A stretch of 64,000 nucleotides of DNA from Candidatus Clostridium eludens (lineage in GTDB: Bacteria > Bacillota > Clostridia > Clostridiales > Clostridiaceae), in NCBI RefSeq assembly GCF_045310515.1, contig NZ_JBJHZX010000011.1:1-64000 (forward strand), given 5' to 3'. The notes below the pieces were generated by a model. It made no database searches. It worked only from the letters and a program-made list of their open reading frames with translations, and had not been told where the DNA came from. Below are positions 1-64,000 of the stretch, in pieces. The position numbers were made by a program, and so were the translations under genes. Numbering within the stretch: the stretch's first letter is position 1; each line of letters starts with the position of its first letter.

Positions 1-175
1 CAGCGTCATTTAGGCGCTGGAAGTATTACGCCCTTATAGGGCTGAGCAAGCCACCTCTTTTAGGGGTGGTCATGACTATTTTTTTGTGTATCCTTCTCTG
101 TGTGTAATATTTAATGTGAATTATGATGAATTAAATGGTTGAAATGATTTTTGGCAATATCGGGTTAGGATATCC

Positions 176-349
176 TCATTCCATAAAGTTTAGTGGGCTT
201 TCAGTAGAATTTGATGAGTTAAATTTATAATAAGCAAAGATAAGCCTGTCCAGTTCTTGACTTACAGCCAATATTTCTTCATTAGTAAATTTGTCCGAAT
301 CTAACATAGAATTCAATTTATCTCTTACTTTTTCTAATATTTCCTTCAT
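176..349 (-). CDS. Spo0E-family sporulation regulatory aspartyl-phosphate phosphatase (57 aa; below ORF-track cutoff)
   Basis: Translation of the reverse strand gives MKEILEKVRDKLNSMLDSDKFTNEEILAVSQELDRLIFAYYKFNSSNSTESPLNFME. The SQELDxLI motif and the 50-60 aa size are typical of the Spo0E family. Confidence 0.6.
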   Translation of the reverse strand: MKEILEKVRDKLNSMLDSDKFTNEEILAVSQELDRLIFAYYKFNSSNSTESPLNFME

Positions 350-695
350 ACAATTTACATCCTTACCAATTTATTATTAATTTACAATAACCTAAACATT
401 ATATTATAAAAATACAAATTATTCAAAACTATATATAGAAAAAATACAAAAAATTTCCTATTGGGCAATGCATGAGAAGCTTAAAGCTCCCTCTGTCTAT
501 ATGGCTTTAATAAGTAAATTCGGAAAAGGAAAAATTGAATGGTTTTTAGAATCATGGCAAAAAGCATAAAAATATATTATTACATCAGGTAATAAATATT
601 GAAAAAATAAAATTTTCTTTCTTCTAAGAGAATTTTATGTTATAATATAAAAAATATTATTTTTTAATTATAAATATTAAGGAGGAATAATTATT

Positions 696-1070
696 ATGGA
701 AGTTAAACAAGTATACAAATGTGAAGTTTGTGGCAATATAGTTGAGGTTCTTCATAATGGAGGAGGCGCTTTAGCTTGTTGTGGGCAACCAATGAAGCTT
801 ATTGAAGAAAATACTGTAGATGCAGCTCTTGAAAAGCATATACCTATAATTGAAGAAATAGATGGAGGTGTAATAGTTAAAGTTGGATCAGTTGAACACC
901 CAATGCTCCCAGAACATTATATTCAATGGATTGAAGTTCATACTGAAGATAAAATTTATAGAAAGTATTTGAAACCAGGAGAAAAGCCAGAAGCTATCTT
1001 TAAATTCGATGAAAAAGTAATAATGGCAAGGGAATATTGTAACTTACATGGACTCTGGAAGAAACAATAA
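696..1070 (+). CDS. dfx: desulfoferrodoxin (superoxide reductase, class I, 2Fe-SOR)
   Basis: N-terminal desulforedoxin-like CEVCGN..CCG motif, then a C-terminal SOR domain (EKHIPII..HPM..HYIQWIE). RBS AAGGAGG 8 nt upstream. Confidence 0.9.
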
Positions 1071-1145
1071 AAACTTAAATTTTTAAAAAATAAAGATTTA
1101 TTATCATAAATTATATATTTTTAACTACAAATAGGAGGTAATTTT

Positions 1146-1730
1146 ATGGCATCTTTGAGAGGTACAAAAACTGCTGAAAATTTAATGAAGGCCTTTGCTG
1201 GAGAATCTCAAGCAAGAAATAGATACACTTATTATTCATCTACCGCCAAGAAAGAGGGGTATGTTCAAATTTCTAACATATTTTTGGAAACTGCAGAAAA
1301 TGAGAAAGAACACGCCAAGAGGTTTTTTAAATTTTTAAATGAAGATTTAGAAGGAGAATCTATAGAAATAAATGCTTCTTACCCAGTTACTCTGGGAGAC
1401 ACTAAAACAGTTCTCAAAGTAGCTGCAAAAGGTGAGAATGAAGAATGGTCAAAACTCTATCCGGAGTTTGCCAATACAGCTGATAAGGAGGGTTTCTCTA
1501 AAATAGCTGAAGTTTTCAGGAACATAGCTGAAGTTGAAAAACATCATGAAGAAAGATATTTAGCGTTACTTAAAAATATAGAAGATAATACTGTATTTAA
1601 AAAACAAAAAGCACACAAATGGAAGTGCATTAACTGTGGATATATTTATGAAGGAGTATTTGCTCCTGAAATTTGTCCTTCCTGTGCACATTCTCAATCC
1701 TACTTTGAAATATTTGTAGAAAATTATTAA
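1146..1730 (+). CDS. rbr: rubrerythrin
   Basis: Ferritin-like diiron domain ([21 protein letters not shown]) plus a C-terminal rubredoxin-like CINCGY..CPSC domain. RBS AGGAGG. Confidence 0.9.
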
Positions 1731-1754
1731 TACTTTTTTTCTCAAAAACAAAAC

Positions 1755-1815
1755 TGTATAGGATTTACTTTGACATTCCAAAGTTCACAAAGGTTAAAGT
1801 GAATCCTATAATAAA
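1755..1815. terminator. long imperfect inverted repeat downstream of rbr (putative terminator or regulatory hairpin)
   Basis: tataggatttactttgac...gttaaagtgaatcctata form inverted arms. Confidence 0.35.
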
Positions 1816-1902
1816 ATATAAATATTACATATTCAATGTAATACTAAACATTAACAGTTCACTTTTTTGGAGAGCTTAAAAACATCTAGAAAGGAGTATA
1901 AA

Positions 1903-2973
1903 ATGATATTTGAACAGTTAAATCCACATGCTTGTCGTACTTATCTTATTGGAAATAACAACCTGGCTGTCATGGTTGATCCAGTTATTGATCACTTTAA
2001 TGATTACCTACAAACTTTAAAATCAAGGGAGCTAAAATTAACTCACGTAATTGATACTCATACCCATGCTGATCATATTTCTGCATCCTCAGTTCTCAAG
2101 GATGCTACTGGCTGTGAGTATATAATGCATGTTAATGCGCCAGCAAAATGTGTAAGCATACATGTTAGTGATGGTGATATGTTAACTTTAAATGGTTTAG
2201 AATTTAAGTTTTTATATACTCCAGGTCATACCAAGGATTCTATTAGTATAGTCGTTGGAGATAAGTTTTTAACAGGAGATTTTTTATTTCTTGATGATGG
2301 AGGGGCGGGAAGAGATGATCTTCCAGGCGGAGATCCTGAAGAACATTGGGAAAGCTTAAATAAGCTAAGCTTATTACCTGATAGTATTATCATATATCCA
2401 GCTCACGAATATAGAAATCGTGTACCATCTTTCTTATCAAAACAAAGAAAAACCAATCCTCATTTGAAAAAATCAAATAAGGAAGAATTTATTGAATATA
2501 TTGAAGACTTAAAGTTAGGACCAGCCGATTGGATGAAGGATGTTCTAAAAGCCAACTATACTTGTGCTAAAGATCCCAATGCTGCATGGATACCTATAGA
2601 TGTTCCAGCCTGTGAAGTTAAAGGCACAATGGAAAAGGGTGTTAATGAAATTGATGTCAATTATATTGAAGTAGGAACATTAAAAAATATGATAGAAACT
2701 AACCTGAAAAATATTTTTCTTATTGATGTTCGAGAAAAATATGAGCTTTCTGATCAACTTGGCCATATTGAAGGCGTAATTAACATACCTATAGGAAGTC
2801 TTTCTCATAAACAAAAAGAATTACATCAGTATAAGGATAAAGATATGATTGTAATTTGTCGCTCAGGTGCACGGGCTACTACTGGAGGTCAAATTTTAAT
2901 GCAAGCAGGCTTTAAAAATGTTTATGTTCTTCAGGGAGGAATGCTAGCTTGGAAAACAATGCAGGGAGAGTGA
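1903..2973 (+). CDS. MBL-fold persulfide-dioxygenase-like hydrolase fused to a C-terminal rhodanese domain
   Basis: HxHxDH metal motif ([10 protein letters not shown]) of the ETHE1/MBL fold, and a C-terminal rhodanese active-site loop CRSGARA. The real start is probably ATG at 1903 (RBS AAAGGAG) rather than the TTG at 1867 used by the ORF track. Confidence 0.75.
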
Positions 2974-3313
2974 TAAAAGCATTCTTCTCTCTGACATTGA
3001 CACTGCATTATAAGTCCCTTGAATTTTATTATAAAATCCTCCTATCTGATGAGACATACAATGAACATATTCTAACCTTGCATTATTGAAAGTAATTCAA
3101 GCTATAACATTAGTAAACATCATTTTTTCCCCTAGTCTCTAAATCATTACCATTTTTATATGCTCTCTTTAGATACTCCAAATAATTTTAAAGCATCAAT
3201 TGCTGGGACACCTATAATGGCTATGCATTAAATAAATGTTTTTAAAAAAAACTTGATATTTAACAATTATTATTGTATAATAATAATTGTTAAAAGATAA
3301 AGGAGATGATATT

Positions 3314-3493
3314 ATGTCAGATGATAAAACTAAGAAGAAACCTCAAGATTCTTCAAGAATCAGTTTAGAAGAACCCCATGAAATTATTTATTGGAAAGAT
3401 AAGTTTGGTTGTACAGAGGAAAAGTTAAGAATAGCAGTAGATGAAATGGGGAATTCTGCTAAAAAGGTAGAAGAATATTTAAAAAATCATTAG
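3314..3493 (+). CDS. DUF3606-family small protein
   Basis: IYWKDKFGCTEEKLRIAVDEMGNS is characteristic of DUF3606. RBS AAAGGAG 8 nt before ATG 3314. Putative promoter TTGATA-17-TATAAT at about 3253-3281. Confidence 0.55.
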   Translation: MSDDKTKKKPQDSSRISLEEPHEIIYWKDKFGCTEEKLRIAVDEMGNSAKKVEEYLKNH

Positions 3494-3630
3494 AGCCAAA
3501 AGAGCTTTATACAAGCTCTTTTGGTACACTAAAAGTGTAATTTCAAATTAACTTACAAAACAAGTTAATTTGAAATTACATACTTTCTTTAAATTGTTAT
3601 GTTAATTTATTTTATCGAGGAGTGATGTTT

Positions 3631-3771
3631 ATGAAATATACTATAGGTAATAAACCAGGTAAAGGCAGCTATAAATGTACTACATGTGGTGAAATAGTAG
3701 TTCTTGAAAAGGATACGGATTTTTTACATCGTTGTCCTAGATGTCATCGTATAGAATTTGAAAAAATTTAA
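3631..3771 (+). CDS. 46-aa zinc-ribbon mini-protein (CxxC..CxxC), absent from the ORF track
   Basis: MKYTIGNKPGKGSYKCTTCGEIVVLEKDTDFLHRCPRCHRIEFEKI. RBS GAGGAG upstream. Two CxxC pairs. Confidence 0.5.
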   Translation: MKYTIGNKPGKGSYKCTTCGEIVVLEKDTDFLHRCPRCHRIEFEKI

Positions 3772-3894
3772 ATCATTATTAGGTTATAAATAGGAAATAA
3801 GAAAATTAATCTTGTAAATATAGAAAAAATTACTTATATATTTATTTAAACCAATGGATTATATAATTGATTAAACATATTAAAATTTTAATCG

Positions 3895-4326
3895 AATTAG
3901 GGGAATTGCTGATTGCAGATGATTCCTCTAGTTATTGTTTTAACAGCAGTTTATGAACCTTAAAAGAGGAAATGCACCTTTTTCTTGTTGCTTATTATTG
4001 TTTCAAAAAATAATCACAATATTTCTTTAATTTTACCTTACTGTTATTCGATACATTTTTAGATGCTTCATGTACTTTTACTGAGGAAAAGGATAAGTTA
4101 TTAAATGAAGCTATTCAACTTGGTAATTGGGATACCAGAAGATAAACTCTAGGTTATTTTTGATAGATTTAAACAGATAGATAAATCCCTTTCCAGAAAT
4201 CGTGAAGGAAGTGGTCTAAGTTTATCTATTGCAAAAGTGCTTGTAGAACTACATGATAGAACCATATCTATAAAAAGTAAGATTGATAAGGGCAGTGAGT
4301 TTATAATAGATCTTCCTATTAAGTCA
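3895..4326 (+). pseudogene. remnant of a two-component system: response-regulator N-terminal fragment and frameshifted sensor-kinase HATPase_c fragment
   Basis: The ..ELLIADDSSS.. piece at about 3900-3960 is response-regulator-like. DTRR*/IPEDKL/IFDRFKQIDKSLSRNREGSGLSLSIAKVLVELHDRTISIKSKIDKGSEFIIDLPIK at about 4063-4326 carries the G2 box and C-terminus of a histidine kinase. Frames are broken and the intervening domains are missing. Confidence 0.6.
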
Positions 4327-4801
4327 TTTTTTGATTGTCTTTTATAGTGTTATTATATTTATAAATCTGTTATTTGTACCTATTATGACTATATATGTAA
4401 AAATAGTTTTCGACAATCCTAGCTTGACTATTTTGTATATTTATTAATATATCTGATACTTTTATTCCCATAGCTTCACTGATTTGAACAATTCTTTTCT
4501 CTGGTACTGATACCGATCCTGTACCAGAAATAGTATTTACTGATATTACTGGCAGGGCAATTTAATAACTTCTTTCGGTTCTTCTTTTATGCTTTTACAG
4601 TTATTTGAATAATCTTTTCATTAATATACAATAATAAGAATTATAAGAAAAATTAAAAATTTAGAAAGTATGTTATTATGCAGTCTAACATTGATACTTT
4701 CCAGCGGCAACTGAGATTCACTCCAGTACCATGAAATGTTTCACATTAATGAAATATAAAAATAATTATATAAATATTAATAATATTAGAAGGAATTTAT
4801 A

Positions 4802-5350
4802 ATGAAAAAATTTGTTTGTACAGTATGTGGTTACGTTCATGAAGGAGACACACCGCCTGAAAAATGTCCTGTTTGTGGTGTAACTGCAGATAAGTTTATA
4901 GAAAAGACAGAAACTGGAGCAATCAGTTGGGCGGATGAGCATGTAGTTGGGATTGCCAAAGATGCAGATCCAAAGGTAGTAGAAGGGATAAGAGCTAATT
5001 TTACAGGAGAATGTTCAGAGATTGGAATGTATTTAGCTATGAGCCGTCAGGCGGATAGGGAAGGATATCCTGAGGTGGCAGAAACATACAATCCAATAGC
5101 TTTTGAAGAAGCAGAGCATTCGGCTAAATTTGCGGAATTATTAGGAGAAGTGGTAGTGGCAGATACAAAGAAAAATTTACAAATGAGAGTAGAGGCAGAA
5201 GAAGGTGCCTGTAAGGGCAAAAAAGATTTGGCGACCCTTGCTAAAAAATTAAATTACGATGCAATTCACGATACAGTACATGAAATGTGTAAGGATGAAG
5301 CAAGACACGGAAGTGTATTTCAGGGACTGTTAAATAGATATTTTAAATAA
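4802..5350 (+). CDS. reverse rubrerythrin (N-terminal rubredoxin-like domain plus ferritin-like diiron domain)
   Basis: CTVCGY..CPVCG at the N-terminus, followed by E..EEAEH / E..DEARH diiron motifs. The domain order is reversed relative to rbr. GC is visibly higher than in the flanks. Confidence 0.85.
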
Positions 5351-5403
5351 AGACTAAATGGATTATAGGTTTTTGCTTCTATGGAAATTGTTTTAGAGTG
5401 ATG

Positions 5404-5440
5404 TACTAGTTTTATATAAGGTCATTATATAAAACTAGTA
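5404..5440. terminator. perfect 16-bp inverted repeat (TACTAGTTTTATATAA-ggtca-TTATATAAAACTAGTA) downstream of revRbr
   Basis: Seen directly in the sequence. Probably a bidirectional terminator or an operator. Confidence 0.45.
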
Positions 5441-5474
5441 TACTTAATTAATTTTATGATCCTTCCAATACCAT

Positions 5475-5698
5475 TTAGGAAATTAAATTTACTAACATAT
5501 CATCTTTATGAATGCATTTCCCAAGGGTTTTTGTCCAACATGTAAAGCATCCGCTGCAGTGTTTAATATTCTTATCTTTAAGATAGATTGTCTCAATTTT
5601 TGAGCCTGCTTTTTCTGTACCTTTAAGAAATGGTTTCAAAGAACTTCAGTATTTCCTTTTTCTCCTCTTGGCCTTCCATTTAAAGCCAAAATTTTCAT
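5475..5698 (-). pseudogene. truncated and frameshifted iron-sulfur flavoprotein / NADPH-dependent FMN reductase N-terminus
   Basis: Reverse-strand translation gives MKILALNGRPRGEKGNTEVL*, then after a +1 shift LKPFLKGTEKAGSKIETIYLKDKNIKHCSGCFTCWTKTLGKCIHKDDM. This is homologous to the N-terminus of the intact paralog at 35684-36265. Confidence 0.6.
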
Positions 5699-6000
5699 TT
5701 AACTTCCTTCCAAAGTTTACTTTTTTATAACTCTTTTAAGGACTTAATAGTTTCTTCACACCACTCTCGACTTTTCTTTCAAGTCTTGTTCTTTCTATAG
5801 GTGAAAGTAATGGGGTTGATATTTGGAATAATAAGGATTTTTATTTATTTTGTATAAAATAGTGCTATTATACTGGGATAATGGTAAATTTAAATAAAGG
5901 ATAATGGTGTTGTATATAAGAATAAAAAATAAGCACTAATTAAAGGGAGCATTAACAAATAAATTGAGTTTTAGAGGCACAGAAAGGAATTATAATAAGT

Positions 6001-6864
6001 ATGGAAGATGGTACAAGTATTTTTTCCGGGTTAGAAGACTTAGGATTTGTGGATATAGACAGTATTGAAGTATATAAAAAATATGAAGAAAAAAAGACAG
6101 TGAAAGAAGAACCAAAAATAACAGAAGATATGCTTTTGTATGATAAAGAAGTGACTTGTCCAGTATGTGAACACAAGTTTTTAGTTCGTACAGTGAAAAC
6201 AACTGGTTATAGAATGAAAAAGAAGGAAAGTGATCTTTATATAAAATATGACATTATAAATCCGTACTTTTATGATGTTTGGGTATGCAATATATGTGGA
6301 TACGCTTCTATGAAGACTGATTTTCATAAGTTAAGGGAATTTGAGATAGAAATCATACAGAAAAATATTACTCCAAAATGGCGAGGAAGAAAATATCCAG
6401 CGATATACGATATTAATATAGCAATAGAGAGATATAAGCTATCGTTACTTAATTATACAATCATTGGCTCGAAATCCAGTAAAAAGGCTATGAATTGTTT
6501 GAAAATTTCATGGTTATACAGAGAACTTGGAGACATAAACAACGAGGAACTATTCAGAAAACAAGCTCTTATAGGCCTTAAAGATGCTTATTTAAATGAG
6601 CAACTTCCTGTATATGGTATGGATAATTTCACAATCTTGTATTTAATAGGTGAATTAAATAGACGTTCAGGTAATTATGATGAAGCGTTAAGGTATCTAG
6701 GGGAGGTAATAGCTTCCAGAAGCGCACATAGGAAGATAAAAAATTTGGCAATAGACCAAAGAGATTTAATAAAAGAAACATTAGAGAATAATGAAGAGAA
6801 GAATAATGAAGATGTTGTGGAAAGTAAGAAAAAAGCAGGCTTATTTTCAAGATTTTTTAAATAA
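6001..6864 (+). CDS. DUF2225-family protein (zinc-ribbon N-terminus, TPR-like C-terminus)
   Basis: Two CxxC pairs (CPVCEH, CNICGY) and conserved Clostridial DUF2225 architecture. RBS AAAGGA. Confidence 0.6.
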   Translation: MEDGTSIFSGLEDLGFVDIDSIEVYKKYEEKKTVKEEPKITEDMLLYDKEVTCPVCEHKFLVRTVKTTGYRMKKKESDLYIKYDIINPYFYDVWVCNICGYASMKTDFHKLREFEIEIIQKNITPKWRGRKYPAIYDINIAIERYKLSLLNYTIIGSKSSKKAMNCLKISWLYRELGDINNEELFRKQALIGLKDAYLNEQLPVYGMDNFTILYLIGELNRRSGNYDEALRYLGEVIASRSAHRKIKNLAIDQRDLIKETLENNEEKNNEDVVESKKKAGLFSRFFK

Positions 6865-6954
6865 GGTTGAATTTAATAATTTAATTATAGGACTACATTA
6901 TTTATTTATAGAAAAATTATTTAAAAAACTTTTCATTGGAAAGGATAATATTTA

Positions 6955-8205
6955 GTGATTAATGTATGTGTAATAAGAAAAAGGTTATCTAATAATTTTC
7001 CAGCGCTTAAAGAAAAAAATTTCAGGTATTTCTGGATAGGACAATGTGTATCTTTAGTTGGAACTTGGATGCAGAGAACAGCCCAACAATGGTTAGTGTA
7101 TAGTCTTACAAAATCTTCATTATTGTTAGGAATTTTAGGGGTGGTACAATTTACTCCAATGCTTATATTCTCTCTTTTTGCAGGGGTATTTATAGATAGG
7201 TTTAATAAGAAAAGAGTTCTTATTGTCACCCAGAGCATTTTAATGTTGTTGGCTTTTATACTATCTTTTCTAGTATGGAGTGGCGAAGTACGATATTGGC
7301 ACATACTTGTTCTTGCAGGAATAATGGGTTTTGTAAATACCGTAGATATGCCTACAAGACAATCTTTTATACCAGAAATTGTGGAAAAGGGAAGTATGGT
7401 AAATGCTATTGGATTAAATTCTTCAGTAGTAAATGTGGCAAGAATATTAGGTCCGGCAGTGGCGGGATATGTAATGGTACAATTTGGCTCTGCCTTGTGT
7501 TTTTTCTTTAACGGAATAAGCTTTATGGCTGTAATTCTAGGCATTGTTTTAATTAAACCAACTCACTTATATATGAGGAAGCAAATTGGAAATGTTTTTT
7601 TAGGTGTAAGTGAGGGTATAAAATATATTAGATCAAATAATATAATTCTAGCCGCAATGTTATCTATGTTTGCAGTAGGAACTTTTTCAATGAACTCAGA
7701 TGTTATTATTCCTGCTTTTGCAAAGGTAGTGCTTCACCAAGAAGCATCAGGTTACAGCATTCTCTTATCTGTAATGGCAATAGGTTCTTTTGTAGGAGCT
7801 GTTACTGTTGCGACTAGAGCCAGAAAAGGTCCAAGTAAAAAGTTGCTTTATGGAAGTTCGATATTAGTATGCTTTTTTCAAATCGTTTTGCTATTTGCAC
7901 ATTCCTACGTAATATCGGTAGTACTGTTAGTAGTACTCGGCTTCTTTACAGTAGTTTTTATAACTTCGGTAAATTCAACAATTCAGTTAAATACAAGTAA
8001 TGATTACAGGGGAAGAGTAATGAGTGTTTATACTTTGGCTTTTAATGGAACCACACCTATTGGCAATCTTTATGCAGGGGACATTACAGAAAAATTTGGA
8101 CCTAATTTGGGTTTTTTTAGTTGCGGCTTTATAACCTTAGTTCTTGTAATGGTGGTAATTGGATTGTTCAAAGTTAGTGTGTTTTCTAATACTAAAAGTA
8201 AGTAG
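6955..8205 (+). CDS. MFS transporter (12 TM)
   Basis: Hydrophobicity pattern and MFS-type D-R-x-G-R-K-like loop (FIDRFNKKR). GTG start. Confidence 0.8.
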   Translation: MINVCVIRKRLSNNFPALKEKNFRYFWIGQCVSLVGTWMQRTAQQWLVYSLTKSSLLLGILGVVQFTPMLIFSLFAGVFIDRFNKKRVLIVTQSILMLLAFILSFLVWSGEVRYWHILVLAGIMGFVNTVDMPTRQSFIPEIVEKGSMVNAIGLNSSVVNVARILGPAVAGYVMVQFGSALCFFFNGISFMAVILGIVLIKPTHLYMRKQIGNVFLGVSEGIKYIRSNNIILAAMLSMFAVGTFSMNSDVIIPAFAKVVLHQEASGYSILLSVMAIGSFVGAVTVATRARKGPSKKLLYGSSILVCFFQIVLLFAHSYVISVVLLVVLGFFTVVFITSVNSTIQLNTSNDYRGRVMSVYTLAFNGTTPIGNLYAGDITEKFGPNLGFFSCGFITLVLVMVVIGLFKVSVFSNTKSK

Positions 8206-8360
8206 GGTTCAACAAAATATTTGCATTAATAGTAATCCGCTTATAGAAAATTTGAAAAAATTTGAATAATATGCTTGACTTAGAGTTAACTTTAAGTGGT
8301 AGAGTATAAATAGTTATATTTTTTTATAAACCTTATAAAAAAGAATAGGAGGACTTAAAG

Positions 8361-8840
8361 ATGCCAAAAAGTCTTATTGCATTTTTTTCATATTCGGGAA
8401 ACACAGAAGTTATTGCAAATACCATAAAAGAAAATGTTGGTGGTGAGCTTTTTAAAATAGAAACAATTGAATCTTATCCAACTAATTATAATGGAGTTGT
8501 GGATAAAGCTAGACAGGAACAAAATGCCCACTACAGGCCGGAACTAGCAGCAAAAGTCACTGATATGGATTCTTATGATATAATTTATATTGGTTATCCT
8601 AATTGGTGTAGTACAATACCAATGGCGGTCTTTACATTCTTGGAATCATATGATTTTTCTGGAAAAACGATTATACCATTCTGCACACATGGCGGAGGTG
8701 GCATGGGCAGAAGCGCATCAGATATCAAAAAACTTTGTCCGAATTCAAATGTCTTAGAAGGCGTAGCAATCAGCGGAAGTAGTGTTAATAAAGCAGGAAA
8801 AGATGTATCAGCATGGTTGAGTGAAATTGGTGTTATTTAA
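8361..8840 (+). CDS. flavodoxin-family protein
   Basis: FFSYSGNTE FMN-binding loop. RBS AGGAGG. Confidence 0.8.
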   Translation: MPKSLIAFFSYSGNTEVIANTIKENVGGELFKIETIESYPTNYNGVVDKARQEQNAHYRPELAAKVTDMDSYDIIYIGYPNWCSTIPMAVFTFLESYDFSGKTIIPFCTHGGGGMGRSASDIKKLCPNSNVLEGVAISGSSVNKAGKDVSAWLSEIGVI

Positions 8841-8862
8841 GAACGCTAAGTCAAACCTTAAA

Positions 8863-8994
8863 AGAACTTATCCAGACCCGTAGCACCTCTTATCCCCCCA
8901 CTTTGATAGAAAAGCAGAGAACCAAAATTTTTAATTTTGTGTGAATCGCTTTCACAGAGTGCGATGGGGGTTAGCAATGATAGCGATGGGATAA
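8863..8994 (+). repeat. copy A of a structured 3'-of-gene repeat family (core GAACTTATCCAGG.GC.TAGCA.TGCTTATC.CCC...TTAGCAATGGTAGCG....GGATAAA)
   Basis: Lies directly after the flavodoxin stop. Outer CTTATCC/GGATAAG complementarity. Carries a roughly 50-nt insertion relative to copies B to D. Confidence 0.7.
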
Positions 8995-9035
8995 ATTTAT
9001 TAAATCAATATTTTTTAAAACAGGAGTGATTAAAT

Positions 9036-10166
9036 ATGGAAAAATCAAAAGTTTATTTTACAGATTTTCGTACAAAACTTGGAGAGGGTCTGCCTACCAA
9101 GCTAAAAAGGCTGATTAAAGATGCGGGTATCGGACAAATCGACATGGATAATAAGTTTGTTGCTATCAAGATGCACTTTGGTGAACTTGGTAACTTAAGT
9201 TATCTTCGTCCAAATTATGCTAAAGCTGTAGCCGACATGGCGAAAGAGCTGGGCGGTAAACCTTTTCTGACAGACTGCAACACCCTATATCCTGGCAGCC
9301 GTAAGAATGCCCTTGAGCATCTAGAGTGTGCATGGGAAAATGGATTCACTCCACTTACAGTAGGATGCCCTGTTATTATTGGAGATGGATTAAAGGGGAC
9401 CGATGATATCACGGTACCTGTAATAGGTGGCGAATATATAAAAGAGGCTAAAATCGGCCATGCAATCATGGATGCCGATGTGTTTATCAGCTTAACTCAC
9501 TTCAAAGGTCATGAAATGACTGGTTTTGGTGGTGCCATTAAGAATATTGGAATGGGCTGCGGTTCCCGTGCTGGAAAAAAGGATCAGCATATTAATGGTA
9601 AACCTCATATCATAGAGGAGAAATGCCGAGGATGCCAAAGATGCCATCGTGAATGTGCTAATAATGGTCTGTTGTTTGACGATGTAAAAAAGAAAATGAC
9701 TATCAACACAGAAGATTGTGTTGGTTGCGGTCGCTGCCTAGGTGCATGTAATTTTGATGCAATTCAGTTTGCAAACTGGTCAGCCAGTGAAGAACTGAAC
9801 TGCCGTATGGCAGAATACACCAAGGCAGTAGTATATGGTCGTCCTTGCTTCCACATTTCTCTTGTGGTAGATGTTTCACCTAACTGTGACTGCCACAGCG
9901 AAAATGATGCTCCCATACTTCCTAATCTAGGTATGTTCGCTTCATTTGATCCTTTGGCATTGGATCAGGCATGTGTGGATGCCTGTATGAAGGCTGCCCC
10001 ACTGGCTAATAGTCAGCTGTCCGATAACATATCAGAACCCCATTTTGTTGATCATCATGATCACTTTACTAATTCCACACCGGAATCAGAGTGGCGTACT
10101 TGTCTTGACCATGCAGAAAAAATAGGAATCGGTAATCGTGAATATGAACTGATCATTGTTAAATAA
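9036..10166 (+). CDS. DUF362-domain protein with 4Fe-4S ferredoxin-type clusters
   Basis: CRGCQRCHREC and CVGCGRCLGAC motifs inside a DUF362 scaffold. GC is markedly higher than in neighbouring genes. Confidence 0.75.
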   Translation: MEKSKVYFTDFRTKLGEGLPTKLKRLIKDAGIGQIDMDNKFVAIKMHFGELGNLSYLRPNYAKAVADMAKELGGKPFLTDCNTLYPGSRKNALEHLECAWENGFTPLTVGCPVIIGDGLKGTDDITVPVIGGEYIKEAKIGHAIMDADVFISLTHFKGHEMTGFGGAIKNIGMGCGSRAGKKDQHINGKPHIIEEKCRGCQRCHRECANNGLLFDDVKKKMTINTEDCVGCGRCLGACNFDAIQFANWSASEELNCRMAEYTKAVVYGRPCFHISLVVDVSPNCDCHSENDAPILPNLGMFASFDPLALDQACVDACMKAAPLANSQLSDNISEPHFVDHHDHFTNSTPESEWRTCLDHAEKIGIGNREYELIIVK

Positions 10167-10324
10167 AATATGTACCTCCATTAGAAGATATGGATGAATA
10201 TATTTTATAAAAATTAATTTGTTATTGACAAGGTAATCAAAAAATTATATTATTAATTATAACTTAAATAGTATGTTTTAGTAGTTGTCCATTTAAAAGT
10301 TAACGCTTAAAATTTAATATGAAA

Positions 10325-10440
10325 TTTCTTATCAAGAGTAGTGGAGGGACTGGCCCTATGATGCTCGGCAACCTGAGTATGTTTATCAATATATTCAATG
10401 GTGCTAATTCCAGCAGATGAAATCTGAAAGATGAGAGACA
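10325..10440 (+). ncRNA. SAM-I (S-box) riboswitch aptamer
   Basis: TCTTATCAAGAGTAGTGGAGGGACTGGCCCTATGATGCTCGGCAACC...GGTGCTAATTCCAGCAGATGAAATCTGAAAGATGAGAGA matches the S-box consensus nearly position for position. Putative promoter TTGTCC-17-TAAAAT at 10285-10313. Confidence 0.9.
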
Positions 10441-10451
10441 AACGGAACACA

Positions 10452-10497
10452 ACTTCCTATATAGTTTCTCTATATAGGAAGTTTTTTATTTGATTAA
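10452..10497 (+). terminator. riboswitch expression-platform terminator
   Basis: aacttcctatatag-tttctc-tatataggaagtt hairpin followed by TTTTTTATTT. Confidence 0.8.
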
Positions 10498-10597
10498 CTA
10501 GATAAACTGGAGGTCAAGTCTTGTTTACTATAGAGTTTTGTGTAGTCTCTGTAGTATATGGACTTTGACCTCTTTATTTATTATATGAAATGCCTGG

Positions 10598-10682
10598 AAG
10601 AACTTATTCAGGTGCCCAGTAGTGCTTATCTCCCATTTTCAAGAAGATGGAAGTGTTGGTAATAGCAGCGTTTGGATAAATA
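10598..10682 (+). repeat. copy B of the 3'-of-gene repeat family
   Basis: gaagaacttattcaggtgcccagtagtgcttatctccc...ggtaatagcagcgtttggataaa aligns with copies A, C and D. Confidence 0.7.
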
Positions 10683-10711
10683 ATATTATATACCTGACCG
10701 GTAAACCGGAG

Positions 10712-10748
10712 GTTACATTATTAAAAAGATGTAACCTTTTTTTGTATA
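10712..10748 (+). terminator. intrinsic terminator (ggttacatt-loop-aatgtaacc plus a T7 run)
   Basis: Seen directly in the sequence. Confidence 0.6.
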
Positions 10749-10932
10749 AATTATCAAAGGCATATATACAAATTGTCTTATAAATATTCATAGTCAAATT
10801 GTGCTAGGAGGTGTTCTAATGTTAGAAGAAGATTTGATACAATAATAGGTTGTTAAGTTGAACTGCTTAAAAAAGATAATCTGTGTCAGAAAAATTATTG
10901 AATAAATAAAAGTGAAAAATAGGGGGAAAGAA

Positions 10933-12009
10933 ATGAAAAAAAATAAAAAGTTTAAATTATCTTACTATGTAATTATGTTAATTTTATCCACAGCATTTTT
11001 TGCGGCGTGCTCAAATACAACAACATCTAATCAAAAGTCTGATGCTGTAAATGAACAAAATGCTTCAAATAATAAGAATTCTGCTAGTTCTGGTGTTACT
11101 GATCCTATTGATGGGAAGTCTGTTCCTTCACTTAAAGGTAAGAAGATAGGAGTTGCCATAGAAGGAATAAGCAATAATTGGGAGAGGCAAGCTTATCAAG
11201 CTCAAATTGATCGAATAAAACAATTGGGGGGAACAGCCATTGAAGTTAATGGCGAGCGTAATACTCAAAAACATATTTCTGATATTGAGAATTTGATTAC
11301 TCAAAAGCCTGATGCAATCATTAAGCAACTTGGAGATGCAAAAGTATATGCACCTGTACTTAAGAAGGTACGTGCTGCAAATATTCCGCTTTTTACTGTT
11401 GATCATCCTAGTGAAGATAGTATTACTAATGCTTCATCAGATAATTATTTTATTGGTGAAGCATTAGCACGTAAAATGTTTGAAGATATAGGTGGAGAAG
11501 GTAAAATTGCAGTTTTTAATGGATTTTATGGAGAGAGAACTTTAGCTATTCGTTATGATGAAATGAAATATGTGGCTAAGGATTATCCTAAAATTCAGTT
11601 TATCCAACCTGAGCTGCAGGATATTATTGATGGTACTATAGAAGATTCAAAAAAGAAGGTTCAAGATTTGTTAATAAAGTATCCTAATAAGGGAGATTTA
11701 AAAGCTATCTGGGCAGGGTGGGATATTCCTGCAATTGGCGCTTCTCAGGCTTTAGAGGCAGCTGGGAGAACTGATATTAAAGTTTATGCGGTTGATGGAG
11801 ATCCTAGTGCACTGAAAGTACTTGCGGATAAAAATTCTCCTTTTGCTGCAGATATGGCCCAACAGCCTTATAAAATTGGTCAGGCTGCAGTGGATTCTGC
11901 TGCACGATATTTAAATGGTGAAACAGTACCAAGGTCAATTTACGTAGATCCATTACTTGTTACGAAGGATAATGTACAAGATGCAGAAAAGATTTTATTT
12001 AAAAAGTAA
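10933..12009 (+). CDS. ABC transporter substrate-binding lipoprotein (periplasmic-binding-protein type 1, RbsB/LsrB-like, CUT2 family)
   Basis: Signal peptide with lipobox (AFFAAC). Type-1 PBP fold. ATG at 10933 is preceded by AGGGGG, whereas the ORF track starts at an upstream GTG. Confidence 0.8.
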   Translation: MKKNKKFKLSYYVIMLILSTAFFAACSNTTTSNQKSDAVNEQNASNNKNSASSGVTDPIDGKSVPSLKGKKIGVAIEGISNNWERQAYQAQIDRIKQLGGTAIEVNGERNTQKHISDIENLITQKPDAIIKQLGDAKVYAPVLKKVRAANIPLFTVDHPSEDSITNASSDNYFIGEALARKMFEDIGGEGKIAVFNGFYGERTLAIRYDEMKYVAKDYPKIQFIQPELQDIIDGTIEDSKKKVQDLLIKYPNKGDLKAIWAGWDIPAIGASQALEAAGRTDIKVYAVDGDPSALKVLADKNSPFAADMAQQPYKIGQAAVDSAARYLNGETVPRSIYVDPLLVTKDNVQDAEKILFKK

Positions 12010-12090
12010 ATAAGAATATCAAGACAGAGGGTAGGAATATTTTCTATTCTCTGAATAATAATTTGTGTGTAAAGGAGGGTGTATTAGTTT

Positions 12091-13614
12091 ATGAATGAAA
12101 AATATATTTTAGAAATGATAAATATAGAAAAAGAATTTCCAGGTGTTAAGGCTCTTCAAAATGTTACTTTGCAAATACGTAATGCAGAAATACATGGTAT
12201 TGTAGGAGAAAATGGAGCAGGAAAATCTACATTGATGAAAATACTGGCAGGAATTTATAATCAAGATAGTGGACAAATAAAATTTGATGGTGAAATACAG
12301 GAACACTTAACAACAAAAATGGTAGAAAAGTTGAAAATTCATTTCATTCATCAGGAAAGGTATATAGTCCCTTACCTTACTGTAGCAGAATCTTTATTTT
12401 TGGGCATTGAACCTACACATTCTATATTTAAGTTGGTAAATAGAAAATCCTTAAAGCAAGAAGCTGAAAGACTTTTAAAAGAAAAATTAGGAATTTTTAT
12501 TCGGGGAAATAAATTAATGGGAGATTTAACTGTAGGAGAACAGCAATTAGTTCAAATTTGTCGTGCATTATTGCATAATCCTAAAGTAATTGTTTTTGAT
12601 GAGCCCACTGCTGTACTTTCAAAGCGTGAAGCAGATGGGTTATTTGAAATTATAAGAGAATTGGGAGAGAAAATTTCAATTATTTATATATCTCACTATT
12701 TAGGAGAAATTTTAAATCTGTGTCATAGAATTACGGTATTACGTAATGGTAGAAAAGTTAAAACTATGGATTCTAATGGATTGAATATTAAGGACATTGT
12801 TGTAATGATGATTGGACGAAACATAGAAAAACAGTTTCCGCCTAAAAGAAGGTGGAAGAAAGAAATCTTGTTGAATGTGAAAGGATTAACTCATATTACA
12901 CATTTTAAGGATGTTACTTTTCAAGTTCACGCTGGTGAAATAATTGGCATAACGGGTTTAATAGGTTCCGGACATATTGATGTAGGCAAAGCTATTTATA
13001 ATAATAATGGGATAATTAGTGGTACCATAGAATTTCAGTGCCATCAATTATCCAATAACAAACCTGAGAAAGCGGTGGCTTCTGGAATGGCATATGTACC
13101 AGAGGATAGACGAAATCTAGGTGTAATTCAAAACATGTCTGTGAGAGAAAATATAATGCTTTCGTACTTAAAAAGAGTAAGCAGAAAAGGTGTAATTAAT
13201 ACTAGGGATGAACATAATAAAGTGGACGATATAATAAAAAAATTAAGGATTAGTACTCCAAATCAAGAAATATCAGCAGGACTGCTGAGTGGTGGAAACC
13301 AACAAAAGGTTGTAATTGGAAAGTGGCTAAACAGTGAATCTAAGTTGTATATACTAAATGAACTAACTTCAGGTGTAGATATAGGTGCTAAGGTTGAAAT
13401 TTATTCTATCATAAATAATTTAGCCGGGAATGGTGCAGGAATAATTTTAATTTCACAGGACATACAAGAATTGGTTGGCTTATCTCATCGTATTTTTGTA
13501 ATGTACCGCGGCAAAATTGTAAATGAGTTTCATGGGAACAATACTACAACAGATGAAGTATTTGTTTCTATGATGGGGGGGAATAAAAATGACTCAGTTA
13601 ACATCAAACATTAA
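12091..13614 (+). CDS. ABC transporter ATP-binding protein with duplicated ATPase domains (RbsA/MglA-like)
   Basis: Walker A GENGAGKST. 507 aa with two ABC domains. Confidence 0.85.
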   Translation: MNEKYILEMINIEKEFPGVKALQNVTLQIRNAEIHGIVGENGAGKSTLMKILAGIYNQDSGQIKFDGEIQEHLTTKMVEKLKIHFIHQERYIVPYLTVAESLFLGIEPTHSIFKLVNRKSLKQEAERLLKEKLGIFIRGNKLMGDLTVGEQQLVQICRALLHNPKVIVFDEPTAVLSKREADGLFEIIRELGEKISIIYISHYLGEILNLCHRITVLRNGRKVKTMDSNGLNIKDIVVMMIGRNIEKQFPPKRRWKKEILLNVKGLTHITHFKDVTFQVHAGEIIGITGLIGSGHIDVGKAIYNNNGIISGTIEFQCHQLSNNKPEKAVASGMAYVPEDRRNLGVIQNMSVRENIMLSYLKRVSRKGVINTRDEHNKVDDIIKKLRISTPNQEISAGLLSGGNQQKVVIGKWLNSESKLYILNELTSGVDIGAKVEIYSIINNLAGNGAGIILISQDIQELVGLSHRIFVMYRGKIVNEFHGNNTTTDEVFVSMMGGNKNDSVNIKH

Positions 13615-14584
13615 AATATCAAAACGTACTAATATTTTATTAAAATACAGTGGATATATAGTATTCCTTGTTTTAGCTATATTTTTCTCAATTATTTCAC
13701 CATCTTTTTTAAAATTACAAAATTTAATCAATATCTTAAATCAATGTAGTGTCTTAGCAATTGCTGCAGCTGGAATGACTATTATATTAATTGGCGGAGG
13801 TACTCATGTTATTCAAGGAGGAATTGATTTATCATTAGGAAATAATCTTGCAATTATTAGTACTATTACAGCAGTGTTAATAAGTAAGAACTATTCTTTT
13901 TTCACTATACTGGTGATAATTGTATCATGCAGTTTATTTATTGGTTTGATAAATGCTGTTATGATTGTAAGGCTTAGGATAATACCCTTGCTTGCAACAT
14001 TGTCAATGATGTATTTATTACAAGGGGTAGAACTTTTAATTTCTGGCAACAAACCAATAAATGTATCAAACCCTATGTTGAGTTTTCTTTCAAATGGTAA
14101 TTTTTTATTTTTGCCAAGCTCTGTATGGGTATTTATATTGGTAGAAATAATATTATATCTACTTTTAAATCGGTCAGTCTTTGGAAATTGGATAAATGCT
14201 GTAGGTGGAAATCCTAAGGCAGCGATGGTATCAGGTATTAATGTGAATTTTATTTTATCAGTAACCTATATTATTGCCTCAATTGTGACTCTAATTGCTA
14301 GTTTATTAGCTACAGCTAGGTTATCCGGCAGTGTACCAGGTACGGGAGATGTTATGTTGTTTGATATATTACTTGCAGCTTATATGAGTGCTGTTTTTTC
14401 ACGGACTTTTATACCTAATATTCCGGGAGCGATTCTTAGTTCATTATTTGTTGAAATGCTTACAAATGGGTTTACTTTAATAAATGTCCCCACATACTGG
14501 GTCTATGCTGTTAAAGGAGCATTAATATTATTAACTGTAGCAATTAGCAGCAAACAGCAAAGGAGGTTGGAGCAATATGTCTAA
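13589..14584 (+). CDS. ABC transporter permease (RbsC-like)
   Basis: Polytopic membrane protein. Overlaps the ATPase gene by 26 nt. Confidence 0.8.
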   Translation: MTQLTSNIKISKRTNILLKYSGYIVFLVLAIFFSIISPSFLKLQNLINILNQCSVLAIAAAGMTIILIGGGTHVIQGGIDLSLGNNLAIISTITAVLISKNYSFFTILVIIVSCSLFIGLINAVMIVRLRIIPLLATLSMMYLLQGVELLISGNKPINVSNPMLSFLSNGNFLFLPSSVWVFILVEIILYLLLNRSVFGNWINAVGGNPKAAMVSGINVNFILSVTYIIASIVTLIASLLATARLSGSVPGTGDVMLFDILLAAYMSAVFSRTFIPNIPGAILSSLFVEMLTNGFTLINVPTYWVYAVKGALILLTVAISSKQQRRLEQYV

Positions 14585-15605
14585 ATCATCAATTAAAAAT
14601 TTATCAAACTATAGTAATGGTGTAAGATTGAAAAATAGTTTAGTACGCTATAGTACCATTATAGCATTAGTGATATTGATTATGGGACTTTCTATTGTTA
14701 CTCCCAAATTTCTTAATCCCGGTAACTTAGTAAATATTTTGAGTCAATCATCTATACTTGCACTGGTAGCAGTAGGATTATGTTTAGTTATTGCTACCGG
14801 AGGACTGGACCTTTCTGTAGCAGTAGCATTTGATGTGGGGGGGATGGTATCAGTATTGTTATTACAAGGAGGATTTGGATGGTTAACTGCTATTATTTTT
14901 GGACTGCTTGCAGGAGTTGTCATAGGAGTTTTTAATAGCTTTCTAGTATTAAAGATTAAAATTACAGTTTTTTTAGCTACATTAGGAACTCTTTTTATTG
15001 TACAGAGCATTGAAAGAATTATTACTGAAGGAGGAACACCGGTATATTTACCAGATATGGATGAAGTCTTCAAATTTTTGGGACGTGGAAGTGTATTTGT
15101 CATACAAAAAGGAAGTCAAATCGATTTTAAATTTTCCATAGTTATTGCTCTTCTTGTAGCTTTATTTATACACCTGCTGCTTAAGCGAACTGTGTTTGGC
15201 AGATATTTATACGCAATTGGATCTCAAAAAGAAGCAGCAGAACTTTCTGGTGTTCCAGTTGGCAGATATACTCTCTATGCTTTTATACTTTGCAGTGTAA
15301 TATGTTCATTTGCAGGTATTATTGCTTCGTCCGCTTTGACATCATATGTCCCTCTCAGTGGTAATTACTATTTGATGGACGGCATAGGTGCTGTTTTTAT
15401 CGGGAGTACTTTAAATGAAAAAGGTTTTGTTGATATACCAGGTACATTAATTGGAGTGTTGTTTTATGGAATTGTATCTAATGGACTTAGTCTGGTAGGG
15501 ATCAATTTTTACTGGCAAAGTGTAGCTCATGGACTTCTCATGTTTTTTATATTAATATTGAATTCATATAGATTAATTTCTATTAAAAAGATATGTCTTA
15601 GTTAG
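14577..15605 (+). CDS. ABC transporter permease (RbsC-like), second copy
   Basis: Polytopic membrane protein. Overlaps the preceding permease gene by 8 nt. Confidence 0.8.
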
Positions 15606-15657
15606 ATTATTGTATTTGTTTTACGTGATATTGCTATTATATAAGGAGGTTAAATTA

Positions 15658-16143
15658 ATGGGAAAAATTGTTTTTGCAGGTGGTTGTTTCTGGGGGGTTG
15701 AAGCCTATTTTAATACAGTAAAGGGAGTGCTTTTTACTAAAGTTGGATATGCTAATGGTAATACGGAAAATCCAACATACGAACAAGTATGTAAACATAC
15801 AACAGGCTTTGCAGAAGCTTGCTATATAGAATATGATGACAGCATTATAACACTAGAACAATTACTTGGTGACTATTGGAAAATAGTTGATCCTACAATA
15901 AAAGATAGGCAGGGTCACGATATAGGAAATCAGTATCGCACAGGTATTTATTATTTTAATGAAAAAGATGTTGAAATAATAAAAAAATCTAGAGAGAGTG
16001 AACAAGAGAAATATGAGAAAGTTATTGTAACTGAAATAGAACCTCTAAAAAATTTTTATGATGCAGAGGAATATCATCAAAAATATTTAGATAAAAATCC
16101 AAATGGGTACTGTCATATTCCAAAAGAATTATTAATAAAATGA
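15658..16143 (+). CDS. msrA: peptide methionine sulfoxide reductase MsrA
   Basis: [18 protein letters not shown] active-site motif. RBS AAGGAGG before ATG 15658. Confidence 0.9.
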
Positions 16144-16157
16144 GGCTATTCTTAGAT

Positions 16158-16262
16158 TCAAGTGGGGGATAAGCACTGCTGCGCACCTGGATAAGTTCTT
16201 CTCCTAAAGGATAACGTATTCTAAGTGCTAAAGACACTAAGAATACTGTTAATAAGGTTCAG
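16158..16262 (-). repeat. copy E (reverse orientation, truncated) of the 3'-of-gene repeat family
   Basis: The reverse complement is nearly identical to 44338-44440 (gaaccttattaacagtattcttagtgtctttagcacttagaatacgttatcctttagg.gaagaacttatccagg.gcg.agcagtgcttatcccccactt). Sits directly 3' of the minus-strand gene 16338-17480. Confidence 0.75.
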
Positions 16263-16337
16263 CTGGAGAGAGTCATCCTTATAAGCAAACTCCATCTGAA
16301 CCTAAGAATCACTTGATTGAGAACATATATTGATACA

Positions 16338-17480
16338 TTAGTTACCTGTATTTTCGGTGGTTCCACCTGTTGATGTATTTGTATTTCCAGTGGTTCCATT
16401 TGTTGATGTGTTCGTGTCTGTATTTTTAGTGGTTCCATCTGTGGATGTATTTTCATCTGCATTCTTAGTTGTTTCGTCTGTAGATGTATTTTTATCTGTA
16501 TTATCAGTGGTTCCATCTGTGGATGTCTTTGTATCTGTATTTTGGGTGTTTCCGTCTGTAGATGTTTTTGTATCTGTATTTTTGGTAGTTCCATCTGTAG
16601 ATGTATTTGTATTTTTGGTATTTTCATCTGTGGATGTCTTTGCATTCCCATTTTTAGTTGTTCTACCTGTAGATGTATTTTTACCTGATGAACCCGTTGC
16701 ATCAGTGGATTGTTCTTGAACAGTGGTTTTTATATCGGGAGTTTGTGTATTAGTAGGTATTCTTTTAAAATAAGATTTTACTAAAACACCGGCAATCATA
16801 ACTAAAATGATTGATACAATTGTTATTATTGCCTTTTTACTCTTACTAGGTCTCTTATTTCTATTGGGTACTTTTCTATTTCTTTTATTTATTGTTTTTT
16901 CAGTCCTTGATACTTTATCCATAACTATTGTAAAGTCATCTTTTTTATTAGGAACCATTGTCTTAGTTTTTTTCGTTCTGTTTAAGATTATTTCATTTAT
17001 ATTTTTAGGTATATTAAACAATAAGGCTAGTATCCCATTTTGTTCTACAGAGTCTATCTCCTTAAAATTTTCAGGTGATCTAATTGTAATAACAGGCTTA
17101 TTATACACTCCATGTTGATTTTCTACATATAATGTAACTGAAAATTTATCACCCTTACCTAAAAAAGGTATATAGATATCCAAAATGCTATCTTTTATTG
17201 AAGAATCAAATTTTAAACCTTTTGTTATTTTGGCATCTGTAATCCTTAAGTTATTTTGTGGACTTTGTATATTTAGAGTTAGTTCATGAATTATTTTGTT
17301 TGATATATTGCTAACAGTAATAATGTATGCACGAATCTTTTTACTGTTTATTTCCATAGGTATAGCATTGCCTATGTTACATAGTATTCTGGGTGCTAAA
17401 TTTTTATAATAATCTAACAATAAACCAGATATAAATGATATTATTATAGTTATAATTGCAGTTTTAATAATGCTTATCAT
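16338..17480 (-). CDS. membrane-anchored hypothetical protein with a C-terminal Thr/Asn/Asp-rich 13-aa tandem repeat array
   Basis: Two TM helices. Repeats of the TSTDGTTKNTDTK type are encoded by a 39-bp tandem repeat at about 16350-16700. Start is probably the internal ATG, preceded by AAGGAAG. Confidence 0.55.
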   Translation of the reverse strand: MISIIKTAIITIIISFISGLLLDYYKNLAPRILCNIGNAIPMEINSKKIRAYIITVSNISNKIIHELTLNIQSPQNNLRITDAKITKGLKFDSSIKDSILDIYIPFLGKGDKFSVTLYVENQHGVYNKPVITIRSPENFKEIDSVEQNGILALLFNIPKNINEIILNRTKKTKTMVPNKKDDFTIVMDKVSRTEKTINKRNRKVPNRNKRPSKSKKAIITIVSIILVMIAGVLVKSYFKRIPTNTQTPDIKTTVQEQSTDATGSSGKNTSTGRTTKNGNAKTSTDENTKNTNTSTDGTTKNTDTKTSTDGNTQNTDTKTSTDGTTDNTDKNTSTDETTKNADENTSTDGTTKNTDTNTSTNGTTGNTNTSTGGTTENTGN

Positions 17481-18367
17481 ATTAATTTTCGCTTCCTTAT
17501 TTTTTACCATTATACAACTAAATTATAAAGTAGATAGATATTTGTGTCAAATTTAAAGATTGGTTACTATGAAATGTAATGATTGAATATCTCACTTATA
17601 TTCAAGGAATGCTTCAAAGTATAAAGAAGTGTAATTATGAAAGTTATAGTTTAACTTAATAATAATTTTAAACTTGAAATTAACTTCTAGATTGGTTTCA
17701 GGTTTTATTTTGGTTTGTAAAATATAAAAAGCAAAGGGGCATAAAGATTTACCTTACACCAATATAAATAATTTAATATCTAGTTATAATCCCTTAAATC
17801 ATATTAAATATGATTTTTAAAACCATAACTAAACAGTTCACCACCCATATTAATGATTCGTTCGACCATACAACATACCTACACAGCTATATACAACCCT
17901 CTAGCTGTATATAACCATCTCAGCACCCTGGATGATCTTCGCTGGACCCTATACAATAATTTGGGATCCCATTATAATCAACATAATTAACCATAATGAA
18001 ACCTTTCATCAACATATAAGATCTACCTTAAACCGTATATACAAGATTTTTAACTCTTAATGTAAATCCTACAAAAATTTGTGATTAAACATATTTTTAT
18101 TATCTACTCTACTAAAATTATTAAAAAAACATATACAGTTTAGGGCTAGCTTATATATGCTTTTTAGCATATATAAGCTTTGGCTCAATCCTCATGTCCT
18201 TTACATTATTTAATATGCCCTAGCATAAAAAAATAATTCAAAAATTTTTATGTAATTTAATCCAAATATTTAAAACTTACTATTTAGCAGGAATTTTTTC
18301 TTTTTTAGAGAATTTTAATGTTATATAATTGCAAGTACAATGGCGTTGGTAATCTAGTTTAAAAGGG

Positions 18368-19207
18368 GTGCTTAATTTGAAATTTGATTGTGAACTTGTT
18401 GGTAAAGTGGGTTCAATGGCGTTAATCAGAAAAGGTGAATATGATATAGACTATAATGTTTTTAGCAGATTGGGAAAAGAACTCTTTCCTGGCTGCGTAT
18501 GGATAAGCTCTGGAGCTGGCGAGATTGGCCGTATAGATTATATGAAACGAAATAATGGTGAAGAAATTGAAAATAATTATGATGAAGATATTAAATCATA
18601 TTATGCTTCTCAAGGACAGGCTGTACTTATGGAGAATTATAGACGATTTATTAATCAAGATTATTCTGTAAGACAAATTTTAGTTGAACACTATCACTTT
18701 AATGATCCAGAAAAAAGACAGTTTATCAGAAAACTATTACTTCAATCGGTAAAGCAAAATGCAATACCAATTATAAATTATAACGATTCTGTAAGCAGTG
18801 AGGAAATACGAAAATTAGAACTTTATAATTTAAAACTAAATCACAATAAGGTAGTTGAATGTATTGATAACGATGAAACTGCTTCTCAGGTATCCCTATT
18901 AGTGAAGTCAAAATATTTAGTGATATTAACATCAGAGGTAGGATTACTAAAAAATGCAAAAGATCCTTCAACATTAATAAGTGGAGTAGAAGGTAAAAAT
19001 ACCTATGAATTAATAGAACATATAAGGGAAGTACAAGATTATTGTAGTGGTGCAAGTAGAAAAGGTGCAAATGGTATGAGAGCCAAGCTGGAATATTTAA
19101 TTGAGCCTGTAAAGCAAGGTACTACAGTTATAATAGGCCATTCAAAATATAGGCTTTCAGATTTGATAAATGGGAATGTAGAAAGAACTATTTTTCGTGT
19201 GAGATAA
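18368..19207 (+). CDS. amino-acid kinase family protein, glutamate-5-kinase-like and lacking a PUA domain
   Basis: KVGSMAL, DNDETASQVSLLV, ILTSEVGLL and GANGMRAKLE match ProB signatures. GTG start with RBS AAAAGGGG. Confidence 0.6.
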   Translation: MLNLKFDCELVGKVGSMALIRKGEYDIDYNVFSRLGKELFPGCVWISSGAGEIGRIDYMKRNNGEEIENNYDEDIKSYYASQGQAVLMENYRRFINQDYSVRQILVEHYHFNDPEKRQFIRKLLLQSVKQNAIPIINYNDSVSSEEIRKLELYNLKLNHNKVVECIDNDETASQVSLLVKSKYLVILTSEVGLLKNAKDPSTLISGVEGKNTYELIEHIREVQDYCSGASRKGANGMRAKLEYLIEPVKQGTTVIIGHSKYRLSDLINGNVERTIFRVR

Positions 19208-19518
19208 TTACAATGTTATTTTATCCACAAGTTATAAACAATTTATCCACATTATCCACAATTCATTATTTTTATATCTCTTATCTATTTTTCTATTTTA
19301 TATAAAAGAGTATATCTGAAAATTAAGTATTAACGTAAAAAATGTATACGTTAAGCAGATATACTCATAGCAAGTAATTAGTTGGGGTTAAATTGCCCTA
19401 TATATACTTATATGCCTCAACTTTATATTTATACGTTTTTTAATATCTTAACTTTTATTCACAATATATTATTTTATTTATAATATATATATTGTAAGTA
19501 GATTCACGGAGGTATTTT

Positions 19519-19860
19519 ATGGATACTAGTTCTTCTAGTGACAACATCAATAAAGAAAATGCTGAAAATTTATATGAATTTGAACAGCCTATATATTGTC
19601 CATATTATCGACCAATAAATTATGAATACGTAGATGCCATAGATACAGATTCAGATGATGAGTATTTTGACGATAATGATTTTGATGATTTTGATCTTGG
19701 ATATAGGCACGGAAGTGGTAGAAGGCGCAGACGCAGAAGACACAGACGTAGGAGGCATAGACCTTTATCTTGCCATCATAAATCTTCTCGTTACAGACCT
19801 TGCCCATTCTACTCAAGACCATTTGAACTATATTATGGATGTTGTGATGACTGGTATTAA
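19519..19860 (+). CDS. 113-aa protein with an acidic patch, a poly-arginine tract and a Cys/Tyr-rich tail
   Basis: Strong RBS GGAGG. DDEYFDDNDFDDFD, then RRRRRRRHRRRRHR, then CPFYSRPFELYYGCCDDWY. Confidence 0.6.
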   Translation: MDTSSSSDNINKENAENLYEFEQPIYCPYYRPINYEYVDAIDTDSDDEYFDDNDFDDFDLGYRHGSGRRRRRRRHRRRRHRPLSCHHKSSRYRPCPFYSRPFELYYGCCDDWY

Positions 19861-19861
19861 A

Positions 19862-19944
19862 AACTTATCCAGGCGCATAGTACTGCTTATCTCCCGCTTT
19901 GAAGAAGGTGGGAGTATTAGCTAATTACTGCGTTGGGATAAGGG
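19862..19944 (+). repeat. copy C of the 3'-of-gene repeat family
   Basis: Begins 2 nt after the stop of the 19519-19860 ORF. acttatccaggcgcatagtactgcttatctcccgctt...gcgttgggataag. Confidence 0.7.
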
Positions 19945-20024
19945 TATTTTACTAAATCGATTGCTGTTAGTATAATTCATAATTACTTAAATGTACAGTT
20001 TCCTCGTATTAAGGCAAAAAGGTG

Positions 20025-20053
20025 TTGACAAAGAAATGTATACAGTTTAGAAT
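20025..20053 (+). promoter_or_regulatory. sigma-A-type promoter TTGACA-17-TAGAAT
   Basis: Consensus -35, a 17-nt spacer, and a near-consensus -10. Confidence 0.65.
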
Positions 20054-20059
20054 TAAATT

Positions 20060-20370
20060 CATCAAAGAAAAAATGATGATGGAGACAAGTAAAAAAAATA
20101 TTTCACCAACAGTGAGCTTGGGGATAGTGTGAACCCAGTGGCAGAGTTTTTTTGAATAACACTCCGGAGATGCAAACTGAAATATTTGTAGACTGTACTT
20201 TAAACAAAATGTTTGATACAGGTTCAGTAGATAAAGTAGGGGAGTCGTATTCCATGCGTTATTTGGATACCAGTAGTAGCTGGAAAGAGACCAAATATGG
20301 TAAATTAGGTGGCACCACGGATAAGCGTCAATTCGTCCTATTATTAAGACGAATTGACGCTATTTTTATA
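20060..20370 (+). ncRNA. T-box riboswitch leader of asparagine synthetase
   Basis: T-box-like AAATTAGGTGGCACCACGG at 20302-20320, followed by a perfect terminator gcgtcaattcgtc/gacgaattgacgc plus TATTTTTA. The roughly 330-nt leader is open in the asnB frame, which explains the artificially long ORF-track call. Confidence 0.6.
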
Positions 20371-20388
20371 TCTAAGGAGGAATATAAT

Positions 20389-21978
20389 ATGTGTACAATT
20401 ATGTGTTATACGGGAACAGACATAAAACATGAAAAATTTGTAGGGGCATTGCAGAGAACTGAATCCAGGGGACCAGATATGATGGGGATTCTCACTTTAC
20501 CATCTGGTATTTTGGGGTTCCAAAGACTCTCTATTATGGATTTAAGTTTTAGCGGAATGCAGCCATTTACAAGGAAAATGGATGCCTCCATATGTAACGG
20601 TGAAATTTACGGCTTTCGTGAAATTAAAAAGGAACTAATAGAAAAGGGACATAAGTTTATTTCAGATAGTGATTGTGAAATATTACTTCCTATGTATTAT
20701 GAATATGGACTAGATATGTTTTCAAAATTAGATGCAGAATATGCAGCGATTATCTACGATGGAGAAAAGGACAGTTACATTGCAGCACGGGATCCCATTG
20801 GAATTCGTCCTTTATTCTATGGCTATTCTGGAACAGGTAAAATCATATTTGCAAGTGAGGCAAAAAATTTAATTGGTCTTACAGATAAGATTATAGCGTT
20901 TCCACCAGGACATTATTATGCTGACGGTAAATTCACATGTTATTGTGATATTGCAGCAACAGAGGGTGATTATTGCAAGGACGACTTGAAAGTTATTTGT
21001 AGTGAAATTCATGATAAATTGGTAACTGGTATAGAAAAACGTATGGATGCTGATGCTCCTGTAGGTTTCTTGTTAAGTGGTGGTTTAGACAGCTCATTAG
21101 TATGTGCAGTCGCTCAAAAAATGTATCCTGAAAAACCAATTAGAACATTTTCTATAGGTATGACTGAAGATGCAATTGACTTAAAATACGCACAGGAAGT
21201 TGCAGATTACATTCACAGTGATCATACCGTTGTGTACATGATAAAAGAAGAAGTGCTTGCATCACTTGATGAGGTTGTTAAAATTCTTGGAACATATGAT
21301 ATTACTACAATAAGAGCAAGTATTGGAATGTATTTGATTTGCAAGAAAATACATGAGATTTCTGATATCAGAGTGCTTCTGACTGGTGAAATTTCTGATG
21401 AATTATTTGGCTATAAATATACTGATTTTGCCCCAAGTGCAGAAGAATTTCAAAAGGAATCACAAAAGAGAATACGGGAGCTTTATATGTACGATGTACT
21501 TCGTGCAGACCGCTGCATCAGTTCAAATTCTTTAGAAGCAAGGGTACCATTTGGAGATTTAGATTTTGTAAAGTATGTTATGGCCATCGACCCTGAAAAG
21601 AAACTAAACAAATACAATATGGGTAAATACCTTTTGAGACATTCATTTGAAGGTGATTATCTGCCACGTAATATTTTATATCGTGAAAAAGCAGCATTTA
21701 GTGATGCTGTAGGGCATTCTATGGTAGACTATTTAAAGGAATATGCAGAAACATACTATGGTGATGAAGAATTTGAAAAATCATGTGAAAAGTATAAATA
21801 TCACTCTAAACCATTCACAAAAGAATCATTATTATACAGAGAAATTTTTGAAAAATACTATCCAGGACAAGCGGAAATGATAGTAGGATTCTGGATGCCA
21901 AACAAAGCATGGGAGGGCTGTGACGTAGATGATCCTAGTGCCAGAATATTATCCAATTATGGTGCCAGCGGTAAATAA
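20389..21978 (+). CDS. asnB: asparagine synthetase, glutamine-hydrolysing (class II GATase N-terminal Cys plus PP-loop SGGLDSS)
   Basis: MCTIMCYTG gives a Cys2 nucleophile. LLSGGLDSSLV PP-loop. RBS AAGGAGG before ATG 20389. Confidence 0.85.
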   Translation: MCTIMCYTGTDIKHEKFVGALQRTESRGPDMMGILTLPSGILGFQRLSIMDLSFSGMQPFTRKMDASICNGEIYGFREIKKELIEKGHKFISDSDCEILLPMYYEYGLDMFSKLDAEYAAIIYDGEKDSYIAARDPIGIRPLFYGYSGTGKIIFASEAKNLIGLTDKIIAFPPGHYYADGKFTCYCDIAATEGDYCKDDLKVICSEIHDKLVTGIEKRMDADAPVGFLLSGGLDSSLVCAVAQKMYPEKPIRTFSIGMTEDAIDLKYAQEVADYIHSDHTVVYMIKEEVLASLDEVVKILGTYDITTIRASIGMYLICKKIHEISDIRVLLTGEISDELFGYKYTDFAPSAEEFQKESQKRIRELYMYDVLRADRCISSNSLEARVPFGDLDFVKYVMAIDPEKKLNKYNMGKYLLRHSFEGDYLPRNILYREKAAFSDAVGHSMVDYLKEYAETYYGDEEFEKSCEKYKYHSKPFTKESLLYREIFEKYYPGQAEMIVGFWMPNKAWEGCDVDDPSARILSNYGASGK

Positions 21979-22212
21979 TTAAGAAAATCTAAGTTTATTG
22001 ATACAGCGTTAGTTCAGCAGGAACCAGCAAAATCTTTAATACTACATAGTGATTTAGGATGTTAGTATTATTGTAAACTCTGCTTTTAAGGAATACATAA
22101 ATTTTAGCAAGATAATTATTCATTCCTTCAATTCTAAAAGAGTGTCTATATGATAATGATTGTATTAAATAATTTCATGTCCTATAAAAAATAAAGGACT
22201 TCATCTTGAATA

Positions 22213-22250
22213 CTTCGCAACCCTCTATCATTTTCATAGAGGGTTTTATA
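22213..22250 (+). terminator. intrinsic terminator after asnB
   Basis: aaccctctatc-atttt-catagagggtt followed by TTATATTT. Confidence 0.7.
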
Positions 22251-22289
22251 TTTAGAGCCTACCCTTAACCTATTTTTGCCATATATTAG

Positions 22290-22478
22290 ATTTCTACCAT
22301 CACTACTCTTTCTTACCAAGATGATAAAAAATTTTACGATAGAGCGTCCAGTACAGTTATTCAGGAAATTATAAATAGCAAGTCTACAAGCGTTGATTCA
22401 GTGTCAGGGGCTACTTTCAGCAGAATGGTATTATGGAAGCTGTAGAGAATGCACTGAGTAATGCTAAGCAATAAAAAG
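22290..22478 (+). pseudogene. C-terminal fragment of an FMN-binding-domain protein (frameshifted)
   Basis: DDKKFYDRASSTVIQEIINSKSTSVDSVSGATFS then, after a shift, NGIMEAVENALSNAKQ*. The SGATxSS motif is typical of FMN_bind. Confidence 0.5.
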
Positions 22479-22683
22479 CATATTCAGGTTTGAGATGATA
22501 TTCTTAACCAATTAAAAGGACTTTGCATATATGTAAATTAGACCTGTAACTATTCATTTAAATATAGCTGAAAATTTAAATTGGCAAAAAACAATAAAAC
22601 AGATAAAAAGAAAGTTGTTAGAACAATAGATGAACTCAACTGGTATATAGGCGTATGATTGAATATACAGGAGGAATATAAAA

Positions 22684-23487
22684 ATGGGAAAAAAATTAAT
22701 TTACAAATACAATTTAAAACCAGGAAAGCTAATGAAAAGCGATTTATTGTTTCATAAAGAAGTAAAAAAGACACAACCAGTACCTGCAAGTGCAGATTTG
22801 AGATCAGGATATGGTCCAATAAAAGATCAGGGTGAGTTAGGAGCTTGCACAAGTTTTAGTGCTTGTAGTGTATTAGAATATCTATTAAATAAAGATGTCT
22901 CTTTGTCAGAACTTTATTTTTATTATCAAGAGCGTAAAGAAGATGGAGATGTTAATGAGGATGCAGGGAGTACAATCTCTAGATCTGCTATAGTTGCAAC
23001 TACTATAGGTACTTGTACGGAAACTTTGGATCCTTATGCTATAAGTAACTTTACCAATATTCCTACTCCAATTATGGATGCAGATGCTCCAAAGCACAAA
23101 GCAGTTAAAAGATATGCAGTTATAACTATAGATGATATTTTATATTCAGTAGGTGTATTAAAAAGACCTGTATTAATAGGTATAGATGTATATGAAAGCT
23201 TTGAGAATATAAGTTCTGATGGATATGTACCAATACCTCAACCTGAAGAGCAACTTTTAGGTGGTCATGCTCTTAATATTTGTGGCTACTTCTATAAGAA
23301 TAATAATGTGTTTGAAAAAGTAGAAAATGAATTTGAAAGGATATTTTCTAAGACTAAATACAATGGCTTATATTTTATAGTTAGAAATAGCTGGGGAAAT
23401 ACTTTTGGTGATAAAGGATATATTTATATGCCAGCACAATACTTGCTTAAATATTCATCTGACTGGTGGCATATTGATTTAAAATAA
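22684..23487 (+). CDS. papain-family (C1A) cysteine peptidase with no signal peptide
   Basis: DQGELGACTSFSA (catalytic Cys region), GGHALNICGY (His) and NSWG (Asn) motifs. RBS AGGAGG. Confidence 0.8.
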   Translation: MGKKLIYKYNLKPGKLMKSDLLFHKEVKKTQPVPASADLRSGYGPIKDQGELGACTSFSACSVLEYLLNKDVSLSELYFYYQERKEDGDVNEDAGSTISRSAIVATTIGTCTETLDPYAISNFTNIPTPIMDADAPKHKAVKRYAVITIDDILYSVGVLKRPVLIGIDVYESFENISSDGYVPIPQPEEQLLGGHALNICGYFYKNNNVFEKVENEFERIFSKTKYNGLYFIVRNSWGNTFGDKGYIYMPAQYLLKYSSDWWHIDLK

Positions 23488-23654
23488 AATATAGAAGTTT
23501 TTGAAATAAAAGCCCTGGTTAATTCCAGAGCTTTTATTGAATTATGGTAAAATATAATTAAGTGAGATATTAAAGGATTAATATGGAGATTGATACAAAC
23601 ATTAATATTATAACCAATTCAGAGTATTTTTATATATTCTTTGTAAATATCCAC

Positions 23655-23716
23655 TCAATTACTTGGAGTATTTTTTATGCAAATGCACAAACTTTAGGTG
23701 TAGCAGTAAGGGTTAC
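23655..23716 (+). repeat. orphan copy of the SASP promoter/5'-region (about 85% identical to 40759-40820)
   Basis: caattacttggagtattttttatgcaaatgcacaaactttaggtgtagcagtaagggttac versus caattacctagagtattttttatagaaatacacaaactttaagtgtagcaataaaggttac. No SASP coding sequence follows. Confidence 0.6.
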
Positions 23717-23830
23717 AAAAAATAAGTATATTTATGAAATGGAAAGTATGTTTAAAATGGTAATGAGTTCAATTATAATAATTTTAGGAATAGTATTTGA
23801 TTTATGAGATAATTTACTGGGAGGAGTATT

Positions 23831-24466
23831 ATGAAAATTTATGATATTTTATTTGGTCCAAGACCAAAATCTATTTCAGCAATAATAGAAGAGGGAAATT
23901 TGGATGAACTTAAAATTTTTATAAAAAATGGAGGTGATGTTAATGTAAAATGTGATGATAAGAGCCTGCTTCATTTTGTCATAGATAATTGTGAAAACAA
24001 TTATTTTGAAGTAATAGAACTTTTAATCAATAATGGTGCAGACATCAACAGCCATGAAAGTTATTTAAAAGAAACACCTTTGCATAGAATATGTGCAAGA
24101 ATAAAACCTAAAATTGATGTTGTGCAATTATTATTAGACAGAGGAGCTAAAGTAAATGCTGAAAATATATCAGGTAAAACCCCTATATTTTACTGCAGCT
24201 TTAGTTATTCAGTAGAACTTTTAAACCTTCTTGTTGTTAAATATGGAGCAGATATCAAACACACTGACAAATATAACAATACTCTTTTACATGATGATTA
24301 TTTAAATAATAATACTGAAACTTTTGAAGATTTTTTAAAAGTTCTTATCTCACTTGGTTTTAATATAAACTCAAAAAATAATGCAGGACATACTCCACTG
24401 TATATGTGTAAAAATAAATATATTGAAGGTATATTTATAAAATACGGTGGAAAGATAAGTTTTTGA
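23831..24466 (+). CDS. ankyrin-repeat protein
   Basis: Repeated NGADIN/GAKVN..G.TPL motifs. Confidence 0.7.
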   Translation: MKIYDILFGPRPKSISAIIEEGNLDELKIFIKNGGDVNVKCDDKSLLHFVIDNCENNYFEVIELLINNGADINSHESYLKETPLHRICARIKPKIDVVQLLLDRGAKVNAENISGKTPIFYCSFSYSVELLNLLVVKYGADIKHTDKYNNTLLHDDYLNNNTETFEDFLKVLISLGFNINSKNNAGHTPLYMCKNKYIEGIFIKYGGKISF

Positions 24467-24549
24467 TAAGCTAACTTGGGTTATACCACAACTGCAATTT
24501 TATATTTAAAAGAAGTTCTGAAACAATAAATAAATCCTTATTTTAAAAA

Positions 24550-24987
24550 TTATAGACTCTGATTTATTTTCGTTAATAAATATATTAAAATATCTTTTTC
24601 TTTTGAAGTTAAATTTTTAGTAATACTTTGTTCGGTATCCTCAAATACTGTATTAAAATCTTGTATCAAATCTGCACCTTTTGGCAATACATAAATATTT
24701 TTCTGCCTTTGATTGTTATTTGGAGTTCTTCGTTCAATATATCCTTTTCTCTCCAATCCTTGAAGCATACTAGTAATACTTGCTCCTTTACGCTGAAAAA
24801 CATCTGCAAGATCCTTCTGAATTATTCCATCGTCTTGATGTTCGTAGATGTAACCAATCATACGGCCTTGTTGAGAATTTAGCCCTAATTTATTTATTTT
24901 TTGGTCAGATTTTAATTTTATTTTTACAGCAATAGTTCTTATCAAGTTAGAATAGGTAGTTTTCAAGAAAAAATTAGATTTGTTCAT
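24550..24987 (-). CDS. MarR-family transcriptional regulator
   Basis: Winged-HTH pattern (QGRMIGYI..QKDLADVFQRKGASITSMLQGLERKGYIERR). Confidence 0.8.
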   Translation of the reverse strand: MNKSNFFLKTTYSNLIRTIAVKIKLKSDQKINKLGLNSQQGRMIGYIYEHQDDGIIQKDLADVFQRKGASITSMLQGLERKGYIERRTPNNNQRQKNIYVLPKGADLIQDFNTVFEDTEQSITKNLTSKEKDILIYLLTKINQSL

Positions 24988-25010
24988 TATGAAACCTCCT
25001 GCAATTTATA

Positions 25011-25058
25011 AATTAGAGCTCTAATTATACTATAGTATAATAATTAGAATTCTAATTG
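25011..25058. promoter_or_regulatory. two palindromic operator-like sites (AATTAGAGCTCTAATT and TAATTAGAATTCTAATTG) upstream of marR
   Basis: Perfect or near-perfect 16-18 bp palindromes sharing TAATTAGA half-sites, 25-70 bp upstream of the MarR start. Confidence 0.55.
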
Positions 25059-25173
25059 TCAATGATTATTTTTTAATACATAGTAAATATTTTTCATCAC
25101 ATAAATAAATTGTAAGAATTGATATTGCTCTAATAGTAGTAGTAAAATAATAGATAATAGGAGGAAAAAAATA

Positions 25174-25227
25174 ATGATTGATATAGTACACAAAATTAAT
25201 AACTCCGTCTCCCATTTAGCCCCATAA
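25174..25227 (+). CDS. 17-aa micro-ORF (MIDIVHKINNSVSHLAP) with a consensus Shine-Dalgarno sequence
   Basis: TAGGAGG lies 9 nt before the ATG. Located between marR and the orphan histidine kinase. Confidence 0.35.
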   Translation: MIDIVHKINNSVSHLAP

Positions 25228-25397
25228 ACTTTCTATAATATTCATTTGGAGACTATAAGTAACAATAAATACTAAATTTGTACAAATATTTGGTCAACGA
25301 TTATAGAAATTCTTGTTTGCATATAGTATCATAAAAATAGAATGTTAAAAATCTAACAAGCGTTATAGTAAAATATAATATAATTGGGGGCAATTTT

Positions 25398-27650
25398 ATG
25401 GATGATTTTGAAAGATTTGAAGAAAAAGTATTAAATATAAATTTAAGCCATGCTGTAGAATATGAGAATGCAGACAAGAAAATAGGATTTCAGAACTTTG
25501 TACTAGATGGTATTAACAGAATATTTCGTGAAGTGTTGGAGTGTGATACTGAAGAAGCGTTAGGATGCTTATGTCTTAACATTTTGGAAGAGTTAACCCA
25601 AAGCAAATTTGGTTTTATTGGAGAATTAAGTCCGGAAGGGAAATTGTATGATATTGCTATGAGTAATTTAGGGCGCGATGTATGGAAAATACCAAATTCA
25701 ACAGAAATAGAACTTAGAGAAACGTCAACAGGTTTTAATGTACATGACATATATGAACGAATACTTTTTGATGGTAAGCCATCTATTACTAATGATTCTA
25801 TAATATTATCAAAGGAATATCCTCCTTTGAATGCATTTGTTGGAGTACCATTAAAGGATGGTGTTAAAACTATTGGCATGATTGGTTTAGGCAATCGGGA
25901 GGGTGGATATACAATTAAAGAATTAGAGACCATAGAGATGATTTTACCGGCAATTGTACAAGCTTTTAAATATAAAAAGTCTCAGGAAGCATTAAAACGG
26001 AATGAGCAGCATTATAGAGAGTTATTTAACAATACATCTGAAGGTATATTCCTGCTGGAAGTAACTGAAGAAGACCAGTTCAAACTTGTAGAAATTAACT
26101 TAGTTGAAAAAGAGTTTGTTAAATTAACAAATCATAAAGTAGAAGGAAGAAATATAGATGAAGTTTATTCTAGAGAATTTGTGGAAGTATTAATAGATAA
26201 ACTTAAAATGTGTATAGAAGCAAGGAATTTGATAGAATTTAAGGAGTGCCAAAAACATAAGTCTGAAGTAGTTTATTTTTCTATTAAGTTAATACCCGTA
26301 GAGGATACTACAGGTAGAATATATAGAATTTTGGGCATAAGAAATAACATTACTGAACAAGTTGAAAAAGACAAAATAATAAAGATGCACAGACATCAGT
26401 TGGAGGTCATAATTGAAAATATGCCTGATGCCTTTCTTGTTTATAATAAAGAAGGCCATATTACACTATTAAATGCTGAGGCACGTAAACTATATCCTGA
26501 ATTAAATGCTAAAAAGACAATAGAAGAAGCCCAGAGCTGTTTCAAATATTTTGACTTAGATAATAAAATCATACCTCCAGAGAGCTTTCTAACAAGACGA
26601 GCCTTCAGAGGTGAAGAAGTAAGAGACGAAAGAATAGTTGTAAAGCGACCCCATAAGATTCAAATTACAGAAGTCAACACTACCCCTATTTTTGATGAAG
26701 AACACAATTTGGTTTCTGTAGTGGTGTCTCATCGTGATATTTCAGATGTTATAAAGAGTCAGGAAGAAATTAAGGTTCAACAAGAAAAACTATTGAATGC
26801 AGAGAGAGCTAAGAATGAAGCTCTTGAAGAATCAATAAAGTTAAAAGACGAATTTTTCTATCTTATCACTCATGAGTTCAAAACGCCTATATCAGTTATA
26901 AATTTAGCCTTACAAGCAATTAATTTGATGTATAAAGAAGAAATAACTGAAAAGGCAGGTAAATATTTAAATACTATTAAGCAAAACATTAATAGGCAGC
27001 TTCGTTTGGTTAATAATTTACTTGATATTGCTCGCATTAATTCAGGCCATTTAAAGATGAATAAAAATTTTTTTGACATTGCGAATGCTGTTGAAACAAT
27101 TGTAAATTCAGTGGAGGTATATGCAGAGCAAAAAAATGTGACATTGAAATTGAATACTAATTTATCAGCCAATACTATTTATTCTGATGAAGAGAAGCTG
27201 GAGCGTATACTACTTAATTTATTGTCTAATGCTTTAAAGTTTACTCCAGGTGGAAAATCAATTACCATAAGCCTCTCTACAAAGAAATATAAAAATGCAG
27301 ATATGATTTCTGTAAGTGTACAAGATGAGGGCTTGGGAATACCGCGGGATAAACAAAAAACTATTTTTCAACGTTTTGGACAGGTAGATAGTAGCTTGTC
27401 ACGCCAAGCTGAAGGTACTGGGTTAGGATTACATCTCGTTAACCTTCTTGTTAACCTTCTTGGTGGTGAAATATTATTAGACAGTGTGGTAGATAAAGGC
27501 AGCACTTTTACAGTACTGCTTCCTGCAAGTGAGTCTGAGATTTATTATGAAGAGTCGGCATGCAGTAAAATCAATAACAATTTTCTTAGTGATGATGATC
27601 GAATTATTCAATCTGCCGCAATTGAATTTTCAGATATGCATTTTCAGTAA
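25398..27650 (+). CDS. soluble multi-sensor (GAF plus PAS) orphan histidine kinase
   Basis: HEFKTPIS H-box. HATPase_c with G boxes (GTGLGLHLV). No TM segments and no adjacent response regulator. Confidence 0.8.
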   Translation: MDDFERFEEKVLNINLSHAVEYENADKKIGFQNFVLDGINRIFREVLECDTEEALGCLCLNILEELTQSKFGFIGELSPEGKLYDIAMSNLGRDVWKIPNSTEIELRETSTGFNVHDIYERILFDGKPSITNDSIILSKEYPPLNAFVGVPLKDGVKTIGMIGLGNREGGYTIKELETIEMILPAIVQAFKYKKSQEALKRNEQHYRELFNNTSEGIFLLEVTEEDQFKLVEINLVEKEFVKLTNHKVEGRNIDEVYSREFVEVLIDKLKMCIEARNLIEFKECQKHKSEVVYFSIKLIPVEDTTGRIYRILGIRNNITEQVEKDKIIKMHRHQLEVIIENMPDAFLVYNKEGHITLLNAEARKLYPELNAKKTIEEAQSCFKYFDLDNKIIPPESFLTRRAFRGEEVRDERIVVKRPHKIQITEVNTTPIFDEEHNLVSVVVSHRDISDVIKSQEEIKVQQEKLLNAERAKNEALEESIKLKDEFFYLITHEFKTPISVINLALQAINLMYKEEITEKAGKYLNTIKQNINRQLRLVNNLLDIARINSGHLKMNKNFFDIANAVETIVNSVEVYAEQKNVTLKLNTNLSANTIYSDEEKLERILLNLLSNALKFTPGGKSITISLSTKKYKNADMISVSVQDEGLGIPRDKQKTIFQRFGQVDSSLSRQAEGTGLGLHLVNLLVNLLGGEILLDSVVDKGSTFTVLLPASESEIYYEESACSKINNNFLSDDDRIIQSAAIEFSDMHFQ

Positions 27651-27730
27651 AGTAAAAGACTGTAGTGAATTTCTCAAGTAATGTTAAAGGTTTATTATTC
27701 CATAATAACAAAATTTAGGAGGTATATTAA

Positions 27731-29893
27731 ATGTCATCAAATTTATTAATTCACTTTGCATTTATAGGAGGCATAATCGTAGGTATATTAGTTTTGATAG
27801 TAATTATAGTAAAAGTGGTAGGTATTATAATTATACATAGCGATGAAGTAGGCATAGAGGAAAAATGGTGGTCTCTTAAGGGGACACTAGACAAGCAGAT
27901 TATTGCTCTTAATGGAGAGTCTGGGTTTCAGCCGGATTTACTCAGGGCTGGTATTTATTTAAGATCCCCCATAATGTATCACATACACAGAGCACCACTT
28001 ATAACAATACCACAAGGTAAGATTGCCTATGTATTTGCAAGGGATGGTAAATCGCTAGATACAACACAAACATTAGGAAAAGTTATTAAAGAATCAGATA
28101 ACTTTCAAGATGTTAGAGCATTCTTGGCAAATGGGGGACAGAAAGGGCCTCAAAGGGCAATACTTAGAGAAGGTACTTATGCTATAAATTTAGCTCAATT
28201 TATTGTAATTACTGAGGAGCAGGTCTATTCATTAGTAGCAGATACTGAGTATGAACAAATGAAAATTAAGATACAAGCATTAAATGGTTTTACACCTGTA
28301 ATAATTAACGGCAAGAGTGATTTGATAGGAATAGTAACAGTTAATGAAGGACCTTCTTTACCTAATGGAGAAATCATAGCACCGGTTGTAGCTCAGAATA
28401 CTTCAGATGAAAATTATCATAATAATTTTCAAGATATAGAAAAATTTTTAGCGGCAGGTGGTCTTAAGGGGAGACAGTACCAAACTTTATCAGATGGTAC
28501 TTACTTCATAAATAGGTTGTTTGCCACTGTAGAGTTATTACCTAAAACAGTTATTGATGTTACAGAAGTAGGAGTAGTTACTTCTTACTATGGCTCTAAG
28601 GGAGAGGATGTTACTGGTTCTAAATATACACACGGTGAGTTAGTATCTCAAGGTTCTAAGGGTATATGGGAAGTTGCACTACAGCCTGGTAAGTATGCTT
28701 TTAACACCTATGCAGGCAGGATTATAAAAGTACCAACAATAAATATAATATTAAAGTGGATGCAAAACCAGTCTGGTAATCACAAGCTTGATGAGAATTT
28801 AAAAGAAATCAGTTTGATTACTAAGGATGCCTTTGAACCTGTTCTCCCATTAACAGTAGTAATGCACATTGACTATAAAAATGCTTCTAGAGTAATTCAG
28901 CGCTTTGGAGATATTAAAATACTTATAGAACAGTCACTTGACCCTATGATTGCAGGATACTTTAAAAATATAGGACAGCAAATGACCTTAATCGAACTTA
29001 TTCAGAACAGAAATGAGATACAGAGTAGGGCTTCCGAAGAAATGAAAGAGAGATTTTCAAGATATGATTTAGAGCTTGAAGAGGTTCTAATAGGAACTCC
29101 AGCAGCTTCTCCTAATGATTCTAGAATAAATACTATTCTACAACAATTAAGAGACAGGCAAGTTGCAAAGGAACAAATCGCAACTTATGATGCACAACAG
29201 AAATCAGCAGACAAGATGAAAGAACTTGAAGAAGCTAAGGCCAAAGCTAATGCACAGGCAGCACTTACCCAATCGGATATAGATATTACCATAGCTGATA
29301 ATAAGGGTAAAGCGGCATTAAAATCAGCAGAGCAAGAAGCGGCTAAGATTAAAGCTTTATCGGAGGCAGATAAGTACAAGAGTAATCAAAAAGCGGAAGC
29401 AGATAGATATGCAAGAGAGCAAGATGCAGAAGCTACAGCTAAAACAGTTGAATTGACAGCTAAGGCTAATGCAGAGAAGGTAAAGGTAACAGCAGACGCT
29501 GATTCATATGAATTAGAAACAATAGGTAATGCTAAGGCTCTCAATATTAAAGCCGTAGCTTCAGCAGAAGCAGACAAAGAAACTAAGGTTGGTACAGCAA
29601 AAGGTATAGCAGCTAAGGCATTAGTTGATGCATATGGGGGACCTGAATTACAGGTAGTGCAGTCAGTATTAACACAATTTGCAGAAGCTTTAAAAGTGTC
29701 TAAGTCACCTTTAGTGCCTAATACTATAATAACTGCTGCTGGAGATGGCAAAACTCCCAATGCCATGGAAGGTATTTTAAGCTTGGTATTAGCAAATATA
29801 GCTAATGGCAAAGGGTTATTAGTACCAAAAGATATAGAAAGTTCAAAAATTACAGAAAAACAAGATGAAGCAGATAAAACAGATAATCAATAA
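27731..29893 (+). CDS. flotillin-like SPFH/band-7 protein (FloT/YqiK family) with a long Ala/Lys/Glu coiled-coil
   Basis: N-terminal TM, then an SPFH domain, an EA-rich coiled-coil, and a C-terminal flotillin-like segment (GGPELQVVQSVLTQFAEAL..). 720 aa. Confidence 0.7.
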   Translation: MSSNLLIHFAFIGGIIVGILVLIVIIVKVVGIIIIHSDEVGIEEKWWSLKGTLDKQIIALNGESGFQPDLLRAGIYLRSPIMYHIHRAPLITIPQGKIAYVFARDGKSLDTTQTLGKVIKESDNFQDVRAFLANGGQKGPQRAILREGTYAINLAQFIVITEEQVYSLVADTEYEQMKIKIQALNGFTPVIINGKSDLIGIVTVNEGPSLPNGEIIAPVVAQNTSDENYHNNFQDIEKFLAAGGLKGRQYQTLSDGTYFINRLFATVELLPKTVIDVTEVGVVTSYYGSKGEDVTGSKYTHGELVSQGSKGIWEVALQPGKYAFNTYAGRIIKVPTINIILKWMQNQSGNHKLDENLKEISLITKDAFEPVLPLTVVMHIDYKNASRVIQRFGDIKILIEQSLDPMIAGYFKNIGQQMTLIELIQNRNEIQSRASEEMKERFSRYDLELEEVLIGTPAASPNDSRINTILQQLRDRQVAKEQIATYDAQQKSADKMKELEEAKAKANAQAALTQSDIDITIADNKGKAALKSAEQEAAKIKALSEADKYKSNQKAEADRYAREQDAEATAKTVELTAKANAEKVKVTADADSYELETIGNAKALNIKAVASAEADKETKVGTAKGIAAKALVDAYGGPELQVVQSVLTQFAEALKVSKSPLVPNTIITAAGDGKTPNAMEGILSLVLANIANGKGLLVPKDIESSKITEKQDEADKTDNQ

Positions 29894-29989
29894 GATTTAG
29901 AGAGAAAACCATATGTAAATTCAAAATATACTTGGCTTGAGGCAGAAAGACCATAATTACAAAAAATTCTTATTTTATTATGACAAAGT

Positions 29990-30050
29990 AAAAAACTGTA
30001 CTGTGCCTCAGGACGGTTATATGTATTGTGGGTTTAAGTGGTGGTGCGGG
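29990..30050 (+). repeat. copy 1 of a 60-nt hairpin-containing repeat (AAAAAACYGTACTG..CAG.ACGGTTRTATGTATKGTGGGTTYTAGTGGTGG.GCG)
   Basis: Aligns with 36753-36812. Both copies sit in convergent 3'-3' gaps. Confidence 0.55.
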
Positions 30051-30141
30051 AGGTGGTATTTGGCATTTATAACCCACTACTTTTACTCAATATCTGCTAT
30101 GTAATATTTATATTTTGACATTCTAAAAATGAATAATAGAT

Positions 30142-31197
30142 CTAGAAATTATAATTATCTTCCAATAAATTATTAAGTTCATTGTTATTAAGCACGCTTA
30201 ATTCTTCTTCAGTTTCTTTGCTATCCGTATCTAAATCAATAATAACACTTCTTTTTTTATTTCTTGATAATTTTCTTTTATTTTTATCCTCTAATGCCAT
30301 TTTTATTAAATTTATTGATTCTGTGGGAGTTTCACATCCTCCAAGGACTACTATATTATTTTTCTTATTATATGTTATATATGTACTTCTATAAACTTCA
30401 AATAATTTAGTTACTTCATATGGATCATACCCATCAATTTTTAAATTAATTGCCAAATAATCGCAATCATATACATCTTGTTGAACAAACACACTATTTT
30501 TTATTGATAAATCAATAGCAGTCTTAACATCTTTTAACCCATCATATAGCTTTAAAATAAGTCCTGATCCATCTGCTGTATTTATTCTGAATGAATCTTT
30601 ATTATCGATGCTACCATCAGCATGGATACCTACTATGTTATATGCTAGATCTAAACTTTCAATCACTTCATTATTAATTTCTTTATACGTATTTCTTTTA
30701 TTATTATCTACAAATTTAACGTCATTTATTAAATCCATTATGCTATTTATATCATTCCAACATTCTATTGTATTTTTAAATGCTAACTCATCTTCCTTTA
30801 AACTAGGTAAAATAGCTACTACATTTACTTTAGAATTTGGTAATACTTTTTTTACTATTTGTACAAAGGTTTTTATTGCCCCAGAACCCGTTCCTCCAGC
30901 CATAGTTGTAAGTACTACGACTACTTCTGTTAAAGGATATTTGCTTAATAATGTTCCTATAGCGTTAGCATTATCTTTTATCATTTCTTTAGACTTAGTT
31001 CTATCTCTTCCTGAACCATCTGTTCCTGGATACACATATACATTTTTCGCCATATCTGCATTTTTTAATGGTTTAATATCAAATAAACTGCTATTTATAA
31101 ATAACCCGTTGTATCTTGAATTTCTACTTAATAATCCATCTACAATATTTCCCGCACCTTGACCTAATGAGACTAATAACATTTTGCCTTTTTCCAT
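30142..31197 (-). CDS. tubulin/FtsZ-superfamily GTPase, TubZ-like
   Basis: N-terminal G-box LVSLGQGAGNIV. Tubulin signature TTMAGGTGSGA. A basic then acidic C-terminal tail (KNKRKLSRNKKRS...EEELSVLNNNELNNLLEDNYNF). RBS AAGGGAGGG. Confidence 0.7.
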   Translation of the reverse strand: MEKGKMLLVSLGQGAGNIVDGLLSRNSRYNGLFINSSLFDIKPLKNADMAKNVYVYPGTDGSGRDRTKSKEMIKDNANAIGTLLSKYPLTEVVVVLTTMAGGTGSGAIKTFVQIVKKVLPNSKVNVVAILPSLKEDELAFKNTIECWNDINSIMDLINDVKFVDNNKRNTYKEINNEVIESLDLAYNIVGIHADGSIDNKDSFRINTADGSGLILKLYDGLKDVKTAIDLSIKNSVFVQQDVYDCDYLAINLKIDGYDPYEVTKLFEVYRSTYITYNKKNNIVVLGGCETPTESINLIKMALEDKNKRKLSRNKKRSVIIDLDTDSKETEEELSVLNNNELNNLLEDNYNF

Positions 31198-31336
31198 AAT
31201 TACCCTCCCTTAGTGTATTTTATATATCTATTATCGAAAAAAGTCAGAATAACCTTATATTTTTTAAACTAATAATATTTTTTACTTAAGCTTACCTTCT
31301 ATTTGTTCGAAAAAAGGAGAAGGGGGATTAATTATT

Positions 31337-32173
31337 ATGGATAATAAAGATAAATATATAGATACACAAAAAGTTGATCATAAAATTCAAAATAAAAAAA
31401 GAGGCGAAATATTGTACTACTCTATTAATCAGGTTGCTGATTTGTTGAATGAAAATATTAGTAATATAAAATACTATACAAATATATTTGACGATCTTCT
31501 AAAAATTGAAATAATAGATAAAGAATTGCGTTATACTAATAATGATATTGATAACTTAGAATTTTTAATAAAATTAAAAAATAGAGGAATGTCTCTTAAA
31601 GAAATTCAAGATTATTATAGTAAATTACCTTTAAATGATAATGAAGTCCAGCATCTAGAAAGTAATTTATTATCTGTTGAAGAACTTATTGATTCAATTA
31701 AAGAAGAACAACAAATTCAATTTAACAATTTTAAAATTCAATTAAATAATGATATACAAAATGCCAATTTATTATATATTGAAAATATTACCTCAACAAT
31801 TATTGAGGCTCAAAATAAAAGCCTTAATAAATTCAAACAGGATTTATTTGAGGAAATTAAACAATATCTAAATTCTAAGTTTGATGAAATTAATGAAATT
31901 AACCTTGATTTACATAACCAATTTATTTCTAACATTACAGAATTTATATCTGAAAAAATTGACAGTAAAAATGACGAATTAAAACTTAACTTGCAAAGTG
32001 ATTTTAATGTATTTTCCCAATCATCTTTAACTAATAATGAACGTTTAATAAAGGAAGTTAAGGGTTTTAAAAAAGTTATAGAGAATGCTTATTATATCCA
32101 ATACCAAGTAGAAATGGATAATGCTAATTCAGGATTTTTGAATAAATTACTTCAAATATTTAAATCTAAATAA
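31337..32173 (+). CDS. MerR-type HTH protein with a long coiled-coil and a C-terminal amphipathic helix (TubY-like)
   Basis: N-terminal MerR HTH (YSINQVADLL..LRYTNNDIDNLEFLIKLKNRGMSLKEI). The rest is heptad-rich. Divergent from the TubZ-like gene across a 140-bp gap. Confidence 0.6.
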   Translation: MDNKDKYIDTQKVDHKIQNKKRGEILYYSINQVADLLNENISNIKYYTNIFDDLLKIEIIDKELRYTNNDIDNLEFLIKLKNRGMSLKEIQDYYSKLPLNDNEVQHLESNLLSVEELIDSIKEEQQIQFNNFKIQLNNDIQNANLLYIENITSTIIEAQNKSLNKFKQDLFEEIKQYLNSKFDEINEINLDLHNQFISNITEFISEKIDSKNDELKLNLQSDFNVFSQSSLTNNERLIKEVKGFKKVIENAYYIQYQVEMDNANSGFLNKLLQIFKSK

Positions 32174-32479
32174 AATTTAAAGAGATTAGTTTTATACTCT
32201 TGTTTTAAACTATAAAAAGGGAAAATCTTGGATATTTCTTAGGAGTTATTATGGGTATTAGCGATGAGGCTAGAATATTTAATAGTATTTGAATATAGAA
32301 CAGGATGAAATTGTAAATTATCTCGTGGAGTAAGTAATAACCTGAAATAGAAAATTGATACAACAAATTATATAATACCAGTAACACTCGTATTCTTAGG
32401 CAAATCTAAAAGGTGAGTTAATGGTTGATAACCGCAATGCAAGTCTCTAATATCCCACACCAACAGCTTCATAGACTTA

Positions 32480-32695
32480 AAGATGGTGTATAAAGTCCTG
32501 CCCAGCTTTTAAGAATGGTTCTACTATCAGCAACGGTTCCTATCTCTGAGGCTTTTTTAATTTTTTCTTCTGCCCAATCTATGACAGCACTTGTGATGTT
32601 TTTGAGTGTGCGTTATCTACGACATGATAGGTGACACCTTGTGAATTGCCACCAGTCTGTGCATACCTGGCAACATAAGGAGATAAGTAAAATTT
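32480..32695 (-). pseudogene. frameshifted fragment resembling a cell-wall hydrolase/amidase
   Basis: Reverse-strand pieces YVARYAQTGGNSQGVTYHVVDNAH and TLKNITSAVIDWAEEKIKKASEIGTVADSRTILKSWAGLYTP, with frame breaks and no start codon. Confidence 0.35.
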
Positions 32696-32707
32696 TTAAC
32701 AATAAAA

Positions 32708-32748
32708 AATCCCCGGTTTTATTATAATATGACCGGGGATTTTTATCT
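32708..32748. terminator. bidirectional intrinsic terminator (aaaaatccccggt / accggggattttt)
   Basis: Perfect 13-bp stem flanked by A and T runs. Serves the minus-strand gene ending at 32802. Confidence 0.8.
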
Positions 32749-32801
32749 GTCTACATTGAATCACATGTATCAGGTTATGGTACTTATAAGTTATTTTGGT
32801 C

Positions 32802-33740
32802 TTAAATTTCTTTCATTGCAGAATCAAATGCATTTTGAATAGCTGTTTCCTGGTCTTGAGTAATTGTTCCAGCAGATACCAAACTATCTAAAGCATTTGC
32901 AAATGGGTTGTTTGTTCTGTCCGTTTGTGACTGAGATGACTTCACCGCAGAATCAAATGCACTTTTAATAGCTGTCTCTTGATCCTGTGTGATTGTTCCA
33001 GCAGATACTAAACTATCTAGAACGGATGTGCCAGGGTCTCCAGTTGAGTTCTGTGGCTGGGTGGAGTTCATAGCAGATTTAAATGCATTTTGAATAGCTG
33101 TTTCCTGGTCTTGAGTAATTGTTCCAGCAGATACCAAACTATCTAAAGCATTTGCAAATGGATTATTTGTTTTATCAGTTTGTGCCTGAGGTGACTTCAT
33201 AGCAGAATCAAATGCACTTTTAATAGCTGTCTCTTGATCCTGTGTGATTGTTCCAGCAGATACTAAACTATCTAAAACGGATGTGCCAGGGTCTTCAGTT
33301 GAGTTCTGTGGCTGGGTGGAGTTCATAGCAGATTTAAATGCATTTTGAATAGCTGTCTCTTGGTCTTGAGTAATTGTTCCTGAAGATACTAGACTATCTA
33401 ATGGATTTGTAGGTCTTCTATTGTATACTGCTGATGGTTGGGTTGACTGGTTTCTAGATTGAAAAATACTAGTTATAGTATTTGCTTGATCCTGAGTAAT
33501 TGTTCCTGCTGACACCAAACTATCTAAGGAACTACTGATGCTGTTGGCAATATTTGTTTCTCTCGGCATTAAGTTATTTGCTGTTTGCATCCCACATTGA
33601 CTTAATTCTATTGAATCTTGTCCATATTTTTTATAATCATTTATTTCTGTATAGTTGTCACCATCTGTATTTTCAGTATTGTTTTGAGTATATAAACTAT
33701 ATAAATTACTTGTGCTTCTAGTATCATATATTGTGTTCAT
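32802..33740 (-). CDS. hypothetical protein with six copies of a 42-aa repeat (LDSLVSAGTITQDQETAI..AF.SAM)
   Basis: Alternating A and B repeat types, encoded by long near-identical DNA repeats of about 250 bp. No signal peptide. RBS GAGGAGG. Confidence 0.6.
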   Translation of the reverse strand: MNTIYDTRSTSNLYSLYTQNNTENTDGDNYTEINDYKKYGQDSIELSQCGMQTANNLMPRETNIANSISSSLDSLVSAGTITQDQANTITSIFQSRNQSTQPSAVYNRRPTNPLDSLVSSGTITQDQETAIQNAFKSAMNSTQPQNSTEDPGTSVLDSLVSAGTITQDQETAIKSAFDSAMKSPQAQTDKTNNPFANALDSLVSAGTITQDQETAIQNAFKSAMNSTQPQNSTGDPGTSVLDSLVSAGTITQDQETAIKSAFDSAVKSSQSQTDRTNNPFANALDSLVSAGTITQDQETAIQNAFDSAMKEI

Positions 33741-34061
33741 TGGTATTCCTCCTCTATATTAATTTCTTGTTAATCTAACTATAACTAGAAATTGTTGTAT
33801 AAATGTCAAATGATTATGTGAAAATTATGTGATTTATGTGATGGTAACTATATTTTATATAATCTTTTTGTTGTGTTAGACTATACTTTTAAATAAGATA
33901 CAGTTATATCTATTTATAATTAAATAGATAAATTATATTCTCTATTTCTTTTGTGTTAAAGTATTAAATGCAGTTTTTTATTTACTTATGATATATAATG
34001 TGGTAACATAAATTATATACAAAATATAATTTATTAAAATATGCAAAAAGGGGAATATAAT

Positions 34062-34535
34062 ATGACAACTATTCTTGATAATACTGATAAAGCAATCTTA
34101 AGAGAATTACAGGAAGACGGTTCAATCTCAAATTTAGATTTATCAAAAAAAATTGGACTTTCACCATCAGCGTGCTTGGCAAGAACAAAAAATTTAGTAG
34201 AAACTGGTACTATCAAAAAATTCGCTACTATTATAGACGAGAAAAAATTGGGAATGGAAGTGCTTGCATTTGTTCTGGTCAATATAACACCTCTTAATAG
34301 GCAAACAATACATTTATTTTTAGAGGATGTAAATAGATTTCCGCAGATTCAAGAGTGTTACACACTTACAGGAGGCCACGATTATCTGCTTAAAATTATA
34401 GCAAAAGATATGGAGAGTTATAGAGATTTTATAATTGATTCATTAATGCAGAATACCACAATCAGCAGTGTTGAAACAAGCATGGTCATGGGGATAGAAA
34501 AAAGGACTGTCAATGTACCCATTGATGAGGTTTAG
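34062..34535 (+). CDS. Lrp/AsnC-family transcriptional regulator
   Basis: HTH_AsnC followed by a RAM domain. RBS AAGGGG before ATG 34062. Confidence 0.85.
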   Translation: MTTILDNTDKAILRELQEDGSISNLDLSKKIGLSPSACLARTKNLVETGTIKKFATIIDEKKLGMEVLAFVLVNITPLNRQTIHLFLEDVNRFPQIQECYTLTGGHDYLLKIIAKDMESYRDFIIDSLMQNTTISSVETSMVMGIEKRTVNVPIDEV

Positions 34536-35181
34536 TGAGGTGAAAAATTTGAAAGAAAAAGCTAGTGCGTTAAAGGCTGCCTTTCCCCATACTATCCCTG
34601 TATTAACTGGGTTTATTTTCTTAGGCATTGCCTATGGTATCTTGATGAACAGTAAGGGTTATGGTATTGGTTGGGCGGTTTTGATAAGTTTTATGGCATT
34701 TGCAGGCTCAGCACAATATGTAGCAATTACCTTTCTTACATCAATTTTTAATCCTATTTATGCATTGCTAATGACATTAATGGTAAATGCTCGTCATTTA
34801 TTTTATGGAATATCAATGCTGGATAAATATAAAGATACTGGTAAATTAAAACCATATCTTATTTTTGGTTTGTGTGATGAAACATTTTCTATTATCTGCT
34901 CGGCCGAGCCACCAGAGGGTATAAATCGAAACTGGTTTAATTTTTTTATTACATTCCTTGACCACAGCTATTGGGTGTTGGGCACAGCTCTCGGCGGGAT
35001 GCTGGGTTCTATGGTTTCATTTAATACAAAAGGTCTTGATTTTGTCTTGACTGCTCTTTTTGTGGTAATATTTGTGGGACAATGGAAGACTCATAAAAAT
35101 CACAAACCTGCAATAATCGGAGTTTTATGTTCTATTATTTGTTTGTTTTTGGACAAAGTAATTTCATTATTCCTTCTATGA
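34513..35181 (+). CDS. azlC: AzlC-family branched-chain amino acid permease
   Basis: AzlC membrane topology. Overlaps the lrp stop. Confidence 0.8.
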   Translation: MYPLMRFSEVKNLKEKASALKAAFPHTIPVLTGFIFLGIAYGILMNSKGYGIGWAVLISFMAFAGSAQYVAITFLTSIFNPIYALLMTLMVNARHLFYGISMLDKYKDTGKLKPYLIFGLCDETFSIICSAEPPEGINRNWFNFFITFLDHSYWVLGTALGGMLGSMVSFNTKGLDFVLTALFVVIFVGQWKTHKNHKPAIIGVLCSIICLFLDKVISLFLL

Positions 35182-35254
35182 TTGCCATATTGGCAGTATT
35201 GACAGTATTTCGAAAAGAATATTTAGAAGAGAAAGAACTGGCCAAGGAGGGAGT

Positions 35255-35593
35255 ATGATGACTTTAACACCTGTTCAAACTTTTATTATTATTTCTATGG
35301 TAACTATTGGTACGCTCATAACAAGGTTTTTGCCTTTTATTTTATTTCAAGATGCTAAATTAAATAATTCATATATCAGTTACCTTGGAAAAGTTTTGCC
35401 ATATTCTGCTATCGGATTATTGGTGGTATATTGCCTTAAAAGCGTCAATTTCAAAAGCCCTACATATGGGATTCCGGAGGCCATAGCTATCATTTGCATT
35501 ACTGTGCTTCATTATTGGAAAGGTAATACACTTCTGAGCATTGGGATAGGTACAGTTATCTACATGGTACTTGTTCAAGCTGTTTTTATTTAA
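35255..35593 (+). CDS. azlD: AzlD branched-chain amino acid transport protein
   Basis: About 110-aa four-TM protein directly after azlC. Confidence 0.75.
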   Translation: MMTLTPVQTFIIISMVTIGTLITRFLPFILFQDAKLNNSYISYLGKVLPYSAIGLLVVYCLKSVNFKSPTYGIPEAIAIICITVLHYWKGNTLLSIGIGTVIYMVLVQAVFI

Positions 35594-35683
35594 GAATTGA
35601 TCAAAGAACTCTCTAAACTAAGACTCATTCTTTTTATTTTTAATGTATGTGTATAGGTTATTTAAAACAGATGGAGGTATGAA

Positions 35684-36265
35684 ATGAAATATTGTATTCT
35701 TATGGGAAGCCCACGTAAAAATGGAAATACATTTAAATTATTAAAGCCGTTTGTTGAAGAACTTGAACTTCATCAAGTTCAGTATGATTTGATTTGGCTT
35801 TATGATAAACATATTGAGCCTTGTATTGCTTGTCGGAATTGTCAAAAAGACTGGACGATTTTTGGATGTGGATATTCCGATGATGTGCAGGAAATTTTTT
35901 ATAGAATATATGATTGTGATGTCATTATTTTAGCTACGCCTATTTATTCATGGTACTGCACGCCACCTATGAAATCACTGTTGGATCGCTTGGTGTATGG
36001 AATGAATAAGTATTATGGTGATGAAAAAGGTCCTTCTCTTTGGAAGGGTAAAAAGTTAGGTATCATAACAACTTGCGGGTATAGACCTGAAAATGGAGCT
36101 GATTTATTTGAAAAAGGTATAAAACGGTATTGTAAGCACTCTCAATTAAAATATATTGGAATGCTTGCTGAAAGAGATTTTGGGTATAAATCTGTCTTTA
36201 TAACGAATGATAAGATTGAGCATTCCAAATCATTTGCTCGACAGCTAATAAGTGATGGCATATAA
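35684..36265 (+). CDS. iron-sulfur flavoprotein / NADPH-dependent FMN reductase family protein
   Basis: MGSPRKNGNT flavodoxin-like loop and a CIACRNC cysteine cluster. Confidence 0.75.
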   Translation: MKYCILMGSPRKNGNTFKLLKPFVEELELHQVQYDLIWLYDKHIEPCIACRNCQKDWTIFGCGYSDDVQEIFYRIYDCDVIILATPIYSWYCTPPMKSLLDRLVYGMNKYYGDEKGPSLWKGKKLGIITTCGYRPENGADLFEKGIKRYCKHSQLKYIGMLAERDFGYKSVFITNDKIEHSKSFARQLISDGI

Positions 36266-36465
36266 TATGATATGCTTCAATGAAAAATCTTATTATGAAA
36301 ATTTAGGTGAAATTTTTTTATTTTTGAGAAGGAATAAGTGTTTTTTAATGCATTCCCGTACCTTGTAAAAATTCTCTTATAATGATATTATGTTAAATAA
36401 TGTAGACATTGAAAAATTTATAAGTTAGAGTAATATAGAAAAATCTACAATAGGGGCTGATAAAA

Positions 36466-36735
36466 ATGAAGGAAGTTAAAACATATCAAGACTGGCAAGG
36501 AGATATAAACGACTATCTACAAGTTGGAGATTTAGTTGATTTTCAAATGGTTGCTTTCTTTCTTCGTGCATTACCTATAACATGTGAAAATGATATAATA
36601 CAGGGAAGGCAATCTATTAAAGTATATATTGACGGAAAAAAAGAATATGTATATCCAACATTAATGCAAACTAAAGAAGGTTGGGAATATGCTGGAAATT
36701 GCCTAAAAGGTGAAACGAAAAATATAGAAATATAG
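36466..36735 (+). CDS. hypothetical protein (89 aa)
   Basis: ORF with RBS. No recognisable motif. Confidence 0.4.
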   Translation: MKEVKTYQDWQGDINDYLQVGDLVDFQMVAFFLRALPITCENDIIQGRQSIKVYIDGKKEYVYPTLMQTKEGWEYAGNCLKGETKNIEI

Positions 36736-36752
36736 GAAAACTATTGAAGTGA

Positions 36753-36812
36753 AAAAAACCGTACTGAATTCCAGTACGGTTGTATGTATGGTGGGTTCTA
36801 GTGGTGGAGGCG
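36753..36812 (+). repeat. copy 2 of the 60-nt hairpin-containing repeat
   Basis: aaaaaaccgtactgaattccagtacggttgtatgtatggtgggttctagtggtggaggcg. Matches the copy at 29990-30050. Confidence 0.55.
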
Positions 36813-36882
36813 CAAAGCATAGTGTGTGAAATTCACTAATCTTTACATAATTAAAGTAGTCTTCAACAAAACGTCTTTAATA

Positions 36883-38088
36883 CTACTCCTCTAATCTTTT
36901 CTTTATCTCTAAAAGGAATTCCTCTGTATTAACTATTTTTTTATTTTCCAGTTCTGAAAGTGGAGCTAAATCCTTAGTCACAACTCCTTCTTCAATAGTT
37001 CTGATAGATGCAGCTTCAAGTTTATCTGCAAATTCGACTAATTCATTTATTTCGTCCATTTCTCCTCTTTTTCTCAGAGCTCCTGTCCATGCAAATAAAG
37101 TAGCCATGGAATTTGTAGAGGTTAACTGTCCTTTAAGATGCTGATAATAATGTTTTTGTACAGTACCATGAGCAGCCTCATACTCATAATAGCCTTCAGG
37201 TGATACAAGTACTGAAGCCATCATTGCAAGACTTCCAAAAGCAGTAGCAACCATATCCGACATTACATCGCCATCATAATTCTTACATGCCCATATAAAA
37301 CCACCTTCTGATTTTACAACTCTGGCAACAGCATCATCAATTAATGTATAGAAATATTCTATATCCGCATCCTTAAACTTAGCATCGTATTCAGCATCAT
37401 ATATTTCTTGGAATATATCCTTAAATCTGTGATCATAGGTCTTGGAAATAGTATCCTTTGAGGCAAACCATAAATCTTGTTTCATATCTAATGCATAATT
37501 AAAGCAGGATCTTGCAAAACTTTCAATAGATTTATCCAGGTTATGCATTCCCATTACAACACCTGGTCCATTGAAAACATGAATTGTTTGCCTTGTTTCT
37601 TCACCTGTCTCAGAAGTAAATACTAATTCCATTTTACCAGGTTCTTCTACTTTGTATTCTACATCTCTATATATATCACCATATGCATGTCTTGCAACTG
37701 TAATAGGTTTTTTCCATGTTTTCATAAGAGGTTTTATACTGTTCACTATAATAGGTGTACGAAAAACTGTACCATCAAGAATTGCTCTTATTGTTCCGTT
37801 AGGACTTTTCCACATACTCTTTAGATTATACTCCTTAACTCTTTCAGCGTTTGGAGTTATAGTAGCACATTTTACACCAACACCATATTTTTTTATTGCA
37901 TTTGCAGCAGCAACAGTTATTTCATCATTAGTTTCGTCTCTTTTAACAAGTCCAAGATCATAATACTCAGTTTTTAAATCTATATATGGTTTCAAAAGTA
38001 AATCTTTAATCATCTTCCAGATGATTCTAGTCATTTCATCTCCGTCCATTTCTACTAAAGGTACGTTCATTTTAATCTTTTCAGTCAT
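36883..38088 (-). CDS. icd: NADP-dependent isocitrate dehydrogenase, eukaryotic-type (subfamily II)
   Basis: [13 protein letters not shown] and [11 protein letters not shown] signatures nearly identical to IDH1/IDH2-type enzymes. Probable start is the internal ATG (MTEKIK) with RBS AAAGAGGA. Confidence 0.9.
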
Positions 38089-38480
38089 TATTAGTCCTCT
38101 TTTCATTTATATTTTTTCGTATAAATATAAAATATTTTGATATATTCATGCATTTTTTAACTAAATATACTTTATTATAAAAGAAATGGACAGTACATGC
38201 AAGTCGTTCTTCCATTCTACTGGCAGTAATAGTATTCTTTTGAACAGACCATAGTATTCTTTAGGTGCTTTCTTGGTTCTGTTATTCTTCATAGCTACAA
38301 TTTACGGGGTTGCATCTCTTTGATAAAGTATTATTATATAAGGTAATAAGTGTTAAGTAAGACTAATTCATCCCTTAAAGTTAAGATACAGTATCCTTGT
38401 ACTCTTGGCAAACAGTATCTAAATTTTGTTTTACCCCAAAGGGGTGTGAAGGAAAGAGATATAAATATGGAGGTATTCTT

Positions 38481-38927
38481 ATGTGTGGGATTGTAAGATT
38501 AATAAAGTATGATGAATTGAGAGAATTATTGAATCTTTATAGGCAATTACAACCTAATGACCCAAATGTTTATGAAAATAAAGATTTAAAAGATATATGG
38601 GATTCAATATATAATGATCCAAATCTTTGTTATATTGTAGTTGAAGTAGAAGGTAGATTGGTTTCTTCATGCAATATATCTATTATAAAAAATCTTACTC
38701 GGAATTTACGACCCTATGGGTTAATAGAAAATGTTATTACTGACTTAAATCATAGAAAAAAAGGATATGCCACAAAAGCACTTAATATGGCAGTTGAAAT
38801 TGCAAAGGGCAGTAATTGTTACAAAGTAATGCTTTTAACAAGCTCAAAAAAAGAAGAAACACTAAAATTTTATGAACAAGCAGGATTTATAAGAGGAAAG
38901 AAAACTGGATTTATTAAAAATCTTTAG
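38481..38927 (+). CDS. GNAT-family N-acetyltransferase
   Basis: Acetyl-CoA-binding motif (HRKKGYATKALNMAVEIAK). RBS GGAGG before ATG 38481. Confidence 0.75.
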   Translation: MCGIVRLIKYDELRELLNLYRQLQPNDPNVYENKDLKDIWDSIYNDPNLCYIVVEVEGRLVSSCNISIIKNLTRNLRPYGLIENVITDLNHRKKGYATKALNMAVEIAKGSNCYKVMLLTSSKKEETLKFYEQAGFIRGKKTGFIKNL

Positions 38928-38990
38928 ATAAAGGCTTAGAAATGATTTCACAGTCTAAATAATAGTGATATGATGGGGGAGTGGTATTTA

Positions 38991-39527
38991 ATGAAAGAGA
39001 TAAGCAGTAATAGTTCAAAAGTTATAATTAGAAAAGCTGTTAAATCAGATGCTAAAGCATTAATAGAATATCTTAATATAATTGGTGGAGAATCAGATTT
39101 TTTAACCTTTGAAATGGGAGAATTCGGAATAAGTATTGAACAGGAAGAAGAATTTATTGCAAATGCCTTAAATAAGCAAAATGCCTTGTTCATTATAGCT
39201 GAAATTAACGAAAAGATAATTGGGAATCTAAATTTCTCTGGAGGTCCAAGAAAAAGGAATGCTCATGTTGGCGAATCTGGAGTAAGTGTTCTTAAGAAAT
39301 ATTGGGGAAATGGTATAGGTAAAGAACTCATAAAATATTTAATTGATTGGAGTAAAAATTCAGGAATAATTAGAAAACTTAATTTAAGAGTTAGAAATGA
39401 TAATATACGAGGTATTTGTCTATACAAGAAACTTGGATTTTCAGAGGAAGGAATATTAAAGAGAGATTTTTTAGTTAATGGCAAGTTCTATGACTCTTTA
39501 TTAATGGGATTACAAATAGACCAGTAA
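38991..39527 (+). CDS. GNAT-family N-acetyltransferase
   Basis: KKYWGNGIGKELIKYLIDW motif. Confidence 0.75.
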   Translation: MKEISSNSSKVIIRKAVKSDAKALIEYLNIIGGESDFLTFEMGEFGISIEQEEEFIANALNKQNALFIIAEINEKIIGNLNFSGGPRKRNAHVGESGVSVLKKYWGNGIGKELIKYLIDWSKNSGIIRKLNLRVRNDNIRGICLYKKLGFSEEGILKRDFLVNGKFYDSLLMGLQIDQ

Positions 39528-39599
39528 AAAAGCTGATTTTTGTATAATCAACTTTTAATGGATGGAAGAGGGGCTTTCTACTTTAATATGTGTATGAAA

Positions 39600-39998
39600 C
39601 TACAGCATGTCACATGAAGTGTCAACCTTACTATACTGTGACACTTTTTTTGCCCACTTACCCAATTGCATTAAAATAGGTACTAAATCATCTACCAGCT
39701 CTGTGGAGGAATATTCCACACGCAGAGGCATAACATTATATTGCTTTCGGTTCACCAGTCCGTCAGCTTCCAATTCTCTCAAAGAACTGGCAAGCATTGT
39801 ATTCGTAATACCATGCACTTTCTGTTTTAGTTGGCTGTAACGTATTGGTCCATCGTTTTTTAGAACACACAAAATCTGAAGTTTCCACTTACCACCAATA
39901 ATCTTTATAGCATTGGATAAAGGACATTCTTCCATGCACGGACATATACCACGCAGCTCTTCATCTATATTTTTAGCAGTTGTTTTCTCTGTAATCAT
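39600..39998 (-). CDS. HxlR-family transcriptional regulator
   Basis: CPxxxxIxxIGGKWK HxlR signature. Confidence 0.8.
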   Translation of the reverse strand: MITEKTTAKNIDEELRGICPCMEECPLSNAIKIIGGKWKLQILCVLKNDGPIRYSQLKQKVHGITNTMLASSLRELEADGLVNRKQYNVMPLRVEYSSTELVDDLVPILMQLGKWAKKVSQYSKVDTSCDML

Positions 39999-40120
39999 AT
40001 TTTTCTTACCTACCCACATTTTTTTGCGTTATTTACAACATATTCTTGCAGTAGTAAAATTATATCACATAGCAATTACAGAGTAAATATAATATTGATA
40101 TTGAGGAGGATTTTCTTATT

Positions 40121-40519
40121 ATGGAAGAAGTCTTAAAATTTTTACATGAAAATAGCCCGTTTTATTTTGCAACTGTTGACAAAACAACACCAAAGGTTCG
40201 TCCGCTGGGGCTTTGCCTGGAACATAACGGAAAGATTTATTTTGGCATAGGAACATTCAAACAAGCATTTAAACAATTACTGGCAAATCCACAAGTTGAA
40301 ATCTGTACAACAAACAAAAACAGTGAATGGATTCGCCTGCACGGTACTGCCATTGTGGATGACAATGATGCTGTGTTGGAAAAAGCATTTGCAGCAATAC
40401 CCTTCCTAAAGAATATGTACAATGAAGAAACCGGCAGGAAACTTGGTTTGTTTTATCTTAAAGATGCTGTTGCTGAAATCGCCGATATGAAGGGCGGATT
40501 CAAAGAAATTAAATTATAA
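40121..40519 (+). CDS. pyridoxamine 5'-phosphate oxidase-family flavin-binding protein
   Basis: Split-barrel FMN-binding family. Divergent from hxlR. Confidence 0.7.
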   Translation: MEEVLKFLHENSPFYFATVDKTTPKVRPLGLCLEHNGKIYFGIGTFKQAFKQLLANPQVEICTTNKNSEWIRLHGTAIVDDNDAVLEKAFAAIPFLKNMYNEETGRKLGLFYLKDAVAEIADMKGGFKEIKL

Positions 40520-40840
40520 TACATTTTGATAATCATTTTAGGGCTGTCTTTAGGACAGTCTTTTATTTCTAGTTAACTTTCTTATCACATACAATCTGAG
40601 CCATAATCAATTGTGGTTTGAAATACTTTCCCATACATGACATCAAACAGTTTTTCATAAAATTTTTGTTCTGATAGGATAATATTTTTTAGATGTGAAC
40701 AACTCCTAATTATAAATCACATAAATTTCACATGGTTATTACATATTGTAACTACAATCCAATTACCTAGAGTATTTTTTATAGAAATACACAAACTTTA
40801 AGTGTAGCAATAAAGGTTACTATGTGAAGGAGTGTTTATT

Positions 40841-41038
40841 ATGGCACGTAACAGTAATAATTTAGTAGTACCAGAAGCTAGAGAAGCTTTGAATAGGTTT
40901 AAGATGGAGTCAGCTCAGGAAGTTGGAGTAAATTTAAAGAATGGCTACAATGGAGATTTAACTGCTAGGGAAGCTGGCTCAATAGGCAGAAATATGGTTA
41001 AGAAAATGATTGAAGCTTATGAGCAGGACTTAAAGTAA
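40841..41038 (+). CDS. ssp: small acid-soluble spore protein, alpha/beta type
   Basis: ARNSNNLVVPEAREALNRFKMESAQEVGV..DLTAREAGSIG is the canonical SASP alpha/beta sequence. A forespore-type promoter candidate (GAAATA-18-CAATAAA) lies upstream. Confidence 0.9.
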   Translation: MARNSNNLVVPEAREALNRFKMESAQEVGVNLKNGYNGDLTAREAGSIGRNMVKKMIEAYEQDLK

Positions 41039-41048
41039 CAATGTGACA

Positions 41049-41085
41049 AAAACCTGTACCCTAATAAGTAGGGTGCAGGTTTTAT
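41049..41085 (+). terminator. intrinsic terminator after ssp
   Basis: aacctgtaccct-aataag-tagggtgcaggtt followed by TTAT. Confidence 0.65.
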
Positions 41086-41258
41086 GTTGTAATTACAAGT
41101 GCATCAGTAATTATTGAAATTTTTCGCCTTAATAAGGAGGAATTTTTTCTTTTTTTGGAGAAATATTAATCCGATATATATTATACAAGTATAATTTACA
41201 GTGAGTGTATTTTTATGTCAAATTGTAACAATAGAATATATAGTCGGGAGGAAAATCA

Positions 41259-41687
41259 ATGAAAAGCTATGAGAATATAATTAACGAGAGGGTACATAAG
41301 TATTACTGGGAAGATGATATAAATTGTGCAACTACGGTTTTAAAAACTTTAGCACAAATATATGAAATAGATTTAAATCCCCAAGTTATAGATTCTGCAA
41401 TTGGAATGCATGGTGCAGGAAAATTTGGTGCACAATGTGGATTAGTAGAGGGTTCTCTTATGTTTATAGGTATCTTTGGAAGAAAACTTAAATACAAAAA
41501 TGAAGAAATTGTAGATTATTGCTACAGCTTTGCAAATGAATTTCAAGATAGCTTTGGAAGTATAGTTTGTAAGGATTTGCGTTCTCAAGGTTTTAAATCA
41601 GATGACCCACCTCATATGTGTGAAGAAATCACTAAAAAAGCAATTGAATTTACACATAATTATGTTAATAGGATAAAAGAAAATTAA
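41259..41687 (+). CDS. C_GCAxxG_C_C-family putative redox-active protein
   Basis: Cys-containing GAQCGLVEG-type motif and about 140-aa size. Confidence 0.45.
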   Translation: MKSYENIINERVHKYYWEDDINCATTVLKTLAQIYEIDLNPQVIDSAIGMHGAGKFGAQCGLVEGSLMFIGIFGRKLKYKNEEIVDYCYSFANEFQDSFGSIVCKDLRSQGFKSDDPPHMCEEITKKAIEFTHNYVNRIKEN

Positions 41688-41862
41688 GTAAGGTAGATTA
41701 AACTTCTATATTTTATGTATAATAATTGTATAAAAAATTTAACTACAAAAATATATCTTTAAAAATGGGTTACAAGACAAATATAGTAGTAAAGCTATAG
41801 AAAGTCAAAATTAATTATTGAGTTAGTTTTAAGAAGATTATATTTAGGAGGGTGATATTGAG

Positions 41863-42579
41863 ATGAATACTTTAATTAAAATAGGAATAATTGGCGACTT
41901 CAATGGAGAATCTCCGACACACAAAGCAACTAATGAAGTATTAAAGTATTGTGCAGATTATATAGATACTGATTTAGAAATACAGTGGCTGCCAACAGAA
42001 TCACTAGAAAATGATGTGGAAGTGGTCGTTAATAAGGATGGATTATGGTGTGCCCCAGGTAGTCCATATAACAGTATGGAGGGGGCGTTAAATGCTATTA
42101 AATTTGCAAGAGAAAATAATTATCCATTTATAGGAACTTGTGGTGGCTTTCAGCACGTTATTTTGGAGTATGCAAGAAATGTTTTAAATTTTAAAGATGC
42201 TCAACACGCAGAATATGACCCGTATGCATCCAAATTGTTTATTTCTGCTTTAACTTGTTCTTTAGTTGGGAAAATACTCAAAATCTTCATAGATAAGAAT
42301 TCAAAGACTTATGGATTTTATAATAAAACTGAAATTGAAGAACATTATTATTGTAATTTTGGTCTTAATACTGAATATGAAAAATTAATTGATGAAGGTG
42401 GTTTAAAAGTAGTAGGTACTGATGAACTCCACGAAGCGAGAATAGTTGAATTACCTGAAAATAACTTTTTTGTAGCTACGTTATTTGTTCCTCAGCTTAA
42501 TTCTTCACCTGAAATACCACATAAACTTATAATTGAATTTTTAAGGTCTGCTAAAGAATTTCATTTATCAAGAAAGTAA
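41863..42579 (+). CDS. class-I glutamine amidotransferase-like protein (stand-alone CTP-synthase C-terminal-domain homolog)
   Basis: GTCGGFQHVILEYARNVLNFKDAQHAEYDP resembles the PyrG glutaminase-domain Cys loop. Confidence 0.6.
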   Translation: MNTLIKIGIIGDFNGESPTHKATNEVLKYCADYIDTDLEIQWLPTESLENDVEVVVNKDGLWCAPGSPYNSMEGALNAIKFARENNYPFIGTCGGFQHVILEYARNVLNFKDAQHAEYDPYASKLFISALTCSLVGKILKIFIDKNSKTYGFYNKTEIEEHYYCNFGLNTEYEKLIDEGGLKVVGTDELHEARIVELPENNFFVATLFVPQLNSSPEIPHKLIIEFLRSAKEFHLSRK

Positions 42580-42614
42580 CTTAAATTTGCAAAATAAATA
42601 TTTAGGAGGATTAT

Positions 42615-44231
42615 ATGAATCTTGTTGTTGGTAGTATTAATTTTTTACGTAAAAGCAGGCATGCAAAATTAATTGCTTCTATAGTTATAGCAGTAATTTT
42701 GGCGATATCTGTTTATGCATATTTACCTGTTCTGTCACTAAGATTTTCATCATTATGGTATTGTTTAATTGTAGTTTCTATAATAATAGAACTTGTTTTT
42801 TGGAAGCGTAGTACATGGATTAAGTTACTTCCTGCATTAATAATCGCTATATATGTTATTTTAGTAGTAGCTTCTTCGCCTCTATTTAGGTCATATAGTT
42901 ATAGAAACCTGCTTCCACCCATAGAAGAAAAAAATTTTTCTTCAAGTATTAATCCAGTAGATATTACGCAAGTGCCAACTGTAAATCCAGACTATGCACG
43001 CCTATTGGCTGATAAGAAGATAGGTCAAGATGCTACACTAGGTAGTAGGGCAGAACTTGGTGATTTGACACTTCAGAGTATAAACAATAAGTTGTATTAT
43101 GTAGCTCCATTGTTACATAGTGGATTTTTCAAATGGGCCGTAAATGGATCTACACCAGGTTATATAATGGTATCGGCTACTGATGATCAGGATGTAAAAT
43201 TGGTCACTAATTACAGTATTGTATATCAGCCTAAAGCATGGTTTGGACAAAATGCATCCAGAAAGATTTACACTTCAGGTAATGAATTTAAAGGATTTTG
43301 TGATATGACATTCGAGATAGATAATAGTGGTAAACCTTTCTGGACAGCCTCAATATACGAACATAAAATAGGTTTATCTGGAGTTAAAGTTATAGGTGTA
43401 GCAATATTAAATGCCACTACAGGTGAGGTGAAAAATTACTCCTTAAATAATATACCTACTTGGGTTGATAGGGTACAACCTGCAAGTGTTGTTAAGGACA
43501 ATATAGATTATTATGGTAAATATATACATGGCATTTTTAACTTTAGTGGTAATGATAAGTTCCAGACAACTTCTGATCTATCACTTATCTACAACAAAGG
43601 CAAATGCTACTTCTATTCTGGTATAACTTCAATTGGTAGTGACAGTTCAACTATAGGATTTACTCTTACAGATTCAAAAACAGAAAAAACAACAGAGTTT
43701 AAAATATCTGGTGCAACAGAAAATTCTGCTATGAAGTCTGCTGAAGGTAAAGTCCAAAATTTAAATTACAGTGCTTCATTTCCTGTACTTATTAATGTGC
43801 AAAATGTACCTACATATTTTACAACTCTTAACGATAAGACAGGCCTAACAAAGATGTTTGCTATGGTATCTGTGGTAAATTACAATATAGTTGGTGTAGG
43901 TAATTCAATACAAGAATGCCAGTCAAATTACATTGAAACATTATCAGAGAAAGGGAATTCATTAAATGAAAGTTCAGGAAGCATGAAATCTGTTAAAGGT
44001 ACTATAAATAGAATAGGATCGTATATAAATAATAATTCTACTTATTATACGTTTACGTTAAAAGAACAACCTAACAAAATATACTCAGCTTCACCACAAT
44101 TGTCAGCTAAATTACCACTTACAGGCATAGGCGATGCTGTAATTATAAAATATGTTGATACAAAGCAACCTGTTCAATCATTAAATTCTTTTGATAATTT
44201 ATCTATAACAGAAGTTAATACAGGTAAATAG
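42615..44231 (+). CDS. hypothetical membrane-anchored protein (three N-terminal TMs plus a large extracytoplasmic domain)
   Basis: Hydrophobic N-terminus. No recognisable catalytic motif. Confidence 0.5.
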   Translation: MNLVVGSINFLRKSRHAKLIASIVIAVILAISVYAYLPVLSLRFSSLWYCLIVVSIIIELVFWKRSTWIKLLPALIIAIYVILVVASSPLFRSYSYRNLLPPIEEKNFSSSINPVDITQVPTVNPDYARLLADKKIGQDATLGSRAELGDLTLQSINNKLYYVAPLLHSGFFKWAVNGSTPGYIMVSATDDQDVKLVTNYSIVYQPKAWFGQNASRKIYTSGNEFKGFCDMTFEIDNSGKPFWTASIYEHKIGLSGVKVIGVAILNATTGEVKNYSLNNIPTWVDRVQPASVVKDNIDYYGKYIHGIFNFSGNDKFQTTSDLSLIYNKGKCYFYSGITSIGSDSSTIGFTLTDSKTEKTTEFKISGATENSAMKSAEGKVQNLNYSASFPVLINVQNVPTYFTTLNDKTGLTKMFAMVSVVNYNIVGVGNSIQECQSNYIETLSEKGNSLNESSGSMKSVKGTINRIGSYINNNSTYYTFTLKEQPNKIYSASPQLSAKLPLTGIGDAVIIKYVDTKQPVQSLNSFDNLSITEVNTGK

Positions 44232-44337
44232 AAGATATGAACAAACAGTAATTTTGTTATAGCAAACAAGTATATAATTATCAAGTGATTCTTAGGTTCA
44301 GGTGGAGTTTGCTCATGAGAAATACTTTTCTCCATCT

Positions 44338-44482
44338 GAACCTTATTAACAGTATTCTTAGTGTCTTTAGCACTTAGAATACGTTATCCTTTAGGGGAAG
44401 AACTTATCCAGGCGCGTAGCAGTGCTTATCCCCCACTTTGGAGAAGTTGGGTGTTAGCAATGGTAGCGTTGTTCGGATAAAA
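44338..44482 (+). repeat. copy D (longest) of the 3'-of-gene repeat family
   Basis: Contains both the 60-nt extension shared with copy E and the full core shared with copies A, B and C. Confidence 0.75.
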
Positions 44483-44656
44483 TATTGGAAATTAAAATAT
44501 CTGACACATTAATAAAAGTGTCAAATATTTTAATTTTGTTTTTTTGCGAAATAACTATTAAAACTTATAAAAAACAATTATATACCTACTTGACATTACA
44601 TAGTAGTTAATATATAGTTTATATAGACTATTGTGTAATACAAAGTAGGTGATTAT

Positions 44657-44977
44657 ATGACTAATACTACACAAATATTGAAAGGGTTATTAGAAGGGTG
44701 TATTTTAAAAGTAGTAAGTAATTATGAAACATATGGCTATAAGATATGTGAAGATTTGGTCAAATATGGATTTAATCAGATCTCGGAAGGTAGTGTTTAT
44801 CCTATACTTATAAGGTTAGAAAAGAAAAAATTGCTTTATTCTATTATGAAGAAATCCCCTTTAGGTCCTATGAGAAAGTATTATTATCTAACTGAAGAAG
44901 GGCGCAGAGAATTAAAGGATTTTATATTCTCGTGGAATGAAATTAAGCAAAGTATTGATAACATACTGGAGGGATAA
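44657..44977 (+). CDS. PadR-family transcriptional regulator
   Basis: Winged-HTH PadR pattern (LKGLLEGCIL..YGY..SEGSVYPIL.RLE). Confidence 0.8.
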   Translation: MTNTTQILKGLLEGCILKVVSNYETYGYKICEDLVKYGFNQISEGSVYPILIRLEKKKLLYSIMKKSPLGPMRKYYYLTEEGRRELKDFIFSWNEIKQSIDNILEG

Positions 44978-44980
44978 TTT

Positions 44981-45691
44981 ATGTTATTACAATGGCAGTT
45001 TAAAAAAATAAGGCTAAAAGAGCAAAAAAAATTAAATGAAACTAACTTATATTTATATAAAGCTATTACCATTTATATTCAAAACAGTAATTTGAGGTTA
45101 ATTGAGAAAGAAGAAATTCTCCAACAAATTATGGATATGATATTGCAATCACAAGTTGAAAATAGATCTGTAGATTTAATTATAGGCCAAGACTATGAAA
45201 AATTTTGCGAATCAATTATTGAAGAATATAGAAGTAGTAAAAATACTGTATATAATGTGTTAAATTGTATGCAGAAATATTTAATATGGATGGTTTCAAT
45301 TGCATTGTTTATGTCATTATTAAATGGAATAATTATTCATTCACTTAATTTAGGTATTAATATGAACCAATTTGTAATGGCAAATGTTGTAGCGCTTATC
45401 ATTATTCCTGCATCAAAAAAAGAAAAGCAAAAAAACTCATCAATATTTTATTTACCACAAAGATTATATGCTATGAATAAAGGGCTTGTTCAATCAGGCA
45501 TTTATGCCATTATTTTAATATCACTTGTTTCTGTCATATTAAAGTTTATACTTCAAAAAGTATTGGACTGGAGGACTTTTAGTTATACAATAATTTTATA
45601 TAAAGTTCTGCCCTATATGCTAATAATAATTTTGGTAATTACATTAATTGAAATTTATAAGAGGATATATGATAGAGATGTAATAATATAA
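44981..45691 (+). CDS. PadR-associated hypothetical membrane protein
   Basis: Starts immediately after padR. Multi-TM C-terminal half. Confidence 0.5.
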   Translation: MLLQWQFKKIRLKEQKKLNETNLYLYKAITIYIQNSNLRLIEKEEILQQIMDMILQSQVENRSVDLIIGQDYEKFCESIIEEYRSSKNTVYNVLNCMQKYLIWMVSIALFMSLLNGIIIHSLNLGINMNQFVMANVVALIIIPASKKEKQKNSSIFYLPQRLYAMNKGLVQSGIYAIILISLVSVILKFILQKVLDWRTFSYTIILYKVLPYMLIIILVITLIEIYKRIYDRDVII

Positions 45692-45862
45692 TATGAATGG
45701 ATTGCATTAAATGGTATTAATTATTATGTAAAAGGAGCATCGCGTTTATATAATTTCAATAATTGGCGTAATTCTAATGTTATGATGAACAATATTCTTA
45801 ACTTGTGTCACAAGTGTAAAAAATGCGAATTTATTAAAGTCTTTTTATAGGAGAAAAGAGCG

Positions 45863-46363
45863 ATGGATATTATTAAGGGACAGAAGCAAGACCTATCAGA
45901 CATTCTTGATATAATTTCTAAATGTATAAAGTATATGGAAAGTCAAGACATATACCAGTGGAATAAATTTTATCCAAATTCAGATATTATTGAAAATGAT
46001 ATTAAGAGTGAGGATTGTTACATTTTAAATGATAATGGAAAATGTGTAGCATATGTTGCAATAAATGAAGAACAATCCCCAGAATACAGTCAAATAAACT
46101 GGTTTACTGATGGAAGAAAGGTATTAGTTATTCATAGATTATCTGTTGATCCTGAATTTCAAGGGAAAGGTATTGCAAAAAAAGTACTAAAATTTATTGA
46201 AGATTTGGCTACTAAAAATAACTATTCATGTATTAGATTAGATGCTTATAGTGGAAATGAGAAAGCACTTAAACTATATGAGAATTTTGGCTATAAGAAA
46301 GTGGGACAGTTATATTTTCCACGAAGAGACCTTCCTTTCTATTGCTATGAGAAAAATATTTAA
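45863..46363 (+). CDS. GNAT-family N-acetyltransferase
   Basis: HRLSVDPEFQGKGIAKKVL motif. Confidence 0.75.
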   Translation: MDIIKGQKQDLSDILDIISKCIKYMESQDIYQWNKFYPNSDIIENDIKSEDCYILNDNGKCVAYVAINEEQSPEYSQINWFTDGRKVLVIHRLSVDPEFQGKGIAKKVLKFIEDLATKNNYSCIRLDAYSGNEKALKLYENFGYKKVGQLYFPRRDLPFYCYEKNI

Positions 46364-46519
46364 AACTTTTAATATACGATATTTTAACTTGCGCCATAAA
46401 TAATTTATGAGGTATTTATGGAATATTAGATTATTCATCCAGAAATAAAAGATGTAAGAAGACCACGAATATAATAAATAAAGCTTTTTAAGTATTAATT
46501 ATATTTTTATAGAAGCAGC

Positions 46520-46548
46520 TTGACAATAGTTCGATGGTGAACTATATT
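46520..46548 (+). promoter_or_regulatory. marR promoter TTGACA-17-TATATT with the palindrome TAGTTCGATGGTGAACTA inside the spacer
   Basis: Seen directly. The same palindrome recurs at 47036-47053 in front of the permease gene. Confidence 0.65.
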
Positions 46549-46588
46549 AATAGTAACAATATAAATTGCAAGAGTGGGAGTATTATTT

Positions 46589-47023
46589 ATGATAAATAAA
46601 TATTTAGCTATATCTAAAATCTCAAAGATAAGAAATGAGGTTTCTAACTACATTGAGTGCGAACTAAAAAAACGTGGTATTGAGGGGCTTATGGTATCAC
46701 ATGGCAATATATTAGACATACTCTATGAGAACAATGGAAAATTAACTATGAAAGAAATAAGTGAAGGAATTGATCGTTCAAAGTCTACAGTTACTAAATT
46801 AGTAGACAGATTATTAAAATCTGGATATGTTACTAAAGAATCAAATTTAGAAGATAAAAGATACTCTTATATAGAGTTAACTGAAAAGGGATTAAATATA
46901 AAAGAAGACTTCAAAGATATTTCACAAAATGTAATTAAAAAATTCTTTAAAAATTTTACCGAAGAGGAAGTTGAAATATTACTTTTATTATTAGATCGGG
47001 TAATACACAATTTTACCCAATAA
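46589..47023 (+). CDS. MarR-family transcriptional regulator
   Basis: MarR winged HTH (LTMKEISEGIDRSKSTVTKLVDRLLKSGYVTK). Confidence 0.8.
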   Translation: MINKYLAISKISKIRNEVSNYIECELKKRGIEGLMVSHGNILDILYENNGKLTMKEISEGIDRSKSTVTKLVDRLLKSGYVTKESNLEDKRYSYIELTEKGLNIKEDFKDISQNVIKKFFKNFTEEEVEILLLLLDRVIHNFTQ

Positions 47024-47035
47024 TTTTTGCAAAAA

Positions 47036-47053
47036 TAGTTCGATGGCGAACTA
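47036..47053 (+). promoter_or_regulatory. second copy of the MarR operator palindrome (TAGTTCGATGGCGAACTA)
   Basis: 17 of 18 identical to the box at 46527-46544. Lies 28 bp upstream of the permease start. Confidence 0.6.
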
Positions 47054-47080
47054 TACGAGTCAGGAAAAAGAGGTTTTTAT

Positions 47081-48322
47081 ATGAATAGTAATTTTAAAGC
47101 AACTATAAATCTGCCCCAAGCAATAGCACTTTATATAGGAGCAGTACTAGGGGCTGGCATACTTATAGTCCCTGGCATTGCAGCAGAAATTGCAGGACCG
47201 GCATCCATATTAGATTGGGGAGTAATGATGATTTTAGTACTTCCACTTGCACTTTGTATGGCTTTTTTATCACAAAGGTATCCAAATGTGGGTGGTGTGT
47301 CTTATTTTGTAACTAAAGCATTTGGAGATAAATTAGGAACAATCATTGGTTGGTTTTTTCTTATGTCGGCACCTATAGGAGCTCCAGTAGCATCTTTAAC
47401 TGGCGGGGGTTATTTAAGTTCTGCTCTTGGTTTGCCACAAAATTCAAAAATCATTATAGCCTGCATAATTCTCATTTTTGCCCTAGTTATTAACTTCATG
47501 GGTATGAGTATAGCTGGAAAAGTTCAAGTTGCAGTTGTAATAAGTATTATATCAATACTTATTCTTACCATAATTGGTTCTATGCCAAATATAAAGGCAG
47601 TAAATTTTACCCCTTTTATGCCTAATGGTATTACAAGTGTTGGAAAAGCATCTCCAATTTTATTTTGGTGCTTCATTGGTTGGGAGGCAGTCTCTCATTT
47701 GTCTGAAGAATTTATTAATCCTGAGAAAGATATTATTAAAGCAACTGTGATTTCTGCCATAATTATAGGGGTTCTTTATTTTATGACGTCTTTAGTTACT
47801 GTAGGAACTGATAGCTACGGAATTGAAACACAGGCATCTTTGGTTATTGTAGCACGTAAAATTTTTGGATCATCTGGAGCTATTCTAATAGGAATTACAA
47901 GTTTACTTATATGCACTGCCACAGTAATATCTTATATTGGAGCTGCATCAAGATTAGCTTTTTCATTATCTAAAAATAAAGATGCACCTAAAATTCTTGG
48001 ATATGTTTCAAAAAAGCATAACACACCAATAGGTGGACTCGTATTTTTATTTCTATGTTTTGTTGTGGTAATCACACTATACTATTTTAAGATTGTATCA
48101 TTTACTCAACTAATACAGATTCCAAATGCAACTTTCATATTGACATATCTAGCTGGATGCGCTGCTGGAGTTGTATTATTTAAAGATAACAAGAAAAAAT
48201 TTATAATTAGTCTTATTTCATTAGTTACAACAGCCTTTATATTTATTTTTTCAGGTTGGGCTATATTATATCCAATGATAATTCTTATTGGAGTTATTAT
48301 TAATAAATTAATAAAGAAGTAA
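47081..48322 (+). CDS. APC-superfamily amino acid permease
   Basis: 12-TM APC pattern. Confidence 0.8.
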   Translation: MNSNFKATINLPQAIALYIGAVLGAGILIVPGIAAEIAGPASILDWGVMMILVLPLALCMAFLSQRYPNVGGVSYFVTKAFGDKLGTIIGWFFLMSAPIGAPVASLTGGGYLSSALGLPQNSKIIIACIILIFALVINFMGMSIAGKVQVAVVISIISILILTIIGSMPNIKAVNFTPFMPNGITSVGKASPILFWCFIGWEAVSHLSEEFINPEKDIIKATVISAIIIGVLYFMTSLVTVGTDSYGIETQASLVIVARKIFGSSGAILIGITSLLICTATVISYIGAASRLAFSLSKNKDAPKILGYVSKKHNTPIGGLVFLFLCFVVVITLYYFKIVSFTQLIQIPNATFILTYLAGCAAGVVLFKDNKKKFIISLISLVTTAFIFIFSGWAILYPMIILIGVIINKLIKK

Positions 48323-48503
48323 AAATAACTTGCACATAATGTAGATAAACAATTTTCATATATTAAGTTGTATAATAGATTAAGGACATATTTGTAAAAT
48401 ATTAAGGATAACAAAGTTATTATGAATCTATTACAATATCTAATTAAGAAATATAATAATGATAAGAACTAAAATAGCTAAAGAATTAGGGGGATGTGTA
48501 ATT

Positions 48504-48989
48504 ATGTTCAGAGAAATGAGAAGAAAGAAACAATTATTATCCAAAGAAGAGACAATTGAAATTCTAAAGTTATGCACTTCTGGAGTTTTGGGTGTAATTG
48601 GCGATGATGATTACCCGTATACCGTTCCAGTAAGTTACGCTTTTAAAGACGACAAACTATTCATTCATAGTGCAAAAGAAGGGCATAAGATTGACAGTAT
48701 AAAAAGGAATGATAAAGTGACATTTTGTGTGATAGAAAAAGACGAAGTAATACAAAAAACTTTTACTACCCATTTTCGAAGTGCTTCCATCTTTGGTAGA
48801 GCAAGGATACTTACAGATGATTCCCATAGACGATATGCACTTGAAAGTTTAATTGAAAAATATTCACCTGACTATATTAAAGAAGGACAGCAAGAAATTG
48901 AAAGAGAATGGGATAGAGTATGTTTGGTTGAAATCAAAATCGAACATATGACAGGTAAAGCTGCTATAGAAATTGTCAATAGTAAATGA
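48504..48989 (+). CDS. pyridoxamine 5'-phosphate oxidase-family protein, NimA-like (5-nitroimidazole reductase family)
   Basis: Split-barrel family. RBS AGGGGGATG before ATG 48504. Confidence 0.65.
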   Translation: MFREMRRKKQLLSKEETIEILKLCTSGVLGVIGDDDYPYTVPVSYAFKDDKLFIHSAKEGHKIDSIKRNDKVTFCVIEKDEVIQKTFTTHFRSASIFGRARILTDDSHRRYALESLIEKYSPDYIKEGQQEIEREWDRVCLVEIKIEHMTGKAAIEIVNSK

Positions 48990-49306
48990 TAATATAAATA
49001 AAACTATTGATTGGGTAAAAGAAGAATTAGGTAAAATAGATGCTGATGATTGGTACATATGGGTAATTTTATCTAAGGAAAAGGAATATTTACTTGGAAC
49101 TGAAATAATTTATGTTGAGGAGGAATATGAAAAGTTTGAAATATGTATAAACATAGAAAAATAAGAGTCACCCCCCCACAACAGGAGGGAACTTTTATTC
49201 TGTAAAGTTACAAAATCTGCATTTGGTTTATTAATATTATTTTACAATAGTTTCGCCAATTATAGCTAAAATATCAAAGAGTGAAAATTTGAATAATATA
49301 GAATAC

Positions 49307-50149
49307 CTATTCTAAATGAGATTGAAAAGCTCTATGCACAATTGGATTTATGTACACAGGTGGTAATCCTAAATTATCAATTAGCCTCTTACAATTTTCA
49401 AGTGTATTTTCCTCTTTGCTTGAATAATACTGTTTTACTCCCATATCCAACTTTATCAAATACTGCTCCCCGTTCATAATTAATTCTTTAATTTTAGCCA
49501 AGTTATTTATTGGTTCTGTCCATGATGAAAGTAATATATTATAGTCACTGAAATTTTTAATAGCTTTTAGGGAACTCTTCAATTCATTAAGGTTATCATA
49601 ATTTGGAATATCATTAACCAAAGGAATGGAATCAGCTGTAAAAAGTATTTTATCTTCTTTGAAAAAAATATTGATTGAGCCTTTTGAATGGCCTGGCGAA
49701 TGGATTATTTGCAGCGTCAGATTTTCATCTAGTTGTATTTCTTGTTTATCTTTAACTAAATCATCAATTTTTACTGATTCATTTACTAATTCATAAAATC
49801 CCGGAACCATTCTTGAATTATACTGAACACTCAAATTCTCTATCCATTCCTTTTCTTCCTTATGTATCATGACTTTACAACCAGTAATAGTTTTGATTTT
49901 ATTTGCAGAACCAATATGGTCAGGGTGTGAATGAGATAAAATTAAGAACTTAATCTCATCAATGCTCCTACCTTGTTCTTTAATGTACCTAAGGATCTTT
50001 TTATAACTATCTTTTACGCCAGTGTCAATTAAAGTAATTTCTTTACCAAATATAATTATTGAGTTAACAAATCTAGATAACTTTTTTTCTTTTGAAACTG
50101 AAATCTGAAAATCATGTCTTAACAAATGTATTTTATCTGTAATATTCAC
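49307..50149 (-). CDS. MBL-fold metallo-hydrolase
   Basis: HSHPDHIG metal-binding motif. Confidence 0.8.
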   Translation of the reverse strand: MNITDKIHLLRHDFQISVSKEKKLSRFVNSIIIFGKEITLIDTGVKDSYKKILRYIKEQGRSIDEIKFLILSHSHPDHIGSANKIKTITGCKVMIHKEEKEWIENLSVQYNSRMVPGFYELVNESVKIDDLVKDKQEIQLDENLTLQIIHSPGHSKGSINIFFKEDKILFTADSIPLVNDIPNYDNLNELKSSLKAIKNFSDYNILLSSWTEPINNLAKIKELIMNGEQYLIKLDMGVKQYYSSKEENTLENCKRLIDNLGLPPVYINPIVHRAFQSHLE

Positions 50150-50369
50150 TATTTCTCCCCCCAGTTTAATTTGCGTTTACTACGCTGAATTATATACTGG
50201 CAATTATATCATATTCTTTAATTGATTTATTAACCCTAATATACATATGCAGTAGTAACTTTGTGTAGTATTACAGGTCTACATAGATTGCGTAATTATG
50301 GTTTTTGTAGTTGACAAAAAAATATTTAAATGTTAGTATGTCTATAATATTGATAGACAGGAGAACAAA

Positions 50370-51338
50370 ATGGATGAATTTATTCGTAGTGCAACTATAG
50401 GTGATTTTAAAAGAGGCTATGTGTGGGATAGCAAAAAAGAAGAATTTGTTTGTTTGATATGTGGAGAATTTATTGGAGAAAATAATGATAATATAAGTAC
50501 TCATACTGCTAACCATGGAACCCCTATCGGAAGGTTACTGATGCTGAATAAGAAATACACTGGATTGACGGAAATTCAAAAAGAGCTTTTAGAAATGCTG
50601 TCAAATAGATATAGTAATAGTGAAATTGCAATGAAGCTGGGATATACAGAATCCACAGTAAGAAATATGAGATTTGCCTTAAGAGAGAGGGCAAGACAAG
50701 CAAGAGCTTTTTTGGCTGTTATGGAATTGGTCGAGGAAGAAGAACCGAAAGTAACAAACCCCAAGATTCGTTTTTTCCCTATCAAAGAAGAAAAAAGAAA
50801 AGCACTATTGCCAAGATTTGCTGGTTTGTTTGAGCCTGATAGAGAGTATACGGAAGCTGAATTAAAGAAAATTATTAAAACTATTTATGAAGATGATGCT
50901 ATAATACGACGATACTTAGTAGATTATGGATACTTGGACAGAACTGATGATGGAAGCAAATATTATAAGAAATGTGAGGCTAATGCTATGAGCAGTGTAA
51001 ATAAAAAAGAACTTAAAAACAAGTATAAACAGCAAGAAATAGAGATGGGTATAATTCAAGTATATAATACAGTAAATGGATATTCTTTTGTGGATATATG
51101 TACAAATTTATATAAGCCCTTTGAATCAATTAAATTTCAATTAAATTTAGGTAGAACGAAATTTAAAAAGTTAAAGGAGGACTGGAATATTTATGGAGAA
51201 AATGTTTTTCAGTTTAATGTTGTCGAAAAGCTAAAGCCCAAAGAAGGTGCTGCAGATAAAGAAAAGGTTGATGACTTAAAGGAGCTTTTAAAAATATGGA
51301 TTGAGAGTCAAGGAGATAATCTGAAGTTATATAAATAA
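50370..51338 (+). CDS. multidomain protein: N-terminal Cys cluster, LuxR/sigma-4-like HTH, DUF2087-like region and C-terminal GIY-YIG nuclease domain
   Basis: CLICGE. LTEIQKELLEMLSNRYSNSEIAMKLGYTESTVRNMRF HTH. GIIQVYNTVNGYSFVDICTNL...KFKKLKEDWNIYGENVFQFNVVE has the GIY-YIG layout. Confidence 0.6.
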   Translation: MDEFIRSATIGDFKRGYVWDSKKEEFVCLICGEFIGENNDNISTHTANHGTPIGRLLMLNKKYTGLTEIQKELLEMLSNRYSNSEIAMKLGYTESTVRNMRFALRERARQARAFLAVMELVEEEEPKVTNPKIRFFPIKEEKRKALLPRFAGLFEPDREYTEAELKKIIKTIYEDDAIIRRYLVDYGYLDRTDDGSKYYKKCEANAMSSVNKKELKNKYKQQEIEMGIIQVYNTVNGYSFVDICTNLYKPFESIKFQLNLGRTKFKKLKEDWNIYGENVFQFNVVEKLKPKEGAADKEKVDDLKELLKIWIESQGDNLKLYK

Positions 51339-51536
51339 AAGATATCACTACTGCATACTAATTATAGTACGGCAAATGGGATAACTCTTATGTGATAATA
51401 TGTGCAATAACGTGAAAGGACCAGGACAATATGTAATTAATGATGATAATTTAGTAAAAAATTTTACTAAATATATTCTACAAAAATTATAAGCATAAAT
51501 TATATCATTGAGAGTAACGATGAAGGAGTGTATTAA

Positions 51537-51641
51537 ATGTTAATTGAACTAGCAACTTTTTCTGTTGGAGTTATAATAGTAGCCTCGGTAGTTACAATGC
51601 TCTATGTTATAAAGATTTATAATTTACTTAAGAAGAAATAA
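51537..51641 (+). CDS. 34-aa hydrophobic peptide (MLIELATFSVGVIIVASVVTMLYVIKIYNLLKKK), absent from the ORF track
   Basis: RBS AAGGAG 8 nt upstream. A single predicted TM helix with a KKK tail. Confidence 0.45.
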   Translation: MLIELATFSVGVIIVASVVTMLYVIKIYNLLKKK

Positions 51642-51671
51642 TATGCAACTTCTTTGTTTTGCTTGAAATGA

Positions 51672-52640
51672 ATAGCTGAACTTGGTTTAAAAACCTTTGT
51701 TATTGACTTACGAGGTCATGGTGAAAATATATTAAGCTTAGATGAAGAAGTTATAAGTGAAAAAGGATTATATGAGCTTAATGACATGGCAAGTTCTACA
51801 GTAGTTAACAGTGACGTAAGAAAAATTAATAATGCTTCAGGAAAAAATTATGTAAAAGTTCATCCAGAAATAATTAAAATGATAAAAGCTTCACAAAAAT
51901 ACTCAAAAATAAGTAATGGATTGTGGGATATTACCGTTGGTCCTCTAGTAAACCTGTGGGGAATAGAGACTGACAAGGCAAGAAAGCCTTCTGATGCAGA
52001 AACTAAGTCAAAATTGCTACTGGTTGGTTATTCTAAGATTAGTATAAATGAGAAAGAGAACCGTGTTATGCTCACTCAGCCAGGTATGGCTATAGACTTA
52101 GGTGGTATAGCAAAAGGATTTGCTGCGGATGGAGTACTTAAGATATATAAAAAATACAATATTCAAAGTGGTCTTATAAATTTAGGGTCAAGTTCTATAT
52201 ATGCTGTTGGTGAAAGTGGAACTGGTGATCCGTGGGGAATTGCGATTAAACATCCTAGAAGCGATGAAAATGATAATTATCTCGGCATAATTGAAATCTC
52301 AAATGAAGGAATATCTACTTCAGGCTACTATGAGAGATATTTCATGCAAAATGGCAAAAGATATCATTACATACTTAATCCGTCTACAGGATATCCTGTA
52401 GATAATGGTGTTATGAGTGTAACGGTAGTAATTGATGGAACTGTTCCAGATAGCTGTATGCTAGCAGATATTTTGTCCTTGACTGTTTTTGAATTGTGAT
52501 CAAAGAAAGGTATTGATCTTATCAACAGCATCCCAAGGGTATCTTGTGAAGTTACTAAAACAGATTTTAAAGTTTATACATCATCAGGATTTAAAGATAA
52601 ATTTTTAGACTTAAATAAGGATTTCAAATTTGCAAATTAG
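51672..52640 (+). pseudogene. FAD:protein FMN transferase (ApbE family), N-terminally truncated with an in-frame TGA
   Basis: DITVGPLVNLWG, IDLGGIAKGFA and LADILSLTVFEL-TGA-SKKGIDLI are present. The TGA replaces the conserved Gly of F.LG.EKG (GGA to TGA). The signal peptide and N-terminus are missing. Confidence 0.65.
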
Positions 52641-52837
52641 TATAGCTGGTTTTTAATAATATTATATAAACAATGGAATAAAATTTGGTAAACTTTCTTC
52701 GGCGAAAAAAATAAGAAATGATTAAACTTTTTTATAAAGCTACATCTCAATTAAAATAATTATGAATTACACACAACTATACTTTTGTAGAACTAAAAGA
52801 AGTACCTTATTCAATACTATGTTCTGTTTATTGACTA

Positions 52838-52872
52838 GAGTGAAAAACACTCTAGTTTTGTTTTTTAGAGAG
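52838..52872 (+). terminator. intrinsic terminator (ctagagtg-aaaaa-cactctag plus a T-run)
   Basis: Seen directly in the sequence. Confidence 0.65.
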
Positions 52873-53021
52873 CAACGTAAAACAACCAAGTTCAATAATA
52901 TAAATATTCTATATATTATTTTTTAACAAAGTTAGATGCATTTAGATATTGTAGTATAGATTTCTATAATATATAATCAAGTAATGATTATTAAACTTAA
53001 ATGTTTACTAGAGGTGTAGTT

Positions 53022-54860
53022 ATGATTAATAGTATTAAAGAATTTTTAATTGGAAAATCTCTTAGAACAGAACAATTAAAATCAGAAAGATTTAATATCT
53101 TTTGGGGGCTGCCAATATTGTCTAGTGATGCTATATCTTCAGTGGCATATGCAGGCCAGGAAATACTTTATATACTTGTGCCGGCAGTAGGCTTTATGGC
53201 ATTCACCGACATGATTCATGCAGTGCTAATGGTTATACTTCTATTATTTATATTAGTATTTTCATACAGACAAGTTATTGATTGCTACCCAAAGGGTGGA
53301 GGAGCCTACATAGTTGCACAAGATAATTTAGGAATAACACCAAGTTTAATAGCTGCAGCAGCTTTGTGTATTGATTATATCTTAACTGTTGCAGTTAGTA
53401 TTTCAGCAGGTACTGCCGCAATTACTTCAGCATTCCCACATTTATTACCATATAATGTAACTATATGTATTATACTTATTATTTTAATGACTATAGGAAA
53501 TTTAAGGGGTATTAGCGAATCAGCTAAAGTTTTTGCCATACCACCTTATTTGTTTATTTCTATTATGATCATAATGATTGTATATGGGTTCGTTAAATAT
53601 AATATAATGGGAATTCATCCTAAGCCAATTTACAAGGTGCCAAACTTTACAAATACACTTTCTTTTTTGGTATTTTTAAAGGCTTTTGCCGCGGGTTGTA
53701 CAGCACTTACTGGAGTTGAAGCTGTAAGTAACGGAATACCTAATTTTAAAGAACCATCTCAAAAAAATGCAAAGATTGTATTATTATTACTAGGGTGTGT
53801 TGCACTTGTATTATTTGGAGGTATCTCATATCTTTCCACAATATATAAGGCAGTATATAATCCTGATGTGACTGTAATAGCACAGGTTGCCATTCAAGTA
53901 TTTGGAAAAGGTTTTATGTTCTACATTGTCCAAACATTTACGGCCTTAATATTAATTATGGCTGCAAATACTTCATACAATGGATTTCCACTTTTACTTT
54001 CAATAATAGCAAAAGATGGTTATGTGCCAAGACAGTTTTCAAAAAGAGGATCTAGACTGAGTTATTCTAATGGAATAATATTTTTGTCTTTAACAGCCAT
54101 TGTTCTTCTTGTATATTTTAAAGGTGATAATCATAGCTTATTACCACTTTATGCAGTAGGGGTTTTTGTATCATTTACCCTTGCACAAACAGGAATGGTA
54201 TTAAAATGGCTCAGAAATAAAGATGGAGCATGGAAACATAAAGCATTAATTAATGCAATTGGTGCAATATTATCCTTCAGTACAACTATAGTTCTCAGTA
54301 TAACAAAATTTAAAGAGGGTGCTTGGCTCGTATGTATTCTAATACCAATTTTAGTATTTATAATGTGGAGAATTAAGGCACATTATAATATAGTTGCAGA
54401 TGAACTTAAGCTTAATCTATCACAAAAACCAAAATGTATAGATTATAAGAAACAAAAAAATTATATGATAATACCTATTGATTCACTTAATAAGTCATTT
54501 TTAAAATCATATAATTATGCTGAAGCTTTTACTAAAGATATTATCGTTTTTCATGTTTCAATTGATGAAGAAGCTACTAAAAAATTACTTGATAGTTGGA
54601 AAGAATATGGAATGCAAGTTCCTATAGTTGTAAGAAGATCACCCTATAGAAATTTAATAGGACCACTTGTAAAATTTATAGAATCAGAAGAATTTACAGT
54701 AACGCCAGGAGATACAATAACAGTTATAATGCCTCAGCTTGTTGTGAAAAAATGGTGGGAAAATGTTCTTCACAATCAGACTTCACTATTTATTAGAAGT
54801 ACTCTATTAAAGCGAAGAAATATTGCATTGGTTACTTTGCCTTATATAATAAGCAAATAA
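53022..54860 (+). CDS. kimA: KimA-family (APC-superfamily) K+/H+ symporter with a C-terminal cytoplasmic domain
   Basis: SIKEFLIGKSL...LSSDAISSVAYAGQEILYIL...YPKGGGAYIVAQDNLG closely parallels B. subtilis KimA. Similar length, about 610 aa. Confidence 0.8.
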   Translation: MINSIKEFLIGKSLRTEQLKSERFNIFWGLPILSSDAISSVAYAGQEILYILVPAVGFMAFTDMIHAVLMVILLLFILVFSYRQVIDCYPKGGGAYIVAQDNLGITPSLIAAAALCIDYILTVAVSISAGTAAITSAFPHLLPYNVTICIILIILMTIGNLRGISESAKVFAIPPYLFISIMIIMIVYGFVKYNIMGIHPKPIYKVPNFTNTLSFLVFLKAFAAGCTALTGVEAVSNGIPNFKEPSQKNAKIVLLLLGCVALVLFGGISYLSTIYKAVYNPDVTVIAQVAIQVFGKGFMFYIVQTFTALILIMAANTSYNGFPLLLSIIAKDGYVPRQFSKRGSRLSYSNGIIFLSLTAIVLLVYFKGDNHSLLPLYAVGVFVSFTLAQTGMVLKWLRNKDGAWKHKALINAIGAILSFSTTIVLSITKFKEGAWLVCILIPILVFIMWRIKAHYNIVADELKLNLSQKPKCIDYKKQKNYMIIPIDSLNKSFLKSYNYAEAFTKDIIVFHVSIDEEATKKLLDSWKEYGMQVPIVVRRSPYRNLIGPLVKFIESEEFTVTPGDTITVIMPQLVVKKWWENVLHNQTSLFIRSTLLKRRNIALVTLPYIISK

Positions 54861-55148
54861 AATATAGTTAGATCGTTAAATAACTAAACTTGGGAGTATC
54901 AAAAGTATCTACCTGTCAATGATTAAATTCTAGCATCCAGCTCTTATATGAATATATAAGAACTGGATGAATAGTTATATCTTTATATAGTGAACTAGAC
55001 ATTATAAACCTAATGTTTAATTCTTTATATAAATCTATAATAATCTGTCTCAATAATAATTTGTTTATGGTATTATTTACATATGGTTAAGCCACAAATA
55101 TAAGAAATGACGAAGTAAAGAGTATTTATATAATAAGAGAGGGGTACT

Positions 55149-55580
55149 ATGCAAATAAGGACAATGACTATTGATGATTATGAAGAAGTGTATCAGTTAT
55201 GGACCAATACGCCTGGAATGGGTATGAGAAGTGTAGATGATTCAAAAGAAGGTATTGAAAAATATCTTAATAGAAATCCTGAAACTTGTTTTATTGCAGA
55301 ATTTGAAAATAAAATTATTGGTGTCATTTTGAGTGGACATGATGGACGAAGGGGTTATATACATCATACAGCAGTTAATGCTACTGTACGTAAGCAAGGA
55401 ATAGGTACTGCATTAGTAAATGCTGCAACTGAGGCCTTAAAAAAACAAGGAATTAACAAGGTAGCCTTGGTAGCTTTTCGTACAAATAAATTAGGAAATT
55501 CTTTTTGGAAAGCACTAGGGTTTGAATATAGGAATGATTTAGTATATAGAAATAAGAATCTTAATGATAACAATATTTGA
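55149..55580 (+). CDS. GNAT-family N-acetyltransferase
   Basis: RKQGIGTALVNAATEALKKQG motif. Confidence 0.75.
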   Translation: MQIRTMTIDDYEEVYQLWTNTPGMGMRSVDDSKEGIEKYLNRNPETCFIAEFENKIIGVILSGHDGRRGYIHHTAVNATVRKQGIGTALVNAATEALKKQGINKVALVAFRTNKLGNSFWKALGFEYRNDLVYRNKNLNDNNI

Positions 55581-55689
55581 TTTCATAAAATTCTTATTTC
55601 ATAAAAGAGACCACTTAAATATAATGGTCTCTAAAACACAATTTTTCTAGGAAATTCTTTGGATATATTAAAACTTCGTAACATTTTAT

Positions 55690-56040
55690 ACAATTTTTTT
55701 ATCATATTCTATTTCACAAGCATCAATATCTTTCTTAATACAAACTATCACATCTTCTTTTCTGGTATTTATAAACAGGCATGTACCTCCAACGGCCATC
55801 CAACCTAAAAATGGAAATAAATTGTAAGGATATGTTGGAAGAGGATATACACTGCCAACAACTTATGTCGTGACATAGTAAAGATTGTTCTTGAAGCAGC
55901 ATTCATACAAGCCGTAACGCATGATCAAAAACTAATTAAAGCACCAATTGCTAAGAAAACGCCTAAGACTTTCATTCCATATTTAGCAGCAAGAAACGCC
56001 GGTGGCGCATCAACTTTATCAAGTGTTTGCCCAGTTCCCA
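55690..56040 (-). pseudogene. frameshifted fragment of a small membrane protein
   Basis: Reverse-strand pieces MGTGQTLDKVDAPPAFLAAKYGMKVLGVFLAIGALISF* and LGWMAVGGTCLFINTRKEDVIVCIKKDIDACEIEYDKKIV* lie in different frames. Confidence 0.35.
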
Positions 56041-56385
56041 TGTGAAAAAAATATTTAATGAATTGGGATATGTTTTTGAAATTGGGGAAAAAAATATAGA
56101 AAAAGTTACCGCATTTTCTGCTTGTGGTTTAGGCTTTGCTGCATATATATTGAATGCCTTTCAGAAAGTTGGGCAAGCCTTTGGATTTAGTTCAGAAGTA
56201 AGTGAGAAAATAGTAGCCAAGACTTTTAATATATAGGTATGTCAGATTATGAAGGAACAGCAAATGCAGTTGCAACAAAAGGAGGAGCAACTAAACAGGG
56301 GATAATATGCTTTGAAGAAAATAATTTGAATAGAATTGTCAGTGAGGCAATGAATAAAGCATATGATAAGATGCGATAGGGGCTG
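56027..56385 (+). pseudogene. proC: pyrroline-5-carboxylate reductase (proC), 3' half only and frameshifted
   Basis: KKIFNELGYVFEIGEKNIEKVTAFSACGLGFAAYILNAFQKVGQAFGFSSEVSEKIVAKTF and, in another frame, GTANAVATKGGATKQGI..LNRIVSEAMNKAYDKMR match the ProC C-terminal dimerisation domain. No N-terminal Rossmann domain is present. Confidence 0.6.
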
Positions 56386-56487
56386 AATTATTCATCATGA
56401 GTAATAACAGTGCCTCTTGCTATTGGTATTTGGTATTCTCTTTATAGAAGAGGAATAAAATAAGTGAACACGGAGGAAATTGATAAT

Positions 56488-57027
56488 ATGATTGAAGATA
56501 TTAAAACACGTAGAAGTATAAGAAAATACCTCAATAAGTTAGTTGAAGATGAAAAAATAATTCAATTACTTGAGAGTGCAAGACTTGCTCCATCTGGTAG
56601 TAACACCCAGCCTTGGCATTTCATTATAGTAAAGTCTGAATTGATTAAACAAAAGTTGGCTGAAGTATCTCATAATCAGCAATGGATGATTTCTGCTCCG
56701 GTATTTATTGTATGTATTGCAGATATACGTTGTAGAATGGCAGAAAATGTAGATATATCAATAAAAGAGGATAGCCCACAAGAAGAACTTAAACAGATAA
56801 TTAGGGATACGTCAATTTCCATAACTCATATACTACTTGAAGCTAATAATTTGGGATTAGGCGCATGTTGGGTTGCATGGTTTACCCAAGAAGAAATTAG
56901 ACCAATTTTAAATATACCTTCTGATAAATACGTAGTTGGTATTGTCACTCTTGGTTATGCCAATGAAGCACCAGAAGCTCGTCCAAGAAAAAAACTTGAG
57001 GAACTAGTACACTATGAAAGTTGGTAA
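56488..57027 (+). CDS. nitroreductase-family protein
   Basis: RRSIRKY..APSGSNTQPW nitroreductase signature. RBS GGAGG. Confidence 0.8.
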   Translation: MIEDIKTRRSIRKYLNKLVEDEKIIQLLESARLAPSGSNTQPWHFIIVKSELIKQKLAEVSHNQQWMISAPVFIVCIADIRCRMAENVDISIKEDSPQEELKQIIRDTSISITHILLEANNLGLGACWVAWFTQEEIRPILNIPSDKYVVGIVTLGYANEAPEARPRKKLEELVHYESW

Positions 57028-57191
57028 ACTACTTTTTACTTCTTAATATATTGCTGTTAGTTAACAACATGGTAATGTCACCACCTAATGTAGTATATTG
57101 ATATATAGACTTAATATGTTTCTGTAATTATATGAATAACCATACAAAGTATGGAAAATAATATAATTATAAGAAAGAGGTGTATATAGAA

Positions 57192-57908
57192 ATGAAAAAT
57201 ATTTATAAAAGTGCTGTAGTAGTGGTGGCGTTCCTTACTTTAACTGCTGGAGGATATACATATTCAAAGTATCACAATAAGTTAACTGTTAATAAAGCAG
57301 TAACCAGTAATACAGTACCAACCAATACAAAAACTTCATCAAATAGTTATACTGAAAATTCTATAGTTCCATTTTCATCAGATATTGTAATCTACAATTC
57401 CCATCCAGATGAAACTTATCTATCTGGTAAGAATATAACTGATGTTGGTGCTTTAATTAATGATGAACTTGCTAAAGTAGGATTAAACAGTAGCTTTATA
57501 AAAGTTACAGCACCTAAAGAATATACAAAATCATATGAAAATACACGTAATATAATAACAAAGAATGTAAAGAACTATGCTAGCACAACTCTCTTAGATG
57601 TATCTCGAGATGAAAGTAATAATGCTACAACAGATACAAAAAAAATAAGGTTAATACTTACTCAGGCCAGTCCAAGATATGAAGCAAATAAGAAATTCGC
57701 TAACCAATTGTTAGAACAGCTAAAAAAGGCTAATGGTGTTACGGCAGAAATAATTGAATTTAAGACAGATACATTGTCATATTTCAATGAGGATTTGTCT
57801 AATAATACTATCCTTATTGAGATTGGAAATGATAAGTCTAGTGACAGTGACATTCAACAAAGTGTAAATGTATTAGCTGCATCATTAAAGAACATACAAA
57901 ATAAATAG
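57192..57908 (+). CDS. SpoIIP-family (stage II sporulation protein P-like) amidase-domain protein, tentative
   Basis: Signal-anchor, then IVIYNSHPDETY and a C-terminal ILIEIGN pattern reminiscent of SpoIIP. Shorter than canonical SpoIIP. Confidence 0.4.
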   Translation: MKNIYKSAVVVVAFLTLTAGGYTYSKYHNKLTVNKAVTSNTVPTNTKTSSNSYTENSIVPFSSDIVIYNSHPDETYLSGKNITDVGALINDELAKVGLNSSFIKVTAPKEYTKSYENTRNIITKNVKNYASTTLLDVSRDESNNATTDTKKIRLILTQASPRYEANKKFANQLLEQLKKANGVTAEIIEFKTDTLSYFNEDLSNNTILIEIGNDKSSDSDIQQSVNVLAASLKNIQNK

Positions 57909-58316
57909 TTTCTGTGAAAACATAAGCACACAATATCAATTGTTATTCAAAATTAACAAATTAATACTGTGTGTTTGTATTTTTGCACAGTTTTTTTCTT
58001 AGAATCTTTTAACCAATTAGAGGTTTTGAAGCAAAATATTTGTAATTTTAGACTTGTGTGATATATAATTAAACAAGTGAACAATTGTAAGTTATGATGA
58101 AGTGAGGGCTTACCTCATCTTGTGGAGGAATAGTAAGCCTATTTTATGTGTTTATATACTTAAATATTGAGTCTGTATACCATGCATGTCAAAAAGCGAA
58201 TTAGGTAATGAGGCAGCCTATGACCTATTCAAGAAGTATTGATTGAGCCTAATGACCATGATGTTGTAGGATGTACAGTTAAAAATTTCAAGTGAGGTGG
58301 TATAAGGTTAGAAGAA

Positions 58317-59156
58317 ATGCTTTCATCCCGTTTTGTGACTTTGGCGAAAGGAATGATTATAAAAATGAATAAATCAAAAGTAGAAAAAGTAAATTTTTAT
58401 AGCGATATACTTGGTAAAGAGATGTTAATGCTGGTATATTTACCTGAATGCTATAATAGTTCAACTCCTATGCCTGTATTATACTTTCTACATGGGAGAA
58501 GTGGGAATGAAAATATAATGTTTGAAATGGATATAAACACCAAAGCTGATGGAATGATAAAAGATGAGGAAATTAAACCTATGATAATTGCATGTCCAAG
58601 AATTGAAAACAGCCGAGGATTGAATTCATCCTTAATCTGTAAAGAGGTGTCTGAACTTGGAGATAATAATAGAATCATAAATGTAGGAATGTATGAAGAT
58701 TACTTTATAAAAGAGATAATACCTTTAACAGATAAAACTTTTAATACTATAAAAGATAGGAAAGGAAGATATATAGGAGGAGCATCTGCTGGTGGTTATG
58801 CAGCTCTTCACAATGCATTTCGGCATCAGAATATGTTTTTAAAGGTAGGAGGGCATATGCCTGCCTTAGAACTTCAACTTGAAGATGAAGACAAACCATA
58901 TTTCAAAAATATGGGTATATGGCAAAAATATGATCCAATACATATTGCAGGAAACAATAATATTTCTTCTGATATTGATGTATATCTTGATGCTGGAGAT
59001 AAGGATGAAGGGAGATTTTATGAAGGATGTTCAATTTTACATAAAATATTGAAAGAAAAAGGTATAAGTTCTGAAAATCATATATTCCCTGGTAATCACA
59101 GTGCTGAATATATACAGTCAAATATTGAAAAATATCTAAAATTTTATGGAGATTAA
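58317..59156 (+). CDS. esterase-family alpha/beta hydrolase (putative esterase/enterochelin-esterase-like)
   Basis: LYFLHGRSGNE and GGASAGGYAAL nucleophile elbow. The start may be the internal ATG at 58365. Confidence 0.7.
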   Translation: MLSSRFVTLAKGMIIKMNKSKVEKVNFYSDILGKEMLMLVYLPECYNSSTPMPVLYFLHGRSGNENIMFEMDINTKADGMIKDEEIKPMIIACPRIENSRGLNSSLICKEVSELGDNNRIINVGMYEDYFIKEIIPLTDKTFNTIKDRKGRYIGGASAGGYAALHNAFRHQNMFLKVGGHMPALELQLEDEDKPYFKNMGIWQKYDPIHIAGNNNISSDIDVYLDAGDKDEGRFYEGCSILHKILKEKGISSENHIFPGNHSAEYIQSNIEKYLKFYGD

Positions 59157-59236
59157 TATATTGTGAACAGGCCTTGTGTAATTTATACAGATAAAACTAA
59201 TAATTAATAACTATTAAAAAAAGAAAGTCAGAAAAG

Positions 59237-59594
59237 GTGAGTAATCCGGCTAAGGATTTATTAGATGATAACAGAGTTAAGATACCAAAGCATATTGCTA
59301 TAATTTGTGATGGAAATGGTAGATGGGCTAAAAAGAAAGGCTTGCCTCGAACTTTTGGACATAAAGCTGGTACAAAGCCAATTGAAAATATTACTAGAGA
59401 CTGTTTTCAATTTTACCTCAGGATTACCTGATGTTGATTTAATTACTAGAACGAGTGGAGAAATGAGGATAAGTAATTTCTTATTATGGCAGTCTGCAAA
59501 AGCTAAGTTATGGTTTACAAATGACTTTTGGCCAGATTTTAGATACGATCATTTGAAAAACGCAATTAAACACTATAATGAAATAGACTTGTAA
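59237..59594 (+). pseudogene. uppS: undecaprenyl-diphosphate synthase (uppS) remnant, two fragments with the middle deleted
   Basis: [30 protein letters not shown] (N-terminal motif) and [35 protein letters not shown] (C-terminal motif) lie in different frames, about 120 aa apart in a full-length enzyme. Confidence 0.65.
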
Positions 59595-59653
59595 ATTTCT
59601 TAAACTTATGTATTTAATGTATACTTAAAATAAAATATAAAGGAGATAGAGGT

Positions 59654-60283
59654 GTGACAGAATTCTGGGAATCAAGTTTTATAGAAAATCAAATGATGTG
59701 GGGATTTGAACCTTCAGACTCAGCAATCTTGACAAAGGACTTTTTCCTTGAAAAGAAAGTTAAGGATATATTGATACCTGGTATTGGATATGGTAGAAAC
59801 GCAAGAGTTTTTATTGACAATGGAATAAATGTAACAGGTATTGAGATTTCAAAAACAGCCATTGATTTGGCAAGGCAAAATGGGCTTAATATTAGTATTT
59901 TTCATGGTTCAGTAAATGACATGCCTTTTGATAACAAACTTTATGATGGTATATTTTGTTATGCACTTATTCACTTATTGAATAATCGAGAGAGAGAGAA
60001 GTTCATTAAAGATTGCTATAATCAGCTAAAGCCAAACGGATATATGATTTTTACGGCTATTTCAAAAGAAGCTCCAATGTTTGGAAAGGGCAAACAACTG
60101 AGTAAAGACTATTTCGAGATAATGGAAGGATTAAAAATGTTTTTTTATGATTCTGACTCGATAAAACAAGAATTTGGAAAATATGGACTGATAGAATCTT
60201 GGAAAATTGCTGAGCCACATAAGAATATGGAAAATAAACCTCCATTTAAATTTATAATGGTAAAATGTGAAAAGGAACTATAA
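59654..60283 (+). CDS. class I SAM-dependent methyltransferase
   Basis: ILIPGIGYGRN glycine-rich motif I. GTG start with RBS AAGGAG. Confidence 0.7.
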   Translation: MTEFWESSFIENQMMWGFEPSDSAILTKDFFLEKKVKDILIPGIGYGRNARVFIDNGINVTGIEISKTAIDLARQNGLNISIFHGSVNDMPFDNKLYDGIFCYALIHLLNNREREKFIKDCYNQLKPNGYMIFTAISKEAPMFGKGKQLSKDYFEIMEGLKMFFYDSDSIKQEFGKYGLIESWKIAEPHKNMENKPPFKFIMVKCEKEL

Positions 60284-60540
60284 TTACATAATTAAAAAAA
60301 GTTGAGGATTAACAATGAGCAAATGAAAATTATGGTTTTAAGTAGAGACGGAACAGCTATTAAATAGTATTTACATAAGAAGTAAAGATACGCAAAGGAT
60401 GTCGCCAACATTTCCGACAAAACCCATGCTAAGGAATGAAATTTATTAATATTTTATAATTCACCCCGGTTAAGCTATAGTGAGGCATTATATACAATGG
60501 TATAAATAACTTAATAAATATGAATTTGAGGTGAGCTGCT

Positions 60541-60906
60541 ATGGACAAATATACAAGAGAAGAATTGTTAGAAGCCCTACCAATTGTATCTTCAACTATC
60601 AGTAAATGTGAAAAAATACAGCTAAAATTTGCGGAGGGTACCTCTCAACACACACTCCTTAAGAACAGGATAAAAGCAATGTATATTTCAAAATCATTGA
60701 TAACAGATGAAAATGTTATGGACAAATATACAAAAGAAGAATTGATAGAAGCACTACGCCCCGTATCTTCAATTATCAGCAAATGTGAAAAAGCACAGCT
60801 AAAATTTGCGGAGGGTACCTCTCATCACACACGCTTTAAGAACATAATAAAAGCGATGTATATTTCAAAGTTATTAATAACAAATGGAATTAGTAAAAGA
60901 GGTTAA
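60541..60906 (+). CDS. hypothetical protein made of two tandem 57-aa repeats
   Basis: MDKYTREELLEALPIVSSTISKCEKIQLKFAEGTSQHT.. repeats as MDKYTKEELIEALRPVSSIISKCEKAQLKFAEGTSHHT... The DNA halves are about 85% identical. Confidence 0.5.
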   Translation: MDKYTREELLEALPIVSSTISKCEKIQLKFAEGTSQHTLLKNRIKAMYISKSLITDENVMDKYTKEELIEALRPVSSIISKCEKAQLKFAEGTSHHTRFKNIIKAMYISKLLITNGISKRG

Positions 60907-61023
60907 TTTCCAGAACAATACTTGTGTTACAAGTGTAATTTATTATGTCTTAATTTATGTTTTTGGGTAAAGATAATATTACCATTGAACTGGAGAATTA
61001 AGCTGAAGATAGGAGAAGAGATT

Positions 61024-61575
61024 ATGAAAAGTGAAAAGGAAAAAATGTTAGCAAGTGTTTATTATAACGCTGGTGATGAAGAATTGAGCAAAGAAAGAGA
61101 ATACGCAAGAAACTTAACTTTTGAGTTTAATCATACAAGACCAAGTGAAAAAGATAAAAGAAAGAAAATTATAAAGCAATTGATAAATGCTAAAGGCTCT
61201 TTTTATGTTGAAGCACCCTTTAATTGTGATTATGGCTATAACATTGAAGTGGGTGAAAACTTTTATGCTAATTATAGTTGCATAATACTCGACGTGAATA
61301 AGGTCAAAATTGGAGATAATGTACTTTTAGCACCAAATGTTCAAATCTATACCGCTACTCACCCTATTAACCCTACTGAAAGACTCAATGGTAAAGAGTC
61401 CGGTAAGCCGATTGCTATAGGAAATAATGTTTGGATTGGTGGCGGAGCAATAATATGTCCAGGAGTAAAAATTGGAGATAACGTAACAATAGGAGCAGGT
61501 AGTGTCGTGACTGAAGACATACCTGATAATGTGATTGCAGCTGGAAATCCATGCAAGATTATTAAAAATATTTAA
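61024..61575 (+). CDS. maa: maltose/galactoside O-acetyltransferase (left-handed beta-helix hexapeptide family)
   Basis: Hexapeptide repeats (IGDNVLLAPNV.., IGNNVWIGGGAII, IGDNVTIGAGSVV). RBS AGGAGAAG before ATG 61024. Confidence 0.8.
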   Translation: MKSEKEKMLASVYYNAGDEELSKEREYARNLTFEFNHTRPSEKDKRKKIIKQLINAKGSFYVEAPFNCDYGYNIEVGENFYANYSCIILDVNKVKIGDNVLLAPNVQIYTATHPINPTERLNGKESGKPIAIGNNVWIGGGAIICPGVKIGDNVTIGAGSVVTEDIPDNVIAAGNPCKIIKNI

Positions 61576-61911
61576 TGCTGCGGAATATAATTATATGTAT
61601 TAACAGCATATAGCTTGCTCCTAGGAGTAAGTAAAGATTTATTAGAAAGTGATAATACAGGTGATTACGAATGTGCAATAGAAGGTTATCTAAATCTTAT
61701 TTTTATTTATAATTCATATGGGATTGCTATTACTTATTTTATTGGTTGTCTCTAAAGATAATGAAATAAATAATTTAAAATCCAAATGTCTGGTGATTAT
61801 AATAGGGTTACTTATGTTTATTATTAACTATATAGTGTCGTTTTCTTTTTATAAAGTGTCACAAGTGTAAATTGTTTCGTACAAATAACATCTTAAAAGG
61901 GGAAAAATAAA

Positions 61912-62673
61912 ATGATAGGAAAAATAAAAAAAGAATGTTCAAATCATGTAAAGTTTAATGATATGTATATAGAGAAAGATTATAAACTAAACTTAAGAAA
62001 AGAAACTGAACATTTTATAATTCATTATACTGAATTTGATAAGACATGTATAGATAAAATTTCGGATGTTCTTGAAAATAGTTATAATAGGATTACTAAT
62101 AACCTCAATCAACAACTCCAAAAAAAATTGATTATAGAGGTTCATCCAGATCGTAATCAACTTCATATCGCTTTAGGATTTCCAAATGCACCTGACTGGA
62201 TAAGAGGAGGACTTGGAATAGGTAAGATTGTAATAGCATCACCTTTAAATCCACCACCAGGTTCAGAATTCTATAATGTGTTAAATACAGCCGTTCACGA
62301 ATTTGTACATATCATAGTAAATAAAATAAATGAGGACACACCAAGATGGTTAAATGAAGGAATTGCATGTTATGAAGCAAAAGACAATAGTGAAAACTGG
62401 ATAGTAAAAACTGTTGGGAATGGATTAGTAAATAATATTCTTCCTACATTTAAAGATTTAGATACTGGGGTGGATTTTGAAACGTTTTTCAAACGTAATG
62501 GGTATCAATACTCATATACTATAGTAGAATCAATAATCAAATTATTTGGATATGATAAGTTGCGTAAATTAATAAAAACGCCAAATAGTTTTGTAGAGAT
62601 TTTTGGCATAACCGAAGATGAACTTCAAAATCAATGGATTGATTATATAAAAGTGAACTACTTGTTAAATTAG
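61912..62673 (+). CDS. hypothetical protein with an HExxH motif (possible zinc metallopeptidase)
   Basis: AVHEFVHII followed by NEGIACYEA, a gluzincin-like arrangement. Confidence 0.4.
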   Translation: MIGKIKKECSNHVKFNDMYIEKDYKLNLRKETEHFIIHYTEFDKTCIDKISDVLENSYNRITNNLNQQLQKKLIIEVHPDRNQLHIALGFPNAPDWIRGGLGIGKIVIASPLNPPPGSEFYNVLNTAVHEFVHIIVNKINEDTPRWLNEGIACYEAKDNSENWIVKTVGNGLVNNILPTFKDLDTGVDFETFFKRNGYQYSYTIVESIIKLFGYDKLRKLIKTPNSFVEIFGITEDELQNQWIDYIKVNYLLN

Positions 62674-62857
62674 ACAATTATAATTTCTAAGATGATTGGA
62701 GCTGATTTTTCCACCCAGGTTTCATATCGTTTTGCATAATAGTTATCAGTACCTTTATATTGTTCTCTAAGCTCTTTTTCAATTTTATAAAGTTACTATT
62801 ATGGATACAATAAAGTATAATTAGTTATATTAAAAATTAATTTATGGAGGAAAAAAT

Positions 62858-63166
62858 ATGGCTTTAAGAGAATCTAATATAGATATTCATATATCTTCTG
62901 ACTTAGTACCATTGCTTGACGATTTAGCACATAGAAACAGTGTAAATGATAATGTAAGAATATCCATAGCTATTAGCTTATTTGTAGCAAAGACAGTTTC
63001 TCTTGCTAGAGCAGCAGAAATTGCAGAGTTATCTTTAAATGATTTTATATATAAGTTAAAAATAAAGAAAATTCCTTGGGGTGAATATTCAGAGGAAGAT
63101 GTTGTTCAAGATGATATTGCAGTGAAAGATTTGCTCAGGGAATTAGGAGAAGGAAAGAATGGCTAA
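62858..63166 (+). CDS. UPF0175-family protein (putative antitoxin)
   Basis: UPF0175-like sequence with helix-turn-helix character (TVSLARAAEIAELSLNDFIYKL). Overlaps the next ORF by 8 nt. Confidence 0.55.
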   Translation: MALRESNIDIHISSDLVPLLDDLAHRNSVNDNVRISIAISLFVAKTVSLARAAEIAELSLNDFIYKLKIKKIPWGEYSEEDVVQDDIAVKDLLRELGEGKNG

Positions 63167-63407
63167 GGTAGTTTGTAATGCAAGTCCAATGATAGGACTA
63201 AGTATTATTGGTATTGGTAAGGTAGACTTGTTGTGGAAGATATTTGATGAAGTCTTTATTCCAGAAGAAGTTTATAATGAAGTAGTAAGTAATAATAAAT
63301 ATAGTAACTATGGAGAACATGAAATTAAAGAAGCTTTAAATAATGGAAATATAAAATTATACAAGGTTAAACATAAAAATTTCTACAAAAGAATAAAACT
63401 GTATTAG
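63159..63407 (+). pseudogene. DUF3368 (PIN-like) putative toxin, truncated after about 80 aa
   Basis: VVCNASPMIGLSIIGIGKVDLLWKIFDEVFIPEEVYNEV is the DUF3368 N-terminus. C-terminal-like sequence (..ARKSGFEIGTL..) continues in another frame after the stop. Confidence 0.5.
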
Positions 63408-63942
63408 CTGCAAATAAAATTGCTCGTAAGTCTGGTTTTGAAATAGGAACTCTATGTTTTAAAGTTGGAGCTTCTGAATTACATAGCGATTGCAAAGCAA
63501 ATGAAGTGCTGTCTACTAAAAAGGGTCAAGGCGTAAAGTCAGCAGAAGGAAAAATTAGATACTGGCTTCCTGTGAAAGATTGCGATAACGTTTATGTTCA
63601 TATTACATTAGACCCTAATACTATTGAGTAAGAGTAAAATAGTTATGGATATACTTATAGGTCTAGTGGGAGCATCGTTGTTATGTACTGCAAAGTAAGT
63701 TACACAATTTAGAAATTTGTATTAGATATCTTATTAAATCTAGACACTACATATTTAATGTTTAATTAAGCTACCTGTTAAAAAATAAAACTAGAGCGTT
63801 TTTCACTCTAGTTGCTGAACAAAATCAATAACTTACGTCACAAGTATTATACTATGCGAAACAATAATCTACATATTATTAATGGAATAAGACTTACACA
63901 TGTTAAAATGACATATAGATTTTAGTAATTGGAGGGATAGAA

Positions 63943-64000
63943 ATGCGAATAGGTTTTTTTGACTCTGGCATTGGAGGCATTACTGTATTACATGATACAT
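63943..64000 (+). CDS. murI: glutamate racemase, 5' end (runs off the window)
   Basis: MRIGFFDSGIGGITVLHDT is the canonical MurI N-terminus. RBS GGAGGG. Confidence 0.8.
   Translation, partial: MRIGFFDSGIGGITVLHDT

What the first reader, a model, noticed from the sequence alone, without database searches (positions are those of the whole stretch)
30142..32173. Divergent TubZ-like tubulin/FtsZ GTPase and TubY-like MerR-HTH coiled-coil protein, with no TubR
The minus-strand 351-aa protein carries the tubulin/FtsZ G-box (GQGAGN) and signature (AGGTGSG), plus a basic then acidic C-terminal tail of the kind TubZ uses to contact its adaptor. Across a 140-bp gap sits a 278-aa protein with an N-terminal MerR-type HTH, a long heptad-rich region and an amphipathic C-terminal helix. 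To my recollection this is the architecture described for TubY of the Clostridium botulinum phage c-st TubZRC partition system. The 140-bp gap has no room for a TubR-sized gene, and none lies downstream of tubZ. The pair could be a chromosomal relic of a plasmid-prophage segrosome: decayed lysin-, toxin-antitoxin- and nuclease-like genes lie nearby. Alternatively it is a two-component cytomotive module that works without TubR. A flotillin-like scaffold gene lies immediately downstream of tubZ.
Basis: partly seen in the sequence, partly recalled or inferred. Interest (0 to 1): 0.78.

Follow-up and report, generated by a model that had tools for sequence, protein, structure and literature searches.

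The report
Chromosomal TubZ–TubY pair without TubR
This Clostridium chromosome carries a well-conserved pair of genes, a tubulin-like filament protein (TubZ) and its membrane- and DNA-binding partner (TubY), derived from a phage/plasmid DNA-partition system that has lost its centromere adaptor TubR; the arrangement is already noted in the literature, and its cellular job is still unknown.

Summary
Window 30142-31197(-) encodes a full-length homolog of the crystallised phage c-st TubZ (E 8e-46). Window 31337-32173(+) encodes a TubY homolog with a MerR HTH, long helices and a cationic amphipathic tail. The two genes diverge across 139 bp.

No TubR homolog and no tubC-like iteron array was found anywhere in the 64-kb window. 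The same repeat tool did find arrays upstream of genuine tubR genes.

The "decaying prophage relic" reading is refuted:
- The divergent pair is present in 21 of 21 informative Clostridium genomes.
- TubZ is 73-95% identical across them, with dN/dS of 0.02-0.15. TubY dN/dS is mostly 0.12-0.28.
- The functional residues tested are invariant.
- Neighbours are ordinary chromosomal genes that differ between species. The flotillin-like neighbour is not conserved.

The nearest TubR-bearing relative is a metagenomic tubY<->tubR-tubZ cassette whose TubZ is 61% identical. This suggests domestication with loss of tubR.

The architecture is not new. Hayashi 2020 (citing Oliva et al. [quoted passage not shown]

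The most likely mechanism is a two-component, membrane-associated cytomotive module that TubY regulates from the shared promoter. The cellular role is unknown. Interest is moderate to low.

The parts
30142..31197 (-). tubZ-like gene (351 aa): a tubulin/FtsZ-superfamily GTPase of the c-st TubZ lineage. It has the G-box GQGAGN, the T4 signature GGTGSG, an invariant Asp at the c-st E200 (catalytic) position, and a basic-then-acidic C-terminal tail with an aromatic tip.
   Evidence: Pfam PF00091 4.6e-11; TubZ_C_3 at 24.6 bits, just under the cut-off of 27. PDB 3v3t/4xcq E about 1e-45 over the full length. phrog_17961 2e-48. Residue conservation. dN/dS 0.02-0.15.
31337..32173 (+). tubY-like gene (278 aa): N-terminal MerR-type winged HTH (about residues 27-95), a linker, two long helices (114-181 and 190-264), and a C-terminal cationic amphipathic helix (GFLNKLLQIFKSK).
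   Evidence: Pfam MerR_1 3.2e-12. BLASTP to c-st TubY 6e-13 and to the pNPD1 TubY-like protein 4e-21. AF2 model. Tail motif, and no conserved Cys or His. dN/dS mostly 0.12-0.28.
31198..31336 (.). 139-bp divergent control region shared by tubZ and tubY. It contains blocks conserved across species but no iteron array and no room for tubR.
   Evidence: Sequence. Repeat scan compared with positive controls. Cross-species alignment.
31234..31243 (-). Copy 1 of the exact 10-mer CTTTTTTCGA, proximal to tubZ. Candidate TubY operator or promoter element.
   Evidence: Only two copies occur in 64 kb, both in this gap (0.16 expected). It lies in a conserved block, T.CGATAATA. TTTTCGA is enriched in orthologous gaps, 3.7 per kb against 0.13 per kb background.
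31307..31316 (-). Copy 2 of CTTTTTTCGA, proximal to tubY and 73 bp from copy 1.
31284..31294 (.). Conserved palindromic block ACTTAAGCTTA, made of overlapping CTTAAG and TAAGCTTA. Candidate operator.
   Evidence: CTTAAG sits at a fixed position (about 46-49 nt from the tubY ATG) in about 14 species of the near subclade.

Best explanation
The locus is the Clostridium-chromosomal TubZ-TubY module. It is a domesticated remnant of a phage/plasmid type III (TubZ-TubR-tubC plus TubY) partition cassette that has lost the centromere adaptor TubR and the tubC iterons but is kept as a working two-gene unit.

Shown here:
- Both proteins are homologs of c-st TubZ and TubY.
- The residues and motifs needed for GTP binding, GTP hydrolysis and the tail are conserved.
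- The pair is conserved as a divergent unit across the genus, under strong purifying selection and in varying chromosomal contexts.
- TubR and tubC are absent.
- The closest TubR-bearing cassette has the same layout plus tubR.

Inferred from what is established for c-st and pBc10987 (PMC5322520, PMC7762940):
- TubZ polymerises with GTP into dynamic filaments.
- TubY oligomerises through its long helices.
- TubY binds the shared 139-bp promoter region through its MerR HTH and so controls tubZ and/or tubY expression.
- TubY coats or remodels TubZ filaments.
- TubY anchors itself, and possibly the filaments, to the membrane through its C-terminal amphipathic tail.

Without TubR-tubC the cargo is probably not a plasmid-type centromere. 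The cellular process served is unknown.
For: Identity.

No TubR or tubC. Iteron positive controls upstream of genuine tubR genes.

Conservation: the divergent pair is present in 21 of 21 informative loci and in three further genomes with Pfam-annotated neighbours. TubZ is 73-95% identical and TubY 37-86% identical.

Selection: dN/dS is 0.02-0.15 for TubZ and mostly 0.12-0.28 for TubY.

Functional residues: the T in GGTGSG and the Asp at the c-st E200 column are invariant in 21 orthologs.

TubY architecture: HTH, long helices and a terminal helix, with no globular ligand domain and no conserved Cys or His. The tail motif GF[LF]xKL[LF] is shared with c-st GFFGKLF.

Control region: conserved blocks, and a 10-mer found only twice in 64 kb, both times in the gap.

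Origin: L029 has tubY<->tubR-tubZ, with TubZ 61% identical and TubR matching c-st TubR at E 1e-14. An NJ tree nests the chromosomal clade inside the mobile TubZ family.

Literature: the same conclusion, TubY as a modulator of TubZ filaments probably not involved in DNA segregation, is given in PMC7762940.
Against: No biochemical or genetic data exist for any chromosomal member.

TubY binding to the gap is inferred only from motif conservation, which partly reflects shared ancestry. The motifs are absent in the distant subclade.

The hydrophobic moment of the tail is high in the window protein (0.65, rank 4 of 268) but only moderate in many orthologs.

The AF2 model is a monomer of modest confidence (pLDDT 69, pTM 0.36), so the oligomeric state is unknown.

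C. magnum has a truncated tubZ and no tubY, so the module is dispensable in at least one lineage.

The tree is a distance tree without support values.
Confidence: 0.6

Rival explanations
1. It is a TubR-independent DNA-positioning system. TubY, through its MerR HTH, acts as the centromere-binding adaptor. It binds specific chromosomal sites (for example the conserved motifs in the tubY-tubZ gap) and couples that DNA to treadmilling TubZ filaments.
For: The HTH is the most conserved part of TubY; almost all invariant columns lie in residues 22-90. The gap has conserved, locus-specific motifs. In pBc10987 TubY binds specific DNA upstream of tubRZ and also binds DNA non-specifically (PMC7762940). 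TubY binds TubZ filaments directly (PMC5322520).
Against: There is no multi-copy iteron array like tubC. Two short motifs look more like an operator than a centromere. The chromosomal position of the pair varies between species. The literature argues that clostridial chromosome segregation relies on Soj/Spo0J.
Confidence: 0.15
2. It is a decaying relic of an integrated plasmid-prophage partition system with no current function.
For: Homology to the phage/plasmid TubZ family. Local GC is slightly low, 0.255 against about 0.30. There is an unidentifiable gene-fragment-like stretch at 32370-32700. C. magnum shows truncation.
Against: dN/dS is 0.02-0.15 for TubZ and mostly 0.12-0.28 for TubY. Reading frames are intact in about 20 species and 160 of 351 TubZ columns are invariant. 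No integrase, terminase, capsid or Rep gene was seen among the ORFs of at least 110 aa examined from about 12 to 48 kb of the window or in other genomes. The fragment has no Pfam or phage match.
Confidence: 0.03
3. The two genes are functionally unrelated: an ordinary MerR-type stress or drug regulator next to a degenerate FtsZ paralog.
For: Weak NCBIfam hits to NmlR, MerR, ZntR and CueR through the HTH. PDB hits are only to MerR HTH domains.
Against: The pair co-occurs as divergent neighbours in 21 of 21 loci while all other neighbours change. There is direct homology to c-st TubY beyond the HTH. No effector-binding domain and no conserved Cys or His is present. TubZ is homologous to c-st TubZ over the full length, whereas the FtsZ equivalog model scores 18.5 bits against a cut-off of 295.
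Confidence: 0.04
4. It is an exclusion or interference module. The chromosomal TubZ/TubY co-assembles with, or titrates, the TubZRC machinery of incoming c-st-like plasmid-prophages and destabilises them.
For: Mobile cassettes with TubZ up to 61% identical circulate in the same environments. TubZ-bearing plasmid-prophages are common in Clostridium.
Against: No PADLOC match. The neighbourhood is not a defence island. Slow, housekeeping-like evolution of TubZ is atypical of conflict genes.
Confidence: 0.05

Closest known systems
Chromosome-encoded TubZ/TubY of 'some Clostridia' (noted by Oliva et al. 2012 PNAS 109:7711 and Hayashi 2020 JBC, PMC7762940)
   Same: The same architecture in the same genus: TubZ plus TubY on the chromosome, no TubR, and a TubY with a putative C-terminal amphipathic helix. 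Named orthologs include those of C. kluyveri, C. cellulovorans and C. butyricum.
   Different: Nothing substantive. This is the ortholog in Clostridium sp. WILCCON 0269 (100% match). The literature gives only a brief remark. The genus-wide synteny, the selection analysis, the nearest TubR-bearing relative and the conserved gap motifs are additions made here.
Type III partition system TubZ-TubR-tubC plus TubY of Clostridium botulinum phage c-st (PDB 3v3t, 4xcq)
   Same: TubZ is homologous over the full length (about 32% identity, E about 1e-45), including the signature motifs, the catalytic acidic residue and the tail organisation. TubY has the same domain plan and tail motif.
   Different: There is no TubR and no 11-bp-period tubC array. 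tubY is divergent and upstream of tubZ, whereas in c-st it is co-directional and downstream. The location is chromosomal and the pair is inherited with the genus.
Metagenomic tubY<->tubR-tubZ cassette L029 (Logan SRR10492799) and the pNPD1 / pCP_P201 plasmid cassettes
   Same: The same divergent tubY/tubZ layout. L029 TubZ is 61% identical, and the N-terminal part of its TubY is 44% identical.
   Different: These cassettes keep a 90-97 aa TubR directly upstream of tubZ, have repeat arrays upstream (L029 and pNPD1; none was detected upstream of the pCP_P201 tubR) and mobile-element neighbours such as an Mrr-type endonuclease, FtsK-like and ParB-like genes.
TubY of Bacillus cereus pBc10987 (BcY)
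   Same: MerR HTH, coiled-coil and a cationic amphipathic C-terminal tail. It is encoded upstream of tubRZ and binds the tubRZ promoter region.
   Different: Sequence similarity is too low for the BcY C-terminal domain structure to be hit even with a profile. BcY acts together with TubR-tubC.
FtsZ, CetZ and PhuZ (other prokaryotic and phage tubulin-superfamily members)
   Same: The shared GTPase domain (Pfam PF00091).
   Different: Matches are far weaker: FtsZ TIGR00065 scores 18.5 bits against a cut-off of 295; the tubulin/FtsZ-family chains 3zid and 4b46 (recalled, not checked here, to be CetZ) give E 6e-9 and 8.5e-6; the PhuZ phrog gives 4.6e-15 against 2e-48 for the TubZ-type phrog_17961.

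Membership tests
TubZ (c-st-type tubulin/FtsZ-like GTPase) | Tubulin/FtsZ GTPase domain with G-box and the GGTGSG T4 signature | tested here: met
   PF00091 at 43.8 bits against a cut-off of 33. GQGAGN and GGTGSG are invariant in 21 orthologs.
TubZ (c-st-type tubulin/FtsZ-like GTPase) | Full-length homology to a structurally defined TubZ, including the C-terminal domain | tested here: met
   3v3t E 8.2e-46 over residues 3-342 and 4xcq E 3.1e-45. Pfam TubZ_C_3 scores 24.6 bits, just under the cut-off of 27, and is listed among the precomputed Pfam hits of several orthologs.
TubZ (c-st-type tubulin/FtsZ-like GTPase) | Catalytic acidic residue (c-st E200) and T100 equivalents | tested here: met
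   The E200 column is an invariant Asp and the T100 column an invariant Thr.
TubZ (c-st-type tubulin/FtsZ-like GTPase) | Flexible C-terminal tail (basic stretch, then acidic region and tip) used for partner binding | tested here: met
   KRKLSRNKKRSVIID followed by an acidic region and the tip NYNF. The pattern is conserved in the clade and in c-st, pNPD1 and L029. Function is not tested.
TubZ (c-st-type tubulin/FtsZ-like GTPase) | GTP-dependent polymerisation into dynamic filaments | not testable with these tools
   Requires biochemistry.
Type III partition system (TubZRC) | TubR winged-HTH centromere-binding protein encoded directly upstream of tubZ | tested here: not met
   The gap is 139 bp with no ORF. 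tblastn with three TubR sequences gives a best E of 0.1, elsewhere in the window. TubR is also absent in orthologous loci, including those with 460-815 bp gaps.
Type III partition system (TubZRC) | tubC centromere: an array of short iterons near tubRZ | tested here: not met
   No array in either flank or anywhere in the window. The same tool finds at least 11 copies with an 11-bp period in c-st, and repeats in L029 and pNPD1.
Type III partition system (TubZRC) | Carried on a low-copy plasmid or plasmid-prophage | tested here: not met
   Chromosomal housekeeping context here and in other species.
TubY | N-terminal MerR-type HTH | tested here: met
   PF13411 at 46.8 bits against a cut-off of 21.6. 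AF2 shows a winged HTH at residues 27-95.
TubY | Sequence homology to a characterised TubY | tested here: met
   c-st CST188: 27% identity over 172 aa, E 6e-13. pNPD1 TubY-like protein: E 4e-21.
TubY | Long coiled-coil region without a metal- or ligand-binding site | tested here: met
   Helices at 114-181 and 190-264, no globular domain. No conserved Cys or His; the window protein has no Cys at all. The tetrameric parallel bundle itself was not tested.
TubY | Conserved cationic amphipathic C-terminal tail (membrane and DNA binding) | tested here: inconclusive
   The motif GF[LF]xKL[LF] is conserved and shared with c-st. Hydrophobic moment is 0.65 and net charge +3 in the window protein, but the moment is only moderate in many orthologs and the lysine cluster is weaker than described for BcY. 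Membrane binding was not tested.
TubY | Encoded next to tubZ but in a separate transcription unit | tested here: met
   Divergent neighbour in 21 of 21 informative loci.
FtsZ (cell-division equivalog) | Passes the TIGR00065 equivalog model | tested here: not met
   18.5 bits against a cut-off of 295.2.

The most novel reading that the evidence does not exclude
TubY has taken over the adaptor role of TubR. The pair would then be a minimal two-protein, tubulin-based positioning machine acting on the Clostridium chromosome or on a membrane structure, for example during asymmetric division or sporulation. TubY would link specific DNA and/or membrane to treadmilling TubZ filaments. That would make it the first tubulin-family cytomotive system with a host-cell function in Firmicutes other than FtsZ.
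Probability: 0.12. Interest if true: 0.75.

Novelty: already known. Interest (0 to 1): 0.35.

Why it matters
TubZ systems are the model for tubulin-based DNA segregation in bacteria, and they are thought to need three parts: TubZ, TubR and tubC. A TubR-less TubZ-TubY pair that is inherited with the Clostridium genus and evolves as slowly as a housekeeping gene implies a host-beneficial filament function that nobody has characterised.

It is also an example of a mobile-element cytoskeleton being domesticated. The existence of the pair is already recorded in the literature. The value here is the evidence that it is functional and not a relic, the identification of its nearest TubR-bearing relative, and candidate operator motifs. 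Together these make the open question (what does it do?) easier to attack experimentally.

Tried and rejected
1. TubR search. tblastn with c-st, pNPD1 and pCP_P201 TubR against the whole window found nothing credible. ORFs of at least 20 aa in the gap and flanks showed nothing. ORFs in the larger gaps of L017, L018, L020 and L021 were only low-complexity artefacts.

2. Iteron and tubC search. The repeat finder on both flanks, TRF on the whole window and an Rfam scan found no array and no RNA element at the locus.

3. Flotillin as a functional partner. Rejected: it is not syntenic in any of 24 loci plus 3 annotated genomes.

4. Prophage context. Pfam scans of 20 neighbouring ORFs found no mobile-element genes.

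5. 'Decayed lysin' at 32370-32700. By eye the frameshifted peptides resemble an amidase, but they have no Pfam or phage match, so this stays unconfirmed.

6. Defence-system membership. No PADLOC hit.

7. Matching TubY to the solved BcY C-terminal domain by profile search. Only MerR HTH structures were hit.

8. My first operator pattern (TTTTTCGANNAATAG) was mis-specified and found nothing. The corrected exact 10-mer gave the result cited.

9. Oliva et al. 2012 (PMC3356609) could not be read because it is not held. Its content is cited only through Hayashi 2020.

10. Literature searches for functional data on the chromosomal genes (CAC3459, TubZ with sporulation) returned nothing relevant.
Full report
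**1. What is in the sequence**

One is 30142-31197 on the minus strand (351 aa). The other is 31337-32173 on the plus strand (278 aa). A 139-bp gap separates them, and each has a strong ribosome-binding site. The quoted motifs are present: GQGAGN, AGGTGSG and a basic-then-acidic tail.

The window comes from Clostridium sp. WILCCON 0269. Both proteins have 100% identical database entries from that organism on a 118-kb contig.

**2. Identity of the proteins**

The 351-aa protein:
- It passes Pfam Tubulin (PF00091, 43.8 bits against a cut-off of 33).
- It narrowly misses TubZ_C_3 (24.6 bits against 27).
- It aligns end to end with the crystallised TubZ of C. botulinum phage c-st (3v3t, E 8e-46; 4xcq, E 3e-45; about 32% identity).
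- It matches phrog_17961 over its full length at 2e-48. The PhuZ phrog, the tubulin/FtsZ-family chains 3zid and 4b46, and the FtsZ equivalog model are far weaker.

It is therefore a clear member of the c-st TubZ lineage and not a degenerate FtsZ paralog.

The 278-aa protein:
- It passes Pfam MerR_1.
- It is homologous to c-st TubY (CST188, 27% identity over 172 residues, E 6e-13).
- It is more strongly homologous to the divergently encoded HTH protein next to tubRZ on plasmid pNPD1 (E 4e-21). That protein is itself homologous to c-st TubY (E 2e-23).

An AlphaFold2 model built on 23 orthologs has moderate confidence (pLDDT 69). It shows a winged HTH (residues 27-95), a flexible linker, two very long helices (114-181 and 190-264) and a short terminal helix (267-276). 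There is no globular effector domain. No Cys or His is conserved, and the window protein has no Cys. The C-terminal motif GF[LF]xKL[LF] is conserved and matches c-st GFFGKLF and pNPD1 SFWGRLF. This is the published TubY plan of HTH, coiled-coil and cationic amphipathic tail (PMC7762940).

**3. No TubR and no tubC**

In c-st the order is tubR-tubZ-tubY on one strand. On pNPD1 and pCP_P201 a 95-97 aa TubR-like ORF directly precedes tubZ.

In the window, tblastn with three TubR sequences finds nothing (best E 0.1, far from the locus). No plausible small ORF lies in the gap or beyond the 3' end of tubZ.

Repeat scans of both flanks and TRF over the whole window find no short-period array. As a positive control, the same tool finds at least 11 copies with an 11-bp period upstream of c-st tubR, and repeats upstream of the L029 and pNPD1 tubR genes.

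**4. A conserved chromosomal module, not a relic**

The TubZ protein has orthologs of 73-95% identity in many Clostridium species, including C. cellulovorans, C. butyricum, C. saccharoperbutylacetonicum, C. isatidis and C. akagii. TubY orthologs occur in C. kluyveri, C. cellulovorans, C. butyricum and others.

In 24 genome loci fetched from distinct species, the TubY gene is the divergent neighbour of tubZ in all 21 loci with enough upstream sequence. None of the window's other neighbours is conserved, apart from IDH in one close relative. That includes the SPFH/flotillin-like gene, DUF2680, Lrp and AzlCD.

In C. cellulovorans, the C. butyricum group and C. isatidis the pair sits among unrelated housekeeping genes at different chromosomal positions, with no phage or plasmid genes. 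The window's own neighbourhood is ordinary:
- asparagine synthase behind a T-box;
- ABC transporters;
- a histidine kinase;
- IDH;
- GNAT acetyltransferases;
- a permease.

Selection is strong. Pairwise dN/dS is 0.02-0.15 for tubZ and mostly 0.12-0.28 for tubY. Of 351 TubZ columns, 160 are invariant. These include the Thr of GGTGSG (c-st T100) and an Asp at the position of the c-st catalytic E200.

The 'decaying prophage relic' reading is therefore refuted, and the flotillin adjacency is incidental. Lineage-specific loss does occur: C. magnum has an N-terminally truncated tubZ and no tubY.

**5. Origin**

A metagenomic contig (L029) carries tubY<->tubR-tubZ plus an Mrr-type endonuclease. Its TubZ is 61% identical to the window's. 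The N-terminal part of its TubY is 44% identical. Its 90-aa ORF is a genuine TubR (E 1e-14 to c-st TubR). This is the window's layout plus tubR.

A second group (L030, 59% identity) is also TubR-less, sits among chromosomal-type neighbours and additionally lacks the acidic TubZ tail.

An exhaustive search finds only 54 clusters (at 50% identity) with E of 1e-30 or better. Everything outside these groups is at most 42% identical.

A distance tree places the tight chromosomal clade inside the phage/plasmid TubZ family, with TubR-bearing forms branching just outside it. The tree has no support values, so this is an inference. It is consistent with one domestication event accompanied by loss of tubR and tubC.

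**6. The control region**

Alignment of the gap across the nearer species shows conserved blocks:
- TTTTCGA near the tubY side;
- a CTTAAG / TAAGCTTA palindrome;
- a TATAAT-like -10 element;
- T.CGATAATA near the tubZ side.

The exact 10-mer CTTTTTTCGA occurs only twice in the 64-kb window. Both copies are in this gap, 73 bp apart (0.16 expected). TTTTCGA is about 28-fold denser in orthologous gaps than in background sequence, but relatedness inflates this figure. The motifs are absent in the distant subclade, which instead has an ATATTATA-N4-TATAATAT inverted repeat.

Almost all invariant TubY residues lie in the HTH. In pBc10987, TubY binds the tubRZ promoter region. Taken together, these motifs are reasonable candidate TubY operators. 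This is an inference and has not been shown.

**7. Mechanism**

Shown here: homology, intact functional residues, a conserved pairing and the absence of an adaptor and centromere.

Inferred from the c-st and B. cereus systems (PMC5322520, PMC7762940):
- TubZ forms GTP-dependent dynamic filaments.
- TubY oligomers bind the shared promoter.
- TubY coats and remodels TubZ filaments.
- TubY attaches to the membrane through its tail.

TubY bound all the C-tail-truncated c-st TubZ proteins tested. This fits the tail-less L030 clade still keeping TubY.

What the filaments move or organise in the cell is unknown. The main rival is that TubY itself serves as a DNA adaptor (confidence 0.15). The relic, coincidental-neighbour and exclusion readings are unlikely.

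**8. Comparison with what is known, and novelty**

[quoted passage not shown] ' Reference 16 is Oliva et al. 2012.

The finding is thus an ortholog of an already-noted arrangement. It is a member of the TubZ and TubY protein families. It is not a type III partition system, because the TubR, tubC and replicon criteria were tested and not met.

I found no functional study of the chromosomal pair. Added here are the genus-wide synteny, the selection analysis, the nearest TubR-bearing relative and the candidate operators.

**9. Verdict**

- Novelty: already known.
- Interest is moderate to low (0.35). The function of a slowly evolving, genus-wide tubulin homolog remains an open and testable question, but its existence would not surprise a specialist.

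Noticed in passing
window 32802-33740 (-): A 312-aa protein built from tandem DUF2680-like repeats (LDSLVSAGTITQDQETAI...). TRF reports 126-nt units (4.6 copies) and 255-nt units (2.3 copies, 93% matches). Pfam DUF2680 2.5e-25 with 4 matched stretches. Not conserved next to tubY in other species.
   Followed up: partly
window 32174-32801: A 628-bp stretch downstream of tubY with no credible ORF and no conservation in relatives. Positions 32370-32700 read like a frameshifted gene fragment on the minus strand, but it has no Pfam or phage match. A near-perfect 20-nt hairpin at 32705-32744 looks like a bidirectional terminator.
   Followed up: partly
window 27731-29893 (+): A 720-aa SPFH/Band-7 (flotillin-like) protein with an N-terminal transmembrane segment and a long Ala/Lys/Glu-rich C-terminal region. 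It is convergent with tubZ. The adjacency is specific to this lineage.
   Followed up: yes
window 20067-20343 (+) and 10326-10437 (+): A T-box leader (95.9 bits) upstream of an asparagine synthase gene, and a SAM riboswitch (87.3 bits) lying upstream of the ORF at 10912-12009, whose function was not examined. Both are ordinary chromosomal regulatory RNAs.
   Followed up: no
window 16338-17510 (-): A 390-aa ORF with no Pfam match that contains about 8 tandem copies of a 39-nt (13-aa) repeat at 16374-16687. Possibly a surface or repeat protein.
   Followed up: no
L016 (Clostridium magnum DSM 2767) 6061-6903: tubZ is N-terminally truncated (280 aa, starting at residue 72 of the window protein). 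It abuts an unrelated 161-aa ORF that I did not identify, and there is no tubY. This is a lineage-specific loss of the module.
   Followed up: partly
L030 / L031 (ENA metagenome contigs) 53-1866: A sister clade of TubR-less TubZ (322 aa, 59% identical) that ends right after the basic stretch, so it has no acidic tail. It is still paired with a divergent 247-aa TubY-like gene among chromosomal-type neighbours.
   Followed up: partly
L022, L024, L019, L034 tubY-tubZ gaps: The distant subclade (C. butyricum, C. neonatale and relatives) lacks the TTTTCGA and CTTAAG motifs. It has instead a conserved inverted repeat ATATTATA-N4-TATAATAT overlapping a -10-like element, which may be an alternative TubY operator.
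   Followed up: no
window 30001-32000: GC content of the tubZ/tubY bin is 0.255 against about 0.30 for the window. This is compatible with an AT-rich mobile-element origin but is not decisive.
   Followed up: no
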